A DNA stretch of 64,000 bases from an uncultured Candidatus Saccharibacteria bacterium (GCA_964350985.1 CAYGLK010000001.1:158636-222635); one strand, 5' to 3'; positions 1 through 64,000 are shown, numbered from the stretch's first letter. The notes: generated by a model from the sequence alone, not told the origin. A program made the numbers and translations.

Positions 1-3000
1 TGTGAGGTACTGGCCATTTCAAACGCAACGCTCCCAACTACTCGTTGCCAGGATCCAACATTTTCGCAGGTTGTGATCTTAGTGCCATATTCAAGCCGCA
101 GTCTTGTATCAGTTGCTGTAATACTTCCATCATTTGAAATAGCCACACGAAGTCTTTGAGTACTCTTTTGAAATACTCCATTTACTTGGGTATTCTCAAT
201 ACCATTAGTGGCAGACGAGGCTGTCGCTTCATTTCCATTGTCATTTCGCCAGTGATAATTAGCCTGAGTTAGTGAAGGGGCTGCAATACTTGTAGTACCG
301 TCGATTTCTATAGTACTTCCTGGTCCAATAGAACCAGTACTAGCAACAACATCAAGAGAAGGGTTATTAATAGAAAGGTCAATTGTTTGACCGTCGGTAA
401 CTGATTTGTTGACTGAATATACCGTGTAAACACAGAGTGCCGAAGTATCTGTAATAGCTACTGATTGGTTAAATGTAGCAGTACCATCTGCCCCTGAGAA
501 GCTACTGGCAGTACTACCATACTGGCTTTCAGTTCCAGAGTAAGACTCACTAACACAGTTGTAGGGAGCAGAGGTGTCGAGTTCATAAAATAATTTAACT
601 GAAGTTAAATTAGTAGCGTCAACGGTTCCTGATTCTGTCAGAGTGATCTCAGTAATGTCTCGACTACCTGAATTGTCTGTAATAGAAAATACTCCACCAC
701 TGTAATTATCGACTGAGTCACTGTTGACTGTTGCGATTTGGGTACCGCTAGCACCAACAGATACATCAGAACTGAGCGTGGCTTCTGGATACTCCGAATA
801 ATTTTTTAAGGGGGTTCCCGCATCAGTTACTCTAAAACAATAGCCAACACCTTCAGTAGCATTGTTTGTAGCTTGGATTGAATACTCAAGTTCGACAAAC
901 TGACTTAAAGAAGTAGTCTCAATAAAATTTCCATTTGATTGAAAACTGATAACAGCTACTTCTTCAGCAGCGTGACCACGATCAGCTCCAAGTCCGTCTT
1001 CATCAGTTGATAGGGTAACAGCTGAAGCTGTCGGCGCTGTATCGGTATCTACTTGCGCAAATCCGCCATCAGCCCCGAGTTGGGTTAAGGCCTGTACGAT
1101 GATTACGGATGGGGTAGTGGAAAAAGCTGAACTGTAATTAATAGTAATTGGCGTATTAGAAACATTGGCGCTCCCTGAGGTAATAAAGTCGAAGTTAATT
1201 GAGTTGTTGGTTCCGTTGCTCTCTTCAAAAACAATAAAATCAATATCTTCAGCGGCGGTGTGCCCATCTGCGTCCCAGTTGTCATTTAAGAAGGCGGTTA
1301 GTCCGGAGCTGGTGGGAGGATTATCGACATTGGTTCCGTCATAGACTGTAGCGAAAGTCCAGTCTGAGTCGTTAGTGGTCACAACAGAAGCAAGGACAGT
1401 TGGATTAGTAAAGGTGCTTGGATAGGTCACAGCTGCTCCGCCAGGATTATCTGGTAGGGCGCGCCCGGCTGAAACACTGGTGCTGGTGGTACTAGCAAAA
1501 ACTTTAGTTCCAGTCCCACCATCATCTATAGTCCATTCTCCAGCCTCAATAACTAAATAATCCACCGTTGAAGTACCAGCAGAAAGAGAGCCGTCAAAGT
1601 TATCAACCAACACATCAAAAGCAGAAGTTGTTTTGTTGGAAATACGAACCGTTCTTTGGGTTGAGGTTCTAGGGTATCTAACAGAAGCAACAACTATTGG
1701 GTCAGTATAAGTATTATCTAAATTAATCGTTGTTGTAATTCCATTTGTAACTGATACGTTTTTAAATTCTGCTAAATTTGGAAATACGTCACTGTCCAGA
1801 ATAATTGAGCCAGTTTGCGCGGAAGTGTCACGTACTCCTCCGTTGGGGCTTAAAAACAAATCTGCTCCGTCAGTTACTCCGCCTGAAGCAACAGAAATGT
1901 TTGTGGTATTACTTGCTTCTGTTAGGAAGCTTGAGTCAAACATATTCCAGTCACTACCACCTGTCCCGACTTCAGTCCAGCCTGTAGCTAACGAACAGGT
2001 GGTGACTTTTTCAGAGTACTCGAGACGATAGTTATTGGATTCTGACTCAGAACCAAGAGCTGCTAGTCCGATTCGTAAGCGTTGCGGTGTTGAGGTTGAG
2101 AAAGAAAGTCCTGGTGTGTTTTCAGTCCCCCCGGTTGCGGAAGTAGCACCGACTTCACTACCATCATCATTGCGCCAATGATATCCAGTTTGTGTTATAG
2201 CAGCATCAACAATGGTGGTCAGCGAATTACCAACTGAACCAGCTGGATTTACAGTACCTCCAGCAGTAACCACAACATCAGACGATGGGTTTCCAATCTC
2301 AACGTTTATAGTTTCGCCATTTTGGGCTGTTGCCAAAACATCTGCCAAGATGTATCCACAAAACGCTTGTGTCTGCGAAATAGATTCACTGCTGGTAAAA
2401 GTGATAGTTCCATCTGCTCCACTGAAGGTTGAGGTTGCACCAAACTGTGCTTCGCTGCCTCCGTATGATTCACTGGCACAGTTGTATGGAAGAGTGGTGT
2501 CTAAGTCGTAGTACAAACGTACATTCTCCAAGTTGTTCTCTGCATCAATTGTTCCGTTTTCAGTAAAGATTATGTTCGTAATATTTCGACCGCCTTGATT
2601 TTCGATGATTGCAAATTGTTCTCCTAGATACAAGTCATCGGCTGGAATTGTAGTTGTTAGTACTTGATCTCCTGAGACAGTGACATCGGTAGTTGCTTCT
2701 CCAATCAATGTAGAAATCTCTACGGCTTGCAAGGCAATACGATCGGCAATAAAGTTCGACACCGGAGTACCAGTTGTTTCATCTGATTGAATTAATTCAA
2801 CCACCTGACCAGCGGTCAGGTTAGGGAAGAGTGCACCACCAGAAGAACCACTAGTATAAGCATCTTCAGAACCTTCATCACCTCGGTTGTAGCTACCATG
2901 TCCTCCATAGTTTTGAACAGAGCCATCAATTCGCCAGTCAAGTTTGGGAACATCTCGACCAGTACCAGCACTTCTGCTGGTGTAGGCAGTAGACAAGAAG

Positions 3001-4214
3001 AGGTAGTTTCCGTCACTGGCGATTTCAATATTGTCGTTGTTGGTACTGGTAGAGTGGGTAAAATAACTTGAAGCAGTGCGAAGTTGCGAATTCCAAGTCA
3101 TCACACTTTGGGAGGTGGTTAGTGCCTGGTCACTAGAACTAGTCAAGGAAATTACTTCTGCTCCAGTAGGCAGAGCAACCATAGTCAAGGCAGTCTCACC
3201 GCCAACAATATTTGTTGCCCCTGCAGCTTGTCCAGCGTTTCTTACTTCCACATTGAAAGTTTGGTCACCCGCAGAACTTTTCTTAACTATCCCGACATAC
3301 TGCAAGGTTCCGTTTGTGGTTCCATTATCAAATCGCAAATAACTACTACTGCGTGTACCAACTACTTCTGTACCATCAAGAGTTAATCTCAGTTCGTAGT
3401 TTTGTCTTGGTCCACTGCCATCAGTAACGTTTAGCTTAACGTTGGCTGTGACTAAGAAAAGTTGTTCAGATCCGCCTTTTAGTGTTACGTCAGCGGCGGT
3501 TGGGGTAAATGCAAAAGACCCAGTGTCAACCTCGTCAGTAGTGTCCCAAGTAACATCAGTAAAACTTGAGTTAGCACTAATATCGCTACTGTTTGAAGCT
3601 TTGTGTATTCGTAAATAATCTAAGTCGTCATCAAGTTTCAGGACACTAACGCCGTTGCTGTTGGCTCTAATGGCTGTGCCGGCAGAAGGATTTGCATCAT
3701 CTCGTTCTAGCTCCACTCGTAAATTTTGATTGGTAGTCGCGTCAATTATGGCAGCTCCAGAGTTGTAGGCAGATAAATTATTCTCAGTATCACGGATGTA
3801 CCCAGTAGCCCAACCTGCTTCAATGGGAGTACCGTCAAGTGTTAGGTATGAAGAAATCGAACGACGATTTGTGCCCCCGGTAGATCCTTCTTCGGTGTAG
3901 GTGTTATAAAGCACTAAGTATTTTCCACCATCAGTGAGGGCAATGTCGGCATCATTTACATTGAGTACTATGTTGGTACTCTCAGACAAGGTGGTGTCCC
4001 ATTTGACGTCAAAGCCAGTTCCGGCTACGACCTCGCCACCAGCCGCTTGACGAAAAACTGAAAAATCTCCAGCTACCGCTCCAACTTTGGCTGCGTTAAA
4101 TAAACCATGTTCTAACAACAAAAACGCATCTGTAAATACCATTGAAAAAATAAGAACAAATGAACAGTATGTACGCAGCCAATTAGCTGAGTTTTTTCCC
4201 GTCACCTTTCGCAT
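1..4214 (-). CDS. Giant secreted repeat-containing surface protein, putative adhesin-like. Partial: the N-terminal ~1400 aa are in the window and the C-terminus lies beyond the window start.
   Basis: Own translation of the minus strand from the ATG near 4214 gives MRKVTGKNSANWLRTYCSFVLIFSMVF..., a signal/anchor-like hydrophobic N-terminus, followed by a very long open frame rich in T/S/G/N/D. There are internal ~640-aa repeats, e.g. YHWRNDDGSE.. near 2180 and YHWRNDNGNE.. near 255, and LYYDLDTTLPYNCASESYGGSEAQFG vs LFYELDTSAPYNCVSESYSGTEAQFG. The ORF track shows no complete ORF over 1-4.2 kb, consistent with one open frame running off the edge. Confidence 0.6.
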   Translation of the reverse strand, partial: MRKVTGKNSANWLRTYCSFVLIFSMVFTDAFLLLEHGLFNAAKVGAVAGDFSVFRQAAGGEVVAGTGFDVKWDTTLSESTNIVLNVNDADIALTDGGKYLVLYNTYTEEGSTGGTNRRSISSYLTLDGTPIEAGWATGYIRDTENNLSAYNSGAAIIDATTNQNLRVELERDDANPSAGTAIRANSNGVSVLKLDDDLDYLRIHKASNSSDISANSSFTDVTWDTTDEVDTGSFAFTPTAADVTLKGGSEQLFLVTANVKLNVTDGSGPRQNYELRLTLDGTEVVGTRSSSYLRFDNGTTNGTLQYVGIVKKSSAGDQTFNVEVRNAGQAAGATNIVGGETALTMVALPTGAEVISLTSSSDQALTTSQSVMTWNSQLRTASSYFTHSTSTNNDNIEIASDGNYLFLSTAYTSRSAGTGRDVPKLDWRIDGSVQNYGGHGSYNRGDEGSEDAYTSGSSGGALFPNLTAGQVVELIQSDETTGTPVSNFIADRIALQAVEISTLIGEATTDVTVSGDQVLTTTIPADDLYLGEQFAIIENQGGRNITNIIFTENGTIDAENNLENVRLYYDLDTTLPYNCASESYGGSEAQFGATSTFSGADGTITFTSSESISQTQAFCGYILADVLATAQNGETINVEIGNPSSDVVVTAGGTVNPAGSVGNSLTTIVDAAITQTGYHWRNDDGSEVGATSATGGTENTPGLSFSTSTPQRLRIGLAALGSESESNNYRLEYSEKVTTCSLATGWTEVGTGGSDWNMFDSSFLTEASNTTNISVASGGVTDGADLFLSPNGGVRDTSAQTGSIILDSDVFPNLAEFKNVSVTNGITTTINLDNTYTDPIVVASVRYPRTSTQRTVRISNKTTSAFDVLVDNFDGSLSAGTSTVDYLVIEAGEWTIDDGGTGTKVFASTTSTSVSAGRALPDNPGGAAVTYPSTFTNPTVLASVVTTNDSDWTFATVYDGTNVDNPPTSSGLTAFLNDNWDADGHTAAEDIDFIVFEESNGTNNSINFDFITSGSANVSNTPITINYSSAFSTTPSVIIVQALTQLGADGGFAQVDTDTAPTASAVTLSTDEDGLGADRGHAAEEVAVISFQSNGNFIETTSLSQFVELEYSIQATNNATEGVGYCFRVTDAGTPLKNYSEYPEATLSSDVSVGASGTQIATVNSDSVDNYSGGVFSITDNSGSRDITEITLTESGTVDATNLTSVKLFYELDTSAPYNCVSESYSGTESQYGSTASSFSGADGTATFNQSVAITDTSALCVYTVYSVNKSVTDGQTIDLSINNPSLDVVASTGSIGPGSTIEIDGTTSIAAPSLTQANYHWRNDNGNEATASSATNGIENTQVNGVFQKSTQRLRVAISNDGSITATDTRLRLEYGTKITTCENVGSWQRVVGSVAFEMASTS

Positions 4215-4564
4215 GGGCCTACCTATTATAGTAAAAAATGAGGCGAATGCGAAAAATAGCCTTATTTAGAGCCTTCTTTCTGTGTATAACTTACTTGACG
4301 GTGAGAGGTCCTTTTATACAAAAGCCCATAGAGGGATTGGTAAAAAATATGTAAAAATTGGTCACTTATGCCCGTTTAGTACACAAGTAAACCCCAAGTT
4401 ATCCCAAGAGTTATACAGCTGTCTCCACAGGATTTTCCACAGAGTAATCCACATTTTTTTATTTGAGTTTTTATGGAAAATTATTATTAATTCCTCTATT
4501 TATTTGTACCCTATGAACAGCTTTTGTATAATTAGCAAATTAGTATTGCTGTAACTCAAAATAT
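4215..4564. promoter_or_regulatory. AT-rich divergent intergenic region between the giant surface protein gene (minus) and the 4565 gene (plus); presumably holds both promoters.
   Basis: A 350-bp non-coding AT-rich stretch between divergently oriented starts. The only ORF here (4282..4554) is low-complexity and probably spurious. Confidence 0.3.
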
Positions 4565-5086
4565 ATGGACTTTGAAATTGGAGATGTGAGATCAGAAAGT
4601 GAAGCTAGTGTTTTAAAAAGAAATATTGAGATGTTAAGAGATGAAGAGGTAAATAAATTGTCATTGTCTAGATTGGCAATGTATCGAAAGAAAATTGATG
4701 AATTGGTTGATGGGGAAGAAGCAGTATTACTTAATGCTCAGTTAGAACAATACGCTTTTGATTACGTGTCACATGAATTATCTACTCTAAAAGTTTCTCA
4801 GTTAGATTATCTGTCACTTGAGACCATAAAGCTGCAATTAGAAGGAGAGTTTCCTTTGCAAGATAAGGAAAAACATACAACACTTTTGTTAGAAATAGAC
4901 AAAAAAGTTTTAGAATATCTCCAGTATGCGTTGTTGTCTCCTGACTACAAACCATTACTTGCTAACCCTGAGACCTACGAACGAGAAAAATCATTGATCG
5001 CAGAATTTCCTTTCCACGATGAAAGCAAAATGGTAGAAGCTTTGAGATTTATCGAGGAAGTTAAGAGAGTGAATCTGATTACTTAA
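4565..5086 (+). CDS. hypothetical protein (173 aa), acidic and probably helical
   Basis: Complete ORF in the track; no family recognised. Confidence 0.5.
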   Translation: MDFEIGDVRSESEASVLKRNIEMLRDEEVNKLSLSRLAMYRKKIDELVDGEEAVLLNAQLEQYAFDYVSHELSTLKVSQLDYLSLETIKLQLEGEFPLQDKEKHTTLLLEIDKKVLEYLQYALLSPDYKPLLANPETYEREKSLIAEFPFHDESKMVEALRFIEEVKRVNLIT

Positions 5087-5114
5087 TATATTTCAATTAA
5101 TAAACTTTATAATT

Positions 5115-5460
5115 TAAATAACCTGATTAATTAAACCTTTAAAAGCTCGCTGGTCAATATCGGTAACTGAGAATATTTTTATGTGTCTAATAAATTTTCC
5201 ATCACCCTGGAGTAACTTGCGAGAGTCTCTTAACTGAGAGCCAAGGTAAAAACCAAGTTGGATATGGTCTGGCTTACAATGAATAAAGAGCTTATGATTT
5301 TTACCCTCAGTCCAACAACCTTGTCCCCATTTAACAGTTTTTTCTAACTTAGGAGCTATAGAGGATATTGTTTTGAAACTTCTGTAATAAGTTTTATATT
5401 TTTGCTTGATTGGTCTTTCTTCCAGTCAGAAAAAGAGGTGTATGATTTCATTTTTGGCAT
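5115..5460 (-). pseudogene. DUF1801 (YdhG/YdeI-like) domain gene disrupted by a frameshift
   Basis: Minus-strand translation gives MPKMKSYTSFSDWKKDQSSKNIKLITEVSKQYPL and then a stop. A frame shifted by one continues ..APKLEKTVKWGQGCWTEGKNHKLFIHCKPDHIQLGFYLGSQLRDSRKLLQGDGKFIRHIKIFSVTDIDQRAFKGLINQVI. This matches the DUF1801 pattern (YGMP.Y..GK..v.f...K.h..lyF). There is no intact ORF of 60 aa or more in the track. Confidence 0.45.
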
Positions 5461-5495
5461 ATAAAATATTGTATCTAAGTGATATCGTCCTTATT

Positions 5496-5942
5496 TTATT
5501 CAACAATAATTGAAGAGCTAAAGCGCGTACCGCTAACAGCTGGTATGACTTCAAAGTTATATTGTCCAAATTGATAAATAGTAAATACTTCGTAGACACT
5601 ACCGTTTTCATCTGCAGTAACTGTTCTTACATTAGACCCGCCATCTGGCCCACCCATGGTAACTTTCACATCTTCGCCAGGCTGTGCAGCTGTAAAAGCA
5701 ACAAAGATTTCACTATATTCACCTGGTTTGGTGTGTTCGTAGGTAATCCGTAGTTCTCGACCAGATTCAGCTATATTATTTGCAAAATCTTCACCTAAGG
5801 CTGGTTCGTTTTCTTGTACTGATTCTACTTCTGTCTCTGTGTTATTAGTAAATAGTAATGTCGCAACTACTGCTATAGCAATTACGAATAAAACAAAAAA
5901 CAAAATATTTTTATTCATAATTTTAGTATACCAAAAGTTCAA
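5496..5942 (-). CDS. hypothetical exported or membrane-anchored protein. The start is ambiguous: the internal Met MNKNIL near 5918 is more likely.
   Basis: N-terminal hydrophobic helix ILFFVLFVIAIAVVATLLF followed by a soluble domain. Confidence 0.5.
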   Translation of the reverse strand: MNFWYTKIMNKNILFFVLFVIAIAVVATLLFTNNTETEVESVQENEPALGEDFANNIAESGRELRITYEHTKPGEYSEIFVAFTAAQPGEDVKVTMGGPDGGSNVRTVTADENGSVYEVFTIYQFGQYNFEVIPAVSGTRFSSSIIVE

Positions 5943-5965
5943 AAAGATTTCCTTTTGAAATCAAC

Positions 5966-7309
5966 TTAATATATTCTTTCCATATCCGCACCGTCTGAGT
6001 AAATGATCTGAGCTCTACTGTCCTTAATTCTCTTGAATGTAATTACTTCTCCTGGTGAACCGTAACCAATCTTGTCTTGGTTTTTGAACGAGTGTTGTTT
6101 AACTTTTTTATACTTTGACCAAGCTTGCACAGGATTAGGTGCTGAAGCCCCAAATCCAACCAAATCATCTCCTGTACTTACAATCACCTTGTCACCCCAT
6201 CGGTTGCGATACAAGCCTGAGTAGGGCTCATTAGAAATAGATTTTATATCCTTTGTGTTCTTGAGGTCATAAATTAACCTCATTAAATTATCACTAACAG
6301 CTCCAGCAGTGTTTGATTGTGTATTGGTAAGGACAATTACCTGAACATTATCCTCAATATGGCTGATGGCATTAGTTACATATCCTGCAAAACCTCCTGA
6401 GTGTCCGTAGGTCTGTTGACCTGTGACCGCTTCGATGCAAAGCCCTAATCCATACATTTCGTCCTTATTCACAATACTTTGTACCTGACGCATCGCTTTT
6501 CTAGACTCTCTATTGAGTGCGCTCTTCTTACTATCAGGATGTAAAGATGATAAAAACAAAGCCAAGTCTTGCACATTTGAAATAAATCCAGTTGCAGGAG
6601 CATAGGCATTTGTTTTAATGTTAGGCTCTTTTTGTCGGTCTGTCACATCTGGTGTCCAGCGTTCATACCCTATAGTTAGTTTTGCTGGTATCTTATCCGG
6701 TAAATCTGGAAGAGTATTTTTTAATCCGAGTGGTTTGGTGATATTTTCAGTGACATATTTATCATAAGAGTCACCAGATACTTTCTCTATAACAGCTCCA
6801 AGTATGGAGTACCCATGATTTGAGTACTTCATGGTTGTAGCATTATCAAACACAATTGCTTTTGAAGAGACCGTACCCTCAAGCTTAGTTGGAAACTTAT
6901 CATTTACCCATTGCTGTGCCTCACCATCTCGGAAGAGTCCAGCACTATGCGAGAGTAGCTGCCGGATAGTGATGTTAGAAAGATCAGTTTCTTTAGTCTT
7001 ACCCTTAAACCAAGATAAATAATCAGAGACTTTATCATCGAGTTGAAGTTTACCTTTTTCTTGGAGCTGCATGATACTTACAGCTGTAAACATTTTAGAC
7101 ATTGAAGCAACTCGAAATTGTGCATCTTTCTTCATCTCGACATCTTTTTCAATATCAGATAGTCCAAAGGCATTAATATATTTCGGTACACCATTAACCG
7201 CAATGCAAACTACCGCACCCGGAGTATGATCGTAACGGATCTTCATCGGTAGCCAGTTGTCTACAATTTTACCTGCTACTTTGATTGCTTCAGCTAATTC
7301 TTTTTTCAT
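5966..7309 (-). CDS. beta-lactamase-related serine hydrolase (class-C beta-lactamase/esterase family, PF00144-like), cytoplasmic
   Basis: SxxK motif FRVASMSKMF, YxN motif YSNHGY, HxG motif HSGGFAGY. The track ORF starts at 7369 (GTG) inside repeat A; the MKKELAEAIK Met at 7309 is the more likely start. No signal peptide. Confidence 0.75.
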   Translation of the reverse strand: MKKELAEAIKVAGKIVDNWLPMKIRYDHTPGAVVCIAVNGVPKYINAFGLSDIEKDVEMKKDAQFRVASMSKMFTAVSIMQLQEKGKLQLDDKVSDYLSWFKGKTKETDLSNITIRQLLSHSAGLFRDGEAQQWVNDKFPTKLEGTVSSKAIVFDNATTMKYSNHGYSILGAVIEKVSGDSYDKYVTENITKPLGLKNTLPDLPDKIPAKLTIGYERWTPDVTDRQKEPNIKTNAYAPATGFISNVQDLALFLSSLHPDSKKSALNRESRKAMRQVQSIVNKDEMYGLGLCIEAVTGQQTYGHSGGFAGYVTNAISHIEDNVQVIVLTNTQSNTAGAVSDNLMRLIYDLKNTKDIKSISNEPYSGLYRNRWGDKVIVSTGDDLVGFGASAPNPVQAWSKYKKVKQHSFKNQDKIGYGSPGEVITFKRIKDSRAQIIYSDGADMERIY

Positions 7310-7324
7310 AATAAAAAGTATACC

Positions 7325-7420
7325 AGAGGTTCGAACCTTCGATAAAGGTATAAAAAAGAACCGCCACACCTTGAGGAAGGTGGGACGGCTATGTCCTTTC
7401 TTCCACTAGTGTGGTGGCCT
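7325..7420 (+). repeat. Family-1 intergenic repeat, copy A: tRNA-3'-end-like palindrome GGTTCGAACC + TATAAAAAAG + long GC hairpin. It reads as a Rho-independent terminator on the minus strand, downstream of the 7423..7881 gene.
   Basis: Shares gaggttcgaaccttcgataaaggtataaaaaagaaccgcc with copies D and F. The hairpin arms ccgccacac/gtgtggtgg and the inner arms aggaca/tgtcct are compensatory relative to copy B. A-run 7351-7357 is the U-tract on the minus strand. Confidence 0.55.
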
Positions 7421-7422
7421 TG

Positions 7423-7881
7423 TTATCCGCGTTGCAATTTTTGCGAGACCCTCATTTCGGTCAATCGACCAAGCCCCTCGTCGTCAGGCACAAGCAAAGG
7501 GTCCTCTACTTTCCGTCGCCCACGTTCGTCGGTGCTGATGTACGTGAGGATCCTAAAATCTATCCTCCACAAGCCATAAGTCACTGGCATTTCGGCACCG
7601 AGAGGATCGGTAACCTTTCTGGGGAAGCGGTGTGTCATCTCTCGAAAAAGGCCACTGCCGATATCTTTGCGGAATTGATTATCTGTCGGATTTGACCAAA
7701 AGTGGCTGGTGTCGATAACGATTCGATTGGGACAATTCTTGTCCATAAAGTCGTAACTGGCAGTATTGCCAGTGGTTAGACTCTCAAGTAACGCCTCTGT
7801 AAACTCTTTTTTTCTTATATGTACAGAGACTGTCACCATAAAAAATCTACGATTGCGTAGGGCGAGAGAAGGCTCGTCCAT
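7423..7881 (-). CDS. hypothetical protein (152 aa), relatively GC-rich
   Basis: Track ORF; no family recognised. The overlapping plus-strand ORFs 7391..7579 and 7411..7695 are judged spurious. Confidence 0.5.
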   Translation of the reverse strand: MDEPSLALRNRRFFMVTVSVHIRKKEFTEALLESLTTGNTASYDFMDKNCPNRIVIDTSHFWSNPTDNQFRKDIGSGLFREMTHRFPRKVTDPLGAEMPVTYGLWRIDFRILTYISTDERGRRKVEDPLLVPDDEGLGRLTEMRVSQKLQRG

Positions 7882-8057
7882 AATGTACTCCCTAGTGTTG
7901 GTTAAAGAACCGATTTATTTTAATCCTTGCGGGCATAAAGCTGCAAAGAATCTAAAGTTAATATCGCAAAAAAGAAACTCATCGTCAATACACAAATCAA
8001 GCCTTTCATGTTCAAAAACCTCCATGTTGTTAATATTGCATGGATTTGTTTGTAGGT

Positions 8058-8082
8058 TAGGGAAGTTCGAACTTTCTGCATG
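8058..8082 (+). repeat. Family-1 repeat, copy C (core only: GGGAAGTTCGAACTTT)
   Basis: ggttagggaagttcgaactttctgcatgcag contains the perfect palindrome AAGTTCGAACTT shared with D, E and F. Confidence 0.5.
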
Positions 8083-8110
8083 CAGAATGACAGCGTTCTG
8101 ATGTAGAAGT

Positions 8111-8527
8111 CTAGTTCAAATATGAACGTAACTTTTCAGTAATATTTTTCACCTCTGATATATACGGCTCTACACTTCTTTCGGCAGTAGCTGCGTTCAT
8201 AATTGGACGTACAGATTCAATTTTTCTACCAAATTTCTCCATCCAATCATGTCGGGGAAAAATCCAAACATGGAACCCGTGTTCAGTGTCTTCATTTTGG
8301 AAAATGTATACATCTTTGATATTCAAGACATGCTCCATTGCGACTCGAACTTTCTTCAAAATATCTGCTAGCTCGCGGAGTTCTTCGTCTGAAAAATCAG
8401 AAAATGAGCGTTTTGTTTTATCATTTGCTCCAATTACAAAAAAAGCTTCAATTGGAGTTTCCCAATCCTGGCCCACATTGAATGTTTCTGTCTTGAGAAT
8501 TGTACTGTCTGGGAATAATACTTTCAT
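8111..8527 (-). CDS. HIT-like superfamily protein (degenerate histidine-triad region)
   Basis: ...FSDEELRELADILKKVRVAMEHVL...TEHGFHVWIFPRH resembles the HIT-family layout (..PHLHVHVIPR), but the triad is not canonical. Confidence 0.4.
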   Translation of the reverse strand: MKVLFPDSTILKTETFNVGQDWETPIEAFFVIGANDKTKRSFSDFSDEELRELADILKKVRVAMEHVLNIKDVYIFQNEDTEHGFHVWIFPRHDWMEKFGRKIESVRPIMNAATAERSVEPYISEVKNITEKLRSYLN

Positions 8528-8581
8528 AAGATAAGTATATCAGTCCCAGACAAATAAATATCTTGCTAAAAATAGAGTGGT

Positions 8582-9079
8582 CTATAGTGGAATTTCACAC
8601 TCAATGTCGCCTTGGTCTATCATTAAACGCAAAACATCAGAATTGACTACAATCTCTTGTTCTGTTGGGACAGATTCATCCGAGTAAACTTCATAATGAT
8701 GGTTACCTTCACAAAAATTTGCAGGATCTAGTACATAAATATATCCTTCACCATTAAGCTGAATATTGTTAGTTTCACTCCAGATCCTAGCCTGTCCGTT
8801 TCGCTCGGATATCCGCAAACCCATTCGTTGTTCAGGATCAAGTGGTTTTGCAAGAGATAGAACTAGAGGGAGTAAAAAGTCTCCTGGAGCTCCATAAACC
8901 ACTTTCATATGTTTGTTGTGTTTTGATGAGTGGTCAAAAGCTAGATCCGGATCTAGTTTATTTAATCCTTTCTTTTTTGAACCGTGAAAATTTTTTCCTT
9001 CAGCTTTAGCTCGTTCAAGTAAATTCAATGATTTTATAGGATCAAATTTTTCAGGAGTATTGAATTTTTCTTTATTCAT
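8582..9079 (-). CDS. hypothetical protein (165 aa)
   Basis: Track ORF; no family recognised. Confidence 0.5.
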   Translation of the reverse strand: MNKEKFNTPEKFDPIKSLNLLERAKAEGKNFHGSKKKGLNKLDPDLAFDHSSKHNKHMKVVYGAPGDFLLPLVLSLAKPLDPEQRMGLRISERNGQARIWSETNNIQLNGEGYIYVLDPANFCEGNHHYEVYSDESVPTEQEIVVNSDVLRLMIDQGDIECEIPL

Positions 9080-9099
9080 AACAAAATTATAGCAGAAGT

Positions 9100-9160
9100 A
9101 AAAACCACACTTGCGTGTGGCCTAACTTTTATATGCTCCACATAGTGGACGAGATTAGAA
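9100..9160 (+). repeat. Family-2 modular repeat, copy J: type-b hairpin module + GCTCC-N6-TGGACGAG. Lies in a divergent promoter region.
   Basis: accacacttgcgtgtggcctaacttttatatgctcc is identical to the module in copy I (15650-15690), followed by acatagtggacgagattagaaac. Confidence 0.55.
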
Positions 9161-9194
9161 ACAGTATATCTAGTGTATAATTAAGCTCACAGAT

Positions 9195-9980
9195 ATGAAG
9201 ATTTACTCCTGGAACGTCTTATTCAAGAATAAGAAGCTCGACAACGTTCTTGCTTTCATTGAAAAGCTAGATTTTGATATTCTCACTCTCCAAGAAGTCT
9301 CTGAAGAGTTGTTGGAAAGACTAAAACAGCTTCCTTATAGTCTTGCATCCAGCACAGATAAGGTTCGTATAGATGAATTTGGAAAAAATTTCACTGATTC
9401 GCTCGTGATCCTTTCTCGATATTCTATAGTCCAGCAAGAATCTATTTTATTTCCAGCGGAGTGGTATCAAGAACCTGTCGCATGGCAGTCGAAGCTAGCG
9501 AGAAAATTATTGAGTTGGAGGCATTCGTATAAAAGCAGAAGCGGTCTCCGTGTCGAAGTATTTTTACCAGATTCTAAACGTATCCAAATAGTCTGTGCTC
9601 ATCTCGCAATCGTATTTGCTACCCCTGAAACTCGTCAGATGGAGTTTGATTTTTTGATGCAGAAGCGGAATAATGAACTACCCGTTATCTTTTGTGGAGA
9701 TTTTAATATCTTGGAACTACCTCACATAACTCTTCTGAATTGGCTATCTGGTGGAAAGTTAAGTGATTGGATGTTCTGGTGGGGAGAGCGACAAACCTTC
9801 GAGAATAAATTTCAGGAATATTTTTTGCAAAATCCTCTCAAAGGGATGATGACCCATCCCATCGCCATATCTCAGATTGATCACATTCTTATTCCAAAAG
9901 ATTTCCAAGTCATCTCGAAAAAAGTCTTGCGTAGCAAGTTCGGTTCCGATCATAATCCGGTGATGGTGGAAGTGGACTAG
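9195..9980 (+). CDS. endonuclease/exonuclease/phosphatase (EEP) family protein
   Basis: N-terminus MKIYSWNVL..DILTLQEV and C-terminus GSDHNPVMVEV are the classic EEP (PF03372) terminal motifs. Confidence 0.8.
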   Translation: MKIYSWNVLFKNKKLDNVLAFIEKLDFDILTLQEVSEELLERLKQLPYSLASSTDKVRIDEFGKNFTDSLVILSRYSIVQQESILFPAEWYQEPVAWQSKLARKLLSWRHSYKSRSGLRVEVFLPDSKRIQIVCAHLAIVFATPETRQMEFDFLMQKRNNELPVIFCGDFNILELPHITLLNWLSGGKLSDWMFWWGERQTFENKFQEYFLQNPLKGMMTHPIAISQIDHILIPKDFQVISKKVLRSKFGSDHNPVMVEVD

Positions 9981-10030
9981 AGAGCAAAAAAGAAACACAA
10001 TAGCCAGAAAGAATGCTTTTCATGTTGGAT

Positions 10031-10112
10031 GCTCCGCTGGGTGAGGGAAGTTCGAACTTTAGTATAAAAAGAAACCGCTCGTGAAGACGCGGTGTCTTAC
10101 GAACGGTTTTGC
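10031..10112 (+). repeat. Family-1 repeat, copy D: GCTCCGCTGGGTGAGGGAAGTTCGAACTTTAGTATAAAAAG + hairpin. Acts as a bidirectional terminator between the convergent genes 9195..9980 (+) and 10120..10389 (-).
   Basis: Motif conserved in copies E and F. Hairpin aaaccg..gaagacgcggtgtcttc..cggtttt is followed by TTTT on the plus strand and preceded by an A-run, which gives a U-tract on the minus strand. Confidence 0.55.
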
Positions 10113-10119
10113 AGACTCT

Positions 10120-10389
10120 TTAGAACATCTGATACGGCACTGCATTTCCTGGAATTCGAGTGAGAATCATTCCGCAGCCATATCGACCTTTAATGGTCGG
10201 CACAACAATGCGAGAACTGATCTGTCTCTTTCCCAGTCCGATGACTTGGTAGCTGGCTGCAGATACTGGGAAAACGGTTGCTATTCCCAGGATTACCAGC
10301 CCTCCTTTTGGAAGTCGTTCTTGCGCAACCGCTCCTGATTGGTACCACTTGCGCCAAAAACGGCGATCAGTTTTTTTGCTCTGGTTCAT
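10120..10389 (-). CDS. hypothetical small protein (89 aa) in a GC-rich segment
   Basis: Track ORF. An overlapping plus-strand ORF of similar size (10081..10338) exists, so the strand assignment is uncertain. Confidence 0.35.
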   Translation of the reverse strand: MNQSKKTDRRFWRKWYQSGAVAQERLPKGGLVILGIATVFPVSAASYQVIGLGKRQISSRIVVPTIKGRYGCGMILTRIPGNAVPYQMF

Positions 10390-10451
10390 GACACATTCTC
10401 CCTTTGGACAAATTTAACAATAGCACAATAAATGTATTATGTCAATATTTG

Positions 10452-10553
10452 TCCCGCTGAGTCAGGGGAAATGACGACAAGTTTTGTATAAAAAACCGCC
10501 GCACCGTGGGGAAGTCAGGACAGTTGTCCTTTCTTCCACTAGGTGTGGCGGCA
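10452..10553 (+). repeat. Family-1 repeat, copy B (degenerate 5' part + TATAAAAAA + long hairpin). A minus-strand terminator for the 10626..11225 gene.
   Basis: gctgagtcaggggaaatgacgacaagttttgtataaaaaaccgccgcacc...gtggggaagtcaggacagttgtcctttcttccactaggtgtggcggc. The hairpin is homologous to copy A with compensatory base changes. Confidence 0.5.
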
Positions 10554-10625
10554 TGTGTCAGGAACTGCCGGACAGCCCCAGATAGAGCATTTTGTCATTA
10601 GCAGCTGCGGTACATCATCTCACAA

Positions 10626-11225
10626 CTAATCCTCGTCGCCGATTTCGGATTTGATGTTGATCGTAATGACGTGCGGGGCAGTCTGCTGTCCTGAAAGGAA
10701 CAAGAGCCAAGAAAGACCGACGAGCTGTTGCTTGGTGTGTTCAACCCCCAGCAAATCAAGAGCAAGCGACAGTTGATCAGGTGAGTAATTAACCTCACCA
10801 TTTCTGATTATCCCTGCGATCGCCGGGAAGAGAGGACCGTTTTTGAAGCCGTCAACATCGCCCTGATTCAAGTGATGCCGCAACTGTTCCTCCCTGGGTA
10901 CAGCAGCGTATTCCGCTGCCGCATCTTGAGCACCACCTCGCTCATGAGTGATCTCTTCACTGTACCAAGGAGGTACGTCTCCGTCGCAGTCGACCAAGAC
11001 ATTGTCTTTATGGCTCCAAATGAATGGATTACATCTCACGTCCGGCGCGGAAATCGGAAGTTCAGTCGATGGAAATGACAAAAAGACTTCACCTTGGTCG
11101 CCGACACGGAGTACTGTGACTTGAAACATCGTTGCTTCGTCTGCACTCGGATCTGGCTTGAAAGGTACAATCAGCAGATCACCTGCTGAAAGTGAGGTGA
11201 ACAACTTTTTTGGGCTCGTTGGCAT
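10626..11225 (-). CDS. hypothetical protein (199 aa), GC-rich relative to its surroundings
   Basis: Track ORF; no family recognised. Confidence 0.5.
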   Translation of the reverse strand: MPTSPKKLFTSLSAGDLLIVPFKPDPSADEATMFQVTVLRVGDQGEVFLSFPSTELPISAPDVRCNPFIWSHKDNVLVDCDGDVPPWYSEEITHERGGAQDAAAEYAAVPREEQLRHHLNQGDVDGFKNGPLFPAIAGIIRNGEVNYSPDQLSLALDLLGVEHTKQQLVGLSWLLFLSGQQTAPHVITINIKSEIGDED

Positions 11226-11344
11226 CAGATTTTCCTCTAGTTGTGGCTGAGATGGCTTTGATTACGTGCACCATAAGGAGCACTTTGTTTTTATACTATA
11301 ATTTATATCTAATGTCAATTTAACATTGTAATGTCTAAACACAT

Positions 11345-11480
11345 CTGTCACTTTCTCCATTGGAGCACAGAAAAATCCCCAAGAGGGGATTTGTTCAATG
11401 CTCCCTCAACTGGACGCATTCAGAACCTCAAACTGGAGGCGAATACAACAAGAATTGGAAATGAGTGGAATTTTAGGACA
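11345..11480 (+). repeat. Family-2 modular repeat, copy H: partial 5' module + type-a hairpin module + GCTCC-N6-TGGACG..TTCAGAAC + tail AAGAATTGGA..GAGTGGAATTTT
   Basis: gtcactttctccattggagcacagaaaaatccccaagaggggatttgttcaatgctcc is identical to the module in copy G. Its tail matches copy I (agaattgga...gagtgggatttt). Confidence 0.55.
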
Positions 11481-11588
11481 GTTTGAAAATGTTCAACTTC
11501 AGAACTCGTAATTGGAGGAAAGCTCAAATGTAATAAAATTCACTGAATTAATTCTGTAATCTATAGTGGCAAATGCTATTATTTAACT

Positions 11589-12278
11589 ATGAAACTAGAG
11601 CAACTATTACCCAAGAAAGAAACAGCGGAAAAACTTTCGGTAGATTTAGAAACAGTTCTGGATGATCTTGAGGGATTGGATGCAGAAGATTTAATAAATG
11701 CACCCCGTGAATATATTCTCAAAGGAAAAATACTAGCTAGACAGCTCAAACAGATTAGAACACTCGGGGTAGAATTTACAGTCTCTGGAGAAAAGGATCG
11801 TTTAGTTTTATCTACAGGTTCAGTCGGTTGTACTGAGCCTGACCCCAGAGCGTATATACAAGCTCTGATAGACGATAATAAAGAGTTCCCATCGGTTACA
11901 GAAAGAATTCAAACATCTCCACTCAGTATGCATTCACACGACTCTGAGATTGGGGTTGTTCCAAGTATTCCAGATATCATTGCCCTGAGAAACGCTGTAA
12001 ATTCTGCAAGTCTACTTTTTACCAGCGAGGGAATACTGTCATACTCTTGGAATAAAGATTTTGATGTGGAGCAAAAGTTCTTGTCTTTTTTAGAGATAAA
12101 ATACCCAGTTGAAAATATTTTTGACGTCGATACGTTTTATGAACTAGACAAACCAAGACAGATAGAACTCCTTTCTGACTTTTACAATAATTTTGACGTA
12201 CTCATCAAAAAAGCGACTTGGGATGAAGAAGAAAAGTGCCAAGCTATATTAGATCAATATTTTAGTCAGAATAGCTAA
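11589..12278 (+). CDS. hypothetical protein (229 aa)
   Basis: Track ORF; no family recognised. Confidence 0.55.
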   Translation: MKLEQLLPKKETAEKLSVDLETVLDDLEGLDAEDLINAPREYILKGKILARQLKQIRTLGVEFTVSGEKDRLVLSTGSVGCTEPDPRAYIQALIDDNKEFPSVTERIQTSPLSMHSHDSEIGVVPSIPDIIALRNAVNSASLLFTSEGILSYSWNKDFDVEQKFLSFLEIKYPVENIFDVDTFYELDKPRQIELLSDFYNNFDVLIKKATWDEEEKCQAILDQYFSQNS

Positions 12279-12305
12279 AGTAACACTTTACAATTCTTTA
12301 CAAAA

Positions 12306-12345
12306 GCTCCGCTGGGTGAGGGATGTTCGAACTTTAGTGTAAAAT
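12306..12345 (+). repeat. Family-1 repeat, copy E (core without the hairpin)
   Basis: gctccgctgggtgagggatgttcgaactttagtgtaaaatt, almost identical to copy D. Confidence 0.55.
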
Positions 12346-12449
12346 TAGAAAGCAATACATGAAGAATTGGGGTTTATTCGCACTTCAGAATCTGTTTGTA
12401 TACAAGCCACACTAGTCTGATATACTTTAATCATAAATAACATTAAATT

Positions 12450-13388
12450 ATGGAAGAATTTTCAAGATCATCTAAAGAAATGAAATCTAATTATGAGAGG
12501 GCTATGGTCAATTATGGTGATGAAGACTTATCAAAAGATGGAACAATGGAGAAGGACCAAGTCTTTCCAACTGCTTTTATCACATCACGTTGTTTTGCGG
12601 AGCAGACTGATATTCCAAATGCCAAAGAGTTATACGCCTCATTCTGCGATCAAATGGGTTTCGTGAAAGGAGAGAATGAACCAGATCAAATAGATACACC
12701 ACATTTTATGGAACTCAGGTATCTGTCTACTGAAAAAGTATTAAAAGAGGCGGTTAAAAATGAAGGAGTTACTCAGGTTGTTGAATTAGCTTCTGGTTTC
12801 ACTCCACACTCAGTAAATTTACTTACTTCAGTAGAGGGAATTAATAATTACATTGAAAATGACTTTGCTGTTAATCTTGATGTGAAAAAGAAAGCCGTAA
12901 ATGATTTTGTAGGAGGTATTCCCGTAGCCTTTGTTCCTGGAAATGCAGTGGAACAGGAAACTTGGGAAAAAATCGAAGCTCAGTTAACAGATGAACCAGT
13001 GGCAATATTTTGTGAGGGTTTAATGATGTATCTCTCTCGCGATCAGCAAATAGAGTTTTTTAATAACATCAAAGAAGTACTTAAGAAAAAGGGTGGTTTC
13101 TTTATGCATGAAGATATTCTTAAATACCATCCAGAACTAAAAGAAAATCCAAGATTTGCCAGGATAACAAACAAATTGAAAGCTATAAGTAGTAATACTG
13201 CTTTAGACGAAGCCTTTACTCAAGAAGGAGTGACTCAATTCTATGAAAGTCTCGGTTTTGTTGTTGACCGTGTTCCAGAAGATGTCCCGTTAAGTATTGA
13301 TAGCTACCCTGAACACACTCGAGAGAACGCAAGAGAATTACAGACAGCTGGCTTTCAGATGTGGAAACTAAGTTTGCCTAAGGAGTAA
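12450..13388 (+). CDS. class I SAM-dependent O-methyltransferase, leucine-carboxyl-methyltransferase (LCM/TcmP)-like
   Basis: VVELASGFTPHS resembles LCM motif I (VVNLGAGLDTR), and PVAIFCEGLMMYLSRDQQIEFFNNIKEVLKKGGFFMHE resembles the LCM (EGLLMYL) region. Confidence 0.5.
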   Translation: MEEFSRSSKEMKSNYERAMVNYGDEDLSKDGTMEKDQVFPTAFITSRCFAEQTDIPNAKELYASFCDQMGFVKGENEPDQIDTPHFMELRYLSTEKVLKEAVKNEGVTQVVELASGFTPHSVNLLTSVEGINNYIENDFAVNLDVKKKAVNDFVGGIPVAFVPGNAVEQETWEKIEAQLTDEPVAIFCEGLMMYLSRDQQIEFFNNIKEVLKKKGGFFMHEDILKYHPELKENPRFARITNKLKAISSNTALDEAFTQEGVTQFYESLGFVVDRVPEDVPLSIDSYPEHTRENARELQTAGFQMWKLSLPKE

Positions 13389-14090
13389 TTCAGCTATTGC
13401 CTCAGGGTTGGAAAACATAGCCTCATGATCTGCATCAATTGTCATTATTTCTGCAGCGTTTGGTAAAAGAGAAATTATTTCATCAAAGGTTTCTTTTTGT
13501 AATGAGATATCATTTTGACACTTTACATAAATAACTGGAACTTTTGTTTGCTGGAAAGAATCAAGTACAACTATCTCCTCGTAGGGTTTAATTGGTTGAG
13601 GTTCAAGTTTAGATAAGAAGTCATTTAATTCATCAGAGTCCGGGCTGCTGTTAAATAAACCTTGTCTTATTTTCTCTATGTTTGGAGGAATTGATTTGTC
13701 AGCACGATTGGACGCAATTTGTCTGTATTTTTCTTGAACTTCGGAAGGAAGGAGTGAGGAAAAGGCTTTATTTTTTAAGATAACCGAAGTGAGAAAAAAC
13801 GCCTTGTTTATCTTTTCTGGTATTTTTTCAATTACTTTAGAAATAGTTATTCCACCTAGGCTATGACTTACTAATACAATATCATTCAATTTATTTGAAT
13901 TTATATAATCTATTACATAGTTTATATAATCATCTATACAAACATCTTCTTTTTTAATTGAGTCATTCAATCCGTTTCCTGGTAAATCCAGAGTATGGCA
14001 AATGAATTTGTCATTTGGTATCAAATTTATTACCTCATTCCAACACCATCCAGCATGATACGCACCGTGGACGAAAAGTATATTTTGCAT
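13368..14090 (-). CDS. alpha/beta-hydrolase, SABP2/methylesterase-like
   Basis: N-terminus ILFVHGAYHAGWCW is the SABP2/MES-family signature. GxSxG nucleophile elbow VSHSLGG. Catalytic His region DADHEAMFSNPE. The 3' end overlaps the 12450..13388 gene convergently by about 20 nt. Confidence 0.75.
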   Translation of the reverse strand: MQNILFVHGAYHAGWCWNEVINLIPNDKFICHTLDLPGNGLNDSIKKEDVCIDDYINYVIDYINSNKLNDIVLVSHSLGGITISKVIEKIPEKINKAFFLTSVILKNKAFSSLLPSEVQEKYRQIASNRADKSIPPNIEKIRQGLFNSSPDSDELNDFLSKLEPQPIKPYEEIVVLDSFQQTKVPVIYVKCQNDISLQKETFDEIISLLPNAAEIMTIDADHEAMFSNPEAIAELLLRQT

Positions 14091-14167
14091 AAATATAATT
14101 ATATCAAAAGTTTTATGTTCTGTTTTAGTAACAAAAAATAACCTTGTTTTGCAAGGTTATTTTTGTT

Positions 14168-14250
14168 GCTCCGTCATGGGATGAAGTTCGAACTTTAATA
14201 TAAAAAGACCGCCCAAAGGAAGTCTTCCCTTAAGCGGTTGATTGTGAGAA
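14168..14250 (+). repeat. Family-1 repeat, copy F: GCTCCGTCATGGGATGAAGTTCGAACTTTAATATAAAAAG + hairpin. A minus-strand terminator for the 40-aa peptide gene.
   Basis: Hairpin accgc..aggaag tc ttccct..gcggt preceded by an A-run on the plus strand, which is a U-tract on the minus strand. Confidence 0.5.
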
Positions 14251-14253
14251 GAG

Positions 14254-14376
14254 CTAGCCATCATCGTCGTCGTCATTCCACAGAAGAGAAAGAGCGACAC
14301 CAATAGCCACTCCGACAGTGATATTGTCCATTGCAACCCCGATGGCTATGCCTACAGCTAATCCTAAGGGATTCAT
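14254..14376 (-). CDS. small hydrophobic glycine-zipper membrane peptide (40 aa) with a poly-Asp C-terminal tail
   Basis: Own translation: MNPLGLAVGIAIGVAMDNITVGVAIGVALSLLWNDDDDDG. A GGAGG Shine-Dalgarno sits 5 nt upstream of the ATG, and a TTGACA-17-TATATT promoter lies about 35-60 nt upstream. The peptide is below the track's 60-aa cutoff. Confidence 0.45.
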   Translation of the reverse strand: MNPLGLAVGIAIGVAMDNITVGVAIGVALSLLWNDDDDDG

Positions 14377-14409
14377 TCCAGACCTCCATAACTTTTCTTG
14401 ACTACTCAA

Positions 14410-14452
14410 AATATATCATATTATTGTCATATTGTCAATTTGCTCCGGCAGT
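14410..14452 (-). promoter_or_regulatory. sigma70-like promoter (TTGACAATA-N-TATATT) for the 40-aa peptide gene, abutting a degenerate tRNA-Asn 3'-end-like segment (GCTCCGGCAGTAAG)
   Basis: Minus-strand reading: TTGACA (14438-14433), 17-nt spacer, TATATT. The same arrangement (tRNA-3'-like GCTCCGGC.GTA.G next to TTGACAATA) recurs at 16143-16203. Confidence 0.4.
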
Positions 14453-14602
14453 AAGCAAAGCTTTCTATCCTACACTCACAAGAACTAAGTAAAAGTGAAC
14501 TTTGACTTAGCTTGTTCGTTTGAATAGTAGGAATTTCTCTTGTTACACAAGCAGTACACCTTTTGGATTTTCTTTTCGTAAACTCAAGAAAATACTCAAA
14601 AG

Positions 14603-14716
14603 CTTTTCGAATCCTAACGAAAGTGACTTATGTCACTTTCTCCGCCGAAGCACAGAAAAATCCCCAAGAGGGGATTTGTTCAATGCTCCGCGTGCTGGAC
14701 GAGTTTCGAACCTTGG
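14603..14716 (+). repeat. Family-2 modular repeat, copy G, full length: TTTCGAATCCTAACGAA + hairpin AAAGTGAC/GTCACTTT + CTCCGCCGAAGCAC + type-a hairpin AAATCCCC/GGGGATTT + GCTCC-N6-TGGACGAG-TTTCGAACC
   Basis: The 5' two-thirds align with copy I with compensatory hairpin changes (AAAGTGAC..GTCACTTT vs AACGTGAC..GTCACGTT). The central hairpin is identical to copy H. Confidence 0.55.
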
Positions 14717-14771
14717 ATTGGTTAAATATTGAAAACGATTTGAGGTATTTTGATATTGCTCTAACGAAATG

Positions 14772-14800
14772 AGACCCTGCGGTGTATTGCAGGGTCTCGT
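14772..14800 (-). terminator. stem-loop terminator candidate downstream of the 14824..15405 gene
   Basis: gagaccctgc-ggtgtattg-cagggtctc is a 10-bp perfect stem right after the gene's stop, followed by a T-rich stretch on the minus strand (atttcgtt). Confidence 0.4.
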
Positions 14801-14823
14801 GTCGGTCTTACCGACGGGGTTAT

Positions 14824-15405
14824 TCAGGCATATGGACGGCGCAGTGGGTTTTGTCCCAACGGAGCACGAAGGTGTTCAGGGACTTCATTACCGAACAGCT
14901 CGCGATACTCCATTGGAGCAAGGCCGTAACGCCGCACAATGTCAGCGAAGACCCGCAGACCTACCTCGCTGTCGATGTGATACGACGTGACGAAAGGCTT
15001 GCCTTCGCTGGAGGGATCATCGACGAACCTGTTGCCTTGAGACTCTAGCAAGTTGACGAGGCTTTCGTCCGTCGGGCGCTCTGAATTGGCATACAAGACA
15101 TGGCCTTGGTCATCAAGACGCGTGATCCACTCTTCGGGGGGCAGGCAACCGCAGTGGCCAGCGACCCGAATGTCGGTTTTGCCAACAGGGTCGGCGTAGA
15201 GTGCCCGTGCGATTTCGAGTGGTACGCGACAGTTGACGACCCAGTAGCACCAGCCACGCTTGAAGGTCATATCGCCTAGCTTGCCGATGACCGAGTAGGG
15301 CACTTCTGTATTACCCCTCTTGATGTCCACGGCGTCGATGTAACTGCGAGCAAGCTCGCGTCGGATATCTTCGTCGCAGGTTGCGACACCAGCCAGGTTC
15401 TTCAT
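14824..15405 (-). CDS. hypothetical protein (193 aa), markedly GC-rich; probably recently acquired
   Basis: Longest ORF in the segment. The plus-strand ORFs 14769..14990 and 14782..15048 overlap it and are judged spurious. Confidence 0.55.
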   Translation of the reverse strand: MKNLAGVATCDEDIRRELARSYIDAVDIKRGNTEVPYSVIGKLGDMTFKRGWCYWVVNCRVPLEIARALYADPVGKTDIRVAGHCGCLPPEEWITRLDDQGHVLYANSERPTDESLVNLLESQGNRFVDDPSSEGKPFVTSYHIDSEVGLRVFADIVRRYGLAPMEYRELFGNEVPEHLRAPLGQNPLRRPYA

Positions 15406-15587
15406 GGTGCAGTCCTCTCTGTGGTGAACGGAAAATCAAACCAAATAATTCACTATTTATAGTGTATTGTCAATAGTGCTCCGCAGGTGGGAATTTCGGT
15501 CACGAGTTACTAAGCTTTTTATTTCACTTAGCTCATAAAAATCTAAGTACTCTCGACCCCGGCTCATTCGCCTACGGCATCATTCCG

Positions 15588-15780
15588 CCTTTCGAATCCT
15601 AACGAACGTGACGTTTAGTCACGTTCTCCGCCGGAGCATATAAAAGCAAAGACCACACTTGCGTGTGGCCTAACTTTTATATGCTCCCTAAGCTGGACGG
15701 GTTCAGAACTCTTGGTGCAGGAATTTAGACGAGCAAATTGGTCACTAATTCAGAAAGAATTGGATCGGAGTGGGATTTTG
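15588..15780 (+). repeat. Family-2 modular repeat, copy I, full length with the type-b hairpin module and a long tail
   Basis: tttcgaatcctaacgaacgtgacgtttagtcacgttctccgccggagcata + taaaagcaaagaccacacttgcgtgtggcctaacttttata + tgctccctaagctggacgggttcagaac + tail agaattggatcggagtgggatttt. Confidence 0.55.
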
Positions 15781-15879
15781 TATTTTTATCAAAGTCAGGT
15801 ACTTCAGAACTATATTGTATAAAAGAAAGAGGCCCGTTGATGTTATCGCAGGGCCCCGTGACGGCAATACCGTCGGGCG

Positions 15880-16101
15880 TCAGAAGCTGATGATCTCGCC
15901 CTGCGGACCCCAAACCATTCCCATGGTCATGGTCATCGTCATGCCATGACTGGTGTGACTGGTCGATGTCAGAGCGGCGGCCGCACCATTGAAGCCTGCT
16001 TCAGTGAGGCGACGACGGATCTCGTCATGAGACCCTCCCTTGCACTTCTTGGCAAGATCGGTCGCTTCGTCCTTGGTGAGTTTGTGAAAGGGCTTATCGG
16101 C
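15880..16101 (-). CDS. small protein (73 aa from MADKPF..). The N-terminus resembles a Rho_N/HeH-like helical DNA/RNA-binding fold, and the C-terminus carries an MTMTMTMGM tract.
   Basis: A GGAGA Shine-Dalgarno sits 6 nt upstream of the ATG at 16101, and a TTGACA-17-TATAGT promoter lies upstream. The track's longer start (16137) falls inside the promoter palindrome. The LTKDEATDLAKK...EIRRRLTEAGF layout is only weakly family-like. Confidence 0.45.
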   Translation of the reverse strand, partial: ADKPFHKLTKDEATDLAKKCKGGSHDEIRRRLTEAGFNGAAAALTSTSHTSHGMTMTMTMGMVWGPQGEIISF

Positions 16102-16131
16102 CATTCGTGTTCTCCGAGTTAATGGGTGAAA

Positions 16132-16171
16132 TGACAATACCTACTATATCATATATAGTAGGTATTGTCAA
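16132..16171 (-). promoter_or_regulatory. 39-bp near-perfect palindrome containing the sigma70-like promoter TTGACA-17-TATAGT for the 15880..16101 gene; a possible operator
   Basis: tgacaatacctactatat-ca-tatatagtaggtattgtca: arms of about 17 bp are perfectly complementary. The -35 and -10 elements read off the minus strand. Confidence 0.45.
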
Positions 16172-16177
16172 TATAAA

Positions 16178-16203
16178 GCTCCGGCGGTAGGATTCGAACC
16201 TAC
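16178..16203 (-). repeat. Perfect 26-nt direct repeat of the tRNA-Asn 3' end (T-arm + acceptor 3' strand), att-site-like
   Basis: gctccggcggtaggattcgaacctac is identical to 16309-16334 inside and abutting the tRNA, 131 bp away, in the same orientation. Confidence 0.8.
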
Positions 16204-16276
16204 TTGGACAAACGAAAAAGGACCTGAAAGTTTATTTTCAAGTCACTTTTGAGTGCAGTTCAAGAAAGCTATGCTT

Positions 16277-16292
16277 ACGACCAACTCGTTAA
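16277..16292 (-). repeat. 16-nt duplicate of the tRNA-Asn anticodon-arm region
   Basis: acgaccaactcgttaa is identical to 16335-16350 within the tRNA gene. Confidence 0.5.
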
Positions 16293-16309
16293 GGGGAATC
16301 ATTTTTGGG

Positions 16310-16381
16310 CTCCGGCGGTAGGATTCGAACCTACGACCAACTCGTTAACAGCGAGCTGCTCTACCGCTGAGCTACGCCGGA
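16310..16381 (-). tRNA. tRNA-Asn (anticodon GTT), 72 nt; CCA not encoded
   Basis: Manual cloverleaf: TCCGGCG-TA-GCTC-AGCGGTA-GAGC-A-GCTCG-CTGTTAA-CGAGT-TGGTC-GTAGG-TTCGAAT-CCTAC-CGCCGGA-G. It has a 7-bp acceptor stem, a D-loop with GG, a TTCGAAT T-loop and anticodon GTT. Confidence 0.88.
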
Positions 16382-16501
16382 GCCCAAAAATTATTCATTA
16401 TTTAAATTTTAACAGCTCACCTTCTTACAGAAGCTGTTCAGGTTGTCGCCATTGTCATGGCTGGCAACCTCTTGCGAAAGCCTACAAGGCTTTCTCACTC
16501 C

Positions 16502-16520
16502 ACCGCTCCGCTACGCCGGA
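16502..16520 (-). repeat. Degenerate partial copy of the tRNA-Asn 5' half (acceptor 5' strand + D-arm), located upstream of the intact gene
   Basis: caccgctccgctacgccgga vs the tRNA's taccgctgagctacgccgga: about 17/20 identical. Confidence 0.45.
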
Positions 16521-16601
16521 AAATGCTCATGTTTAGCTATTCTTTAGCTGAACGTCACCATTGTACAGAAAAGTAATGATTATTCAACTATTACTGTAAT
16601 C

Positions 16602-16640
16602 CACAGGTGAGGGAATCAGTAAAACGTAGTATAATGAAAT
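16602..16640 (+). repeat. Degenerate family-1-like segment carrying a perfect TATAAT about 20 nt upstream of the glutaredoxin-like gene; a probable -10 promoter element
   Basis: cacaggtgagggaatcagtaaaacgtagtataatgaaa vs family-1 cgctgggtgagggaagttcgaactttagtataaaaaga. Confidence 0.35.
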
Positions 16641-16663
16641 TATTAAAAGGTTAAATGTATTAT

Positions 16664-16969
16664 ATGCTTACACTTTACTACAAACCAACTTGCGCATTCT
16701 GCCGTCGAGTTTTAGCGGTCATTGACCGTCTGGAGCTAGAGGCAGAGCTAAAAGATATCAGTGAAGATACAGCACTTGAAGCTGAACTGATTGCTCTTGG
16801 AGGCAAGAAGGCAGTGCCTTACTTGGTAGACGCAGATAAGGGTGTCTCGATGTACGAATCAGATGATATCGTGAACCACCTACAAACTACTTATGGAAAA
16901 GCGACCACCACAGCGACACGACCACGTATGCATATTGGCGATAATGTCTGTGTTTCTTGCGAAGGTTAA
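16664..16969 (+). CDS. glutaredoxin-like thiol-disulfide oxidoreductase
   Basis: YYKPTCAFCRRV carries a CxxC motif near the N-terminus of a thioredoxin-fold-sized protein. The start is taken at MLTLYY (the track ORF begins 9 nt earlier). Confidence 0.6.
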   Translation: MLTLYYKPTCAFCRRVLAVIDRLELEAELKDISEDTALEAELIALGGKKAVPYLVDADKGVSMYESDDIVNHLQTTYGKATTTATRPRMHIGDNVCVSCEG

Positions 16970-16975
16970 TCTTGC

Positions 16976-17221
16976 ATGTATATAAGAGTGGCGGTTTGGC
17001 CCGGATCTAAAAAGGAAGAAGTTAAAAAAACAAAAGAAAACTACTTTGAAATCAGGGTAAAAGAACCAGCAGAGAGGAACCTGGCTAATAAAAGATTAAA
17101 AGAAATACTAGCCCAAGAATTTGAAGTCAGCACAGGCTCTGTACGTTTAGTCTCAGGGCATCAGTCAAGCAGAAAAATATTTTCATTACCAGATGAGGTA
17201 ACCGATAATAAAAAACAATGA
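16976..17221 (+). CDS. DUF167/YggU family protein
   Basis: MYIRVAVWPGSKKEEV...ANKRLKEILAQEFEVSTGSVRLVSGHQSSRKIF matches the UPF0235 pattern. Confidence 0.65.
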   Translation: MYIRVAVWPGSKKEEVKKTKENYFEIRVKEPAERNLANKRLKEILAQEFEVSTGSVRLVSGHQSSRKIFSLPDEVTDNKKQ

Positions 17222-17586
17222 TCTTCAAAAATATAACATTCAAACATACCAATATAGAGACCGATCAAAAACTGGACGCTTTGGTAGAACAAAAATTAGT
17301 CTCACTAGAAAAATATCTAGACCAAGGACATGAAGTAAGGGCCGAAGTAGAGTTTGAAAAAATACCTTCGCATAAAACGGGACTAATCTGTCGTCTGGAA
17401 ATAAATGTTTGGTCAGGAGGAACTTTGTACCGAGCTGAGACAACCGAAGAAACTTTTGAGATGGCGATAGACGTAGTCAGAAATGAATTAGATCAAGAAA
17501 TGCGTCGAGCTCACAAAAAACACCACAGTCTTATCAGAAGAGGAGGACGAAAAATTAAAGAGATGATGCGCTGGGGAGGGAAGTAG
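17218..17586 (+). CDS. hpf: ribosome hibernation promoting factor / RaiA family
   Basis: The N-terminus MIFKNITFKHTNIETDQKLDALVEQKLVSLEKY.. follows the YfiA/HPF pattern. Size 122 aa, with a basic C-tail. Confidence 0.75.
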   Translation: MIFKNITFKHTNIETDQKLDALVEQKLVSLEKYLDQGHEVRAEVEFEKIPSHKTGLICRLEINVWSGGTLYRAETTEETFEMAIDVVRNELDQEMRRAHKKHHSLIRRGGRKIKEMMRWGGK

Positions 17587-17601
17587 AAAAGCTTAATAAA
17601 A

Positions 17602-17640
17602 ACCAGTCTAAGGAAACTCCTTAGACTGGTTTTTATTTTG
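17602..17640 (+). terminator. Rho-independent terminator after hpf
   Basis: ccagtctaagg-aaactc-cttagactgg followed by TTTTTATTTTG. Confidence 0.6.
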
Positions 17641-17687
17641 TCCCCATAACTTTAAGGACGACTTATTTAAAGGGGTATAATTAGTCA

Positions 17688-18350
17688 ATGAAGAAAATCC
17701 TATCTTTTATCACGACACTATCACTCTTAGGTGGTGTTTTTCCAACCTTGGTTGTGCCAGAGATAGTCACGGCGCAAGGTGATGATTATTGTGCCGAGTA
17801 TTATGGTGACTATGTTCCGAGTAGCTCAAACTTTACCGCCCATGGTTTAACTAAGGTAGAAGTAGCTTTCTCGGATATTTGGAGCGTAGAACCAGGTATG
17901 GGCGGTGGTAATACTATGCCAGTACCCGGTCCGTTCTTGCCAGAAACTCAAGGACATTATTTGACTATACCAATTGTCTTTACTGGTGATCAGATAGGGA
18001 ATGGATCAGTTCAGACAAACTTTTCATTTGTAGAATGGCAGCCCCGGCCAAATATAGATTACCCGGTTGTGACCCATTCAATTTCTTACTCAATTAGTCC
18101 ATGTCCTGGAGATTTTCGACCAGTAGTACAAAATTCACCTGATCCATATCTACGTTTTTCTTGTCGTGGTGGATCTCCTACGATTTCTGGTAATTTTTCT
18201 TTAAGTAGCATTGCTTCTTTGGCAGGCTGTCCGACACCTAAAGGAAAAAAGCTTTACTTAAATATTGCTACTTACAATATGTTTTTGTCAGATTTGCCAT
18301 TTGACCAGTACTGTACAAGTACTTGTGGGGTAGCCTTAAGAGTGCAATAG
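17688..18350 (+). CDS. hypothetical secreted protein with a signal peptide
   Basis: MKKILSFITTLSLLGGVFPTLVVPEIVTAQG is a signal-peptide-like N-terminus; there are several Cys residues. Confidence 0.5.
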   Translation: MKKILSFITTLSLLGGVFPTLVVPEIVTAQGDDYCAEYYGDYVPSSSNFTAHGLTKVEVAFSDIWSVEPGMGGGNTMPVPGPFLPETQGHYLTIPIVFTGDQIGNGSVQTNFSFVEWQPRPNIDYPVVTHSISYSISPCPGDFRPVVQNSPDPYLRFSCRGGSPTISGNFSLSSIASLAGCPTPKGKKLYLNIATYNMFLSDLPFDQYCTSTCGVALRVQ

Positions 18351-18367
18351 AATTTTTAATTGGATAT

Positions 18368-19225
18368 TTAAGAGAAATAGACAGAGAAGTCCATTTCTTT
18401 TTTACCTTCGGGAACGATGCTTCCGATAACTAAATGTCCTCGATTATCTATTTCAGCACTTTTGATTTTTATTCTTTTTCCTTCATGAATAAAAAATGTT
18501 TCTGGCCAACCAGCAAAAGCGCGAATCTTGAGTAACATTTGATAGGCGTCTTTACCACTAGGTAAGTTGCGTGGGTCTATTTCAAGTTGACTCATTTCTT
18601 TGGTGATCTTGGTACAAAAAGTTGCTTCTTCGTGGTTCTGTTCAGTTGGGGTAATTTCAGCATTTAAATATTCAGTCAAAGTAACTGAAAGTAGATCACC
18701 ACCAAGTTCAGCTAAAATCTGATCCAAGACTAGTCCATCCATTGGCCATTCAGTCTCCGGAATACGAGCCTTCTCTTGAGTCAAAATTGGTCCGTGATCC
18801 ATTTTTTCATCAAGTAGCATTACTGATACGCCAGTGTTTCTTTCGTCATTTAAAATTGCACTACGAATTGGACTAGCGCCACGAAATTTTGGTAGTAAGG
18901 AAGGATGTACATTCAAGACTCCTTTTTTAGGTAAGTCTAAAAGCCACTTAGGCAAAATCTTGCCATATGCAACTACGATAAAAACATCCCAGTTAGTTTT
19001 ACTTAATTCTGCAGCTACACTTTCGTCCTTTAGAGTTTCTGGCTGAAGCAGTGAGATTGAGTTTTCACGTGCATAGAAAGCAGCGGGTGGGGGAGTAAGG
19101 ATACCTTTCCTTCCTACCTTAGCATCAGGATTACTGATAATAAGATCTGGAATTATATTAGCTAACTTGAGTCTTTTTAAAACAGTGACAGCAATTTCCG
19201 GAGTGCCAAAAAAAGCTATTTTCAT
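18368..19225 (-). CDS. fmt: methionyl-tRNA formyltransferase
   Basis: MKIAFFGTPEIAV... and HPSLLPKFRGASPI are Fmt signatures. It sits immediately downstream of def with a 4-nt overlap. Confidence 0.85.
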   Translation of the reverse strand: MKIAFFGTPEIAVTVLKRLKLANIIPDLIISNPDAKVGRKGILTPPPAAFYARENSISLLQPETLKDESVAAELSKTNWDVFIVVAYGKILPKWLLDLPKKGVLNVHPSLLPKFRGASPIRSAILNDERNTGVSVMLLDEKMDHGPILTQEKARIPETEWPMDGLVLDQILAELGGDLLSVTLTEYLNAEITPTEQNHEEATFCTKITKEMSQLEIDPRNLPSGKDAYQMLLKIRAFAGWPETFFIHEGKRIKIKSAEIDNRGHLVIGSIVPEGKKEMDFSVYFS

Positions 19226-19755
19226 GTAAGTGGAGCTTCGCTTCGATCTTTATCTTTCATGTCTTCTTTAGTCCAAATTTTTTCAGCGCGATCAGTAAAT
19301 AAGATTCCATCCAAGTGATCAGTTTCGTGTTGAATAATTTGAGCTAAAAGCCCACCAGCGCCACGAGAAAATGGTTTTCCATTTTCATCTAGTGCCTCTA
19401 GAGTGACATTTGTAGATCTTTTGACAGTGCCGTAGCGGTCAGGAATTGAAAGACAACCCTCACCGACTATGTGGGTTTTTTTAGAAAACTTAGTAATTTT
19501 TGGATTAACAGCAATGATAGTTGGTAGCCGGTCCTCTTCACCACTTTGGTCTTCGATGATAAACAGACGCTTACTAACTCCAATTTGTGGGGAAGCAATA
19601 GCAACAGCAGTATAGCCGTCTATTTTATAGGTTTTAATAGCTTGCCTCAGGTCTTTAAGGAGTTTTTTTACACTACCGTCAGCAAACTCTGCTGGTGTGA
19701 TTTCCTCAGCAATAGTATGTAAAGCAGGATGGTTTTCTGGTACTAATTTAGCCAT
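19222..19755 (-). CDS. def: peptide deformylase
   Basis: EGCLSIP and QHETDHLDG are the conserved Def motifs. Confidence 0.9.
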   Translation of the reverse strand: MAKLVPENHPALHTIAEEITPAEFADGSVKKLLKDLRQAIKTYKIDGYTAVAIASPQIGVSKRLFIIEDQSGEEDRLPTIIAVNPKITKFSKKTHIVGEGCLSIPDRYGTVKRSTNVTLEALDENGKPFSRGAGGLLAQIIQHETDHLDGILFTDRAEKIWTKEDMKDKDRSEAPLT

Positions 19756-19798
19756 ATTTATGTGTCTTAATTATAGCAAACTAACATAAGGAGTGAAA

Positions 19799-21724
19799 TT
19801 AGACAATTCTGCCGGGGTCAATTTCAATTCGGATATACGGCGGTAATTTTTTTAATTTTGTCATAAAGTCCTCCGCTTCTTTTCCACTACGATTTATTTT
19901 AAAGAGAGCGTGTCTGAGGATTTTATCGTCACTAGAATTAGGGTTGTTGTAGTAACTGGCTGTGTGCGGGCTAGCGATAGTCTCAATAACTTTCTCAGTG
20001 TTAGTGACCACCTCTTTATTTCCGGTCCAGCTGAGTAAGACAAAAGTAACCACTGGAGGGTACTGAAGGGCTTCTCTTAGTTGAATCTCCTCATTATAAA
20101 AAGCTTCTAAGCTACCATGTTTAGCGCTCTCTAAAACGGAGTCTGGTTTGATTCTGGTTTGAACCATCACTTCTTGGTTAGATAACTCGCGGAGTTCTAA
20201 AAGTAGTTTAAAGATATTCTCATCAGCTCGCCAAGTCGGATTTGACCTAGCTGCATCAAGAGAGACTATGGTACTTAGATCAACTCCGTTTAAAGCAAGG
20301 TAGGGAAGACACATCTGCGTTCCCACTAAAATAGAACTACGATTTTCATAAAATTCGGCTATTATTTTTTCAGCCCGTTTACGGGTGGAACCCATAATGT
20401 GATCTAGGAGGAATATCTTACTATTTGGGAATTGAGTAACAGCTTCGTCGTAAACGTGTTGAATACCAATGCCACGTGCTCGCAACCTCCAAGAGCCACA
20501 AGAAGGACAAGTATCAGCAGCGCGAATTTTCTTACCAGAAGTACCAGAAACAAACCAACGCTCCTCCTCACCTGACTTGTTGATTGTTTTAACTAGAGAG
20601 TATGGTGTTTCGGAGTCAGGGCAACGAAAGATGTATCCACAGTCAATACAAGTAACTACCGGAGCGATACCCCTTCTGGCACCATAAATAAAGACACGTC
20701 CCTTACCTTCAAGAATACTATTAACCCGTGCTGTCAGTTCCTTTGAAAATAAGACAAAAGGTTTTTCTGGGGTGGATTTATCTTTTTGTTCAATAATGGT
20801 TAAGGGAGAAGAAAAAGCAATTCTTTTAGTTTCGCTGTTGAAAGTGTTGTAAGTTTCCATTCGCCTGCGGTACTCGTCTTCTGTTCTAGGTAAAACATCA
20901 CCAAGAAGAATACTGCGACCAGTGATGGCAGCGTAAGTAGTGAGGGCGGTACGGTGATCAAAGTAGGGACGTAACTGACTACGGTAGGTTTCGTTGGCTG
21001 ATTTTTCAACTACCACAGATATGAGATCAACTCGATCAAGATAAGCATGAGATGGGGTAGTGATGATAAGACGAGCTAGGGTTGTATCTTCAAAGGCGGC
21101 GTAGGCTTTTTCTTGCTCGTGTTTACTAGCAGAAGGTGAGAAGACCACAACTCTGTCTTCGATACCTTGAGCAAGATGTTTTTTGGCGTATGCGATATGA
21201 GCTGAAGTGGGGACAATAAACATCACTGATCCACGTCTAGCTAAGACACTACGGATATGGCTCCGATATGAAATATAACGATCAGCAATAGCTGCTGTTA
21301 GTAGTTGAGGCACTGTATCCTCGTCATGAACGAGAGAAGAAACAATTGGATACTGATATTGGCCAGTGCGAACGTCAGGTGGAAGTAGTTGATACAAAAT
21401 AGCACCGATTGAGCTAGGATATATTTTTGTCAGTTTTTCAGCAGTTAACTGAATATTTTTTGGGACAACTGACTCTGGTGTTTGTTCTGGTAGTTTACGA
21501 AGTGTAAAAGAAGCTGTTTTAAGTGAACTTTTACTTTCACTAACCGGCTTTACTTCAGTCACAACAGCTCGGTGAGTTTTTCCGCGGATGGGTATGTTGA
21601 GAAAAGTACCTATCTGGTACTCCACCTTACTGTAATACGACAGCGAGTCGATTTTTGTGCCGCGAATTAGGGGAATTACCTGAATAACAAACATGTGAAG
21701 GTCATTGTAACAGACTTCCGCCAA
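19799..21724 (-). CDS. priA: primosomal protein N' (PriA)-like, with non-canonical helicase motifs
   Basis: The N-terminal 3'-DNA-binding-domain-like region and the Cys4 zinc region (CIDCGY..CPDSE...CPSCGSW) are typical of PriA. The expected Walker A (GxxGxGKT) and DExH are not seen: the aligned segments read ...RGSVMFIVPTSAHIAYAKK... and VVVEKSANETY. The gene order is the conserved priA-def-fmt. Confidence 0.65.
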   Translation of the reverse strand: MAEVCYNDLHMFVIQVIPLIRGTKIDSLSYYSKVEYQIGTFLNIPIRGKTHRAVVTEVKPVSESKSSLKTASFTLRKLPEQTPESVVPKNIQLTAEKLTKIYPSSIGAILYQLLPPDVRTGQYQYPIVSSLVHDEDTVPQLLTAAIADRYISYRSHIRSVLARRGSVMFIVPTSAHIAYAKKHLAQGIEDRVVVFSPSASKHEQEKAYAAFEDTTLARLIITTPSHAYLDRVDLISVVVEKSANETYRSQLRPYFDHRTALTTYAAITGRSILLGDVLPRTEDEYRRRMETYNTFNSETKRIAFSSPLTIIEQKDKSTPEKPFVLFSKELTARVNSILEGKGRVFIYGARRGIAPVVTCIDCGYIFRCPDSETPYSLVKTINKSGEEERWFVSGTSGKKIRAADTCPSCGSWRLRARGIGIQHVYDEAVTQFPNSKIFLLDHIMGSTRKRAEKIIAEFYENRSSILVGTQMCLPYLALNGVDLSTIVSLDAARSNPTWRADENIFKLLLELRELSNQEVMVQTRIKPDSVLESAKHGSLEAFYNEEIQLREALQYPPVVTFVLLSWTGNKEVVTNTEKVIETIASPHTASYYNNPNSSDDKILRHALFKINRSGKEAEDFMTKLKKLPPYIRIEIDPGRIV

Positions 21725-21760
21725 GCGGTCAGATTTTAGCTTTTTATTCTAGAATAGAGA

Positions 21761-23260
21761 CTAAACTTCGTCCAAGTAAGACAGTTTGGCGCCGATAGAT
21801 GATAGACGTTCAACTAAGTTCTCGTATCCGCGTTTGATGCTGTAGATGTTGCGTAAGACACTATGTCCTTCAGCTCCAAGCATGGCTACTAGAAGAATAG
21901 TGGCTGGCCGTAGGGCAGGTGGGCAGATCAACTCTGTAGACTTTAGTTTTGTTGGTCCAGTTATATAGATACGGTGCGGGTCAGCCAAAGCGGTGTCAGC
22001 TCCAAGTTTTTCAAGTTCGGTAAAGTAGATAGCTCTTTTTTCATACATCCAATCATGAATTAGAGTTTGTCCTTCAGCTTGTGTGGCGATAGCTGCAAAG
22101 AAAGGAAGGTTGTCTGCATTTAGTCCTGGGTAGGGTCTAGAGTGAATTTTTTCTGGAGAAGCAGTGAGCTTGCTGTTTTTTATTTTAAGGTCCACTAGTT
22201 TAGTTACACCGTTGTGTGAGAAGTAAACTTTTGACTTTGTGTATTCGAGTCCCATTTTTTCTAACACTAGTAATTCCAGTTCCAGAAACTCTATCGGGCA
22301 GCGGGTGATAGTTAAGTTTGATTTGGTGACAATGGCTGCTGCAATAAAAAACATACTATCGGTTGGGTCTTCAGCTAAGTTGTATTCTATCGGGGTGTTG
22401 ATTTCAGCTATACCGGTAACTGTCAGTGTAGTAGTACCAATTCCTTCGATTTTTACTCCTAGTTTTTGTAAGAAAATACAAATCTCTTGCACCATGTAGT
22501 TGGCTGAGGCGTATTTGATTATGGTTGTGGTTGGTGTTTTCGCTGCGGCAAAAAGAGCATTTTCAGTTACTGTGTCACCAGACTCATAAAGAATGATCTC
22601 ACTAGGAGTTGCTGGTACTTTAGTAACGTTATAAGAGGTTGCAGTGGTTTCAATATTGACGCCAAAGTTCTCCAGGGCGTAGAAATGAGGACGTACTGTT
22701 CGACTGCCAAGTTTGCAGCCACCAGTTTGAGGAAGACTGAATTTATCCATTAAGTGGATTAGTGGTCCGATAAACATCACAATACTTCGAGTTTTTTTGG
22801 CAGCTTCGATATCAATTTTCTTTAGGTCGATTTTCTTTGGTGGAGTAATCTTGAGATTGTTTCCTTGCCATTCTATTTTTACACCAATACTTTCAAGTAC
22901 TTCGATAATACGATGAACTTCTTCAATCCGAGGCATGTGATGCAAGGTGGTGGAGCTTCTGTTTAGAAGGCTGGCACAAAGGAGTCCAACAGCACCGTTT
23001 TTTGAAGTGTTTGTTTCGATGGTTCCAGAGAGTTTTTTACCACCATCAATTTGAATATTATAGCCACCAGGTGAGAGGCTGATAATGTTTTGTCCCAGAG
23101 CCTGACTGACCTTGGATAAGGTGTCAGTACTGATGTTTTGTTTACCTGACTCTAGTCTGGCGATAGCGCTTTGAGTAGTTTTCATTTTTTTGGCTAAAGC
23201 TGCTTGGGTGATACCCTTACTTTCTCTAACCTTAGTAATACGTTGTCCGATATTTTTCAT
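21761..23260 (-). CDS. murA: UDP-N-acetylglucosamine 1-carboxyvinyltransferase (MurA) with an N-terminal XRE-type helix-turn-helix domain
   Basis: The HTH reads MKNIGQRITKVRESKGITQAALAKKMKTTQSAIARLESGKQNISTDTLSKVSQALG. MurA motifs are LSGTIETNTSKNGAVGLLCASLL and the active-site region LPQTGGCKLGSRTVRPH. The track ORF starts 87 nt further upstream; MKNIGQ at 23260 is the more likely start. Confidence 0.8.
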   Translation of the reverse strand: MKNIGQRITKVRESKGITQAALAKKMKTTQSAIARLESGKQNISTDTLSKVSQALGQNIISLSPGGYNIQIDGGKKLSGTIETNTSKNGAVGLLCASLLNRSSTTLHHMPRIEEVHRIIEVLESIGVKIEWQGNNLKITPPKKIDLKKIDIEAAKKTRSIVMFIGPLIHLMDKFSLPQTGGCKLGSRTVRPHFYALENFGVNIETTATSYNVTKVPATPSEIILYESGDTVTENALFAAAKTPTTTIIKYASANYMVQEICIFLQKLGVKIEGIGTTTLTVTGIAEINTPIEYNLAEDPTDSMFFIAAAIVTKSNLTITRCPIEFLELELLVLEKMGLEYTKSKVYFSHNGVTKLVDLKIKNSKLTASPEKIHSRPYPGLNADNLPFFAAIATQAEGQTLIHDWMYEKRAIYFTELEKLGADTALADPHRIYITGPTKLKSTELICPPALRPATILLVAMLGAEGHSVLRNIYSIKRGYENLVERLSSIGAKLSYLDEV

Positions 23261-23273
23261 AATAGAGTTGATT

Positions 23274-23289
23274 ATAGCATATATGCTAT
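23274..23289. promoter_or_regulatory. Perfect 16-bp palindrome ATAGCATATATGCTAT 14 nt upstream of the HTH-MurA start, in the divergent murA/mreB region; a candidate operator
   Basis: Seen directly; it is its own reverse complement. Confidence 0.35.
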
Positions 23290-23355
23290 AAGTTGTAACT
23301 TTGTTATGTGGAGGAAAAACGTAGTATAGTATAGGACCTAATAACATGATAAATA

Positions 23356-24372
23356 ATGTTCTGGAATAACTTAACTCCTAAAATCGGTATTGATCTTGGT
23401 ACAACTAGTATCTTGGTTTTTGTTCCTGGACAAGGGATTATTCTAAACGAACCATCGGTGGTAGCAGTGTCAGATGATAATCAAGTTTTGGCAGTAGGAG
23501 TCGAGGCTAAAAGAATGATTGGTAGAACCCCTGATAGCATTAGAGCGTATCGTCCTATGAAAGATGGAGTGATTGCTGACTACAGAGTAACTGAAGTGAT
23601 GTTGCGTTATTTTATCAGGAAGGCTCTAAGCCGCTACAACCTCTTTAAGCCAGACGTGATGGTCTCTGTACCAGCGGGGGTTACTTCTACTGAAAGAAGA
23701 GCGGTTGTAGAGGCGACCATAAAAGCTGGAGCCAGAAATGCTTATGTAGTTAAAGAGCCGATCTTGGCGGCTATTGGTGCAGGAGTACCTATATATGAAC
23801 CTCAAGGTCATATGATCGTCGACATTGGGGGAGGAACAATAGACGTGGCAGTAATTTCTCTTGGAGGAATAGTAGCCGCTAACTCCGTGAAGTGCGCTGG
23901 AAATAGAATAGACGCTGCGATTATCGACTACGTCAAAAAAACTCGTAATCTGTCGATTGGAGATAAGACCGCTGAAGAAATTAAAATTAAAATCGGTTCA
24001 GCTTTACCTTTGGAAGAAGAGTTAATGATGGAGGTCAAAGGGAGAGATGTTTTGTCGGGCCTACCGCGTACAGCTGAAGTTCGTACTAATGAAGTGGTGC
24101 GAGCAATTGGGCGTGAATTACGTGAGATGATTAAAGCGATCAAAGACGTGTTCCAAAACACACCACCTGAGCTTGCTGCCGATATTATTGACGGCGGAAT
24201 TATTATGACTGGAGGAACTTCACAATTACGCAATTTTCCTGAGTTAGTAAAAAGGCGTTCGGGGGTTAAAGCTTTCTTGGCCGATCAGGCACTATTTTGT
24301 GTAGCGACTGGTACTGGAATCGCACTGGAACACTTAGATACATATAAACGAACTGTTTTAGCAAAGAGATAA
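23356..24372 (+). CDS. mreB: rod shape-determining protein MreB (actin homolog)
   Basis: IGIDLGTTSILVF..., DIGGGTIDVAV and other actin-fold motifs. Confidence 0.9.
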   Translation: MFWNNLTPKIGIDLGTTSILVFVPGQGIILNEPSVVAVSDDNQVLAVGVEAKRMIGRTPDSIRAYRPMKDGVIADYRVTEVMLRYFIRKALSRYNLFKPDVMVSVPAGVTSTERRAVVEATIKAGARNAYVVKEPILAAIGAGVPIYEPQGHMIVDIGGGTIDVAVISLGGIVAANSVKCAGNRIDAAIIDYVKKTRNLSIGDKTAEEIKIKIGSALPLEEELMMEVKGRDVLSGLPRTAEVRTNEVVRAIGRELREMIKAIKDVFQNTPPELAADIIDGGIIMTGGTSQLRNFPELVKRRSGVKAFLADQALFCVATGTGIALEHLDTYKRTVLAKR

Positions 24373-24465
24373 ATAAAAGAATCGCAGCCTTTGGCTGCGA
24401 TTCTTTTATTAAGACAGGGGATTTCAGGCAGACATATATTACTCCCTCCTGCTACACTAGAGTGA

Positions 24466-27228
24466 ATGATAGAAGGAACACCACAACAGTTTTCTTCGGC
24501 AGAAGAAGAGTTGAAATATTTGCGCAATAAAGTAGCTGAGCGTGAGCGCGAGTTATTAATGCGCAATCCAGAAAGTGATCATTCTGATACCGAAACTATT
24601 GCCAGACAAGAGATCAGAGAATATTCCAGCTTTACTCCTAAGATGATTTTGGATCAAGAACACGCTTTAGATGAGCCGACTCTAGCCGCGTCAGTAGAAC
24701 AAATAGGAATCTCACATGATCCGGCTCAGGATATTATTGATTTGGCTGGAGAAAAAGGAATTAGGAATGCGTTGTCCGTCTTAGATAAAGTTGATAATCC
24801 TTATGTGATTGATGAAGTCCATCGTCGGTTAGTTGAGTTAATAAAAGGAGGAGCGCAAATACAAGATCTTAAAGAAGGAGTTGAACCTTGGCATATACTT
24901 CACATGACTCTATACGAAGTGACTTTGCCCGAAATCACTGGAGAAGGTGGTAAAGAATATCAGCTGTCTGAGCTTGTCGGTATGATGGAGCAACTTTTCG
25001 CTGGACTTAGAACTATCGGTGCAAATCAATCGGCAAATCATTTTGTGATTGAGTTGGCTGTGGCAGACAATAGTGACGATATCGTTTTTTATGTAGCCGT
25101 ACCAACCAAGTTCGTCTCACTGTTTGAAAAACAAACTCTTTCTCTTTTTCCTCATGCAGAGTTAGCAATCCAAGCCCATGACTACAATATCTTTGTCGAT
25201 CAGGGGACTACCTATGTGGCTGAAGCAAAACTCAAAAAGAATCCTATCTACCCACTTCGAACCGCGGATGGTTTTTCAGCTGATCCACTAGCAGTTATTT
25301 TAAATGCTTTCTCAAAGATTGAACGAGAAGGTGGTGGAGCAGCAGTGCAGTTTGTTATCCGTCATCCACAAAAGAAATATCGTAAGACCTACGAAGAGGT
25401 AATAAAAAATATTCAAAAAGGAATGAAAGCTAGTGAAGCGATATCTCGTAGTTCTATTGGAGGTGAGATTTTAGGATCAGTGTCAGACTTCCTGTTTAAG
25501 AAAGAGAAAAAAGATGAAGTTGATACGAGTTCAACAGATACTGACAAAATTGAAATATTCAATCGCAAAATAAAGACAGATTTAGTGGAGACAAATATTA
25601 GAATAGCTGTCTCAGCTCAGAATCCTGATCGAGCTGAACAAATTTTAACTGAGATTGAATCAACTTTTAATCAGTTTGATTTGGTAGAAGGTAATGCTTT
25701 TTCTTTTAAGCGAGCAAAGGGTAGTGCTCTAAAGCAGGCCCAGAAAGCCTTTTCTTTCCGTGAATTTAATAGGGGTGTCAATATACCTTTGTCTTTAAGT
25801 GAATTAGCGACGCTAATTCACTTCCCAAGCAATGGTATTAGTGGATCACCGCAGTTTAAACAGTCTCAGTCCAATACAGCCGCCGCACCAAACGACATGC
25901 CAACTAGCGGTACCATCTTGGGTATCAACAAACATAGAAATTCTGAGAAAGAGATTTATATGACCGAGCTTGATCGAATGCGTCACTTGTATGTCATTGG
26001 TCAAACAGGTACTGGTAAGTCAAAGTTTTTAACTAACTTGATCATTCAAGATATTCAAGCAGGAAACGGAGTTTGTATGATTGACCCTCACGGGACAGAT
26101 ATTGAAGATGTGCTGGGTGCGATACCGCCAGAGCGAGAAAAAGATGTAATTTACTTTGATCCTTCAAATCTAGACCACGTTGTTGGGTTAAACATGCTCG
26201 AGTATGACGAAAGTAAGCCAGAGCAGAAAACTTTTGTAGTCAATGAACTCTTCTCAATTTTTCAAAAACTTTATGGAGCCAATCCAGAAAGTATGGGGCC
26301 GATGTTTGAGCAGTATTTCCGTAACGCTACTTTACTCGTGATGGAAGACCCGTCTACTGGTAGTACTTTGATGGATATCTCCAGAGTAATGGTAGACGCT
26401 TCGTTTAGAAGAATGAAATTAGAAAAAGCTACTAACCCAGTAGTGGTTCAGTTTTGGAAAGAAATTGCGACTAAGGCGGGTGGGGAAGCAGCACTAGAAA
26501 ATATCGTTCCTTATATTGTGTCCAAGTTTGATGTATTTACTGCCAATGACTACATGCGTCCAATTATTGGACAGCAAAAATCCGCTTTCAACTTCAGGCA
26601 AGTAATGGATGAGCGAAAGATCTTGCTTGTAAATCTATCTAAGGGACGACTAGGAGAGATAAATGCCAATCTAATCGGAATGATTTTTGTAGGGAAGATT
26701 TTGATGGCAGCATTATCACGAGTAGATGATCCAACTAAAAGCTTTCCGCCTTTTTACTTACATATAGATGAGTTTCAAAACGTTTCTACTCCAGCTATCG
26801 CTTCGATTTTGTCTGAGGCCCGTAAGTACAAACTAAGTCTTACTGTAGCGCACCAGTTTATTGCGCAGCTAGATGAAAATATTCGTGATGCAGTTTTTGG
26901 TAACGTTGGTTCGATGGCTGCTTTCCGAGTTGGTTCGGAAGACGCTCAGTTCTTGGAGCAACAATTTTCTCCTGTCTTTGAAGCGAAGGATTTGATGAAT
27001 GTACCAAACTACAATGCCTTAGTCCGCATGTTGACAAATGGTACTCCAACCAAACCTTTCTCAATGGCCACCTTAGCTCCAATTGTATCTGACCCAGCAA
27101 GACTAGCTGAATTAATCAGACAAAGTGCTGAACGGTATGGACGACCACGAGCGGAAGTAGAAGCAGAGATTGCTGAGCGCTATGTAAAAAAGCCAATGAT
27201 GCCCCGAGACCCAAGTGCTATGATGTAG
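24466..27228 (+). CDS. HerA/FtsK-superfamily (DUF87/AAA_10, TraD/VirB4-like) P-loop NTPase with a ~500-aa N-terminal extension
   Basis: Walker A plus a HerA-like segment: LYVIGQTGTGKSKFLTNLIIQDIQAGNGVCMIDPHG. Walker B region: FYLHIDEFQNV...LTVAHQ. No TM segments. Confidence 0.6.
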   Translation: MIEGTPQQFSSAEEELKYLRNKVAERERELLMRNPESDHSDTETIARQEIREYSSFTPKMILDQEHALDEPTLAASVEQIGISHDPAQDIIDLAGEKGIRNALSVLDKVDNPYVIDEVHRRLVELIKGGAQIQDLKEGVEPWHILHMTLYEVTLPEITGEGGKEYQLSELVGMMEQLFAGLRTIGANQSANHFVIELAVADNSDDIVFYVAVPTKFVSLFEKQTLSLFPHAELAIQAHDYNIFVDQGTTYVAEAKLKKNPIYPLRTADGFSADPLAVILNAFSKIEREGGGAAVQFVIRHPQKKYRKTYEEVIKNIQKGMKASEAISRSSIGGEILGSVSDFLFKKEKKDEVDTSSTDTDKIEIFNRKIKTDLVETNIRIAVSAQNPDRAEQILTEIESTFNQFDLVEGNAFSFKRAKGSALKQAQKAFSFREFNRGVNIPLSLSELATLIHFPSNGISGSPQFKQSQSNTAAAPNDMPTSGTILGINKHRNSEKEIYMTELDRMRHLYVIGQTGTGKSKFLTNLIIQDIQAGNGVCMIDPHGTDIEDVLGAIPPEREKDVIYFDPSNLDHVVGLNMLEYDESKPEQKTFVVNELFSIFQKLYGANPESMGPMFEQYFRNATLLVMEDPSTGSTLMDISRVMVDASFRRMKLEKATNPVVVQFWKEIATKAGGEAALENIVPYIVSKFDVFTANDYMRPIIGQQKSAFNFRQVMDERKILLVNLSKGRLGEINANLIGMIFVGKILMAALSRVDDPTKSFPPFYLHIDEFQNVSTPAIASILSEARKYKLSLTVAHQFIAQLDENIRDAVFGNVGSMAAFRVGSEDAQFLEQQFSPVFEAKDLMNVPNYNALVRMLTNGTPTKPFSMATLAPIVSDPARLAELIRQSAERYGRPRAEVEAEIAERYVKKPMMPRDPSAMM

Positions 27229-27236
27229 ATAATAAT

Positions 27237-29885
27237 ATGGAGAATGAACCCAAAATAATAAATTCCAAACCAGAAAAAATAAATCGTCGTGAATTCGTAG
27301 GGGATTTGTTGATAGATTTTTCTGAGTATGACGATGACGGACCTGCTTTTCGTAGTTTTGATTCCATAAAAGGTGTCGTTGAAGCAGAGCTCGAAAATAC
27401 AGGATTAGACCCAGATAAGATAGCTGTTTTCAAAAAAGAAGTCTTAGATCGTACTGGTTACCAGGTCAGACAATTTGGCGACAAGCTTGGTTATGAAGAA
27501 TTAAGGCAACTTTATAAAAGTCTGGCTCAGAATCTAGTCCAATTAATTGAACAAAATGATGAGACTGAGAAAAAGGATGAAATTAATAATATACCAGATA
27601 ACCTACCAGGTGCAGATGAAGTAGAAATCACTTTACCTAAAAAATATGAAGTATCTCAGGAATACAAAGACTGGCGAGAGAATCTAATTAGTGCTAAGAG
27701 AGCATATTCAGAAACAGAAAGTAAATATAATCTAGCTTTACAAAAGTATTACCATAACTCTGTTATTTCTGATCTGAGAAGAATTGGCTCAGGAGTCAAG
27801 GATATATTTGGACTGAAAACAAAATTATCTCCTGAATTAGATAATCTCAAAAAAGAATTAATTTTACACAGACAGCAATATGCAGAATCCCTAAGTGCTG
27901 TTTTGCAGGCTCGTGGACTTAAAAATTTTGATTACGAAAGTGAAAAAACAAAAATACATTTTGTTGAAAAATTTATCATAAAACCAAATAAGAAGCTGTT
28001 GGAATATCAAGAGAACAATCAGTCAAAAGAAAATAGGTCAATAACAGCTAATATTTTAGAAAGGTTTGCGGGAGGTTTTAATAAAAACAAACAATTGATT
28101 CGATATGGTGCGATGACGATCGGAATCACTGCGGCAGGCGTGGCTGCTGCTGCCGTTGCTCCAACAGCAGCGGTAGGGGCTTTCATAGGAGGAGCTTCTT
28201 TTAAGGCTTCTAAAATATTCGCTTCTTTATATCTTGGAGCTGAGGTAGGTGTTAAAACTCATAACGCTATGGGTAAATTTGTCACTAAAGCAGAGAATGA
28301 GTTTGGTAATACAGAAAAGAAGATTAAGTCTGACTTCAGTCTTGATAATCTTAGTCGTGATGCAGAAATTTATGAAAAAACCAAAAAAGATATTAGAGTC
28401 GCACAAAAGCGGCAAACTGCGGCTACGGTTTTTTCTGGTGTGGCAGCTGGTGGCGCAACATATGGTTTGGGTAATGTACTTGAGTCGCAATTTTCAGGTC
28501 CAGAAGTAAGTGAGAAAATTACTTGGGAAACTGATACAGATTTCGAAGCAGAAACAAATATGATTGAGACTCAACAGACACTGCCTGGAGTCCAGGTCAC
28601 ATTAGACAACAGCTCTTTTGGTGAAAGTAACTATCTAATCTCTAGCGAAATAGGATTTAACGGTTCAGAACTACCGGAAGATGCTAAAGAACAGCTGGAT
28701 GATTTGATTAAAAAAGAAGTTACAAAAGCTCATATAGACAACCATCACTTTAATATAGATAGACTTGAAGGTGTTTTACCAGGAGAATTAGAAAGAAAGT
28801 TCGGTAAAATGGATTGGTGGCCAGAAGGTGGAGTTGTTGTTGATTTAGAGGCAAGGGAAGTAAGTAACCCGTTAGAAAATAATGCTGAAGAGACACCTCC
28901 AGTGCAAGCTGATTTACACGAGCCCGAACCAGAAACAGAACCTGAACCTGAACCTGAACCTGAAGCAGTATCTGAGCCTGAAAGTGCTGATATTCATGTA
29001 GTAGAAGAACTAGATACTTTATCTAAAATTGTAAATGATCATTTCAGGACCCAGTTAGATCAATTACCTAAAGAAGATTACAATAAAGTGCTTTATGAGT
29101 TATTGGATCGGGTAAAAGAAGACTCAGATTTGCGAGAATCTTTAGGGATGAGAAGCACTAACATAAATGAAATTTTTGTTGGTGAGGAATTAAATTTGTC
29201 TAGCTTAGATGCTGAATTTGCGGATATTATTTCTGAAGACAATCAGGTTGGAGCTCCAGAGGTTGAAACTGTTGAAAGTCCAAAAGTCGATGCAAATAAA
29301 TTTTACACCGGGGATATAGAACTTGAATCGACGGCTGCGCTCGAAGTAGATGATTCAAGGGTGTCAGATTCTGCTGAGACCATACCTTCTAGTGTAGAAA
29401 ATGAAGCAAAGTATACGCAGACAAACTATGAAGTTGAGCGATTAGTTCCACCTACCGGCAACTTTCCAATATCTGGTCAGTATTTAAATGATCCTGCATA
29501 CGTTGAATATAGGCAACAAATATTCCCAGACGAGAAATCTTTCCTTAAAGCAGTAGATCAATCTGCAAAGCTAATAGATAATTCTACCAGTGGTTTCCTG
29601 GATCGGTTTTTTGGAGAAAGTTATAAGAGTCCTTACGAAGTAATGTCATCTATGACTTTGTCTGAACTAGAAGAGCTAGAAGAAGCTCCGCGAGATCTTG
29701 CTCGAGGTTTTTGTGAGCAAAATAACCTCAAGTATGAATCTTACCGTAATTGGCAAGATCAGATTCAGCAAATGAAAGATCTTCCGCATCAGGACAGTAC
29801 GACCTTAAAAGATTTATTCTCTCGCCAGGTTGTACAAAATGCTGCGGAAAATTATGATCCTTTAAATAGAACAATAACTACATAA
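27237..29885 (+). CDS. large (882 aa) hypothetical protein with central hydrophobic segments and a highly acidic PE-rich region
   Basis: A/G-rich TM-like segments are GAMTIGITAAGVAAAAVAPTAAVGAFIGG and AATVFSGVAAGGATYGLG. The acidic tract is PEPETEPEPEPEPEAVSEPE. There is a 9-nt gap after the ATPase gene. Confidence 0.5.
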   Translation: MENEPKIINSKPEKINRREFVGDLLIDFSEYDDDGPAFRSFDSIKGVVEAELENTGLDPDKIAVFKKEVLDRTGYQVRQFGDKLGYEELRQLYKSLAQNLVQLIEQNDETEKKDEINNIPDNLPGADEVEITLPKKYEVSQEYKDWRENLISAKRAYSETESKYNLALQKYYHNSVISDLRRIGSGVKDIFGLKTKLSPELDNLKKELILHRQQYAESLSAVLQARGLKNFDYESEKTKIHFVEKFIIKPNKKLLEYQENNQSKENRSITANILERFAGGFNKNKQLIRYGAMTIGITAAGVAAAAVAPTAAVGAFIGGASFKASKIFASLYLGAEVGVKTHNAMGKFVTKAENEFGNTEKKIKSDFSLDNLSRDAEIYEKTKKDIRVAQKRQTAATVFSGVAAGGATYGLGNVLESQFSGPEVSEKITWETDTDFEAETNMIETQQTLPGVQVTLDNSSFGESNYLISSEIGFNGSELPEDAKEQLDDLIKKEVTKAHIDNHHFNIDRLEGVLPGELERKFGKMDWWPEGGVVVDLEAREVSNPLENNAEETPPVQADLHEPEPETEPEPEPEPEAVSEPESADIHVVEELDTLSKIVNDHFRTQLDQLPKEDYNKVLYELLDRVKEDSDLRESLGMRSTNINEIFVGEELNLSSLDAEFADIISEDNQVGAPEVETVESPKVDANKFYTGDIELESTAALEVDDSRVSDSAETIPSSVENEAKYTQTNYEVERLVPPTGNFPISGQYLNDPAYVEYRQQIFPDEKSFLKAVDQSAKLIDNSTSGFLDRFFGESYKSPYEVMSSMTLSELEELEEAPRDLARGFCEQNNLKYESYRNWQDQIQQMKDLPHQDSTTLKDLFSRQVVQNAAENYDPLNRTITT
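28926..28961 (+). repeat. Hexanucleotide tandem repeat, (GAACCT)x4 preceded by two degenerate units, inside the 882-aa gene (PE dipeptide repeat)
   Basis: gaaccagaaacagaacctgaacctgaacctgaacctgaa seen directly. Confidence 0.7.
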
Positions 29886-29888
29886 TGT

Positions 29889-30188
29889 ATGATAGACGAA
29901 ACTAATGACAACCTTCCGCCAATAATGCCAGATCTCTCTGAAGATGAACAAAACGCTTTCTTAGAAGAGGTTGGTACTTTGATTTTTAAAAGCACAGTGA
30001 TGCGTTATCTTTCGGTGTTATCTCCAGAGCAAGCGCAAGTTTTTGAAACTTTTGTAAAAGTGCATTCTGAGTCAGATAATTTTATTGAAGAACTGTCTAA
30101 ACAGTATCCAGAATTTAAAATACTACTAGACGAAGAGATGGAAGCGTTCAATAATGAACTTGGAGAAAATAATACACAGAAACTTTAA
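29889..30188 (+). CDS. small acidic hypothetical protein (99 aa)
   Basis: Track ORF, 3 nt after the previous gene. Confidence 0.4.
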   Translation: MIDETNDNLPPIMPDLSEDEQNAFLEEVGTLIFKSTVMRYLSVLSPEQAQVFETFVKVHSESDNFIEELSKQYPEFKILLDEEMEAFNNELGENNTQKL

Positions 30189-30225
30189 TGCTTAGCAGAG
30201 AGCGGGGTGTTATGATGTAGAAGTT

Positions 30226-31761
30226 ATGGACTCAAATAGTTCTTTAGGTTTTGATCTTAATTCTCAAAAAGGAGTTGCAGTTCTTTTGGCATCTTTACGT
30301 GCTAGTGATTTGACTGGTGCTCAAAAAAACGAGATTCGTGATTTAATTTTTTCATATACAAATGGTGGAGGAGACGTTTCAATAAAAATTGCTTTAGAAC
30401 AAAAACTACGCGCACACAATATTAAACCTGTTAGTCCAGTTGGTGGCGCTCAAACTTCAGCTGCAAAAATAGCACCTACACCGGTGTTGCCGTTTGGTAG
30501 TTCAAGGCCGTCTCCAGTCTTTAAGGTGCCCGTTTTTTCAAATGCTAATTCCAAACCATCACCAGCGCCAACTGAGCAAAAAACAGCACCAGAAATTAAA
30601 AAAGCTGAACCAGCTCCAGTAGTAGAGAAGAAAAATGAAGAAGTAAAAATACCAACTCCAACTCCAACCCCGCAGTCAAGGCCAGAACCTAAACCAGCGG
30701 CTACAAAAGTTGAGGTAAAGCCAGTAGTAAATGGCAGTAGTGTTGCTAATTCTAATGACTATATAGATAGAATTCGAGAAATAAAAAGTGCTGTTAACAG
30801 CAAGGTTGGTAATCCGGTAAATCTAGTAGATATAGACAACGAAGTTGGTCGTGAATACATGAATGCTCTACTTGAAGCGATGAAGCGTTTGAGCGGAGGA
30901 GCGTCTGGACAAATGGAGGCAGCTATGAAGAGACTAGAAACAGCTTTTTCTGCGGTTGAAAAAGCTGTAGAAGGACACAAACCAAAGGCTGACGTACCTC
31001 AAGTAGAACCAGCTCGTCCAATAACTCCAGCACCTGCACCTACCCACACTCAAGCGCCAGCGCCAAAACCAACAGCTCCAGAAGTAGATACATCACCGGT
31101 CTTGGGAAGTAATTTTGCAAGTGCTCCAAAACCTCCATCAATACCCACACCCACAGCTCCGGCTTCAAAACCACTTCCACCTCCTCCACCTCCTCCACAA
31201 ACCCAACCAAAGACAGAGCAAAAAAAAACTGATAGCGAATCAAACCCTTGGCAAGCAGCTAGAGAAACAGTTGCTGCAGCAGCAGTCGCTACACCACCTC
31301 CAGTAAAACCTGTAGCACAAGCACAAAGCCAAGCTCAAACTTATCAGGCTAAGTCTATCTTGGGGGAAGACCGTCTTGCTACACCAGCAGACCTTCCACT
31401 TAAACATGCTTCTGATACTAGTGATTCAACAGACCCTCTTTATAGTAATGAAGTAAATACTGGCCTTGATCAACTACTCTCTGACTGGAGTCTGTTTAAG
31501 AAAAGTGGGTTGTTTGGAACTGGCCCAAAAGGGAAAGACCACCCATTGTTTGTTAAGATTGCTGGACTCCAAATACCGCTACTATTAGCAGGACGCTTTG
31601 AAGGATCAACTCAAGAAATAAAACAGAGTATTACAGACTATATGAATGGTTGGCGCTATGAACAGGGAATTATCTACGAAAAAGGCGAGACTTTTGAGCG
31701 TTATCTAAGACGAGTCATTAAACTGATTCTAGATTTACAAAAAAAGCGCATACCTTCATAA
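30226..31761 (+). CDS. proline-rich hypothetical protein (511 aa) with a conserved-looking C-terminal ~130-aa domain
   Basis: PTPTPTPQSRPEPKP and PPPPPPPQTQP tracts. Last gene of the ATPase operon, immediately before the holB-like gene. Confidence 0.5.
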   Translation: MDSNSSLGFDLNSQKGVAVLLASLRASDLTGAQKNEIRDLIFSYTNGGGDVSIKIALEQKLRAHNIKPVSPVGGAQTSAAKIAPTPVLPFGSSRPSPVFKVPVFSNANSKPSPAPTEQKTAPEIKKAEPAPVVEKKNEEVKIPTPTPTPQSRPEPKPAATKVEVKPVVNGSSVANSNDYIDRIREIKSAVNSKVGNPVNLVDIDNEVGREYMNALLEAMKRLSGGASGQMEAAMKRLETAFSAVEKAVEGHKPKADVPQVEPARPITPAPAPTHTQAPAPKPTAPEVDTSPVLGSNFASAPKPPSIPTPTAPASKPLPPPPPPPQTQPKTEQKKTDSESNPWQAARETVAAAAVATPPPVKPVAQAQSQAQTYQAKSILGEDRLATPADLPLKHASDTSDSTDPLYSNEVNTGLDQLLSDWSLFKKSGLFGTGPKGKDHPLFVKIAGLQIPLLLAGRFEGSTQEIKQSITDYMNGWRYEQGIIYEKGETFERYLRRVIKLILDLQKKRIPS

Positions 31762-31765
31762 TAGG

Positions 31766-32386
31766 ATGATGTTAGATCATCATGCCTATCTATATCGACT
31801 CAAAGAAGTTGATATAACTAAAGTTACTCAAGCTGTAGAGAAATTTGAAATAAATGAAATCGAAAAGTTTGATCTAAGTAATTTTGGTATTGACGATTCA
31901 AGAGCGCTAGTAGAAACTGCTTACAAAAGACCAAATTCAGGAGAGAAAAAATTAATCATTGTCGCTTTAAAGAATATTACAGTTGAAGCACAGCAGGCTT
32001 TGCTTAAAATCCTCGAAGAGCCTCCAAAAACTGCCGTCTTTGTATTTTGTGTACCAGTAAGTTTATATCTTCTACCGACTCTTTTATCTCGTTTTTATAT
32101 AGATCAAGAGTTTGAATTTTTAGATCTAGAGAATGACCAACCTAACTTCTTAAGTTTTAAAACTCTCTCCAGAGCAGAAAGGATTACCGAAGTTACAGCC
32201 AGAATGACAGCTAAAGATACAGATTGGGTTGCTTCAATCAAGGCTGGTCTCATTAGTTACTTGTCTACTCAATCTTCCACAGACAAAGCTGATAATGGGG
32301 AAGTGTTGCTTTGGATCGCTAAGCATCTTCAGACCAGAGGCGCTTCAAATAAGCATCTTTTGGAAGAACTGGCTTTGACACTTTAA
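31766..32386 (+). CDS. holB: DNA polymerase III delta-prime-like clamp-loader subunit (degenerate, no P-loop)
   Basis: KLIIVALKNITVEAQQALLKILEEPPKTAVFVFCV matches the clamp-loader signature (NALLKtLEEPP). Confidence 0.55.
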   Translation: MMLDHHAYLYRLKEVDITKVTQAVEKFEINEIEKFDLSNFGIDDSRALVETAYKRPNSGEKKLIIVALKNITVEAQQALLKILEEPPKTAVFVFCVPVSLYLLPTLLSRFYIDQEFEFLDLENDQPNFLSFKTLSRAERITEVTARMTAKDTDWVASIKAGLISYLSTQSSTDKADNGEVLLWIAKHLQTRGASNKHLLEELALTL

Positions 32387-32446
32387 GTCAGCTGCAGAAA
32401 AATGAGAAAATGTTACACTGTATTAAATTGATAAAATAATGTTTTT

Positions 32447-32989
32447 ATGAACCCGGAAATTAAAAAAAGACTAGATGAGGTCGTGGTGTGGTTACAAAAA
32501 GAATACTTAGGAATTAGAACTGGACAAGCTAGTCCTAGCTTGCTTGATTCAGTAAAAGTTGAGACTTATGGATCTTTTTTACCAATTCAGCAAGTTGGAT
32601 CTGTTGGGATTGAGGACGCCCGAACTATCCGTGTCTCAGTATGGGACGTTAGTCAGGTAGCTGCAGTAGAGAAGGCTATTAGAGACGCTGACTTGGGTGT
32701 TTCTGTTGTCGGGGATTCTTCTGGTTTACGAGTTATTTTTCCTGAGTTAACTAGCGAGAGAAGAGTTCAGTTACTGAAGTTGGCCAAAGCGAAGTTAGAG
32801 GATAGTCGTATCTCTGTTCGAGCTGTGCGTGACGAAGAAATGAAAGAACTAGAAAGAGCTTTTAAAGCAAATGAGTTTGGTGAGGATGAAAAATTCACTC
32901 GTAAAGAACAGATTCAAAAGAATGTTGAAGAGACAAATTCAAAACTAGAAAGTCTGTTTATGAGTAAAGAACGAGAGCTTCAGCAATAG
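32447..32989 (+). CDS. frr: ribosome recycling factor
   Basis: VRDADLGVSVVGDSSGLRVIFPELTSERRVQL...RAVRDEEMKEL is the RRF pattern; size 180 aa. Confidence 0.9.
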   Translation: MNPEIKKRLDEVVVWLQKEYLGIRTGQASPSLLDSVKVETYGSFLPIQQVGSVGIEDARTIRVSVWDVSQVAAVEKAIRDADLGVSVVGDSSGLRVIFPELTSERRVQLLKLAKAKLEDSRISVRAVRDEEMKELERAFKANEFGEDEKFTRKEQIQKNVEETNSKLESLFMSKERELQQ

Positions 32990-32998
32990 GTTAGTTAT

Positions 32999-34099
32999 AT
33001 GTCAATTATTATATTTTTTCTCGTTCTCTTTGTTTTGATTTTGGTCCATGAATGGGGGCATTACATTACTGCTAAAAAAACCGGCATGCGAGTTGATGAG
33101 TTTGGTATTGGTTTTCCACCAAAACTCTTTGGTATTAAAAAAGGAGAAACTGAATACACTTTTAATGCTCTACCGATAGGTGGTTTTGTGAGAATATTTG
33201 GCGAGAATCCAGAAGCTTTACTCGATGAGGAACAGTCCGATAAAGATCGCTCTTTTGGTTCTAGACCACTTTGGGCACAAGCTGTCGTTTTAGTGGCTGG
33301 AGTTACCATGAACGTGATCTTTGCTTGGTTTCTGTTTGTCATTACTTTTATGATCGGTGTACCGACGGCTGTTGAGGAGAGCACAGCTTCAGATGAAGCT
33401 GTCTTATATGTATCTGGTGTTTTAGCTAGCAGTCCACTCTCTGGTCAAATTCCTCCTGGTTCAGAGATTGTGAGCCTCGCTAGTAGCCAAGGAGAATTAA
33501 TGGCACCAAGCCCAAGTCAATTTAGTGAGTTTATTCAAAACAGTGCTGACGAAGAAGTTGAAATTACTTACAAATCAAATGAAGTTGAGAGTACTATCAG
33601 CGTACAACCGGTATCAGGACTAATAGAAGGTGATCAAGAGAAAGCAGCTGTTGGTGTTGCCTTAGCTTATGTAGAGACGAGAAATTATTCTTTTCTTGAA
33701 TCGCTTGTAGCAGCAAGTTCAGCTACCTATAATGGACTAATAAACATTACTGTCGGTCTTGGTACACTCTTAGCTAATACTTTCATGGGAACAGCTGACT
33801 TTTCTCAAGTAGCTGGTCCAGTAGGAATTGTTGGTATGGTGGGTGATGCTGCTGCTTTTGGTTTGACAGCTCTTCTGACTTTCACGGCCATGATTTCACT
33901 TAACTTAGCGGTAATAAACTTACTTCCAATTCCAGCTCTGGATGGCGGTCGTTTAGTTTTTGTCGCTTATGAAGCTATAACTTCAAAGAAATTAAACCCA
34001 GTCTGGGTAGGGCGAATGAACTTAATTGGCTTTGTATTACTAATGGCTTTGATGATTGCAGTGACTTATAGCGACGTTCTCAGAATTATTAATTCCTAG
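32999..34099 (+). CDS. rseP: RIP metalloprotease RseP (site-2 protease, M50)
   Basis: HExxH motif in LVHEWGHYITAK; multiple TM segments; C-terminal LNLLPIPALDGG. Confidence 0.85.
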   Translation: MSIIIFFLVLFVLILVHEWGHYITAKKTGMRVDEFGIGFPPKLFGIKKGETEYTFNALPIGGFVRIFGENPEALLDEEQSDKDRSFGSRPLWAQAVVLVAGVTMNVIFAWFLFVITFMIGVPTAVEESTASDEAVLYVSGVLASSPLSGQIPPGSEIVSLASSQGELMAPSPSQFSEFIQNSADEEVEITYKSNEVESTISVQPVSGLIEGDQEKAAVGVALAYVETRNYSFLESLVAASSATYNGLINITVGLGTLLANTFMGTADFSQVAGPVGIVGMVGDAAAFGLTALLTFTAMISLNLAVINLLPIPALDGGRLVFVAYEAITSKKLNPVWVGRMNLIGFVLLMALMIAVTYSDVLRIINS

Positions 34100-34131
34100 A
34101 AGTATTATTAGATTTCTTTAACTTATTATTT

Positions 34132-35397
34132 ATGCGACAGTCACAACTATTTACCAAGACAAGAAAAGAGGCTCCAGCTGATGAGGTGTCAAAAAATGCA
34201 CAACTCTTGATCAGAGCTGGTTATATTTCTAAAGAAATGGCTGGGGTGTACGCATACTTACCGCTAGGTTTAAGAGTACAAGAAAAAATAAAACAAATAG
34301 TTAGAGAAGAAATGGATGCTATCGGTGGCCAAGAGCTGATCATGACTGCGCTACAAAATAAGCAGATCTGGGAACAGACTGGGCGTTGGGACGATAAGGC
34401 TGTTGATGTTTGGTTTAAGTCAGAATTAAATGCCGGTGGTGAAGTTGGTTTTGGCTGGAGTCATGAAGAACCAATCGGTAACATGATGAAGACTTACATC
34501 AGTAGTTACAAAGATTTACCAAAAACTGTCTATCAGTTTCAAACTAAACTCCGCAATGAATTAAGAGCAAAAAGTGGCATTATGCGCGGCCGGGAGTTCG
34601 TCATGAAAGATGCTTACTCATTTTCTGTGGGCGAAGAAGACCATAATGTTATCTACGAAGCGATGAAAGTTTCTTATATGAATGTTTTTAGGCGAACAGG
34701 AGTAGGTGATGACACCTTCATTACTTTTGCTTCAGGTGGAGCTTTCACGGAGTTCAGTCATGAATTTCAAACTATTTGTGACGCAGGGGAAGATATTTGT
34801 TATGTTTCAAAAGAAAAAAACATCGCTATTAATGAGGAGGTATATTCACCGGAGACTTTAAAGGAGCTCGGAGTTAGCGAGTCAGAATTAGAAAAAACTA
34901 GCACTGCAGAAGTTGGTAACATCTTCAATTTCGGCAGACAAAAAGGTGAAGATATCGGACTTCATTACAAAAATGAAGCAGGAGAAAATGTGGCTGTTTG
35001 GATGGGTTCATACGGAATTGGAATTACTAGACTCATGGGTGTGATCGCTGAAAAATTTGCTGACGAAAAGGGATTAGTATGGCCAGAGAGCATCGCTCCA
35101 TTTAAGGTTCATTTAGTAGCTTTAAATACTGATAACCAAGAACTGGTTGACTGGGCTGATGGTCTTTATACTTCTCTTAAAGAAAAGGGAGTTGAGGTTC
35201 TATACGATGACCGTGATGCTAGGGCCGGGGAAAAGTTTGCTGACAGTGACTTGATCGGTATCCCTTACCGGATTGTGGCTAGCAAAAAGAATAAAGAGGA
35301 GGGAAAATTTGAGGTTGTCACACGAGCTACTGGTGAAGTTAGAAACTTAACTGAAGAGGAAATATTTACTGATTTTGATAGTAATCCAGATACGTAG
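34132..35397 (+). CDS. proS: proline--tRNA ligase (short form, 421 aa)
   Basis: The N-terminus MRQSQLFTKTRKEAPADEVSKNAQLLIRAGYI and the class II motifs are typical of ProRS. Confidence 0.85.
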   Translation: MRQSQLFTKTRKEAPADEVSKNAQLLIRAGYISKEMAGVYAYLPLGLRVQEKIKQIVREEMDAIGGQELIMTALQNKQIWEQTGRWDDKAVDVWFKSELNAGGEVGFGWSHEEPIGNMMKTYISSYKDLPKTVYQFQTKLRNELRAKSGIMRGREFVMKDAYSFSVGEEDHNVIYEAMKVSYMNVFRRTGVGDDTFITFASGGAFTEFSHEFQTICDAGEDICYVSKEKNIAINEEVYSPETLKELGVSESELEKTSTAEVGNIFNFGRQKGEDIGLHYKNEAGENVAVWMGSYGIGITRLMGVIAEKFADEKGLVWPESIAPFKVHLVALNTDNQELVDWADGLYTSLKEKGVEVLYDDRDARAGEKFADSDLIGIPYRIVASKKNKEEGKFEVVTRATGEVRNLTEEEIFTDFDSNPDT

Positions 35398-35411
35398 TAC
35401 AATCCTTACCC

Positions 35412-36485
35412 ATGAGTCGCATCTCCAAATACTTAAATAAAATACTAGCCTCAGTCTCTACTGATATTGCTATTGACCTAGGGACTGCAAATACTTTGGT
35501 TTATGTAAAAGGAAAAGGGATTGTTTTAAATGAACCTACTATTGTAGCGATCAATAAAAAAACCGGACAATTAGTAGCAGTTGGCCATGAAGCGAAGACA
35601 ATGCAAGGAAGAACCCCGCAGCATATTGAAGTAGTGCGCCCACTAGTAGACGGAGTGATTTCTGACTTTGAAGTTACAGAAGAAATGCTTGGTTATTTAA
35701 TTAATAAAGTTCATAGCGATATCCGAACTTTTATTGCACCAAGAATTCTAATTGGTGTACCTTCTGGTATTACAAATGTAGAAATGCGTGCCGCTAGAGA
35801 TGCTGCCAAGAATGCTGGAGCACGCGAAGTACTTTTGATTGAAGAACCAATGGCAGCTGCTATTGGAGCAAAGCTTCCTATTGGTAAGGCAGTCGGAAGC
35901 ATGATTATTGATATTGGTGGAGGCACTACTGATATTGCGGTAATTTCTCTAAGTGGACTGGTGGTTTCTAAGAACTTGCGTGTCGCTGGGGATCATCTAA
36001 GTGCTTCAATAACTTCATATGTCCGAGATCAGTTTAAGATTTATGTTGGTGAAAAGACGGCCGAGGAAGCGAAAATAAACTTAGCCAATGTTAGAGAGAC
36101 TAATGAAAGTGGAGAAATGGTTGTTCGTGGTAGAGACGTTATGACAGGACTTCCACGAGAAGTAATTATTACCGCTAGAGATATTCATGACGCTATCGAA
36201 AATCAAGTTGATATTATTGTTGAATCTGTGAAGTTGGTCTTAGAAAAAACACCACCAGAAGTTCTGGCTGATATAATGCAGAGAGGTATTCATCTCTCTG
36301 GTGGAGGAGCTCTTATTCCAGGCCTAGCTTCTTTCTTGGAAGAAGCTCTTGAAGTACCAGTGATCGTTGTGCCTGACCCACTGCGAGCAGTGATCCGAGG
36401 GGCTGGTATCGTAATTGAAAACCTAGAATTATATGAACAAGTACTCATCGACAACGAAGGCGAACTATCGCCACAACTCAACTAA
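35412..36485 (+). CDS. mreB: rod shape-determining protein MreB (second paralog)
   Basis: IAIDLGTANTLVYVKGKGIVLNEPTIVAI, DIGGGTTDIAV. Confidence 0.9.
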   Translation: MSRISKYLNKILASVSTDIAIDLGTANTLVYVKGKGIVLNEPTIVAINKKTGQLVAVGHEAKTMQGRTPQHIEVVRPLVDGVISDFEVTEEMLGYLINKVHSDIRTFIAPRILIGVPSGITNVEMRAARDAAKNAGAREVLLIEEPMAAAIGAKLPIGKAVGSMIIDIGGGTTDIAVISLSGLVVSKNLRVAGDHLSASITSYVRDQFKIYVGEKTAEEAKINLANVRETNESGEMVVRGRDVMTGLPREVIITARDIHDAIENQVDIIVESVKLVLEKTPPEVLADIMQRGIHLSGGGALIPGLASFLEEALEVPVIVVPDPLRAVIRGAGIVIENLELYEQVLIDNEGELSPQLN

Positions 36486-37365
36486 GACCAAGTCAAAATC
36501 AAGGTGGTTAATTATATTGATTGGCTTGGTTATTCTGGGGCTTATTTTCCCGTGGTTTTTCCCTAAGATCTCAGCTGTAATTCTTTATCCCTTTCACGCT
36601 ACTTCTACATGGATAAAGACATCAGAAGGAGTATTTCCATTGTATTTAAGATCAAGAGGTGAGTTACTTCAGGAGGTTGAGGATATGCGAGTGCAGTTAT
36701 CGACTGGGGTTGGTACACAGCAATCAATTCAACGTCTGCTGGAAGAAAATATGAGCCTACGTTCTTTACTTAAGATGGGTAAGGATGAGGAGCGTCTTGT
36801 AGCTCGTGTATTGCAGAGACCAAATATCTTACCTTATGATTTATTACAGATTGATCAAGGTAGTCAAAATGGAGTTGTATTAGGAGCACCAGTTTATAGT
36901 GGAGTCGATTCACTAATCGGTATTGTGGTTAGTGTGGACACAACTTATTCTTTCGTTGATTTGTTTACTTCTCCTGGTTTTATTTCTACGGCCTATATCT
37001 TTGGCCCTGATGTTTTTGCACCTTTAGAGGGTGTTGGTGGTGGTGTAGCTAGGGTAAAACTGCCTCAAGGTGTACCGATTGAAGTTGGTCAGTTGGTTAT
37101 CTTACCTGGAGTCTCAAGTGCTATTTATGGTGAAATTATTGAAGTTCAAAATGAACCAACTCAACCAGAACAGTATGGATACATCACACCTCCGTTGGCG
37201 ATCAATAATTTACTATATGTATCAGTTGGAAGACAGTCAGTGACTGAAACCGATAATGTGATTATTGATGATGAGGTTAGAAAATCTTTGCGCCAAGAAA
37301 CTATTATTACAAACGCTTCAACAACCGCTGCAACGACAAGTACTACGACTGTACCTGAGAATTAA
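36433..37365 (+). CDS. mreC: rod shape-determining protein MreC
   Basis: N-terminal TM, a coiled-coil, a beta-domain motif (GAPVYSGVDSLIGIVVSV), and its position after mreB. The start may be downstream of the track start; the 5' end overlaps mreB. Confidence 0.65.
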   Translation: MNKYSSTTKANYRHNSTKTKSKSRWLIILIGLVILGLIFPWFFPKISAVILYPFHATSTWIKTSEGVFPLYLRSRGELLQEVEDMRVQLSTGVGTQQSIQRLLEENMSLRSLLKMGKDEERLVARVLQRPNILPYDLLQIDQGSQNGVVLGAPVYSGVDSLIGIVVSVDTTYSFVDLFTSPGFISTAYIFGPDVFAPLEGVGGGVARVKLPQGVPIEVGQLVILPGVSSAIYGEIIEVQNEPTQPEQYGYITPPLAINNLLYVSVGRQSVTETDNVIIDDEVRKSLRQETIITNASTTAATTSTTTVPEN

Positions 37366-37366
37366 T

Positions 37367-37621
37367 ATGAACATGATTACTCGACTAATATTTATTTTAA
37401 TTATTATTTGGAGCTTAGTTGCAGGGTTTCTTTGGTTGAGCGCACCTTTGGTTATTTGGTATCTATTTAAATATGACGCCGTGGAGTTACTTTTTGTTGG
37501 GGTATTAATAGATGCTTATTATCAACTCTTCTACCAAGTGCCAATTTTTACCATAACTATGACCGGACTCTATCTTTTCTTTGATTTTATCAAGCCTCAA
37601 TTATTGATGTATACTGAATAG
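37367..37621 (+). CDS. mreD: MreD-like small polytopic membrane protein
   Basis: MNMITRLIFILIIIWSLVAGFLWLSAPLVIWYLF...; identified only by its position between mreC and pbp2 and its hydrophobicity. Confidence 0.35.
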   Translation: MNMITRLIFILIIIWSLVAGFLWLSAPLVIWYLFKYDAVELLFVGVLIDAYYQLFYQVPIFTITMTGLYLFFDFIKPQLLMYTE

Positions 37622-39313
37622 ATGAAGTGGTTTTTCAAAAAGAAAAAAATCAACCTAGATCTTGAAGAAGTTTTGTTAGATTCTTCTAATATTCCTGCTT
37701 TTAATCAAGCTCGTCTAGAAGGAAAGCGGGAACTGCCAATCCTGCCAAGAACTGTTGGTTTTGTAGGTTTGGTGGCCATTATGTTTGGCTTGCTTTTCTT
37801 TGGTAAAATTTTTGACCTCCAGGTAACTCAAGGAGCTGAGTTTAAACAAATTGCTGAAAGAAATAGTGTCGATAAAGCACTTATCATTGCAGAACGAGGA
37901 GTTATTTATGATCGAAATGGAGAGTTGGTTGTCTGGAACGAAGTAGACCAGCGGGGGATTCATGACTTTCCGATTAGAGCTTACACCAACCGTCTAGGTC
38001 TAGGCCAAGTTTTAGGTTATGTAAGTTATCCAAAGACAGATAGTCGAGGTTTTTATTTTAGAACAGAGTACCTGGGTCGAAGTGGGGTGGAGCTAGCCTA
38101 TGACGATCAGCTCAGAGGCCAGAATGGTGGAAAGATTGTGGTGGTAGATGCGCTCTCTGATGTGGTCGGCGAACATGCTATTTCTGGCGCACTGCCAGGT
38201 AAGGCCATTAATTTATCCATTGATGCTGAGCTTTCTGAGGCGATGTATCAGATTATCTCTACTTCAACCACTCAAGCAAACTTTCGTAGCGGTGCCGGAG
38301 CGATTATGGATATCTACACGGGTGAATTGATAGCCATGACTAGTTTTCCTACTTATGACCCTGAAGTAATGGCTAATGGTTTTGATGTTGAGACTATTGA
38401 TTCATACAATAACGATGACAGGTTACCGTTTTTAAATAAGATGATCAGCGGCGCTTATACTCCTGGATCTGTAGTAAAGCCTTTTTTGGCTTATGCAGCT
38501 TTAGCTGAAGATGTTATTGATCCTAACAAAGAGATTGTCAGTACCGGCGAGATCATAGTTCCAAACCGTTTTAATCCAAGCAACCCAGCTCACTTTACGG
38601 ACTGGCGGGCACACGGAGTAATGACTATGCGTGAAGCTATCGCTTTTTCATCAAATGTCTATTTTTATATTATTGGTGGAGGTTTCGGTGATCAAAAAGG
38701 TCTAGGTATTACAAAAATGGCTGAGTACTACAGACTCTTTGGTTTAGGTACAACAACCGGCATTACTATCGCTCCTGAGCAAGCTGGAGTCGTGCCAGAC
38801 CCAGAATGGAAACAAGAAGTTTTCCAAGATGATTGGCGGCTCGGCGACACCTACTTCACTGCCATTGGACAGTTTGGTTTTCTAACAACTCCAATACAAA
38901 TGTTAAGAGCATATGCAGCACTGGCAAATGGAGGCATGCTTGTCGAGCCACATGTCATAAAAGACAAACAGGGAACTGTCAAAAATTTAGCTTTAGACAA
39001 ATCTTATCTAAAGATTGTTCACGAAGGAATGAGAAAGACAGTAAATTTTGATGGTGGTACAGCTAGAGCCTTTGATCGTAAAGATGTAGCTATAGCAGCT
39101 AAGTCTGGAACAGCCGAAGTTGGCGCCGGAAACGCCTATGTTAACTCTTGGGCAGCCGGATTTTTTCCATACGAAGAGCCTCGTTACGCTTTTATTTTGA
39201 TGATGGATAAAGCACCAAGAAGTAATGCACTTGGAGCTACTCGGATCATGGGAGATGTGGTGGAATGGATGTCAAAAAATCGTCCAGAATATTTAGGAAT
39301 AGAAATTGAGTAG
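37622..39313 (+). CDS. mrdA: penicillin-binding protein 2 (elongasome transpeptidase)
   Basis: SxxK in GSVVKPF, SxN in SSNVYF, KSG in KSGTAE; N-terminal TM anchor. Confidence 0.85.
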   Translation: MKWFFKKKKINLDLEEVLLDSSNIPAFNQARLEGKRELPILPRTVGFVGLVAIMFGLLFFGKIFDLQVTQGAEFKQIAERNSVDKALIIAERGVIYDRNGELVVWNEVDQRGIHDFPIRAYTNRLGLGQVLGYVSYPKTDSRGFYFRTEYLGRSGVELAYDDQLRGQNGGKIVVVDALSDVVGEHAISGALPGKAINLSIDAELSEAMYQIISTSTTQANFRSGAGAIMDIYTGELIAMTSFPTYDPEVMANGFDVETIDSYNNDDRLPFLNKMISGAYTPGSVVKPFLAYAALAEDVIDPNKEIVSTGEIIVPNRFNPSNPAHFTDWRAHGVMTMREAIAFSSNVYFYIIGGGFGDQKGLGITKMAEYYRLFGLGTTTGITIAPEQAGVVPDPEWKQEVFQDDWRLGDTYFTAIGQFGFLTTPIQMLRAYAALANGGMLVEPHVIKDKQGTVKNLALDKSYLKIVHEGMRKTVNFDGGTARAFDRKDVAIAAKSGTAEVGAGNAYVNSWAAGFFPYEEPRYAFILMMDKAPRSNALGATRIMGDVVEWMSKNRPEYLGIEIE

Positions 39314-39374
39314 TAGTTTTACCTGTTATTTACTAGATATTATATTTCTTAAAAAGCAATATATTTATCAAAAT

Positions 39375-39402
39375 TTGACCTATGGTTTCAAGTGCGTATA
39401 AT
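39375..39402 (+). promoter_or_regulatory. sigma70-like promoter for greA: TTGACC-16-TATAAT
   Basis: Seen directly, about 20 nt upstream of the greA ATG. Confidence 0.45.
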
Positions 39403-39422
39403 TGGGTAAATTAAATTGTATT

Positions 39423-39893
39423 ATGAATGACACACAAGCTTTTTTAACCGCTGAAAAGTTCGAGGAATTAAAAAAAGAGCTCGACCACTTAAAAACAGTA
39501 AGACGAAAAGAAGTCGCTGAATCTTTAGAATACGCACGTAGTTTGGGAGACTTATCAGAAAATGCTGAATATCAAGAAGCTCGCGATATGCAGGCTGCTA
39601 TCGAAGAAAGAATTGGTTACCTAGAAAAGACAATCAAAGAAGCAAAGATTGTTGCTCACGAAAAGAAAGGAGGTGTAATTGGTTTAGGGTCAGTTGTAAC
39701 AATAGAAAAGGATAAGGAAAAAGGTGGAAGAGTTTACACTATTGTTGGTTCAGACGAAGCTAATATTCACGAAAAGAAGCTTTCATATCTTTCACCGCTT
39801 GGAGAAGCTTTAATGGGAAAGAGTAAGGGAGATGATTTTAATTTTGAGACGCCAGCAGGGAAGCAGAAATATAAAGTATTAAAGGTCGAGTAG
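39423..39893 (+). CDS. greA: transcription elongation factor GreA
   Basis: LTAEKFEELKKELDHLKTVRRKEVAESLEYARSLGDLSENAEYQEARD is the GreA N-terminal coiled-coil signature. The track start at 39402 is a TTG; the ATG at 39423 is preferred. Confidence 0.85.
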   Translation: MNDTQAFLTAEKFEELKKELDHLKTVRRKEVAESLEYARSLGDLSENAEYQEARDMQAAIEERIGYLEKTIKEAKIVAHEKKGGVIGLGSVVTIEKDKEKGGRVYTIVGSDEANIHEKKLSYLSPLGEALMGKSKGDDFNFETPAGKQKYKVLKVE

Positions 39894-40055
39894 TTTAAAC
39901 TATTCAAAATTCCCATCTACTTTGTTGCGTTCGTCGCTCACAAATTCACTGTACACTTGTACACCTCATGTGTTTGCTCCTCCGCGCCGCGTAGCTGGAA
40001 ATTTTTAATTAGTTTAAATAACTTGCGAATCGTAAAATTCTTTGTTGCACCAAGA

Positions 40056-40094
40056 AAAAGACCGGCGCCTTACGGCGCCGGTCTTTTGCGTTTC
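40056..40094 (+). terminator. Rho-independent terminator about 160 nt after greA and 30 nt before lysS
   Basis: aaaagaccggcgcc-ttac-ggcgccggtctttt followed by GCGTTTCG. Confidence 0.6.
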
Positions 40095-40124
40095 GATCAT
40101 TAACACGCTATCATTGAGCTACTT

Positions 40125-42011
40125 ATGTCAGGATTAGATGAAGTGCGCGCAGAGCGCCTCAAAAAACTAGAATTACTAAAATCAAAAGGAATTAACCCTT
40201 ATCCAGGAAAGGTAAATCGCACACACGAAATCAGTCAATTATTGGCTGACTTTAGTAAGATTGAAGCCAATAAAGAAATCGTTACTATTGCGGGAAGAGT
40301 TATGGTTGTTCGAGGTCAAGGAGCAATCATGTTTGTAGTGCTTCAGGACGCCTCAGGTAAGCTCCAAGCAGTTTTTAAGGAAGATGGTATCGATGCTGAG
40401 CTATTCCAACTTTTTAAGGATGTGGTTGATGGTGGGGACTTTATCGAAGTAACCGGAAGTCTCTTTGTTACCCAAAGAGGAGAGAATTCTGTCTTAGTAG
40501 AATCATGGCGCATGATCACAAAGAGTATTTTACCTTTACCTGACAAATACCATGGTCTGCAAAACGAAGAAGAACGTTTTCGTAAGCGTTACCTAGATCT
40601 TCTTGGGCGAGACGAATTAAGAGAGATGTTCAAACGAAAAGAAAAGTTCTGGGATGTTACTCGGTCGTTCTTGAAGGATCAGGGCTTTACTGAAGTTGAA
40701 ACACCAACTCTAGAGATAACTACTGGCGGAGCTGAAGCTAGACCTTTTGCAACCCATCACAATGACTTCGATCTTGAGGTCTATCTCCGGATCTCTATCG
40801 GTGAACTTTGGCAGAAGAGACTACTGGCTGCTGGTTTTGAAAAAATATTCGAAATAGGACGAGCTTACCGAAATGAAGGCAGTAGTCCAAACCATCTACA
40901 AGAATTTACGAACCTAGAATTCTATCAAGCTTTTGCTGATTACGAAGATGGTATGAGGTTAGTTGAAAGCCTGTATCGGACAGTAGCCGAAGAGGTTTAC
41001 GGTACAACTAAATTCACTAGAGGGGAGCATACTTTTGATCTAGCAGATGACTGGGTACGAGTTGACTATGCTGGTGAAATCAAAAAACAAACTGGAGTAG
41101 ATATTACTACTGCCACTGAAGCAGAAATAAAAGAGAAGCTCAATACACTAAATGTAAAATACGATGGCGAAAATCTAGAAAGATTAACTGACTCTTTGTG
41201 GAAGTATTGTCGAAAGAATATTTCTGGACCAGCTTTCTTAATTAATCATCCAAAGTTAGTTTCACCACTAGCTAAAGCAGTCGTCGGTAATGAAACAGCC
41301 ACGCAACGTTTCCAACCGATCATTGCCGGAACAGAAGTAGGGAATGGGTACTCAGAGCTGAATGACCCAATAGATCAGCGGGCACGGTTTGAAGAACAAC
41401 AAACTCTGATTGATCGAGGTGACGCTGAAGCGATGATGCCTGACTTCGAATTTGTTGAGATGCTTGAGCATGGAATGCCGCCGGCATGTGGGTTTGGTTT
41501 CGGTGAAAGACTCTTCTGTATCTTTGAAGATAAGCCAATTCGCGAGACACAATTTTTCCCGTTGATGAAGCCAAAGGAATCAGAATCAGCTTTGTTAAAC
41601 AAGGAAAAAGAAGTTGCTGTAGTGATAATTGACACTAGTAAGTTAACAGAATCCTGGCAAATATTAAATACAGTGGCTCATCTTTCTGCATCTTTTGCAG
41701 CTCGCGATGGTAAAAAACTTTTTTTCACAGATAGCGCTAAAACAAGTGACGGAAAAAATGTTCCAATGAATATTCAACATGCAATTATGATAAAAAAAGG
41801 AGTTGGATTATCTTTAAATATTTCCGATTTACCAGCGAACTGTGATTTTTTCCCATTTACTCGTGAAATGATCGAAACAACAAATGATAAAAAAATTATC
41901 ATTTCTTTGAAAGAAAAAAAATCTGCTGATGTTGAGTTACTGGGAGTGTTAATCTTTGGACCACGAAGTGTAGTAGAGAATTATACAAAAGATTACGAAC
42001 TATATTCTTAA
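40125..42011 (+). CDS. lysS: lysine--tRNA ligase (class II) with a ~140-aa C-terminal extension of unknown function
   Basis: N-terminal anticodon-binding OB fold (GRVMVVRGQGAIMFVVLQDASGKLQAVF) and class II motifs. The protein is 628 aa vs about 500 aa typical. The C-terminal tail is not similar to anything recognised. Confidence 0.85.
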   Translation: MSGLDEVRAERLKKLELLKSKGINPYPGKVNRTHEISQLLADFSKIEANKEIVTIAGRVMVVRGQGAIMFVVLQDASGKLQAVFKEDGIDAELFQLFKDVVDGGDFIEVTGSLFVTQRGENSVLVESWRMITKSILPLPDKYHGLQNEEERFRKRYLDLLGRDELREMFKRKEKFWDVTRSFLKDQGFTEVETPTLEITTGGAEARPFATHHNDFDLEVYLRISIGELWQKRLLAAGFEKIFEIGRAYRNEGSSPNHLQEFTNLEFYQAFADYEDGMRLVESLYRTVAEEVYGTTKFTRGEHTFDLADDWVRVDYAGEIKKQTGVDITTATEAEIKEKLNTLNVKYDGENLERLTDSLWKYCRKNISGPAFLINHPKLVSPLAKAVVGNETATQRFQPIIAGTEVGNGYSELNDPIDQRARFEEQQTLIDRGDAEAMMPDFEFVEMLEHGMPPACGFGFGERLFCIFEDKPIRETQFFPLMKPKESESALLNKEKEVAVVIIDTSKLTESWQILNTVAHLSASFAARDGKKLFFTDSAKTSDGKNVPMNIQHAIMIKKGVGLSLNISDLPANCDFFPFTREMIETTNDKKIIISLKEKKSADVELLGVLIFGPRSVVENYTKDYELYS

Positions 42012-42030
42012 TTAATCATTACTTAAAAAA

Positions 42031-42072
42031 CAGCCGGATTTTCTTTCAGAAAATCCGGCTGTTTTTTATTTT
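42031..42072 (+). terminator. Rho-independent terminator after lysS
   Basis: cagccggattttct-ttc-agaaaatccggctg followed by TTTTTTATTTT. Confidence 0.65.
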
Positions 42073-42100
42073 CCAAAATATATTGCTACTTATACACAGA

Positions 42101-42167
42101 AAGTGTGAATAAGTGATTGCTTGTGGGTTGAAGTGGTATACAATGTAGGAGTGGTGGGAGATAGTGG
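42101..42167 (+). promoter_or_regulatory. mraZ promoter (TTGCTT-16-TACAAT) with a series of about 10-bp-spaced (A)GTG(G/T) direct repeats; a candidate MraZ operator
   Basis: gaAAGTGTGaatAAGTGATtgcttGTGGGttgaAGTGGTatacaatgtaggaGTGGTGGGagatAGTGGaa seen directly, about 40 nt upstream of mraZ. Confidence 0.4.
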
Positions 42168-42201
42168 AATAAACGGCGCAAGTCGTATAGACTAGTCGAA
42201 T

Positions 42202-42636
42202 ATGTTAATAGGTGAATACAAACATACGTTGGATCCCAAAAAACGGCTGTCCTTGCCGTCTAGATGGCGCAAGGAACTTGGGAAAAAGCTTGTAGTCACC
42301 CGTGGACTCGACAACTGTCTCTTTGTATATCCGCTCCGGGAGTGGCAGAAGATCACTGAAAAAATTGGTCAACTGCCGCTCGGACAGGCGGATACAAGAA
42401 GTTTCAATCGATTCTTCTTATCAGGAGCTGTGGAAGTGGAGGTAGATTCAGTTGGACGTATTCTCGTGCCAGACTTTTTGAAAGACTTTGCAACCTTGAG
42501 TACCGGAGTGGTACTTGCAGGAATCCATAGTCGGATCGAAATTTGGGATGAGAACAAATGGACAGAGTATAAACGCAAAATCGAATCACAAGCTGATGCA
42601 CTCGCAGAGAAGCTTGGAGAAATTGGCGTCCTTTAA
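42202..42636 (+). CDS. mraZ: transcriptional regulator MraZ
   Basis: MLIGEYKHTLDPKKRLSLP... with the duplicated DXXXR-type MraZ domains; first gene of the dcw cluster. Confidence 0.9.
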   Translation: MLIGEYKHTLDPKKRLSLPSRWRKELGKKLVVTRGLDNCLFVYPLREWQKITEKIGQLPLGQADTRSFNRFFLSGAVEVEVDSVGRILVPDFLKDFATLSTGVVLAGIHSRIEIWDENKWTEYKRKIESQADALAEKLGEIGVL

Positions 42637-42648
42637 CTCATCTACACC

Positions 42649-43548
42649 ATGAAGCACATCACAGTACTACAGCAAGAAGCGGTAGAGTCTCTATCACTTA
42701 AATCAAACAGTGTCATCGTTGACGCTACGTATGGTGCTGGTGGTCACGCAAAACTAATTTGCGAAGAGTTAGGGAAGAAGGGAGTTTATGTCGGCATAGA
42801 TGCTGATAAGCAAGCATTTGCAGAAAATTCTTTGTCAGAAATAAAAAATGGACCGACGGTTCATTTAGTTAATGACAATTTTGCAAATTTATCGAACATA
42901 TTAAGTTCTTTGAATATTAAAGAAGTAGACGGGATTCTGGCTGACCTTGGTTGGCGTACTGATCAATTCACTGATGGAGGAAAAGGTTTCTCTTTCAATG
43001 CTGATGAGTCGCTACTGATGACTTATGGTAACCCAGAAGACTATATTTTCACTGCCCTAGATATTGTAAATTCTTGGGACGAAGAAAATATAGCTGACAT
43101 CATCTACGGCTACGCTGAAGAGCGTCACTCAAGAAGAATTGCAAAGAGTATCGTTGAGGCTCGCAAGAAAATTGAGATAAAGACATCAAGCCAGTTAGCC
43201 AAGATAATCAATGACTCAGTACCAGGGTTTTATAGGGCAGGGAAGATCCATCCTGCTACAAAAACTTTTCAGGCTCTACGGATTGCGGTTAACGACGAAT
43301 TCGGAGTACTAGAAAAATTCATCAATCAAGCTTTGGATTCATTGAAAGATAATGGCGTCCTATCAATCATTAGCTTCCATAGCCTAGAAGACAGAATCAT
43401 TAAGCTACGTTTTAGAGAAGCGGCTAAGAGTGAAGATTTTATTTTAATCAACAAGAAGCCGATTGTAGCCAGTAGAGAAGAGCTAGTAGAGAACCCAAGA
43501 GCTAGAAGCGCAAAGTTAAGAACAATTATGAAGATAGCCTCCACTTAA
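42649..43548 (+). CDS. rsmH: 16S rRNA (cytosine1402-N4)-methyltransferase RsmH
   Basis: HITVLQQEAVESL...VDATYGAGGHA is the RsmH/MraW signature. Confidence 0.9.
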   Translation: MKHITVLQQEAVESLSLKSNSVIVDATYGAGGHAKLICEELGKKGVYVGIDADKQAFAENSLSEIKNGPTVHLVNDNFANLSNILSSLNIKEVDGILADLGWRTDQFTDGGKGFSFNADESLLMTYGNPEDYIFTALDIVNSWDEENIADIIYGYAEERHSRRIAKSIVEARKKIEIKTSSQLAKIINDSVPGFYRAGKIHPATKTFQALRIAVNDEFGVLEKFINQALDSLKDNGVLSIISFHSLEDRIIKLRFREAAKSEDFILINKKPIVASREELVENPRARSAKLRTIMKIAST

Positions 43549-43551
43549 TTC

Positions 43552-43866
43552 ATGAAAATATCATTTACACATAAACAAAATAATCACTTAATTACATCAG
43601 TCTGTATCGCTTTCTTTATTGTAAGTGTCATAGCTTATATGTATTTTTTAAGTCTTTCGGTTGTTCATGTGGTAATGCGTAAAGAAGCTGATCAAAAAAT
43701 CAGTCTAATGCGCTCAGAAATCTCAAACCTAGAATCTTCATACATCGAAGCAAAACACCAAATAAGTGCTAAGGTTGCTAGTTTAGATGGATACAAGAAT
43801 AATCAAGAAAAAATATTTATCAGTCGTGTTGAGCCGAGTTTGGTACTTCGGACTCCAAATTTTTAG
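43552..43866 (+). CDS. ftsL: FtsL-like cell division protein (bitopic membrane protein with a coiled-coil)
   Basis: Position between rsmH and ftsI; one TM helix followed by a helical region. No sequence signature. Confidence 0.4.
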   Translation: MKISFTHKQNNHLITSVCIAFFIVSVIAYMYFLSLSVVHVVMRKEADQKISLMRSEISNLESSYIEAKHQISAKVASLDGYKNNQEKIFISRVEPSLVLRTPNF

Positions 43867-43872
43867 TACTCC

Positions 43873-45591
43873 ATGAGAAAACAAATGGTTCTTCGGATAC
43901 GTATCATAACCGGCGCCATTTTGCTTTTGGTAATTTTGTTGATTGGTAGACTTTACCAAGTTCAGGTAATGAACAATGACCACTATACTGATTTGGCTGA
44001 AAGTCAGTATGTTTATACTAAACAAGATCTTTATTCCAGAGGTTCTATTTTTTTTACAACTAAAGAAGGAGAGAAGGTGTCAGCGGCCTCTATCCGGTCT
44101 GGTTTTGTTTTAGCTTTAAATCCAAAACTAATTAAAGACGCTAATAGTCTTTGTGAGCAGATCATTCCACATTTAGATATAAGCCAAGAAAAATGTATCG
44201 ACAGAGCGAGTTTAAGCGAAAGAACCTATGTTGAAGTCGCTACCACTCTATCTAAAGAGGCATCTGACGAAATAGATAAACTAGACTTAGATGGCGTTAG
44301 TTTGTATCGCAATCAATGGCGCTATTATCCTGGCGACAGTATGTCAGCTAGAAGTATTGGTTTTGTCGGCTATACGGACAAATCTGACAATGAACTTTAT
44401 GGAAAGTACGGCTTAGAAAGGTATTACGACTCAGTCCTAGTCAAAGAAAAAGAAGAAAGATCGGTTAACTTTTTTGCTGAGATTTTTAGTAATCTAGGTG
44501 ATTTGGTTTACCGCAAAGATAAGACATCACAAGGAGACATCATCACAACCATGGAACCGACAGTGGCGCGAATGTTGGACTCGGTCTTACTTGAGACAAA
44601 TGATAAATACGATTCAAAATTAACTGGCGCGATTATTATGAATCCGCAAAATGGGGAGATCTACGCCATGAATGCTGTCCCAGGATTTGATTTAAATGAT
44701 CGTGGCACTAGTACAGTAGAGCACTTTCAGAATCCAATGGTTGAAAACGTTTATGAGTTTGGTTCGACTATTAAGGCACTGACAGTGGCTGCTGGGCTAG
44801 ATAGTGGAGCTATCACTGCCAGATCAACTTACTACGACGCTGGTTTTATTACCTTAGATAAATTTACTATCAAGAACTATGATGGTCGGGGAAGAGGTAC
44901 AGTAGAAATGCAAGAGATCTTAAACCAATCTCTTAATACGGGAGTTTCTCATATTGTCCAAAAAATGGGCAAGGAAAAATTCCGTGATTATTTTCTTAAT
45001 TTAAAATTAGGGAGTGAAACTGGTATTGATTTACCAAACGAAGCTTATGGTCTAGTTGATAACCTTCAGTCTCCACGGGATGTTGAGTACGCCACTGCCT
45101 CTTTCGGACAGGGAATTGCCTTTACGCCAATCGCTGCAACTAGAGCATTGGCCACCTTAGGTAACGGGGGTTATTTAGTGACTCCACACTTAGTTAAAAA
45201 GATTGAGTATCAAGATGGAACTAGTAGGGATGTGTTGTATCCTAAAGGTAGTCAGGTATTTTCTGAAGAGACTAGTGAAGAAATATCGCGCATGTTAGTT
45301 GAGGTGGTGGACGACGCCCTAGGTGGTGGTAAGTTTGCTTTACCAAACCATACTATCGGAGCTAAGACAGGAACTGCTCAAATCTCTGACTCAGTCGGAG
45401 GAGGGTACTATGAAGATAAGTTCTTGCACTCATTTTTTGGCTATTTTCCTGCCTTTAATCCACAATTTATCGTCTTCATGTATACTGTAGAGCCACAGGG
45501 GGTAAAATATGCGTCAGAGACTTTAAGTGAGCCGTTTATGGATATTACTCGTTTCTTGATCAATTATTACTCAGTACCACCTGATAGATAA
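43873..45591 (+). CDS. ftsI: penicillin-binding protein, FtsI/PBP3-like (divisome transpeptidase)
   Basis: SxxK in FGSTIKAL, SxN in NQSLNTG, KTG in KTGTAQ; N-terminal TM. Confidence 0.8.
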   Translation: MRKQMVLRIRIITGAILLLVILLIGRLYQVQVMNNDHYTDLAESQYVYTKQDLYSRGSIFFTTKEGEKVSAASIRSGFVLALNPKLIKDANSLCEQIIPHLDISQEKCIDRASLSERTYVEVATTLSKEASDEIDKLDLDGVSLYRNQWRYYPGDSMSARSIGFVGYTDKSDNELYGKYGLERYYDSVLVKEKEERSVNFFAEIFSNLGDLVYRKDKTSQGDIITTMEPTVARMLDSVLLETNDKYDSKLTGAIIMNPQNGEIYAMNAVPGFDLNDRGTSTVEHFQNPMVENVYEFGSTIKALTVAAGLDSGAITARSTYYDAGFITLDKFTIKNYDGRGRGTVEMQEILNQSLNTGVSHIVQKMGKEKFRDYFLNLKLGSETGIDLPNEAYGLVDNLQSPRDVEYATASFGQGIAFTPIAATRALATLGNGGYLVTPHLVKKIEYQDGTSRDVLYPKGSQVFSEETSEEISRMLVEVVDDALGGGKFALPNHTIGAKTGTAQISDSVGGGYYEDKFLHSFFGYFPAFNPQFIVFMYTVEPQGVKYASETLSEPFMDITRFLINYYSVPPDR

Positions 45592-45594
45592 AAT

Positions 45595-46884
45595 ATGAAA
45601 AATCTTTTTAAGAAAATTGTTGTTTCTATCCTAAATTTTGAAGCTAAGATTTTATTGGCTCGACATAAGCCGAAGATTATCGCTATTACCGGAAGTGTCG
45701 GCAAAACTTCCATGAAAGATGCTATCTACAGTATCTTAAAAAAGCATTACCCAACTCGTAAGAGTGAAAAAAGTTTCAACTCTGATATTGGAGTCCCTTT
45801 AACTATTCTTGGTCTACCAAATGCGTGGAGTAATCCTCTCTTATGGATTAAGAATATTATTGATGGTTTTTTTACCGCTTTCTTTAGTCGTGAATATCCA
45901 ACTCACTTAATTCTAGAAACCGGTGTTGATCGCCCGGGGGACATGCAAAAGTTAGCTAAGTGGATTAAGCCAGAAATAGTGGTCTTGACTCGTTTTCCAG
46001 ACGTTCCAGTGCATGTTGAATTTTTTAGTACTCCAGAGGCTGTTGTTGAAGAAAAGATGGCTCTTGTTGGAGCTCTAAAACCAGACGGTGTTGTGGTCTA
46101 TAACAGCGACGATCAGATCATTCTTTCACAGTTACCAAACATAAGACAACAAGCAATAGGATATGGTCGTTACCTTAATTCTCATTTTAAAGCGACATCA
46201 GATAAGATTGTTTACCGTGACGATGTACCAACAGGAGTTGAGTTTTTAATAGAGCACATTGAAGAACAAGTACCCGTTAGAGTCCTTGGTGCTATCGGTG
46301 AACCGGTAGTTTATACCTGTGCTGGAGCAATAGCCGTAACAGTGCAGTGTGGTATCTCGCTTACAGATGCAGCAGAAGCTTTAAAAACACATGAACCCCC
46401 ACGTGGCCGGCTTCGAATCATAAGTGGCTTAAAAGGGAGTGTTATAATCGACGATACATACAACTCTTCACCAATTGCAGTAGCAAATGCGCTTTCAACC
46501 TTAGGTGAGATGAAATACGCCAAAAGAAAGATTGCTGTTTTAGGAGACATGTTAGAGCTGGGTCGGTTTTCTGCACGTGAGCATGAAAAGGCTGGAGAAT
46601 TAGCAGCTAAGAGTGTTGATGTGCTTTTTACTCTTGGCATCCGAGCCAGAAAAATTGCTGAAGCGGCTTTAGCTCACGGTATGGATGAAGCTAAAATTTT
46701 TCAGTATGAAGATGTAATGAAGGCCGGGAAAGAACTTCAAGTTTTTCTCAAGGCTGGAGATGTGGTTTTAGTAAAAGGCTCGCAAAGTATTAGAGCAGAG
46801 AAAGTAATCGAAGAGGTGATGGCTGAACCAGAACTGGCTTCTAGTCTACTGGTACGACAAGACAGAGCTTGGCAAAAACGTTAG
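45595..46884 (+). CDS. murF: UDP-N-acetylmuramoyl-tripeptide--D-alanyl-D-alanine ligase (Mur ligase)
   Basis: Mur ligase P-loop IIAITGSVGKTSMK; SFNSDIGVPLTILGL; the C-terminus DDTYNSSPIAVANAL is typical of MurF. Confidence 0.75.
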   Translation: MKNLFKKIVVSILNFEAKILLARHKPKIIAITGSVGKTSMKDAIYSILKKHYPTRKSEKSFNSDIGVPLTILGLPNAWSNPLLWIKNIIDGFFTAFFSREYPTHLILETGVDRPGDMQKLAKWIKPEIVVLTRFPDVPVHVEFFSTPEAVVEEKMALVGALKPDGVVVYNSDDQIILSQLPNIRQQAIGYGRYLNSHFKATSDKIVYRDDVPTGVEFLIEHIEEQVPVRVLGAIGEPVVYTCAGAIAVTVQCGISLTDAAEALKTHEPPRGRLRIISGLKGSVIIDDTYNSSPIAVANALSTLGEMKYAKRKIAVLGDMLELGRFSAREHEKAGELAAKSVDVLFTLGIRARKIAEAALAHGMDEAKIFQYEDVMKAGKELQVFLKAGDVVLVKGSQSIRAEKVIEEVMAEPELASSLLVRQDRAWQKR

Positions 46885-46894
46885 TCATATTTAA

Positions 46895-46948
46895 AAAAGC
46901 TCTGCTGAAAAAATAAATTTTGACAGCAGAGCTTTTCAGATTTATAAT
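46895..46948 (+). promoter_or_regulatory. Consensus sigma70 promoter TTGACA-17-TATAAT for grpE-dnaK-dnaJ, overlapped by a 13-bp inverted repeat (AAAAGCTCTGCTG-N16-CAGCAGAGCTTTT). The transcript would be nearly leaderless.
   Basis: -35 at 46920-46925 and -10 at 46943-46948; the grpE ATG is at 46955. The inverted repeat could double as the murF terminator and/or an operator. No CIRCE consensus is seen. Confidence 0.5.
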
Positions 46949-46954
46949 GCTGTC

Positions 46955-47554
46955 ATGGTGAATAAAAGCAATAAAGATACACATCAGGACGACGTAAATA
47001 TCACCACGGAAGACATTGAAATTACCGAACCTGATCTTGAAGAGGTTGAGGCAAAACAAGATTCATTTAACAATACCTTAAGAGACAAGCTTAAAGCTTG
47101 CGAAGCTGAAAAGCGGGAAATTTTAGAAGAAACCCAAAGAGCTAAAGCTGACTTTCTCAACGCTAGACGCAGACTGGAAGAAGAAAAGAAGCGAGAACGT
47201 GAAAAGACAACTGTAAAACATATCGAGGATCTTATACCTCTGTGTGACAGCTTTCATGTCGCTATGTCAAACAAAGAAGTTTGGGAGAAGGCTGACGAAA
47301 ACTGGCGTAAAGGAATCGAAGGAATTAATTCTCAGTTACAGAAAATTCTTTCAAACAATAAAGTTTTAGCTATTGATCCGATCGGAGAAAAATTTGATCC
47401 GCATCAACATGAAGCTCTATCTACAGTTAAAGCCAGCGAGGCAGAGAACGATAAGGTAATGACAGTAATTCAGATGGGTTACGTATTAAAGAGAGATGAC
47501 AACACCACAGAACTGATCAGGCCAGCACGAGTCATAATCGGAAGTCACGAATAA
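46955..47554 (+). CDS. grpE: nucleotide exchange factor GrpE
   Basis: Coiled-coil N-terminus and the C-terminal GYVLKRDDNTTELIRPARVIIGS pattern; located upstream of dnaK. Confidence 0.85.
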   Translation: MVNKSNKDTHQDDVNITTEDIEITEPDLEEVEAKQDSFNNTLRDKLKACEAEKREILEETQRAKADFLNARRRLEEEKKREREKTTVKHIEDLIPLCDSFHVAMSNKEVWEKADENWRKGIEGINSQLQKILSNNKVLAIDPIGEKFDPHQHEALSTVKASEAENDKVMTVIQMGYVLKRDDNTTELIRPARVIIGSHE

Positions 47555-47594
47555 AATTAGTATTGAAAACTTAAACATTGAATAAAAAATTATT

Positions 47595-49496
47595 ATGGCA
47601 AAAATTTTAGGAATTGACCTTGGAACAACAAACTCAGCAATCGCAATCATTGAAGCTGGGGAACCGACAATTATTGAAAACGCAGAAGGGAATCGAACTA
47701 CACCATCTATTGTAGCGATTTCTAAAACCAACGAGCGCCTAGCGGGACAAATCGCTAAGAGACAAGCTGTCACAAACCCAACCAACACTATCTACGGTAT
47801 CAAGCGCTTCATGGGACATACTTATGAAGAAGAAGCAGTCCAGAAAGATAAAGCGATTGTGCCTTATGAAGTAAAGAGAGGAGCTGATGGCGGGGCAGTG
47901 GTAGTTATGGGTGGAAAGGAATATCGTCCAGAAGAAGTTTCAGCGATGATCCTGTCTAAGCTTAAGGCAGATGCGGAAGCAAAGCTTGGTGAAAAAATCA
48001 CTGAAGCGGTTATTACTGTACCAGCGTACTTTAACGATACACAACGAAAGGCTACTCAAGACGCTGGTAAGATCGCTGGACTAACAGTTCGACGAATCAT
48101 CAATGAACCAACAGCAGCTGCGCTAGCTTACGGCTTTAATAAAAAGAAAGACGAAAAGATAGTAGTTTACGACTTTGGAGGTGGAACTTTTGATGTCTCA
48201 GTCCTTGAAGTAGGTGACGATGTTATCGAAGTACAGTCTACTGACGGAGACGCTCACATGGGAGGGCGTGACATTGACCAAGAAATCGTTCGCTTTTTGA
48301 TTGCAGAATTTAAAAAGAGTAGTGGTGTTGATCTAAGTAAAGACAAGCTAGCGCTACAACGTCTAGACGAAGCAGCTGAAAAAGCGAAGCATGATCTTTC
48401 TTCAACTCCAGAATCAGATATCAATATTCCATTTATCTCACAAGGAGCTGATGGCCCACTACACATGGATGTTAAACTTTCTCGCGCAAAGCTTGAAGAA
48501 ATTTCACATGAATACATTGATCGTTCTATCGAGATCACTAAAAGAGCTCTGGAAGCTTCTGGTATTAAAAAAGAAGATGTAGACGAGATTATTCTAGTCG
48601 GAGGTCAGACACGAATGCCAGCTATTCAGAAGGCTGTTAAAGATCTCTTTGGTAAGGAGCCAAACAAGAGTGTAAACCCTGACGAAGTAGTGGCTTTAGG
48701 AGCAGCTATTCAAGCTGGTATTTTCCAGGGAGATGTTCAAGATATTACTCTTGTAGATGTTATTCCACTTTCTCTTGGTATCGAAACTATGGGAGGAGTA
48801 AATACTAAGTTGATTGAAAAGAATACTCACATCCCAACAAAGAAGCAGCAAGTCTTTTCAACTGCTGCTGACAACCAAACTTCAACTGAAATTCACATCG
48901 TTCAAGGTGAGCGACCAATGTCAGTAGACAACAAGTCACTGGGTAAGTTTGTTCTAGATGGCATCCCACCAGCACCACGGGGCGTACCACAAGTAGAAGT
49001 TACTTTTGACGTTGATAGTAACGGAGTCTTAAATGTAACTGCTAAAGATAAATCGACTGGAAAAGAACAATCTATCCGTATTGAAGCAAGTTCAGGTTTA
49101 ACAGAAGAAGAGATTGAGCGAATGAAAAAAGAAGCTGAAGAACATGCTTCAGATGACGAAGCTAAGAAAGCTTTAATTGATTCTCGAAACATGGCTGAAC
49201 AATTAATCTACACTGCTGAAAAATCTCTAAAGGATCATGGAGAAAAAGTACCAGCTGAAACAAAAACTGAGATTGAAGGAAAGGTTTCAGCTCTGAAAGA
49301 AGCACGAGAGAAAGATGATAAGGCTGTTATCGACACTAAGACAGAAGAGCTTTCAGCTGCACTACAAAAAATCGGTGAGATTATGCAAAAAGAAGCTGAG
49401 GCAGCTAGTAAAGAAGCCGCTCCAGATCAGGCAACAGCTACTGACGCAGAAGTAAAAGAAGAAGAGAAGCCAAAAGACGCTGACGAGACAAAATAG
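47595..49496 (+). CDS. dnaK: chaperone DnaK (Hsp70)
   Basis: [18 protein letters not shown]..., [10 protein letters not shown] and other Hsp70 signatures throughout. Confidence 0.95.
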
Positions 49497-49566
49497 GAAG
49501 CTGTTTTGCAGACACTGGCTATCTGTGCCATAATCGCCCGTATATTAAGATCTAAGCCACTGTACT

Positions 49567-50646
49567 ATGAATGACTACTACAAAGTTCTTGGACTACAAA
49601 AAGGAGCTTCAAAAGATGAAGTAAAGAAGGCTTTTCGTAAGCTGGCTGCTCAGTATCACCCAGATAAAAAGACTGGTGACGAAGCTAAATACAAAGAGAT
49701 AACAGAAGCTTATTCTGTCCTAGGTGACGATAAGAGAAAGGCTGAATACGATAGCTACGGACATGCTTTCAATGGGCAAGGAGGAGGTGGGGCAGCTGGA
49801 GGCTTCGGTGGCTTCAACTGGTCAGACTTTGCTCAGCAAGGTGGTTTTGGTAACGGACAAGGTTTTGAGTTTGATATCAATGATATCTTTCAGAATTTTG
49901 GTTTTGGAGGAGGACAGGCCAAGCAAGCACGTGGACGCGATATTTCAATTGAGATTAATCTAAACTTTAAAGAAGCTGTCTTTGGTGTAGCTCGAAAAGT
50001 TTTGATTACTAAGAATTCACTTTGTGATACTTGTAAAGGAACAGGAGGGAAACCTGAGAGTGGCACCACTGACTGTACTACTTGTAGTGGTAACGGAAAG
50101 ATCCGCGAGACTAGACAAAGTGTCATGGGAAGCTTTACAACTGTACGTGAATGTAATGTTTGTCACGGAAAAGGAAAAATACCAAAAGAGCGTTGTGCCA
50201 AATGTGCTGGAGCAGGTATTCTCCGAGCTCAAGAGGAAATTGAAGTTAAGGTTCCTGCTGGAATTGAAAATGGGGAAGTGATCCGTATGACAGGACGCGG
50301 AGAAGCGATGCCTAACGGACAGCCCGGAGATCTATATATTAAGATTCATGTAGAGGGACACCAGACAATCAAACGAGACGGTACGACTTTATTCACTACA
50401 CTACCAGTAAAGCTTACAGATGCGATGTTGGGCGGAGATTATTCAGTTGAAACTTTAGATGGACCAGTTCAGATTAAAGTACCAGCCGGGATCACTCACG
50501 GAGAATTACTCCGCATTCGAGAGAAAGGAGTACCGACAGAAAGAGGTCGTGGTGACTTTATGGTCAAAATCAATATTGAGATCCCAAAAAAGTTATCCAG
50601 AAAAGCAGAGAAATTAGTCGAAGAATTGAGGGAAGAGGGAATATAA
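49567..50646 (+). CDS. dnaJ: chaperone DnaJ
   Basis: J-domain ([31 protein letters not shown]), G/F region and four CxxCxGxG zinc-finger repeats. Confidence 0.9.
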
Positions 50647-50648
50647 TA

Positions 50649-50676
50649 GAAGGGCGGGCACAAGTGCCCGCCCTTC
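50649..50676 (+). terminator. GC hairpin after dnaJ; weak terminator with no clear U-tract
   Basis: aagggcgggcac-aa-gtgcccgccctt. Confidence 0.35.
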
Positions 50677-50686
50677 CTCGTATATC

Positions 50687-51172
50687 ATGGACACAGCTAC
50701 TATTCTTACATTTCTATCTGAGTCAGCTTACTTACTTATAGTTCTCGGAGTCTTCATGTTCTTGGCTTTACTGAAAGGGAGACAAGCCTTGATCAATATT
50801 ATTTGCGGTCTATACCTAGCGCTTTTGATTACAATCCAATTTCCATACTACGATGTCTTGCTTGGTAACATTTCCCAAACTTCAGTCTTGGCAGCAGTGA
50901 AGTTAATCTTTTTTGGTATCATCGCTTTCCTCAGTACTCTTCTATTCAAACGAATCATGCCCGACGAGTATCGTGAAGGGAAGTTTGAAAGTTTTGGTAA
51001 AAAGCTAATGCTCTCTACGGGAGCGACTATTTTAGTGATGATCTTTAGCTTTAATGTTCTACCAGTAACTGAGTTCCTAACTCCCGGCACCCCAATTCAG
51101 AACCTCTTTGCAGCTGAGCAATTCTACTTCTGGTGGCTGATGGTCCCGCTGGTGTTTTTGTATATAAATTAA
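50687..51172 (+). CDS. hypothetical polytopic membrane protein (161 aa)
   Basis: Four or five hydrophobic helices; no family recognised. Confidence 0.45.
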   Translation: MDTATILTFLSESAYLLIVLGVFMFLALLKGRQALINIICGLYLALLITIQFPYYDVLLGNISQTSVLAAVKLIFFGIIAFLSTLLFKRIMPDEYREGKFESFGKKLMLSTGATILVMIFSFNVLPVTEFLTPGTPIQNLFAAEQFYFWWLMVPLVFLYIN

Positions 51173-51307
51173 GATATACAGTTTTTTAGTTATAGTATTT
51201 AACATATTAAAATTTAAACTTGAATTATGTTAATATCACCTAGTGTTAATCAAAACTCCACAGATGTTACTAAAGGTAATGTAAAATAGGAGCAATATCT
51301 TATTCAT

Positions 51308-52123
51308 ATGAAATTTTCTGATCAATACAGCAACATAAGTGATGAGATTCTAATGATCCGAAAGAAAATTTTTACTCCATTAGATCAAGCTGTGGAGCAG
51401 ATCGCCATAAACCGAAGTCAGAGTAAAGTCTTGGAGAGTGTAAAAGACTTTTTAGATAATGACATACCGATCCATTTTGACAACGATGAGTTTGTTTTTT
51501 ATCTATCAAGGTTTATAGCGACGCCAAATTTGGAGCTTCTTAAAACACTTTCATTAATAAATTCTTACCCCAACAAGCTTGTGATAGGTGAAGATTTAGA
51601 CAGCATCTTTGTTAGTAATAATAAATTAAAAAAAGCTTTAGGTAAATTATCAGTGATCGCTAAGTCTACGAATAGAAAAGATGATATTTTAGAAAATTTC
51701 ACAATACTAGATTTCCATAATTCGAATGGGAAAAAGATCTCAACTTTAAAGAATAATCATGGTGAAAACTTAGTTAATTTTCACCATGATTTGTTTAAAC
51801 AAATTAATTTTAAGAATGAAATACGTATTTGTGACGAATCGAAATGGATCGACAGGAATTTTAGAGATGATATCTCAAAACAGTATGAACGTATGTTAGC
51901 CTTGCTATGTTACCACGGTATTATGTTTGAATCATATCCTACAGAAGAACACAATTTTCTAAAAACAATCGTTTATCCCGCCTTTATGAAAGTTTATGAA
52001 AAAACAGGAGTCAAACCTTTGATCGTAGAGCATATATCTGATGAAGAGGAATTAGATACAAATTGGAATGCTTATCCTATTGAATTGTATGAGACGATAA
52101 AAATTAAATCATTATTACTATGA
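51308..52123 (+). CDS. hypothetical protein (271 aa), AT-rich
   Basis: Track ORF; no family recognised. Confidence 0.45.
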   Translation: MKFSDQYSNISDEILMIRKKIFTPLDQAVEQIAINRSQSKVLESVKDFLDNDIPIHFDNDEFVFYLSRFIATPNLELLKTLSLINSYPNKLVIGEDLDSIFVSNNKLKKALGKLSVIAKSTNRKDDILENFTILDFHNSNGKKISTLKNNHGENLVNFHHDLFKQINFKNEIRICDESKWIDRNFRDDISKQYERMLALLCYHGIMFESYPTEEHNFLKTIVYPAFMKVYEKTGVKPLIVEHISDEEELDTNWNAYPIELYETIKIKSLLL

Positions 52124-53037
52124 GTTGGTTTCTGATAGCCCTGTTAGCTCCATTTTTATACTCAATTACTAACCATATTGATAAAGTTTTGCTTGAAAAG
52201 CATTTCAAGGAAGGTGGTGTTGGTACATTAATTCTATTTTCCTCACTCCTAACAGCAGTTGCTTTACCTGTCTTATATTTCATAGACCCCGCAGTTATAG
52301 ATGTCGGATTAATTAATGGACTTATATTGTTATTTGTCGGCTTTTTAAATATTTTAGTTCTATGGCTTTATTTAATTGCCTTAAAGGACGAAGAAGCCTC
52401 AATTATTGTTGTGTTTTACCAATTAGTTCCTGTAATCGCTCTTATTCTCGGTTATTTTATTTTAGGAGAAACTCTTACTGTAAGTGAACTTTTTGCAATG
52501 GCAGTTATTATTTTCGGAACGACGTTAGTGTCGTTTGAAATTGATGACGACAATAATTTTAAGTTACGCAAGCAAACAATCTACCTGATGACAGCGGCAT
52601 CATTTTTTTGGGCCGCCGAATCAGTTATTTTTAAGATGGTAGCACTTGAGGAAAATCTTTGGCGTTCCTTATTTTGGGAGCATGTTGCGATGACTGTAAT
52701 TGGTATCATTATATTTATTGCAGCCGCAAAATATCGAGAACATTTTATGCGAGCAATTAAACATAACTCACAAGCGGTTTTGTCATTAAATTTTGCAAAT
52801 GAGGGCATCTACATGATAGGGAATTGGATCAGCTCTTATGCGTACTTCTTGGCACCGATCGCCTTAATTCTTTTGACAGAATCTTTTCAACCAATATTTG
52901 TATTCATGATCGGTATTTTTATGACTGTTTTCTTTCCAAAAATTACTTCTGAAAAAATTATACTTAGGGACATCATCCAAAAGTTAGTAGCAATCTTAAT
53001 AACAGGAATTGGTACCTACTTACTTCTAGGATTCTAG
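52120..53037 (+). CDS. EamA-like drug/metabolite transporter (DMT superfamily), about 10 TM
   Basis: Duplicated 5-TM hydrophobic pattern; N-terminus MSWFLIALLAPFLYSITNHIDKVL. Confidence 0.5.
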   Translation: MSWFLIALLAPFLYSITNHIDKVLLEKHFKEGGVGTLILFSSLLTAVALPVLYFIDPAVIDVGLINGLILLFVGFLNILVLWLYLIALKDEEASIIVVFYQLVPVIALILGYFILGETLTVSELFAMAVIIFGTTLVSFEIDDDNNFKLRKQTIYLMTAASFFWAAESVIFKMVALEENLWRSLFWEHVAMTVIGIIIFIAAAKYREHFMRAIKHNSQAVLSLNFANEGIYMIGNWISSYAYFLAPIALILLTESFQPIFVFMIGIFMTVFFPKITSEKIILRDIIQKLVAILITGIGTYLLLGF

Positions 53038-53091
53038 TTTATTCACCTAAAGACACATTCCCTCCATCCCCTAGTGTTATAATTTAGCTAA

Positions 53092-53487
53092 ATGAAAAAA
53101 GATCCATCACTATTTAGCAGACACTTTTTAACTATCGTACTCGTTCCTTTTTTGATACTAGCTGTAGTGACTAGTTTTTATCGTTTTATGATCTTAGGTG
53201 ATTATGAAGTCACATATGAAGTTGAGTGCGATCCCTATGGTCAGAGTTGTTATGTTTGGTGTGAAGATGATGTGTGTGAAGAGCCTTTTTATTATAGTTA
53301 TGTATCCAGGTCAGCGAATGATGTTGAACAACTTTGTGGAGAAGATATAACTGATTGTGAGTTGGCGTCCGTGTGTACATCTACCGAATCGTCATGTCTT
53401 ATTACATATTGTGATGATGAGGAGTGTGACACACTGTCCCCCGAAGATGAGTCATTAGAAGAATTTAGTAGCGAAAATAATATCTAA
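53092..53487 (+). CDS. membrane-anchored Cys-rich acidic protein (131 aa, about 12 Cys)
   Basis: N-terminal TM helix, then CDPYGQSCYVWCEDDVCEEP...CGEDITDCELASVCTSTESSCLITYCDDEECD. It ends 1 nt before the histidine kinase gene. Confidence 0.45.
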   Translation: MKKDPSLFSRHFLTIVLVPFLILAVVTSFYRFMILGDYEVTYEVECDPYGQSCYVWCEDDVCEEPFYYSYVSRSANDVEQLCGEDITDCELASVCTSTESSCLITYCDDEECDTLSPEDESLEEFSSENNI

Positions 53488-53488
53488 T

Positions 53489-55168
53489 ATGATTTGTCAT
53501 TACTACGAAGCTCCAACCTATCTTTTCTTTGCGGCGGACTTGCCAGCTCTTTTGTATTACTCACATATTCCAACCGCAATCCTAGCCTTACTGATAGGCA
53601 TGGTTTTACTAGTAAACAACCCCGGTAGACTAGTAAACAGACTCCTTTTCTCAGTTACTGCATTATTCGGAGTGTGGACTATCCTGAACTTAATTACTTG
53701 GACAGCCATTAATAGCGGCATGATCCTTTTCTCATGGTCAATGATGGCAGTCGTAGATTCGTTAATTGCAATTTTTTCAATTTATTTTGTATATGTTTTT
53801 ACGCACGAAAAGGATGCCCCTCTGCGACTAAAGGCCGCGTTAGTTGCGTTAGTTCTGCCGGTAATTTTATTTGTTCATACAAATTTAAATTTAAGTGGCT
53901 TTAATATCTCTGATTGTGACGCTTTTGGTTATGAGGGTTTTTGGTATGATATTTATTACACCTCGCTCAGCGCTGTAGCTATAATATGGTCACTGTACTT
54001 TTTTATTAAAAGATATAAACAGGCCGACAGACAATTTAGAAAACAAATTATAATGATGGCTGTTGGAATCAATTTTTTCCTGCTTACCTTTTTCTCAGTT
54101 GTTTGGTTAGCAGGGTATCTAACCACTATCGGAGTTTTTGAGGATTCAGATCTTGAATTGTACGGAATGTTTGGAATGTCAGTTTTTATGGTCTTAATTG
54201 GAGTGTTGGTGGTAAAATTTAAGACCTTTAGAGTAGGTATATTAGCTTCACAAGCATTGGTTGTCTTACTCTTGATATTGTTAGGAGCCCAATTTACCTA
54301 CCTTGATCTTAGCTTGACCTCAAGTATTCTCAATGGTGTTGCACTCATAATCACTGCAGTGATTGGGTTCTTGTTGGTTAAGAGTGTAAAGAAAGAAGTT
54401 CAACAGCGTAAAAATTTACAGAATCTAACAGAAGAATTAGCATTTGCTAATGAAAAACTGATGAAAATAGATAAACTTAAATCAGAGTTCGTTTCAATAG
54501 CTTCTCACCAATTACGTAGCCCTCTTACAACAATCAGAGGTTACGCCTCACTATTGGTAGAAGAAAGTTTTGGTAAGTTGCCTGAAAAAGCTTTAGAATC
54601 AGTTAACCGAATTGCTGAATCAGCAAGGCTTATGACCCTGTCTATTGAGGATTTCTTGAACGTTTCTCGAATTGAGTCAGGAAATATGAAGTACAATTTA
54701 AGCGAATTTAACGTTCGAGATAAAGCAGAAGAGGTTTGTGATGATTTACGTCCAGTTGCCTTGAAGAAAAGTTTAATATTACTATTCAAAAATGACCTTA
54801 AGGGTAGAGGTCTGGTAAATGCAGACGTTGGTAAAACTGTACAAATTATTCATAATCTTATAAATAATTCAATAAAATATACGGAAAAAGGGACTATCAC
54901 TGTATTTGTCCACGACGAAGAAAAGAATAAAAAAATCTTTATTGAAATTATTGATACTGGTATTGGAATGAGTCAAAAGACCATTAGTTCCTTGTTTGGT
55001 AAATTTTCAAGAGCAGATAATGCTAATTCTGTTAATGTATCTGGTACAGGCTTAGGTCTTTTCGTTGCAAGGAGAATGGCAGAAGCCATGGGGGGTGATA
55101 TTACTGCATACTCTGAAGGAGACGGAAAAGGCTCTCGCTTTGTCCTGACAATGCCTTACGTGATGTAA
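53489..55168 (+). CDS. sensor histidine kinase with an N-terminal multi-TM (about 7-8 helices) sensor domain; no adjacent response regulator
   Basis: HisKA H-box FVSIASHQLRSPLTTIRGY; HATPase_c motifs IIDTGIGM and GTGLGLFVARRMAEAMGG. Confidence 0.85.
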   Translation: MICHYYEAPTYLFFAADLPALLYYSHIPTAILALLIGMVLLVNNPGRLVNRLLFSVTALFGVWTILNLITWTAINSGMILFSWSMMAVVDSLIAIFSIYFVYVFTHEKDAPLRLKAALVALVLPVILFVHTNLNLSGFNISDCDAFGYEGFWYDIYYTSLSAVAIIWSLYFFIKRYKQADRQFRKQIIMMAVGINFFLLTFFSVVWLAGYLTTIGVFEDSDLELYGMFGMSVFMVLIGVLVVKFKTFRVGILASQALVVLLLILLGAQFTYLDLSLTSSILNGVALIITAVIGFLLVKSVKKEVQQRKNLQNLTEELAFANEKLMKIDKLKSEFVSIASHQLRSPLTTIRGYASLLVEESFGKLPEKALESVNRIAESARLMTLSIEDFLNVSRIESGNMKYNLSEFNVRDKAEEVCDDLRPVALKKSLILLFKNDLKGRGLVNADVGKTVQIIHNLINNSIKYTEKGTITVFVHDEEKNKKIFIEIIDTGIGMSQKTISSLFGKFSRADNANSVNVSGTGLGLFVARRMAEAMGGDITAYSEGDGKGSRFVLTMPYVM

Positions 55169-55198
55169 TAAGACGGAAACTTTGCTAAGATACTGGAT

Positions 55199-56161
55199 AT
55201 GGTAAAAAAACGAGTCCTAACAGGATTACAGCCTTCTGGCGTATTGCATATCGGAAACTACTTCGGTTCACTTAAACCTTTGGTTGATTTAGCTGGCGAT
55301 AAGAATAATGAGACCTTCTTAATGGTGGCTGATTATCACGCTTTAACTTCACTTAAGGATGCTGAACTCCTCCGAAAATATATTTACGATATAGTAAAAG
55401 ATTATCTCGCTGCCGGAGTAAATCCTGACGAGGTTGTCCTCTTTAGACAATCTGATAATCCAGACCATATGGAATTAGGTTGGATTTTAAACTGTCTAGT
55501 AACAGTACCTTTTTTGATGCAAGCACACTCATATAAAGATAAGGTGGCTAAGGGCTTAGATGCTAATGCTGGACTCTTTACTTACCCGATGCTCATGGCT
55601 GCAGACATCTTGCTCTACGATACAGATATGGTTCCAGTGGGCGAAGACCAGAGGCAGCATATTGAATACGCACGTGAAGCAGTGACTAAATTTAATAATG
55701 CATTCGGTGAAGTCTTAAAAGAGCCAAAAGAATTGATTGTTCAAGGAGTCGGTGTTGTTCCTGGCACAGACGGACAGAAAATGAGCAAGAGTTACAAAAA
55801 CACTATCCCTCTTTTTGGTACTAAAGATGAAATAGAAAAAGCAGTTATGAGTATTGTGACTGATTCATCTGGAGAGCGTCCTCAGCACGTCTATAACATT
55901 CATAATGTTATTTACCGAGCCTTAGGTAAAAGTCAAAGTGATTTAGTTACTCTATACGAAGACCATAAAGGGAAGTACAAGATTCTTAAATATATCCTAG
56001 TAGAAGATATTGAAACTGTTGTTGGACCAATGCGAGAAAAACGAAATACAATTACTGATGAAGAGGTTAAAGAGTTGCTAGAAAAAGGAGCTAAAAAGGC
56101 TAGAGCAGTCTCTAAGGAAAAGATGGAGACAATTAGAAAAGCTGTTGGTATATCGCTTTAG
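55199..56161 (+). CDS. trpS: tryptophan--tRNA ligase
   Basis: Class I motifs: the HIGH region (GLQPSGVLHIGNY) and KMSKS. Confidence 0.9.
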   Translation: MVKKRVLTGLQPSGVLHIGNYFGSLKPLVDLAGDKNNETFLMVADYHALTSLKDAELLRKYIYDIVKDYLAAGVNPDEVVLFRQSDNPDHMELGWILNCLVTVPFLMQAHSYKDKVAKGLDANAGLFTYPMLMAADILLYDTDMVPVGEDQRQHIEYAREAVTKFNNAFGEVLKEPKELIVQGVGVVPGTDGQKMSKSYKNTIPLFGTKDEIEKAVMSIVTDSSGERPQHVYNIHNVIYRALGKSQSDLVTLYEDHKGKYKILKYILVEDIETVVGPMREKRNTITDEEVKELLEKGAKKARAVSKEKMETIRKAVGISL

Positions 56162-56168
56162 TTTCTCC

Positions 56169-56197
56169 TTGACCAAGTACAGTTCTGTTTATACAAT
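56169..56197 (+). promoter_or_regulatory. sigma70-like promoter TTGACC-17-TACAAT driving the aspS leader
   Basis: Seen directly; it places the transcription start about 187 nt upstream of the aspS ATG. Confidence 0.5.
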
Positions 56198-56203
56198 CAA
56201 GTA

Positions 56204-56391
56204 AACCAAAGAAGCAGCTGACACTGCTGAGGTGAGAGCAGAAAAGCCTGTCGGGCTTAGTAGACCTCTCCGTCTTTTGCACGAAACGCATATCTCAAAG
56301 CGCTCTACCTTATAAGTAGAGAAGTAGGGTGGCACCGCGGTTCTACCGCCCCTATATTACTAACTAGTTAATATACAAACCCTAAAAAGAT
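56204..56391 (+). ncRNA. T-box riboswitch-like leader upstream of aspS
   Basis: AGGGTGGCACCGCGG at about 56326-56340 is an exact match to the conserved T-box sequence AGGGUGGNACCGCG. N=C would pair with the G discriminator of tRNA-Asp/Asn. It is immediately preceded by a perfect stem III-like hairpin (ctctac-cttataa-gtagag). Upstream helices contain a GAC (Asp) codon in a loop. A small hairpin gcggt-tct-accgc follows; no strong U-tract terminator is seen. Confidence 0.55.
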
Positions 56392-57789
56392 ATGCAAAGA
56401 ACAATGATAAGCTCACTCAGTGAGCAGGTAGGAAAGGAAGTTAAAATCTGTGCCTGGGTAGACGTATCACGTCTGCAAGGGAAGATGGCTTTTTTTGATT
56501 TTCGAGATCGAAGTGGGAAAGTGCAAGGAGTTGTTTTCGGAAAGCCTGAAGTATTGGAGGTGGCTAAGTCTCTTAGAACAGAGTTCGTGGTGGCAGTTAC
56601 CGGAATGGTTAATGCTCGTCCAGAAAAAATGCGAAATGATAAAGTTCAGAATGGTGACATTGAACTTGAGATTACTGGAATTGAAGTACTAAACGAAGCA
56701 GAAACAACACCATTTGAAATTACTGAGAATTCTATCAATAAAGATGAGGAAATGCGTTTAAAGTATCGCTACCTTGATCTTCGGACTGAGAGAATGCAAA
56801 AGAATATAAAAGTTAGAAGTGAGTTCGTACGACGCTGTCGAGAGTTTTTGATGAAGCAAGACTTTGTTGAAATTGAGACACCACTTTTGACAGAATCAAC
56901 ACCAGAAGGTTCACGTGACTTTGTGGTACCAAGTCGTCATCATCCAGGTAAGTTTTACGCATTGCCACAATCACCGCAACAGTACAAGCAGCTCCTAATG
57001 AATGCTGGTTTTGAACGCTATGTACAAATTGCTCGTGCTATCCGTGACGAAGACCTCCGAGCTGATCGAGGATATGAACATACTCAAGTCGACGTTGAAA
57101 TGTCTTTTGTTGAGCGCGATGACGTGATGCAGATGATTGAGGACATGATTACAGAAGTAGTTGAATCAATGGGTCATACAATCAAACAAAAGCCTTTTCC
57201 ACGTGTTACTTATGCTGAGTCAATGGCAAAATATGGAGCCGATAAGTTTGATATGCGAGACGAAGAGGATAAAAAGAATGGAGTGCTGGCTTATGCTTGG
57301 GTAATTGATTTCCCTTTCTTTGAAAAGACTGATAAAGGTACTTGGACATTTACACACAATCCATTCTCAATGCCAAAGGAAGAACATCTTTCAGACTTGA
57401 TGGAAGGAAAGAATATCGAGAATATTTTAACCTCTCAGTACGACTTGGTTTGTAATGGATTTGAAGCTGGAGGGGGAAGTATCCGTTCACATAAACCAGA
57501 GATCTTAAAAGCAGTTTACAAAGTGATGGGTAATACAGACGAAGAGACGGCAGAAAAGATCGGACACATTCTAGAAGCATTTACTTTTGGTACTCCACCA
57601 CATGGAGGTATCGCTCTTGGGGTTGAAAGAAATGTTATGAATCTAACTGGAGAAGATGCCTTACGTGAAGTTCAGGCTTTCCCAATGACACGAAAAGGAC
57701 AAACCGCTGTGATGAATGCTCCTAAAGCGCTGACTGTTGAACAGATGCTAGAGCTGGGTCTTTCAGTTAATAAAAAGAAAGGGGAGTAG
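56392..57789 (+). CDS. aspS: aspartate--tRNA ligase, short form lacking the GAD insertion
   Basis: ARAIRDEDLRADRGYEHTQVDVEMSF matches the bacterial AspRS motif-2 region (FRDEDLRADRQPEFTQID.EMSF). 465 aa. Confidence 0.8.
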   Translation: MQRTMISSLSEQVGKEVKICAWVDVSRLQGKMAFFDFRDRSGKVQGVVFGKPEVLEVAKSLRTEFVVAVTGMVNARPEKMRNDKVQNGDIELEITGIEVLNEAETTPFEITENSINKDEEMRLKYRYLDLRTERMQKNIKVRSEFVRRCREFLMKQDFVEIETPLLTESTPEGSRDFVVPSRHHPGKFYALPQSPQQYKQLLMNAGFERYVQIARAIRDEDLRADRGYEHTQVDVEMSFVERDDVMQMIEDMITEVVESMGHTIKQKPFPRVTYAESMAKYGADKFDMRDEEDKKNGVLAYAWVIDFPFFEKTDKGTWTFTHNPFSMPKEEHLSDLMEGKNIENILTSQYDLVCNGFEAGGGSIRSHKPEILKAVYKVMGNTDEETAEKIGHILEAFTFGTPPHGGIALGVERNVMNLTGEDALREVQAFPMTRKGQTAVMNAPKALTVEQMLELGLSVNKKKGE

Positions 57790-57874
57790 AGATCTAGTGG
57801 GGTAGAAAAAGGGTGTCAGGCTTTGCCTGACACCCTTTTCTCGTTTATAAGCGACATAGGGTATAATCTTCAAT

Positions 57875-59305
57875 ATGCTTAAAATCCAGACATCAAACAA
57901 ATCAATTGATCAACTTCCAAAAAATATTTGCCGCTTTATTTTTACTGAAAATCCAGCTACGTACCACCGTTTTGTTGAAACTAGCTCAGGTGAGACAGAA
58001 TATAGAATGGGTCTAGGTAAATGGAACAAAATTAATCAGCGAACTTTTCGAACGCTAGTTCGAACAATTATCCAGACAGCCAAAAGCCATAAAGTAGAAT
58101 CTCTTGCTCTAGATTTTTCTGCTTTAAATTTCCCTAAACTAGAAAATTACGGCGATAAGTGGCTTGCTTCAACCTTGGTAGAAAATCTTCTTTTGGCTGA
58201 CTATGAGTTTACTACCTACAAAACTAAAACAAAGGACAAAGAATCTCTTAAACAAGTCACTGTTACTAACTTAACTAGCAAAGAAGCAAAAGCTGGTTTT
58301 GCTCGAGGTTTAGTTTTGGGTGAACAAATAAATAAGGTCCGGGATATCGCCAATGCTCCAGGGTGCGATATGACTCCAACTCAATTTGGAGAAGCAGCCA
58401 AAGATTTAGCTAAAGGAACTAAAGTATCTATAAAAGTTCTCGGCGAAAAAGAAATCAAAAAACTAAAAATGGGTGCATTGTTGGCGGTGGGGCAAGGAAC
58501 CAAGAGTGAGACTAAATTTATCATTGCTGAATACTGGGGAGCAGGGAAGGCGGCTGGTAAAAATATTCCTGACTCAAAGAAGCCAATTGTCTTGATTGGA
58601 AAAGGAATTACCTACGATAGTGGAGGACTAAATGTAAAACCTTCAGGTTTTATGCATGAAATGCACATGGATATGTCTGGCGGTGCTTCAGTCTTGGCAG
58701 CGATAGTTGCAGCGGCAAAGCTTGGCCTAAAAAAGAATATTGTGGCGCTAGTTCCTTCTGCTGAGAACGCTATTTCAGATGATTCTATGCGGGCTGGAGA
58801 TATTGTTACTTCAATGAGTGGTAAAACGATTGAGGTGCTCCACACAGACGCTGAGGGGAGAATGGTCTTGGCAGACGCTCTTACATACAGTGAGAGATAT
58901 TCACCAAAAGTTATTTTAGATGTGGCTACTTTAACTGGAGCAGCGTTGTCAGCTTTAGGTCAGATGGCTAGTGCTGTTATGACTAAAGATGATGCTTTGG
59001 CAGCAAAGCTAGTTACCTTAGGTGAAACCAGTGGAGATTTAACTTGGCCATTGCCACTATGGGAAGAATATAAGCAAGCCCTAAAAGGTTATAGAGCTGA
59101 TGTTAGCAATATAGCCACAAACTTCTCACGTTTCGGCGGTGCGATTGAGGGAGGTACATTTTTGTCATTTTTTGCACCAAAAAATGTTTCTTGGGCACAT
59201 ATTGATATGGCACCACGAATGAATAGTGTGACTGGAGATAAACTTGCCAAAGGCTCAACCGGAGAACCAGCAAGACTACTTGTAGCTTTTATTGAACAGG
59301 CTTAA
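57875..59305 (+). CDS. pepA: leucyl aminopeptidase (M17 family)
   Basis: HTDAEGRMVLADAL is the M17 signature (NTDAEGRL); two-domain size. Confidence 0.85.
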   Translation: MLKIQTSNKSIDQLPKNICRFIFTENPATYHRFVETSSGETEYRMGLGKWNKINQRTFRTLVRTIIQTAKSHKVESLALDFSALNFPKLENYGDKWLASTLVENLLLADYEFTTYKTKTKDKESLKQVTVTNLTSKEAKAGFARGLVLGEQINKVRDIANAPGCDMTPTQFGEAAKDLAKGTKVSIKVLGEKEIKKLKMGALLAVGQGTKSETKFIIAEYWGAGKAAGKNIPDSKKPIVLIGKGITYDSGGLNVKPSGFMHEMHMDMSGGASVLAAIVAAAKLGLKKNIVALVPSAENAISDDSMRAGDIVTSMSGKTIEVLHTDAEGRMVLADALTYSERYSPKVILDVATLTGAALSALGQMASAVMTKDDALAAKLVTLGETSGDLTWPLPLWEEYKQALKGYRADVSNIATNFSRFGGAIEGGTFLSFFAPKNVSWAHIDMAPRMNSVTGDKLAKGSTGEPARLLVAFIEQA

Positions 59306-59317
59306 AATAATCCTATA

Positions 59318-59932
59318 ATGAATTTAGAAAACTATACACCTGAAGTTATTATGGAGGATCTTAAAAGACTCCAGTATCTTTATGGTTTAAAAAGGGAGGT
59401 TCGCTATGCTCAAACAAGGACTCAAGAAGATAGTACAGAGTCTGTAGCTGAGCATGTCTACGGGATGCATATTTGTGCACTGTATTTTTTACACCTTGAA
59501 AATCCTGAAGGTAATTGGGATAAGACTCGTATTTACGAAATGATGACCCTGCATGATATTGATGAGATCGAAACTGGCGATATATTAGGTTACTTGAAAA
59601 ACGATGCTATGAAAGCCGCTGAAGTAGATGCGATGCGTATAGTATTGGAGAAAGCACCAAACAACATGAGGGAGCAAATGACAGGATTAATAAATGAGTA
59701 TTCTGCCAGAGAGACCCCTGAGGCGAAATTTGCTAAGGCGATAGATAAGATTGAGCCAATGGTACATTGCTACAATGAAAAGGGTAAGGCAATCTTCTTA
59801 AAAAACAAGACAACTGAAAAAGACTCACGATCAATGAAGGAACCATATTTTGATGATTTTCCATATATCACTGCTTTTAGTGAAGCTATACATTCAGCAA
59901 TGGTTAACGAAGGTTTTTTCTACAAAGATTAA
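59318..59932 (+). CDS. HD-domain phosphohydrolase (YfbR-like 5'-deoxynucleotidase family)
   Basis: H...HD motif: AEHVYGMHICALYF ... MTLHDIDEIETGD. Confidence 0.6.
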   Translation: MNLENYTPEVIMEDLKRLQYLYGLKREVRYAQTRTQEDSTESVAEHVYGMHICALYFLHLENPEGNWDKTRIYEMMTLHDIDEIETGDILGYLKNDAMKAAEVDAMRIVLEKAPNNMREQMTGLINEYSARETPEAKFAKAIDKIEPMVHCYNEKGKAIFLKNKTTEKDSRSMKEPYFDDFPYITAFSEAIHSAMVNEGFFYKD

Positions 59933-59968
59933 TTTTGGAACAAAAGAGCGTGGTATTATTAATCCATT

Positions 59969-60718
59969 ATGACAGCTGCTATAGCTAATTCTAATTCTGC
60001 GTTTTCAGTAAAAACCTCAGTCTTTGAGGGGCCGCTTGAGCTATTACTTGATTTAGTTGAGAGACGCAAGCTTCTTATCAATGACATTTCTTTGGCTGCG
60101 GTAACTGATGAATACATGCGACAGGTAAGTGAGATGCAGGAACTTTCACTTCCTAACACGGCTCAGTTTATCACTCTAGCGGCAACGTTACTTTTAGTTA
60201 AGTCAAAGTCACTTCTTCCAGTACTCGAGCTCACTGAAGAAGAGGAGTCTAGTATTGAAGATTTAGAGGAGAGATTACGTTACTATCAAATTATTCGTGA
60301 CGCTTCTTTGGTATTGCAGGAAAATTTTGGAAAAAATATTTTATACACACCTCAATTCACTCCAATCAAAGAACCTCTCTTTGTTCCAGATGATTACTGT
60401 AATTTAGAAAATCTAAAAGAAGCAATTTTTAACGTGCTCCGAGATCTACCAAAAAAAGAAGCTCCGGCCAAAGCTCAGATCAAGATAACTATCTCACTAG
60501 AAGACATGATGCTTCGACTTCAAGATCGTATTTCCAAACAACTCCAAGTCCGTTTTTCTGAATTACACATCGGTGAACCAGAAAGGAAAATAGTCATTGT
60601 CGGTTTTTTGGCAGTATTAGAGCTATTCAAACAAGGAAACTTACTCATTCGACAAGACAGCCTGTTTTCTGACATGGAAATTGAGCTAGATAAGGGCCAA
60701 ACTCCTTCATACCACTAA
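59969..60718 (+). CDS. scpA: segregation and condensation protein A
   Basis: FEGPLELLLDLVERRKLLINDISLAAVTDEYM is the ScpA N-terminal signature. Confidence 0.8.
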   Translation: MTAAIANSNSAFSVKTSVFEGPLELLLDLVERRKLLINDISLAAVTDEYMRQVSEMQELSLPNTAQFITLAATLLLVKSKSLLPVLELTEEEESSIEDLEERLRYYQIIRDASLVLQENFGKNILYTPQFTPIKEPLFVPDDYCNLENLKEAIFNVLRDLPKKEAPAKAQIKITISLEDMMLRLQDRISKQLQVRFSELHIGEPERKIVIVGFLAVLELFKQGNLLIRQDSLFSDMEIELDKGQTPSYH

Positions 60719-60809
60719 ATTTAGCTATCCTAGGGTGCTAGGGACTACCTTATTATTTAAGTGGTTAATTACTTAAAATAAGGCTATTTCTTGTGTTAGA
60801 ATATAACAT

Positions 60810-61352
60810 ATGCCTATAGACGTCCTGATAGAAGGATTGCTTTTTTATAAATCTGCTCCGCAAAAAAAGCAGACTATTTTGAAGTTGTTTGAAATTTCTC
60901 CTGAAGAAATGACAAGTGCTATTGCTGTATTACATGAAAGACTTTCAACTGGCGCTACTAGACTAGTAGAAACAAATGAAGAATTACAGTTGGTTACTTG
61001 TTCAGAATTAGCGCCAGTGATCGAAGCTTTACGAAAAAGTGAAATGAAAGCTGATATTGGAAAGGCAGGTGCAGAAACTTTGGCAATTATTTTATACCAA
61101 GAGCCAGTATCTCGAGCTGAGATAGATCGTATTCGTGGTGTGAACTCTTCTTTTATTTTACGCAACCTAATGATCAGAGGATTGGTCGATAGAACTCATA
61201 ATAAAAATCGAGGTGCTTTTGAGTTTACTATTAGTCCAGCACTGTTAAATTACTTGAGTATTACTCAGAAACATGAATTGCCTGACTTTGCTGTTATAGC
61301 TAATGCCTTGGAAAAATTTAACCAAAGTAATACTGAGGTAGAAAATGTATGA
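60810..61352 (+). CDS. scpB: segregation and condensation protein B
   Basis: IEGLLFYKSAP...ILYQEPVSRAEIDRIRGVNSSFILRNLMIRGLV is the ScpB winged-helix pattern; it follows scpA. Confidence 0.8.
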   Translation: MPIDVLIEGLLFYKSAPQKKQTILKLFEISPEEMTSAIAVLHERLSTGATRLVETNEELQLVTCSELAPVIEALRKSEMKADIGKAGAETLAIILYQEPVSRAEIDRIRGVNSSFILRNLMIRGLVDRTHNKNRGAFEFTISPALLNYLSITQKHELPDFAVIANALEKFNQSNTEVENV

Positions 61353-62383
61353 TAGACGAAGAAAACTACATTATTGAAAGTCCGGAAGAGGTTACCGAAG
61401 ATCCGGAGCCAGAGAAAGGAAAACCTCGATTTCCTGTTAAAAAGCAACTTATTTTAATAGCTGCTTTTCTGCTTATTTTGTTTGGTAGTGTAGTGATTCC
61501 ACAGACCATGGCCATTTTTGATGGTACTAATAATGAACTCAAAGTGCCACAAAATTCTACTTTAACAATTGATACAGAAGTGGTGTCGGTACCACAAAAA
61601 ATTGAGTCAGTAAATCTTCGGGCTAAGTCAGCCTATGTTTGGGATATTGTTGGTCAAAGAATGTTGTACGAAAAAAATCCAGATGAAGTTTTACCACTAG
61701 CTTCAATTACAAAGTTGATGACAGCCTTGGTGGCTTATGAATTAGTTCCAGATGAGACTCTGGTAACTATCTCTAGTTCTGCTGCAGCTGAACAAAGTGG
61801 GGGAGGTATTGCCGCTGGGGAAGTCTTTGTTGTAAAAGAGTTGGCGGACTTTGCGCTAGTGTCTTCGTATAATAGTGCTGCTCATACTTTGGCTGAGTCT
61901 GTGGGAAAAAAACTTGGTAGCGGAGACCCAATGGCACAGTTTGTCGCAGCAATGAACATTAAAGCAGAAGAATTAAGTCTAAAAAGTCTAGAATATTTAA
62001 GTACTACTGGCTTAGATATTTCAACTACTAAAGCTGGTGCATATGGTAGCGCTAGAGATACTAGTTTTCTAATGGAATATATTTATTTAACTTATCCTGA
62101 AATATTATTGCCGACAGTTTCTCCTAGTACTCGGTTGTATAACCAATCTGGAAAACATCATGACGCTGATAATACTAATGACATTATTGGTGAAATTCCA
62201 AATCTGCTTGGATCTAAAACTGGCTACACTGATTTGGCTGGGGGTAATTTAACTATAATTTTTGATACTGGATTTAATCGACCAATAGTCGTGACTGTCC
62301 TTGGTTCTACTCGAAACGAAAGATTTGCCGATATAAAAAAGTTAGTAGCAGCGGTACAAGACTCAATGTTTAATTCACAATAA
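61349..62383 (+). CDS. D-alanyl-D-alanine carboxypeptidase (S11 family, low-molecular-weight PBP)
   Basis: SxxK in ASITKLMTA; KTG in KTGYTDLAGGNL; N-terminal TM anchor. Confidence 0.75.
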   Translation: MIDEENYIIESPEEVTEDPEPEKGKPRFPVKKQLILIAAFLLILFGSVVIPQTMAIFDGTNNELKVPQNSTLTIDTEVVSVPQKIESVNLRAKSAYVWDIVGQRMLYEKNPDEVLPLASITKLMTALVAYELVPDETLVTISSSAAAEQSGGGIAAGEVFVVKELADFALVSSYNSAAHTLAESVGKKLGSGDPMAQFVAAMNIKAEELSLKSLEYLSTTGLDISTTKAGAYGSARDTSFLMEYIYLTYPEILLPTVSPSTRLYNQSGKHHDADNTNDIIGEIPNLLGSKTGYTDLAGGNLTIIFDTGFNRPIVVTVLGSTRNERFADIKKLVAAVQDSMFNSQ

Positions 62384-62389
62384 ATTATT

Positions 62390-63448
62390 ATGGAAACTCT
62401 CATCATCAAACTACTTTTACCCTCTGTAATGACTTTTTGTGTTGGGATTCTTATTTCTCCGATTTTGACTCATTACCTTTATAAATATAAAGTTTGGAAA
62501 AAGGAAGGTGGCAAGTTAGCTATCGGTGGACACACGGCCGTTGAATTTAACCGACTTAAAGGAGTTAATGAAACAAAAACACCTAGAATGGGAGGTATAG
62601 TTATTTGGGGAAGTGTTTTTATTACTTTTGCATTACTTTATATCTTGGCTGCACTTAGTAGTAATACCTTTTTCTCAGAATTATTTTTCTTGAGCCGCTC
62701 ACAAAACTGGATACCGGTAGCTAGTCTGTTAGTAGGAGCACTACTAGGTTTTTTGAATGATTTTTATGATGTTCAACATGGGGGTAATGGAGTTAGGCTG
62801 TCTGTACGTTTAGGCTTAATTACTCTCTTGTCTACTTTTATGGGGTGGTGGTTTTATGCAAAACTAGGAGTAGATAGCATCGGAATTCCATTTTTTGATC
62901 CGCTTTACATTGGCTTTTTAATTATCCCTTTCTTTGTCCTGCTGACAATGGGACTTTATGCTAGTGGAGTGATTGATGGAATTGACGGCCTGTCAGGCGG
63001 AGTCTTTGCTATTATATTTTTTGCTTATGGTGGAGTGGCAGTACTTCAGTCTCAGTTTGATCTAGCTGCTTTCTGTTTGATGGTTACTGGTGGAATTTTA
63101 GCTTTTCTTTGGTTTAACGTTCCTCCGGCTCGTTTTTGGATGACTGAGACAGGTTCGATGGCCTTAACGCTGTCACTCGCCGCGGTGGTGATGATGACAG
63201 ATGATTTGGTCTCAGGTCATGGGATCGCATTGTTGCCTGTAATTGGTTTCCTTTTAGTACTTACTGTTTTGTCCAATGTGGTTCAGATTTTTTATCGAAA
63301 ATTAACTGGTAAGAAACTACTCCGAATCGCACCTTTACATCATCATTTTGAAGCTATTGGTTGGCCGTCATATAAAGTAACCATGCGGTATTGGATTATA
63401 AGTATGATCTGCGCTGGTGCCGGACTGGTTTTAGTCGCTATTATCTAG
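62390..63448 (+). CDS. mraY: phospho-N-acetylmuramoyl-pentapeptide-transferase
   Basis: Polytopic; conserved DG(I/L)DGL region (VIDGIDGLSGG) and C-terminal PLHHHFE motif. Confidence 0.9.
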   Translation: METLIIKLLLPSVMTFCVGILISPILTHYLYKYKVWKKEGGKLAIGGHTAVEFNRLKGVNETKTPRMGGIVIWGSVFITFALLYILAALSSNTFFSELFFLSRSQNWIPVASLLVGALLGFLNDFYDVQHGGNGVRLSVRLGLITLLSTFMGWWFYAKLGVDSIGIPFFDPLYIGFLIIPFFVLLTMGLYASGVIDGIDGLSGGVFAIIFFAYGGVAVLQSQFDLAAFCLMVTGGILAFLWFNVPPARFWMTETGSMALTLSLAAVVMMTDDLVSGHGIALLPVIGFLLVLTVLSNVVQIFYRKLTGKKLLRIAPLHHHFEAIGWPSYKVTMRYWIISMICAGAGLVLVAII

Positions 63449-63449
63449 T

Positions 63450-64000
63450 ATGAGTAGTCGCAATCCAAAAGCAGTAGATTCAACTTTAGCTATATTGGTT
63501 GTTTTGCTAGTGGTTGGTGGCTTTTTTATTTTCTCTTCAGCCTCACTTGGTTTACTCGCTAGAGGTGGAGCTAGTTTTGGATCTGTGGCATTTAGTCAAT
63601 TTTTCTTTGGGATTGTTGGCGGGGGACTGGCGATGCTGGTTACTAGCAATATCTACTATCGTAACTGGCGACAATATGCTTTTTATATTTTTGTCGCTAC
63701 TGCTCTATTTACCTTAGCGGTTTTTATTCCGGGCTTGGGTATGTCACATGGTGGAGCGACTAGGTGGATTGACCTCGGTTTTACAACAATCCAACCATCA
63801 GAGTTATTTAAGATTGGCTTCATTATTTACGTGGCAACACTATTTTCTGGAACTCATCGTCAGATTGAAACTTGGCGATATGGAGTAGTACCATTCGTAG
63901 GAGTATTGTTTGTCACTGCTTTGATAATGCTAGCCTTACCAGATACAGATACTTTTCTGCTAATGGCTACAGCTGGAGTAGCAATGTTTGTTACAGCCGG
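63450..64000 (+). CDS. ftsW: SEDS-family peptidoglycan glycosyltransferase FtsW/RodA (partial; continues beyond the window end)
   Basis: Own translation from the ATG at 63450: MSSRNPKAVDSTLAILVVLLVVGGFFIFSSASLG... is the typical FtsW/RodA N-terminus. The frame is open to the window end and is not in the track because it is incomplete. Confidence 0.7.
   Translation, partial: MSSRNPKAVDSTLAILVVLLVVGGFFIFSSASLGLLARGGASFGSVAFSQFFFGIVGGGLAMLVTSNIYYRNWRQYAFYIFVATALFTLAVFIPGLGMSHGGATRWIDLGFTTIQPSELFKIGFIIYVATLFSGTHRQIETWRYGVVPFVGVLFVTALIMLALPDTDTFLLMATAGVAMFVTA

Follow-up and report, generated by a model that had tools for sequence, protein, structure and literature searches.

The question raised by this locus is whether a gap between two aminoacyl-tRNA synthetase genes of a CPR/Patescibacteria genome holds a T-box riboswitch and, if so, whether that riboswitch still controls the gene behind it. 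T-boxes have been described in Firmicutes, Actinobacteria, Chloroflexi, Deinococcus-Thermus and a few Deltaproteobacteria (PMC2494555), and gene regulation in CPR/Patescibacteria has been called virtually unknown (PMC11665869). No paper linking T-boxes to CPR/Patescibacteria was found in the searchable literature, the coverage of which is incomplete, so that this counts as absence of evidence only. A sequence-only reading of the locus had proposed a T-box-like leader upstream of aspS. We compared this leader with those of 171 loci, comprising 80 aspS loci from species-level CPR genomes, 80 metagenomic loci and 11 contigs that encode the closest AspRS.

A T-box of reduced architecture upstream of aspS

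The window, i.e. the whole 64-kb stretch of DNA analysed here, has a G+C content of 39.8%. Within it, trpS (55199–56161) is followed by a 230-nt gap that contains the leader and then by aspS (56392–57789; genes by NCBIfam assignment); aspS and all features of the leader lie on the + strand. The gene begins with the ATG at 56392 and encodes an AspRS of 465 aa, which matches NF001750 with 581 bits in two stretches of the 590-position profile. The enzyme is bacterial-type, and the insertion (GAD) domain is absent. It is 92% identical to metagenomic proteins and approximately 80–84% identical to Paceibacterota, Nomurabacteria or Kaiserbacteria proteins, and an exact look-up found no second contig with an identical AspRS. 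Its homologues are 433–499 aa long in all of the best 120 listed and, judging by the few source names given, apparently belong to CPR. A ProRS-like protein encoded at 34132–35397 is also short, with 421 aa matching two stretches of a 559-position profile.

A sigma-70-type promoter, TTGACC-17-TACAAT (10/12 matches), occupies 56169–56197, exactly where the sequence-only reading had placed it. It is conserved in the closest relatives, being kept as CTTGACC-N17-TATACAAT/TAGAAT in L161, L163, L164, L081, L020, L168, L170 and L171. Transcription probably starts near 56204, and the proposed leader length of approximately 187 nt agrees with the position of the promoter and the ATG at 56392.

With E-value thresholds, RF00230 (T-box) matches 56200–56356 across the full model with 54.6 bits (E = 2.7e-11 when the region alone is searched, 3.8e-9 for the whole window). 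This is below the Rfam gathering score of 93 for RF00230, and a default scan of the whole window at the gathering threshold reports tRNA-Asn alone and no T-box. The low score has its cause in distal Stem I: where the model has 74 consensus positions, the window and all relatives have just 4 nt. The search that had been proposed as a check therefore gave a divided answer, in that the score falls short of the threshold but a Stem I with a specifier is present, albeit ultrashort and with the codon in its terminal loop. Among the relatives, the best RF00230 score is 54.9 bits; all lie below the gathering score and several are undetected at E < 0.01. Elements of this kind in CPR have therefore been overlooked by routine annotation. 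R1, a covariance model that we built from 12 leaders, finds a single copy in the window (173 bits), and neither Rfam nor R1 detects another T-box there, despite the presence of trpS, proS-like and lysS genes.

We read the anatomy of the sensor from the Rfam alignment, a structural alignment and an unfitted RNAalifold run. The ultrashort Stem I (56205–56233) consists of a C-stem (ACC/GGU), a K-turn, a 5-bp helix (AGCAG/CUGCU) and the apical loop CUGACA (56218–56223). The K-turn, which is recognised at the sequence level only, has the bulge AAA (56208–56210) and the tandem GA (56211–56212) opposite a second GA (56229–56230); both GA dinucleotides are invariant or nearly so among the relatives. 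The 5-bp helix covaries, with AU changing to GC, CG and UA. Its 6-nt apical loop exposes the specifier codon GAC (Asp; 56220–56222), as had been suggested, followed by the conserved 3′ purine A (codon and purine, 56220–56223). The AG bulge and the distal loop, which form the distal Stem I platform, are absent from the leader, which leaves nothing for the tRNA elbow to stack on.

Stem II (56234–56270) has the base helix GAGAG/CUCUC, the S-turn strand AGUAGA (56259–56264) and the distal helix AAGCC/GGCUU. The base helix is 97.6% paired, and four of its five pairs have changed on both sides; the distal helix shows compensatory changes and is variable in length, and the AGUAGA strand is conserved. 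Stem IIA (CGU/ACG, 56271–56283) is part of an element that extends to 56292 and includes the IIA/B pseudoknot, in which loop UUUGC (56276–56280) pairs with GCAUA (56288–56292). The pseudoknot of the window contains one U-U mismatch, which is the sole sign of decay in the sensor. Three of its four pairs covary (UA/AU/GC; UA/CG), although the helix lies outside the alignment model.

Stem III (CUCUAC/GUAGAG with a 7-nt loop, 56303–56321) is a perfect 6-bp hairpin, 97.4% paired among the leaders and changed on both sides in 5/6 pairs, and is followed by a conserved GAAG (RAG) linker. The T-box sequence AGGGTGGCACCGCGG (56326–56340) lies just 3′ of it, inside the bulged antiterminator. The conserved 14-nt T-box sequence AGGGUGGNACCGCG has its exact match AGGGTGGCACCGCG at 56326–56339, and this stretch is invariant in 12/12 close relatives. 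The antiterminator, or discriminator (56325–56354), is composed of helix A1 (UAGGG/CCCUA), the 7-nt bulge UGGCACC (56330–56336) and helix A2 (GCGGU/ACCGC), with a local dG of −11.7 kcal/mol; A2 covaries. A perfect hairpin in the Stem III position, a perfect T-box sequence near the 3′ end of the leader and the UGGC within it had all been pointed out beforehand, and all three are present.

Conservation, specifier and ligand

In 18 distinct leaders, 92.9% of the alignment cells at paired positions hold standard pairs, compared with 39–47% when the 3′ partners are slid by 1–3 columns. Changes on both sides occur in 28 of 41 pairs, and the observed values were reached by 0/500 shuffles. Since this alignment was fitted to the model, it favours the structure from the outset. 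Two further results escape this bias: the pseudoknot covaries outside the model, and an RNAalifold run on a plain MAFFT alignment yields Stems I, II and III, both strands of the pseudoknot with their helix and, independently of the model, the bulged form of the antiterminator. The sensor of the window is 81–90% identical to those of its relatives, whereas third codon positions of aspS are only 45–55% identical (positions 1 and 2, 91–93%). Conservation of the sensor far above that of third codon positions, together with the covariation and the specifier, makes the identification of a functional T-box family secure at the level of sequence. The proposal of a T-box leader upstream of aspS thus stands, backed by the Rfam alignment, by at least 18 relatives in which the element is conserved and covaries, and by specifiers that change only among Asp and Asn codons: the leader is a genuine T-box with a reduced architecture.

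Of the 80 species-level CPR loci, only 4 have the core of the T-box in front of aspS according to a strict motif search. Among the metagenomic loci, 17 of 21 with an AspRS at least 75% identical carry the leader, but just 1 of 59 more distant ones, and all 11 contigs with the closest AspRS (86–92% identity) have it; R1 returns this architecture in the 17 loci and the 11 contigs alike. The ultrashort Stem I design is common to at least 25 related CPR aspS leaders. In other CPR lineages, R1 matches upstream of aspS in L028, L066 and L070, and upstream of a small ORF that precedes aspS in L058 and L060. A T-box-like match in another Patescibacteria MAG (L044:205–359; R1, 34.4 bits) lies upstream of trpE/trpG-like ORFs, which, judged by eye from their translations, resemble components I and II of anthranilate synthase. 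The trpS–aspS synteny is conserved in the clade. The leader is absent in L085, L091, L093 and L100 (76–79% AspRS identity), where aspS follows 3–13 nt after the trpS stop codon; complete loss of the T-box leader is thus recurrent in the clade.

A second, still smaller design, which we call type B, is found upstream of aspS in L086–L097, L058 and L060 (e.g. L087:1305–1432). Lacking Stem II and the IIA/B pseudoknot, these leaders pass from the K-turn and a 4-bp helix with the CUGACA loop through an A-rich linker of approximately 14–22 nt to Stem III, which covaries; the discriminator and a strong terminator follow. Rfam detects none of the type B leaders at E < 0.01. Their contacts with the tRNA would be limited to its anticodon and its 3′ end. 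To our knowledge, this would be the most minimal natural T-box design known.

The specifier of the relatives is GAC, or GAU (Asp; L092), or AAC (Asn; L028, L066 and L099), always at the same position of the loop and upstream of aspS, as expected for the leader of an AspRS that possibly also charges tRNA-Asn. The three AAC leaders are located at L028:2270–2417, L066:2203–2442 and L099:1161–1431, and the bulge of L066 reads UGGU, not UGGC. Their sequences suggest that the AspRS enzymes of L028, L066 and L099 may be non-discriminating and that the leader senses tRNA-Asn.

Bacterial tRNA-Asp has G73, and its GCCA 3′ end could pair with UGGC. No tRNA-Asp gene is present in the window or in any of the 171 loci, and the anticodon and discriminator base of the ligand therefore come from general knowledge only. 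The tRNA-Asn encoded in the window also has discriminator G, compatible with UGGC. From the GAC specifier, we infer that tRNA-Asp is the ligand.

The expression platform in relatives and in the window

Relatives in the wider clade have, downstream of the antiterminator, an arm (...UGCAGGGGCGAUU) that re-pairs with its 3′ strand (AAUCGCCCCUGCA...) and leads into a U-rich tail. This competing structure reaches a dG of −25 to −41 kcal/mol, compared with −8 to −18 kcal/mol for the antiterminator, and in most relatives that possess it, at least 5 of the next 8 nt are U. A simple terminator scanner missed these terminators because their stems are bulged; we used RNAfold energies and U counts instead, and the evidence for them is thermodynamic and sequence-based. 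L170 and L171 (86–87% AspRS identity) have a textbook terminator, ACCGCCCCUAUAUUAUU-CAC-UAAUAAUAUAAUUGGGGCGGUUUUUU (also given as ACCGCCCC...GGGGCGGUUUUUU). In the subclade with 88–92% AspRS identity, the arm has shrunk to AAGGG and the U-run is gone, leaving a hairpin of −14 to −16.5 kcal/mol against an antiterminator of −11 to −13 kcal/mol, 6 to 23 nt away from the ATG. Two leaders of this subclade (L163:1338–1500 and L020:2329–2500) carry a highly structured insertion of approximately 170 nt in the loop of the hairpin that follows the T-box, with a dG of −53 to −62 kcal/mol for the 3′ region; conceivably, a small mobile element has inserted there or the RNA has gained a further domain.

The leader of the window was thought to have no strong intrinsic terminator, and indeed none is called on its + strand. 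The G-rich 3′ arm is missing, and what remains of the hairpin is an all-A/U remnant, UAUAUUACU...AGUUAAUAUA (56353–56375). Without the 5′ strand of the T-box, the 3′ region reaches only −8.6 kcal/mol, and the remnant overlaps the antiterminator by at most 2 nt. In the alignment, a gap of 5–15 nt in the window stands opposite ...ATGGGTT / AAGGGTT / ATTGGGGCGGTTTTTTG in the relatives. The arm is thus present in the relatives and absent here, although a sequencing or assembly error at the deletion may have contributed. Folding of the leader, which had been recommended as a check, identifies Stem I, the specifier loop and the antiterminator; no helix on the 3′ strand of the antiterminator, whether terminator or sequestrator, competes with it in the window, whereas such a helix is present in the relatives.

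Canonical terminators are used elsewhere in this genome, e.g. at 40058–40092. The region around this example is a 231-nt gap upstream of lysS (39894–40124), which is strongly structured (z = −5.07) and ends in a perfect terminator, AAAAAGACCGGCGCC-UUAC-GGCGCCGGUCUUUUGCG (approximately 40058–40092), about 35 nt 5′ of the lysS ATG. The gap contains no T-box and has no significant Rfam match (ar35, 27.9 bits, E = 0.27); an attenuator or leader that has escaped recognition is conceivable here, as is simply the terminator of the upstream gene. The encoded LysRS (40125–42011; NF001756, 513 bits) carries a C-terminal DUF2000 at residues 499–627, an unusual fusion.

Further downstream in the aspS leader, segment ACCCUA (56379–56384), which we call X2, is predicted to pair with the 5′ strand of the T-box, UAGGGU (56325–56330). 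In the relatives, X2 is a pyrimidine segment just 3′ of the terminator U-run (e.g. CUUCCUGC, UUUCCCCUUUG), seen in L170, L171, L001, L156, L096, L087–L089, L018, L078 and others. It is complementary to the 3′ arm of the terminator in 13 of 21 leaders (f < 0.05 vs shuffles), but to the T-box strand in only three of the 21. We therefore rejected UAGGGU:ACCCUA as a conserved OFF state; the pairing in the window is best explained as a by-product of an X2 orphaned by the loss of its partner. In read-through transcripts, X2 could pair with the 3′ arm and so produce a four-segment, two-state arrangement. A small inversion, with CAAACCCTA as the reverse complement of a TAGGGTTTG-like arm, was also considered. 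This segment aligns directly with X2 of L161 (GCCCCTAAAAT), and as loss of the arm by simple deletion is enough to account for the observations, the inversion was dropped.

Since the terminator is missing, the sequence-only reading had suggested control at translation initiation. A Shine–Dalgarno (SD)-like tetramer precedes just 7 of the 46 ORFs of at least 150 aa in the window, and aspS has none. A TATAAT-like hexamer ends 5–13 nt 5′ of the start codon in 8/46 ORFs, with distances peaking at 6–11 nt. Because such hexamers lie close to the starts and SD sequences are nearly absent, leaderless or very short-leader mRNAs appear to be frequent in this genome. SD sequestration, considered because AAGGG or UAGGG lies 6 nt 5′ of the ATG in L164 and L163, was rejected as a general explanation, since this genome hardly uses SD sequences and the spacing is 17–23 nt in other close relatives. 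The suggestion thus loses its footing, as the missing terminator reflects the loss of a 3′ arm and not a sequestrator design.

We consider it probable, though by no means certain, that the leader is a real tRNA-Asp T-box sensor whose attenuator has been lost or strongly weakened in this genome. By analogy with known T-boxes (PMC7583486, PMC11297988), uncharged tRNA-Asp would bind at two points, through its anticodon GUC to the loop codon and through its 3′ GCCA to the UGGC of the bulge, and would thereby stabilise the antiterminator; the missing contact with the tRNA elbow is presumably made good by Stem II and the IIA/B pseudoknot. In this lineage, the 3′ strand of the antiterminator would otherwise re-pair with the G-rich arm followed by the U-run, as in classical transcription attenuation. 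We infer that termination of transcription was the ancestral mechanism and that the window shows a derepressed state. As this genome has neither the G-rich arm nor the U-run, the antiterminator is without a competitor, and read-through into aspS most likely occurs whatever the charging state of the tRNA; aspS would then be transcribed constitutively from its conserved promoter, with the sensor still undecayed. Not everything fits this account. An intact sensor is what one would see if the arm was lost very recently, but equally if the leader still functions in some other way, and the 88–92% subclade likewise keeps a conserved sensor next to a weak hairpin, so that another output may operate there and perhaps here. 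The 54.6 bits against a gathering score of 93 and the failure to find a tRNA-Asp gene in the window and the 171 loci also count against it. Nevertheless, that the leader resembles a T-box by chance, or is a structured leader of another kind, is so improbable as to be negligible: it is consistent with the score below the gathering score and the missing distal Stem I, but is effectively refuted by the E-value of 3.8e-9, the presence of all other T-box motifs in order, a specifier that matches the gene, the strong covariation and the conservation of the element in many genomes.

If the intact sensor does act by another route, this could be a working translational switch in which the start codon itself is hidden and no SD sequence is involved. 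The start-codon region AGAUAUGC (56387–56394) is a perfect complement of GCAUAUCU (56288–56295), which includes the 3′ strand of the pseudoknot; the two would pair, as would UAGGGU and ACCCUA, and uncharged tRNA-Asp would lock the pseudoknot and the antiterminator and thereby free the start region. Ensemble prediction for the full leader pairs the AUG with 56288–56295 at a probability of 0.97–0.99, and a complement of at least 8 nt occurs in only 21 of 2000 shuffles (approximately 1%). Two changes specific to the window, U to G at −3 and G to C at +4 (Glu2Gln), lengthen the helix. The MFE with both pairings (−53.8 kcal/mol) and the energy with the antiterminator enforced (−51.2 kcal/mol) differ little, as a thermodynamic switch would require; moreover, the sensor is intact and, in an organism without SD sequences, accessibility of the start region is a plausible point of control. 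However, the evidence comes from a single genome: the helix is absent in all relatives, where the AUG pairs at 0.25–0.70 with scattered partners. For ACCCUA, there is already the explanation that deletion of the terminator arm left it without its partner; a filled decoding module alone cannot tell charged from uncharged tRNA; and with so many features examined, a chance event of 1% is not rare. A switch of this kind is therefore unlikely in our judgement. We are also doubtful, and rather more so, about the evolutionary version of this idea, in which loss of the terminator arm was followed by rewiring into a new SD-free translational T-box, with the 3′ strand of the pseudoknot sequestering the start codon and X2 held on the 5′ strand of the T-box. 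Factor-dependent regulation of transcription, e.g. by Rho, would use the C-rich, G-poor stretch ACCGCCCCUAUAUUACUAACU...CAAACCCUAAAAAG as a loading site whenever the antiterminator is not stabilised. Positions 56345–56390 are indeed G-poor with C-runs, and a sensor conserved in a subclade without U-runs implies some remaining output, but there is no rho or other such factor among the annotated ORFs of the window and the idea is pure conjecture, which leaves this route distinctly improbable. A sensor that has lost its attenuator thus remains the reading that we prefer.

The close relatives of the local clade form a graded series: some have a strong terminator, others a weak hairpin, the window no 3′ arm, and some no leader at all. 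Such a series could show how a riboswitch decays in reduced genomes. The class to which the leader belongs is more interesting than the copy in the window, which is probably a sensor without a working attenuator.

Comparison with known T-boxes

In the Firmicutes, transcriptional T-boxes such as those of B. subtilis tyrS and glyQS (RF00230) resemble the leader described here in the K-turn at the base of Stem I, in a specifier that matches the regulated aaRS and has a 3′ purine, and in the 14-nt T-box sequence. The S-turn of Stem II, the IIA/B pseudoknot, Stem III and the antiterminator with its 7-nt bulge are also shared, and the terminators of the relatives likewise share a strand with the antiterminator. 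The leader differs from the Firmicutes T-boxes in that the AG bulge, the distal loop and hence the interdigitated T-loop platform are missing, so that no contact with the tRNA elbow is made. Further differences are the specifier, which lies in a terminal rather than an internal loop, the missing 3′ arm of the terminator in the window and the CPR host. Of the usual attributes of the T-box family, the leader of the window thus lacks the distal Stem I platform, a score above the Rfam threshold and a competing terminator.

As Saad et al. reportedly described in 2012, T-boxes with an Asn specifier control the non-discriminating AspRS/GatCAB pathway in Clostridium acetobutylicum. L028, L066 and L099 share with these the AAC specifier upstream of aspS, whereas the specifier of the window is GAC (Asp).

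An ultrashort Stem I is also found in Actinobacteria, in ileS T-boxes that act on translation; these have the same apical specifier loop, Stem II, IIA/B element and discriminator. They sequester the SD sequence, and structures of the M. tuberculosis ileS T-box have been determined (6UFG/6UFH; Sherwood, Grundy and Henkin 2015, reviewed in PMC7583486, PMC11297988 and PMC12990946). In contrast to them, the CPR leaders precede aspS (and also trpE), carry an Asp or Asn specifier and, in most members, end in an intrinsic terminator, and the genome of the window hardly uses SD sequences. Descriptions of the ultrashort Stem I class have been confined to translational ileS T-boxes from Actinobacteria (PMC7583486, PMC12990946), and the class II model of TBDB was searched only in Actinobacteria and among class I matches with a truncated Stem I (PMC7778990). 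The CPR leaders represent a new class, in which an ultrashort Stem I is coupled to terminators and which scores below the Rfam threshold.

Transcriptional T-boxes are generally held to require a long Stem I for rapid capture of the tRNA (PMC7583486). We think it fairly likely that the CPR T-boxes with an ultrashort Stem I, type B included, work co-transcriptionally with their terminators. If so, they would contradict the view that transcriptional T-boxes need contact with the tRNA elbow, and would provide natural test cases for the minimal RNA that is able to read both the identity and the charging state of a tRNA.
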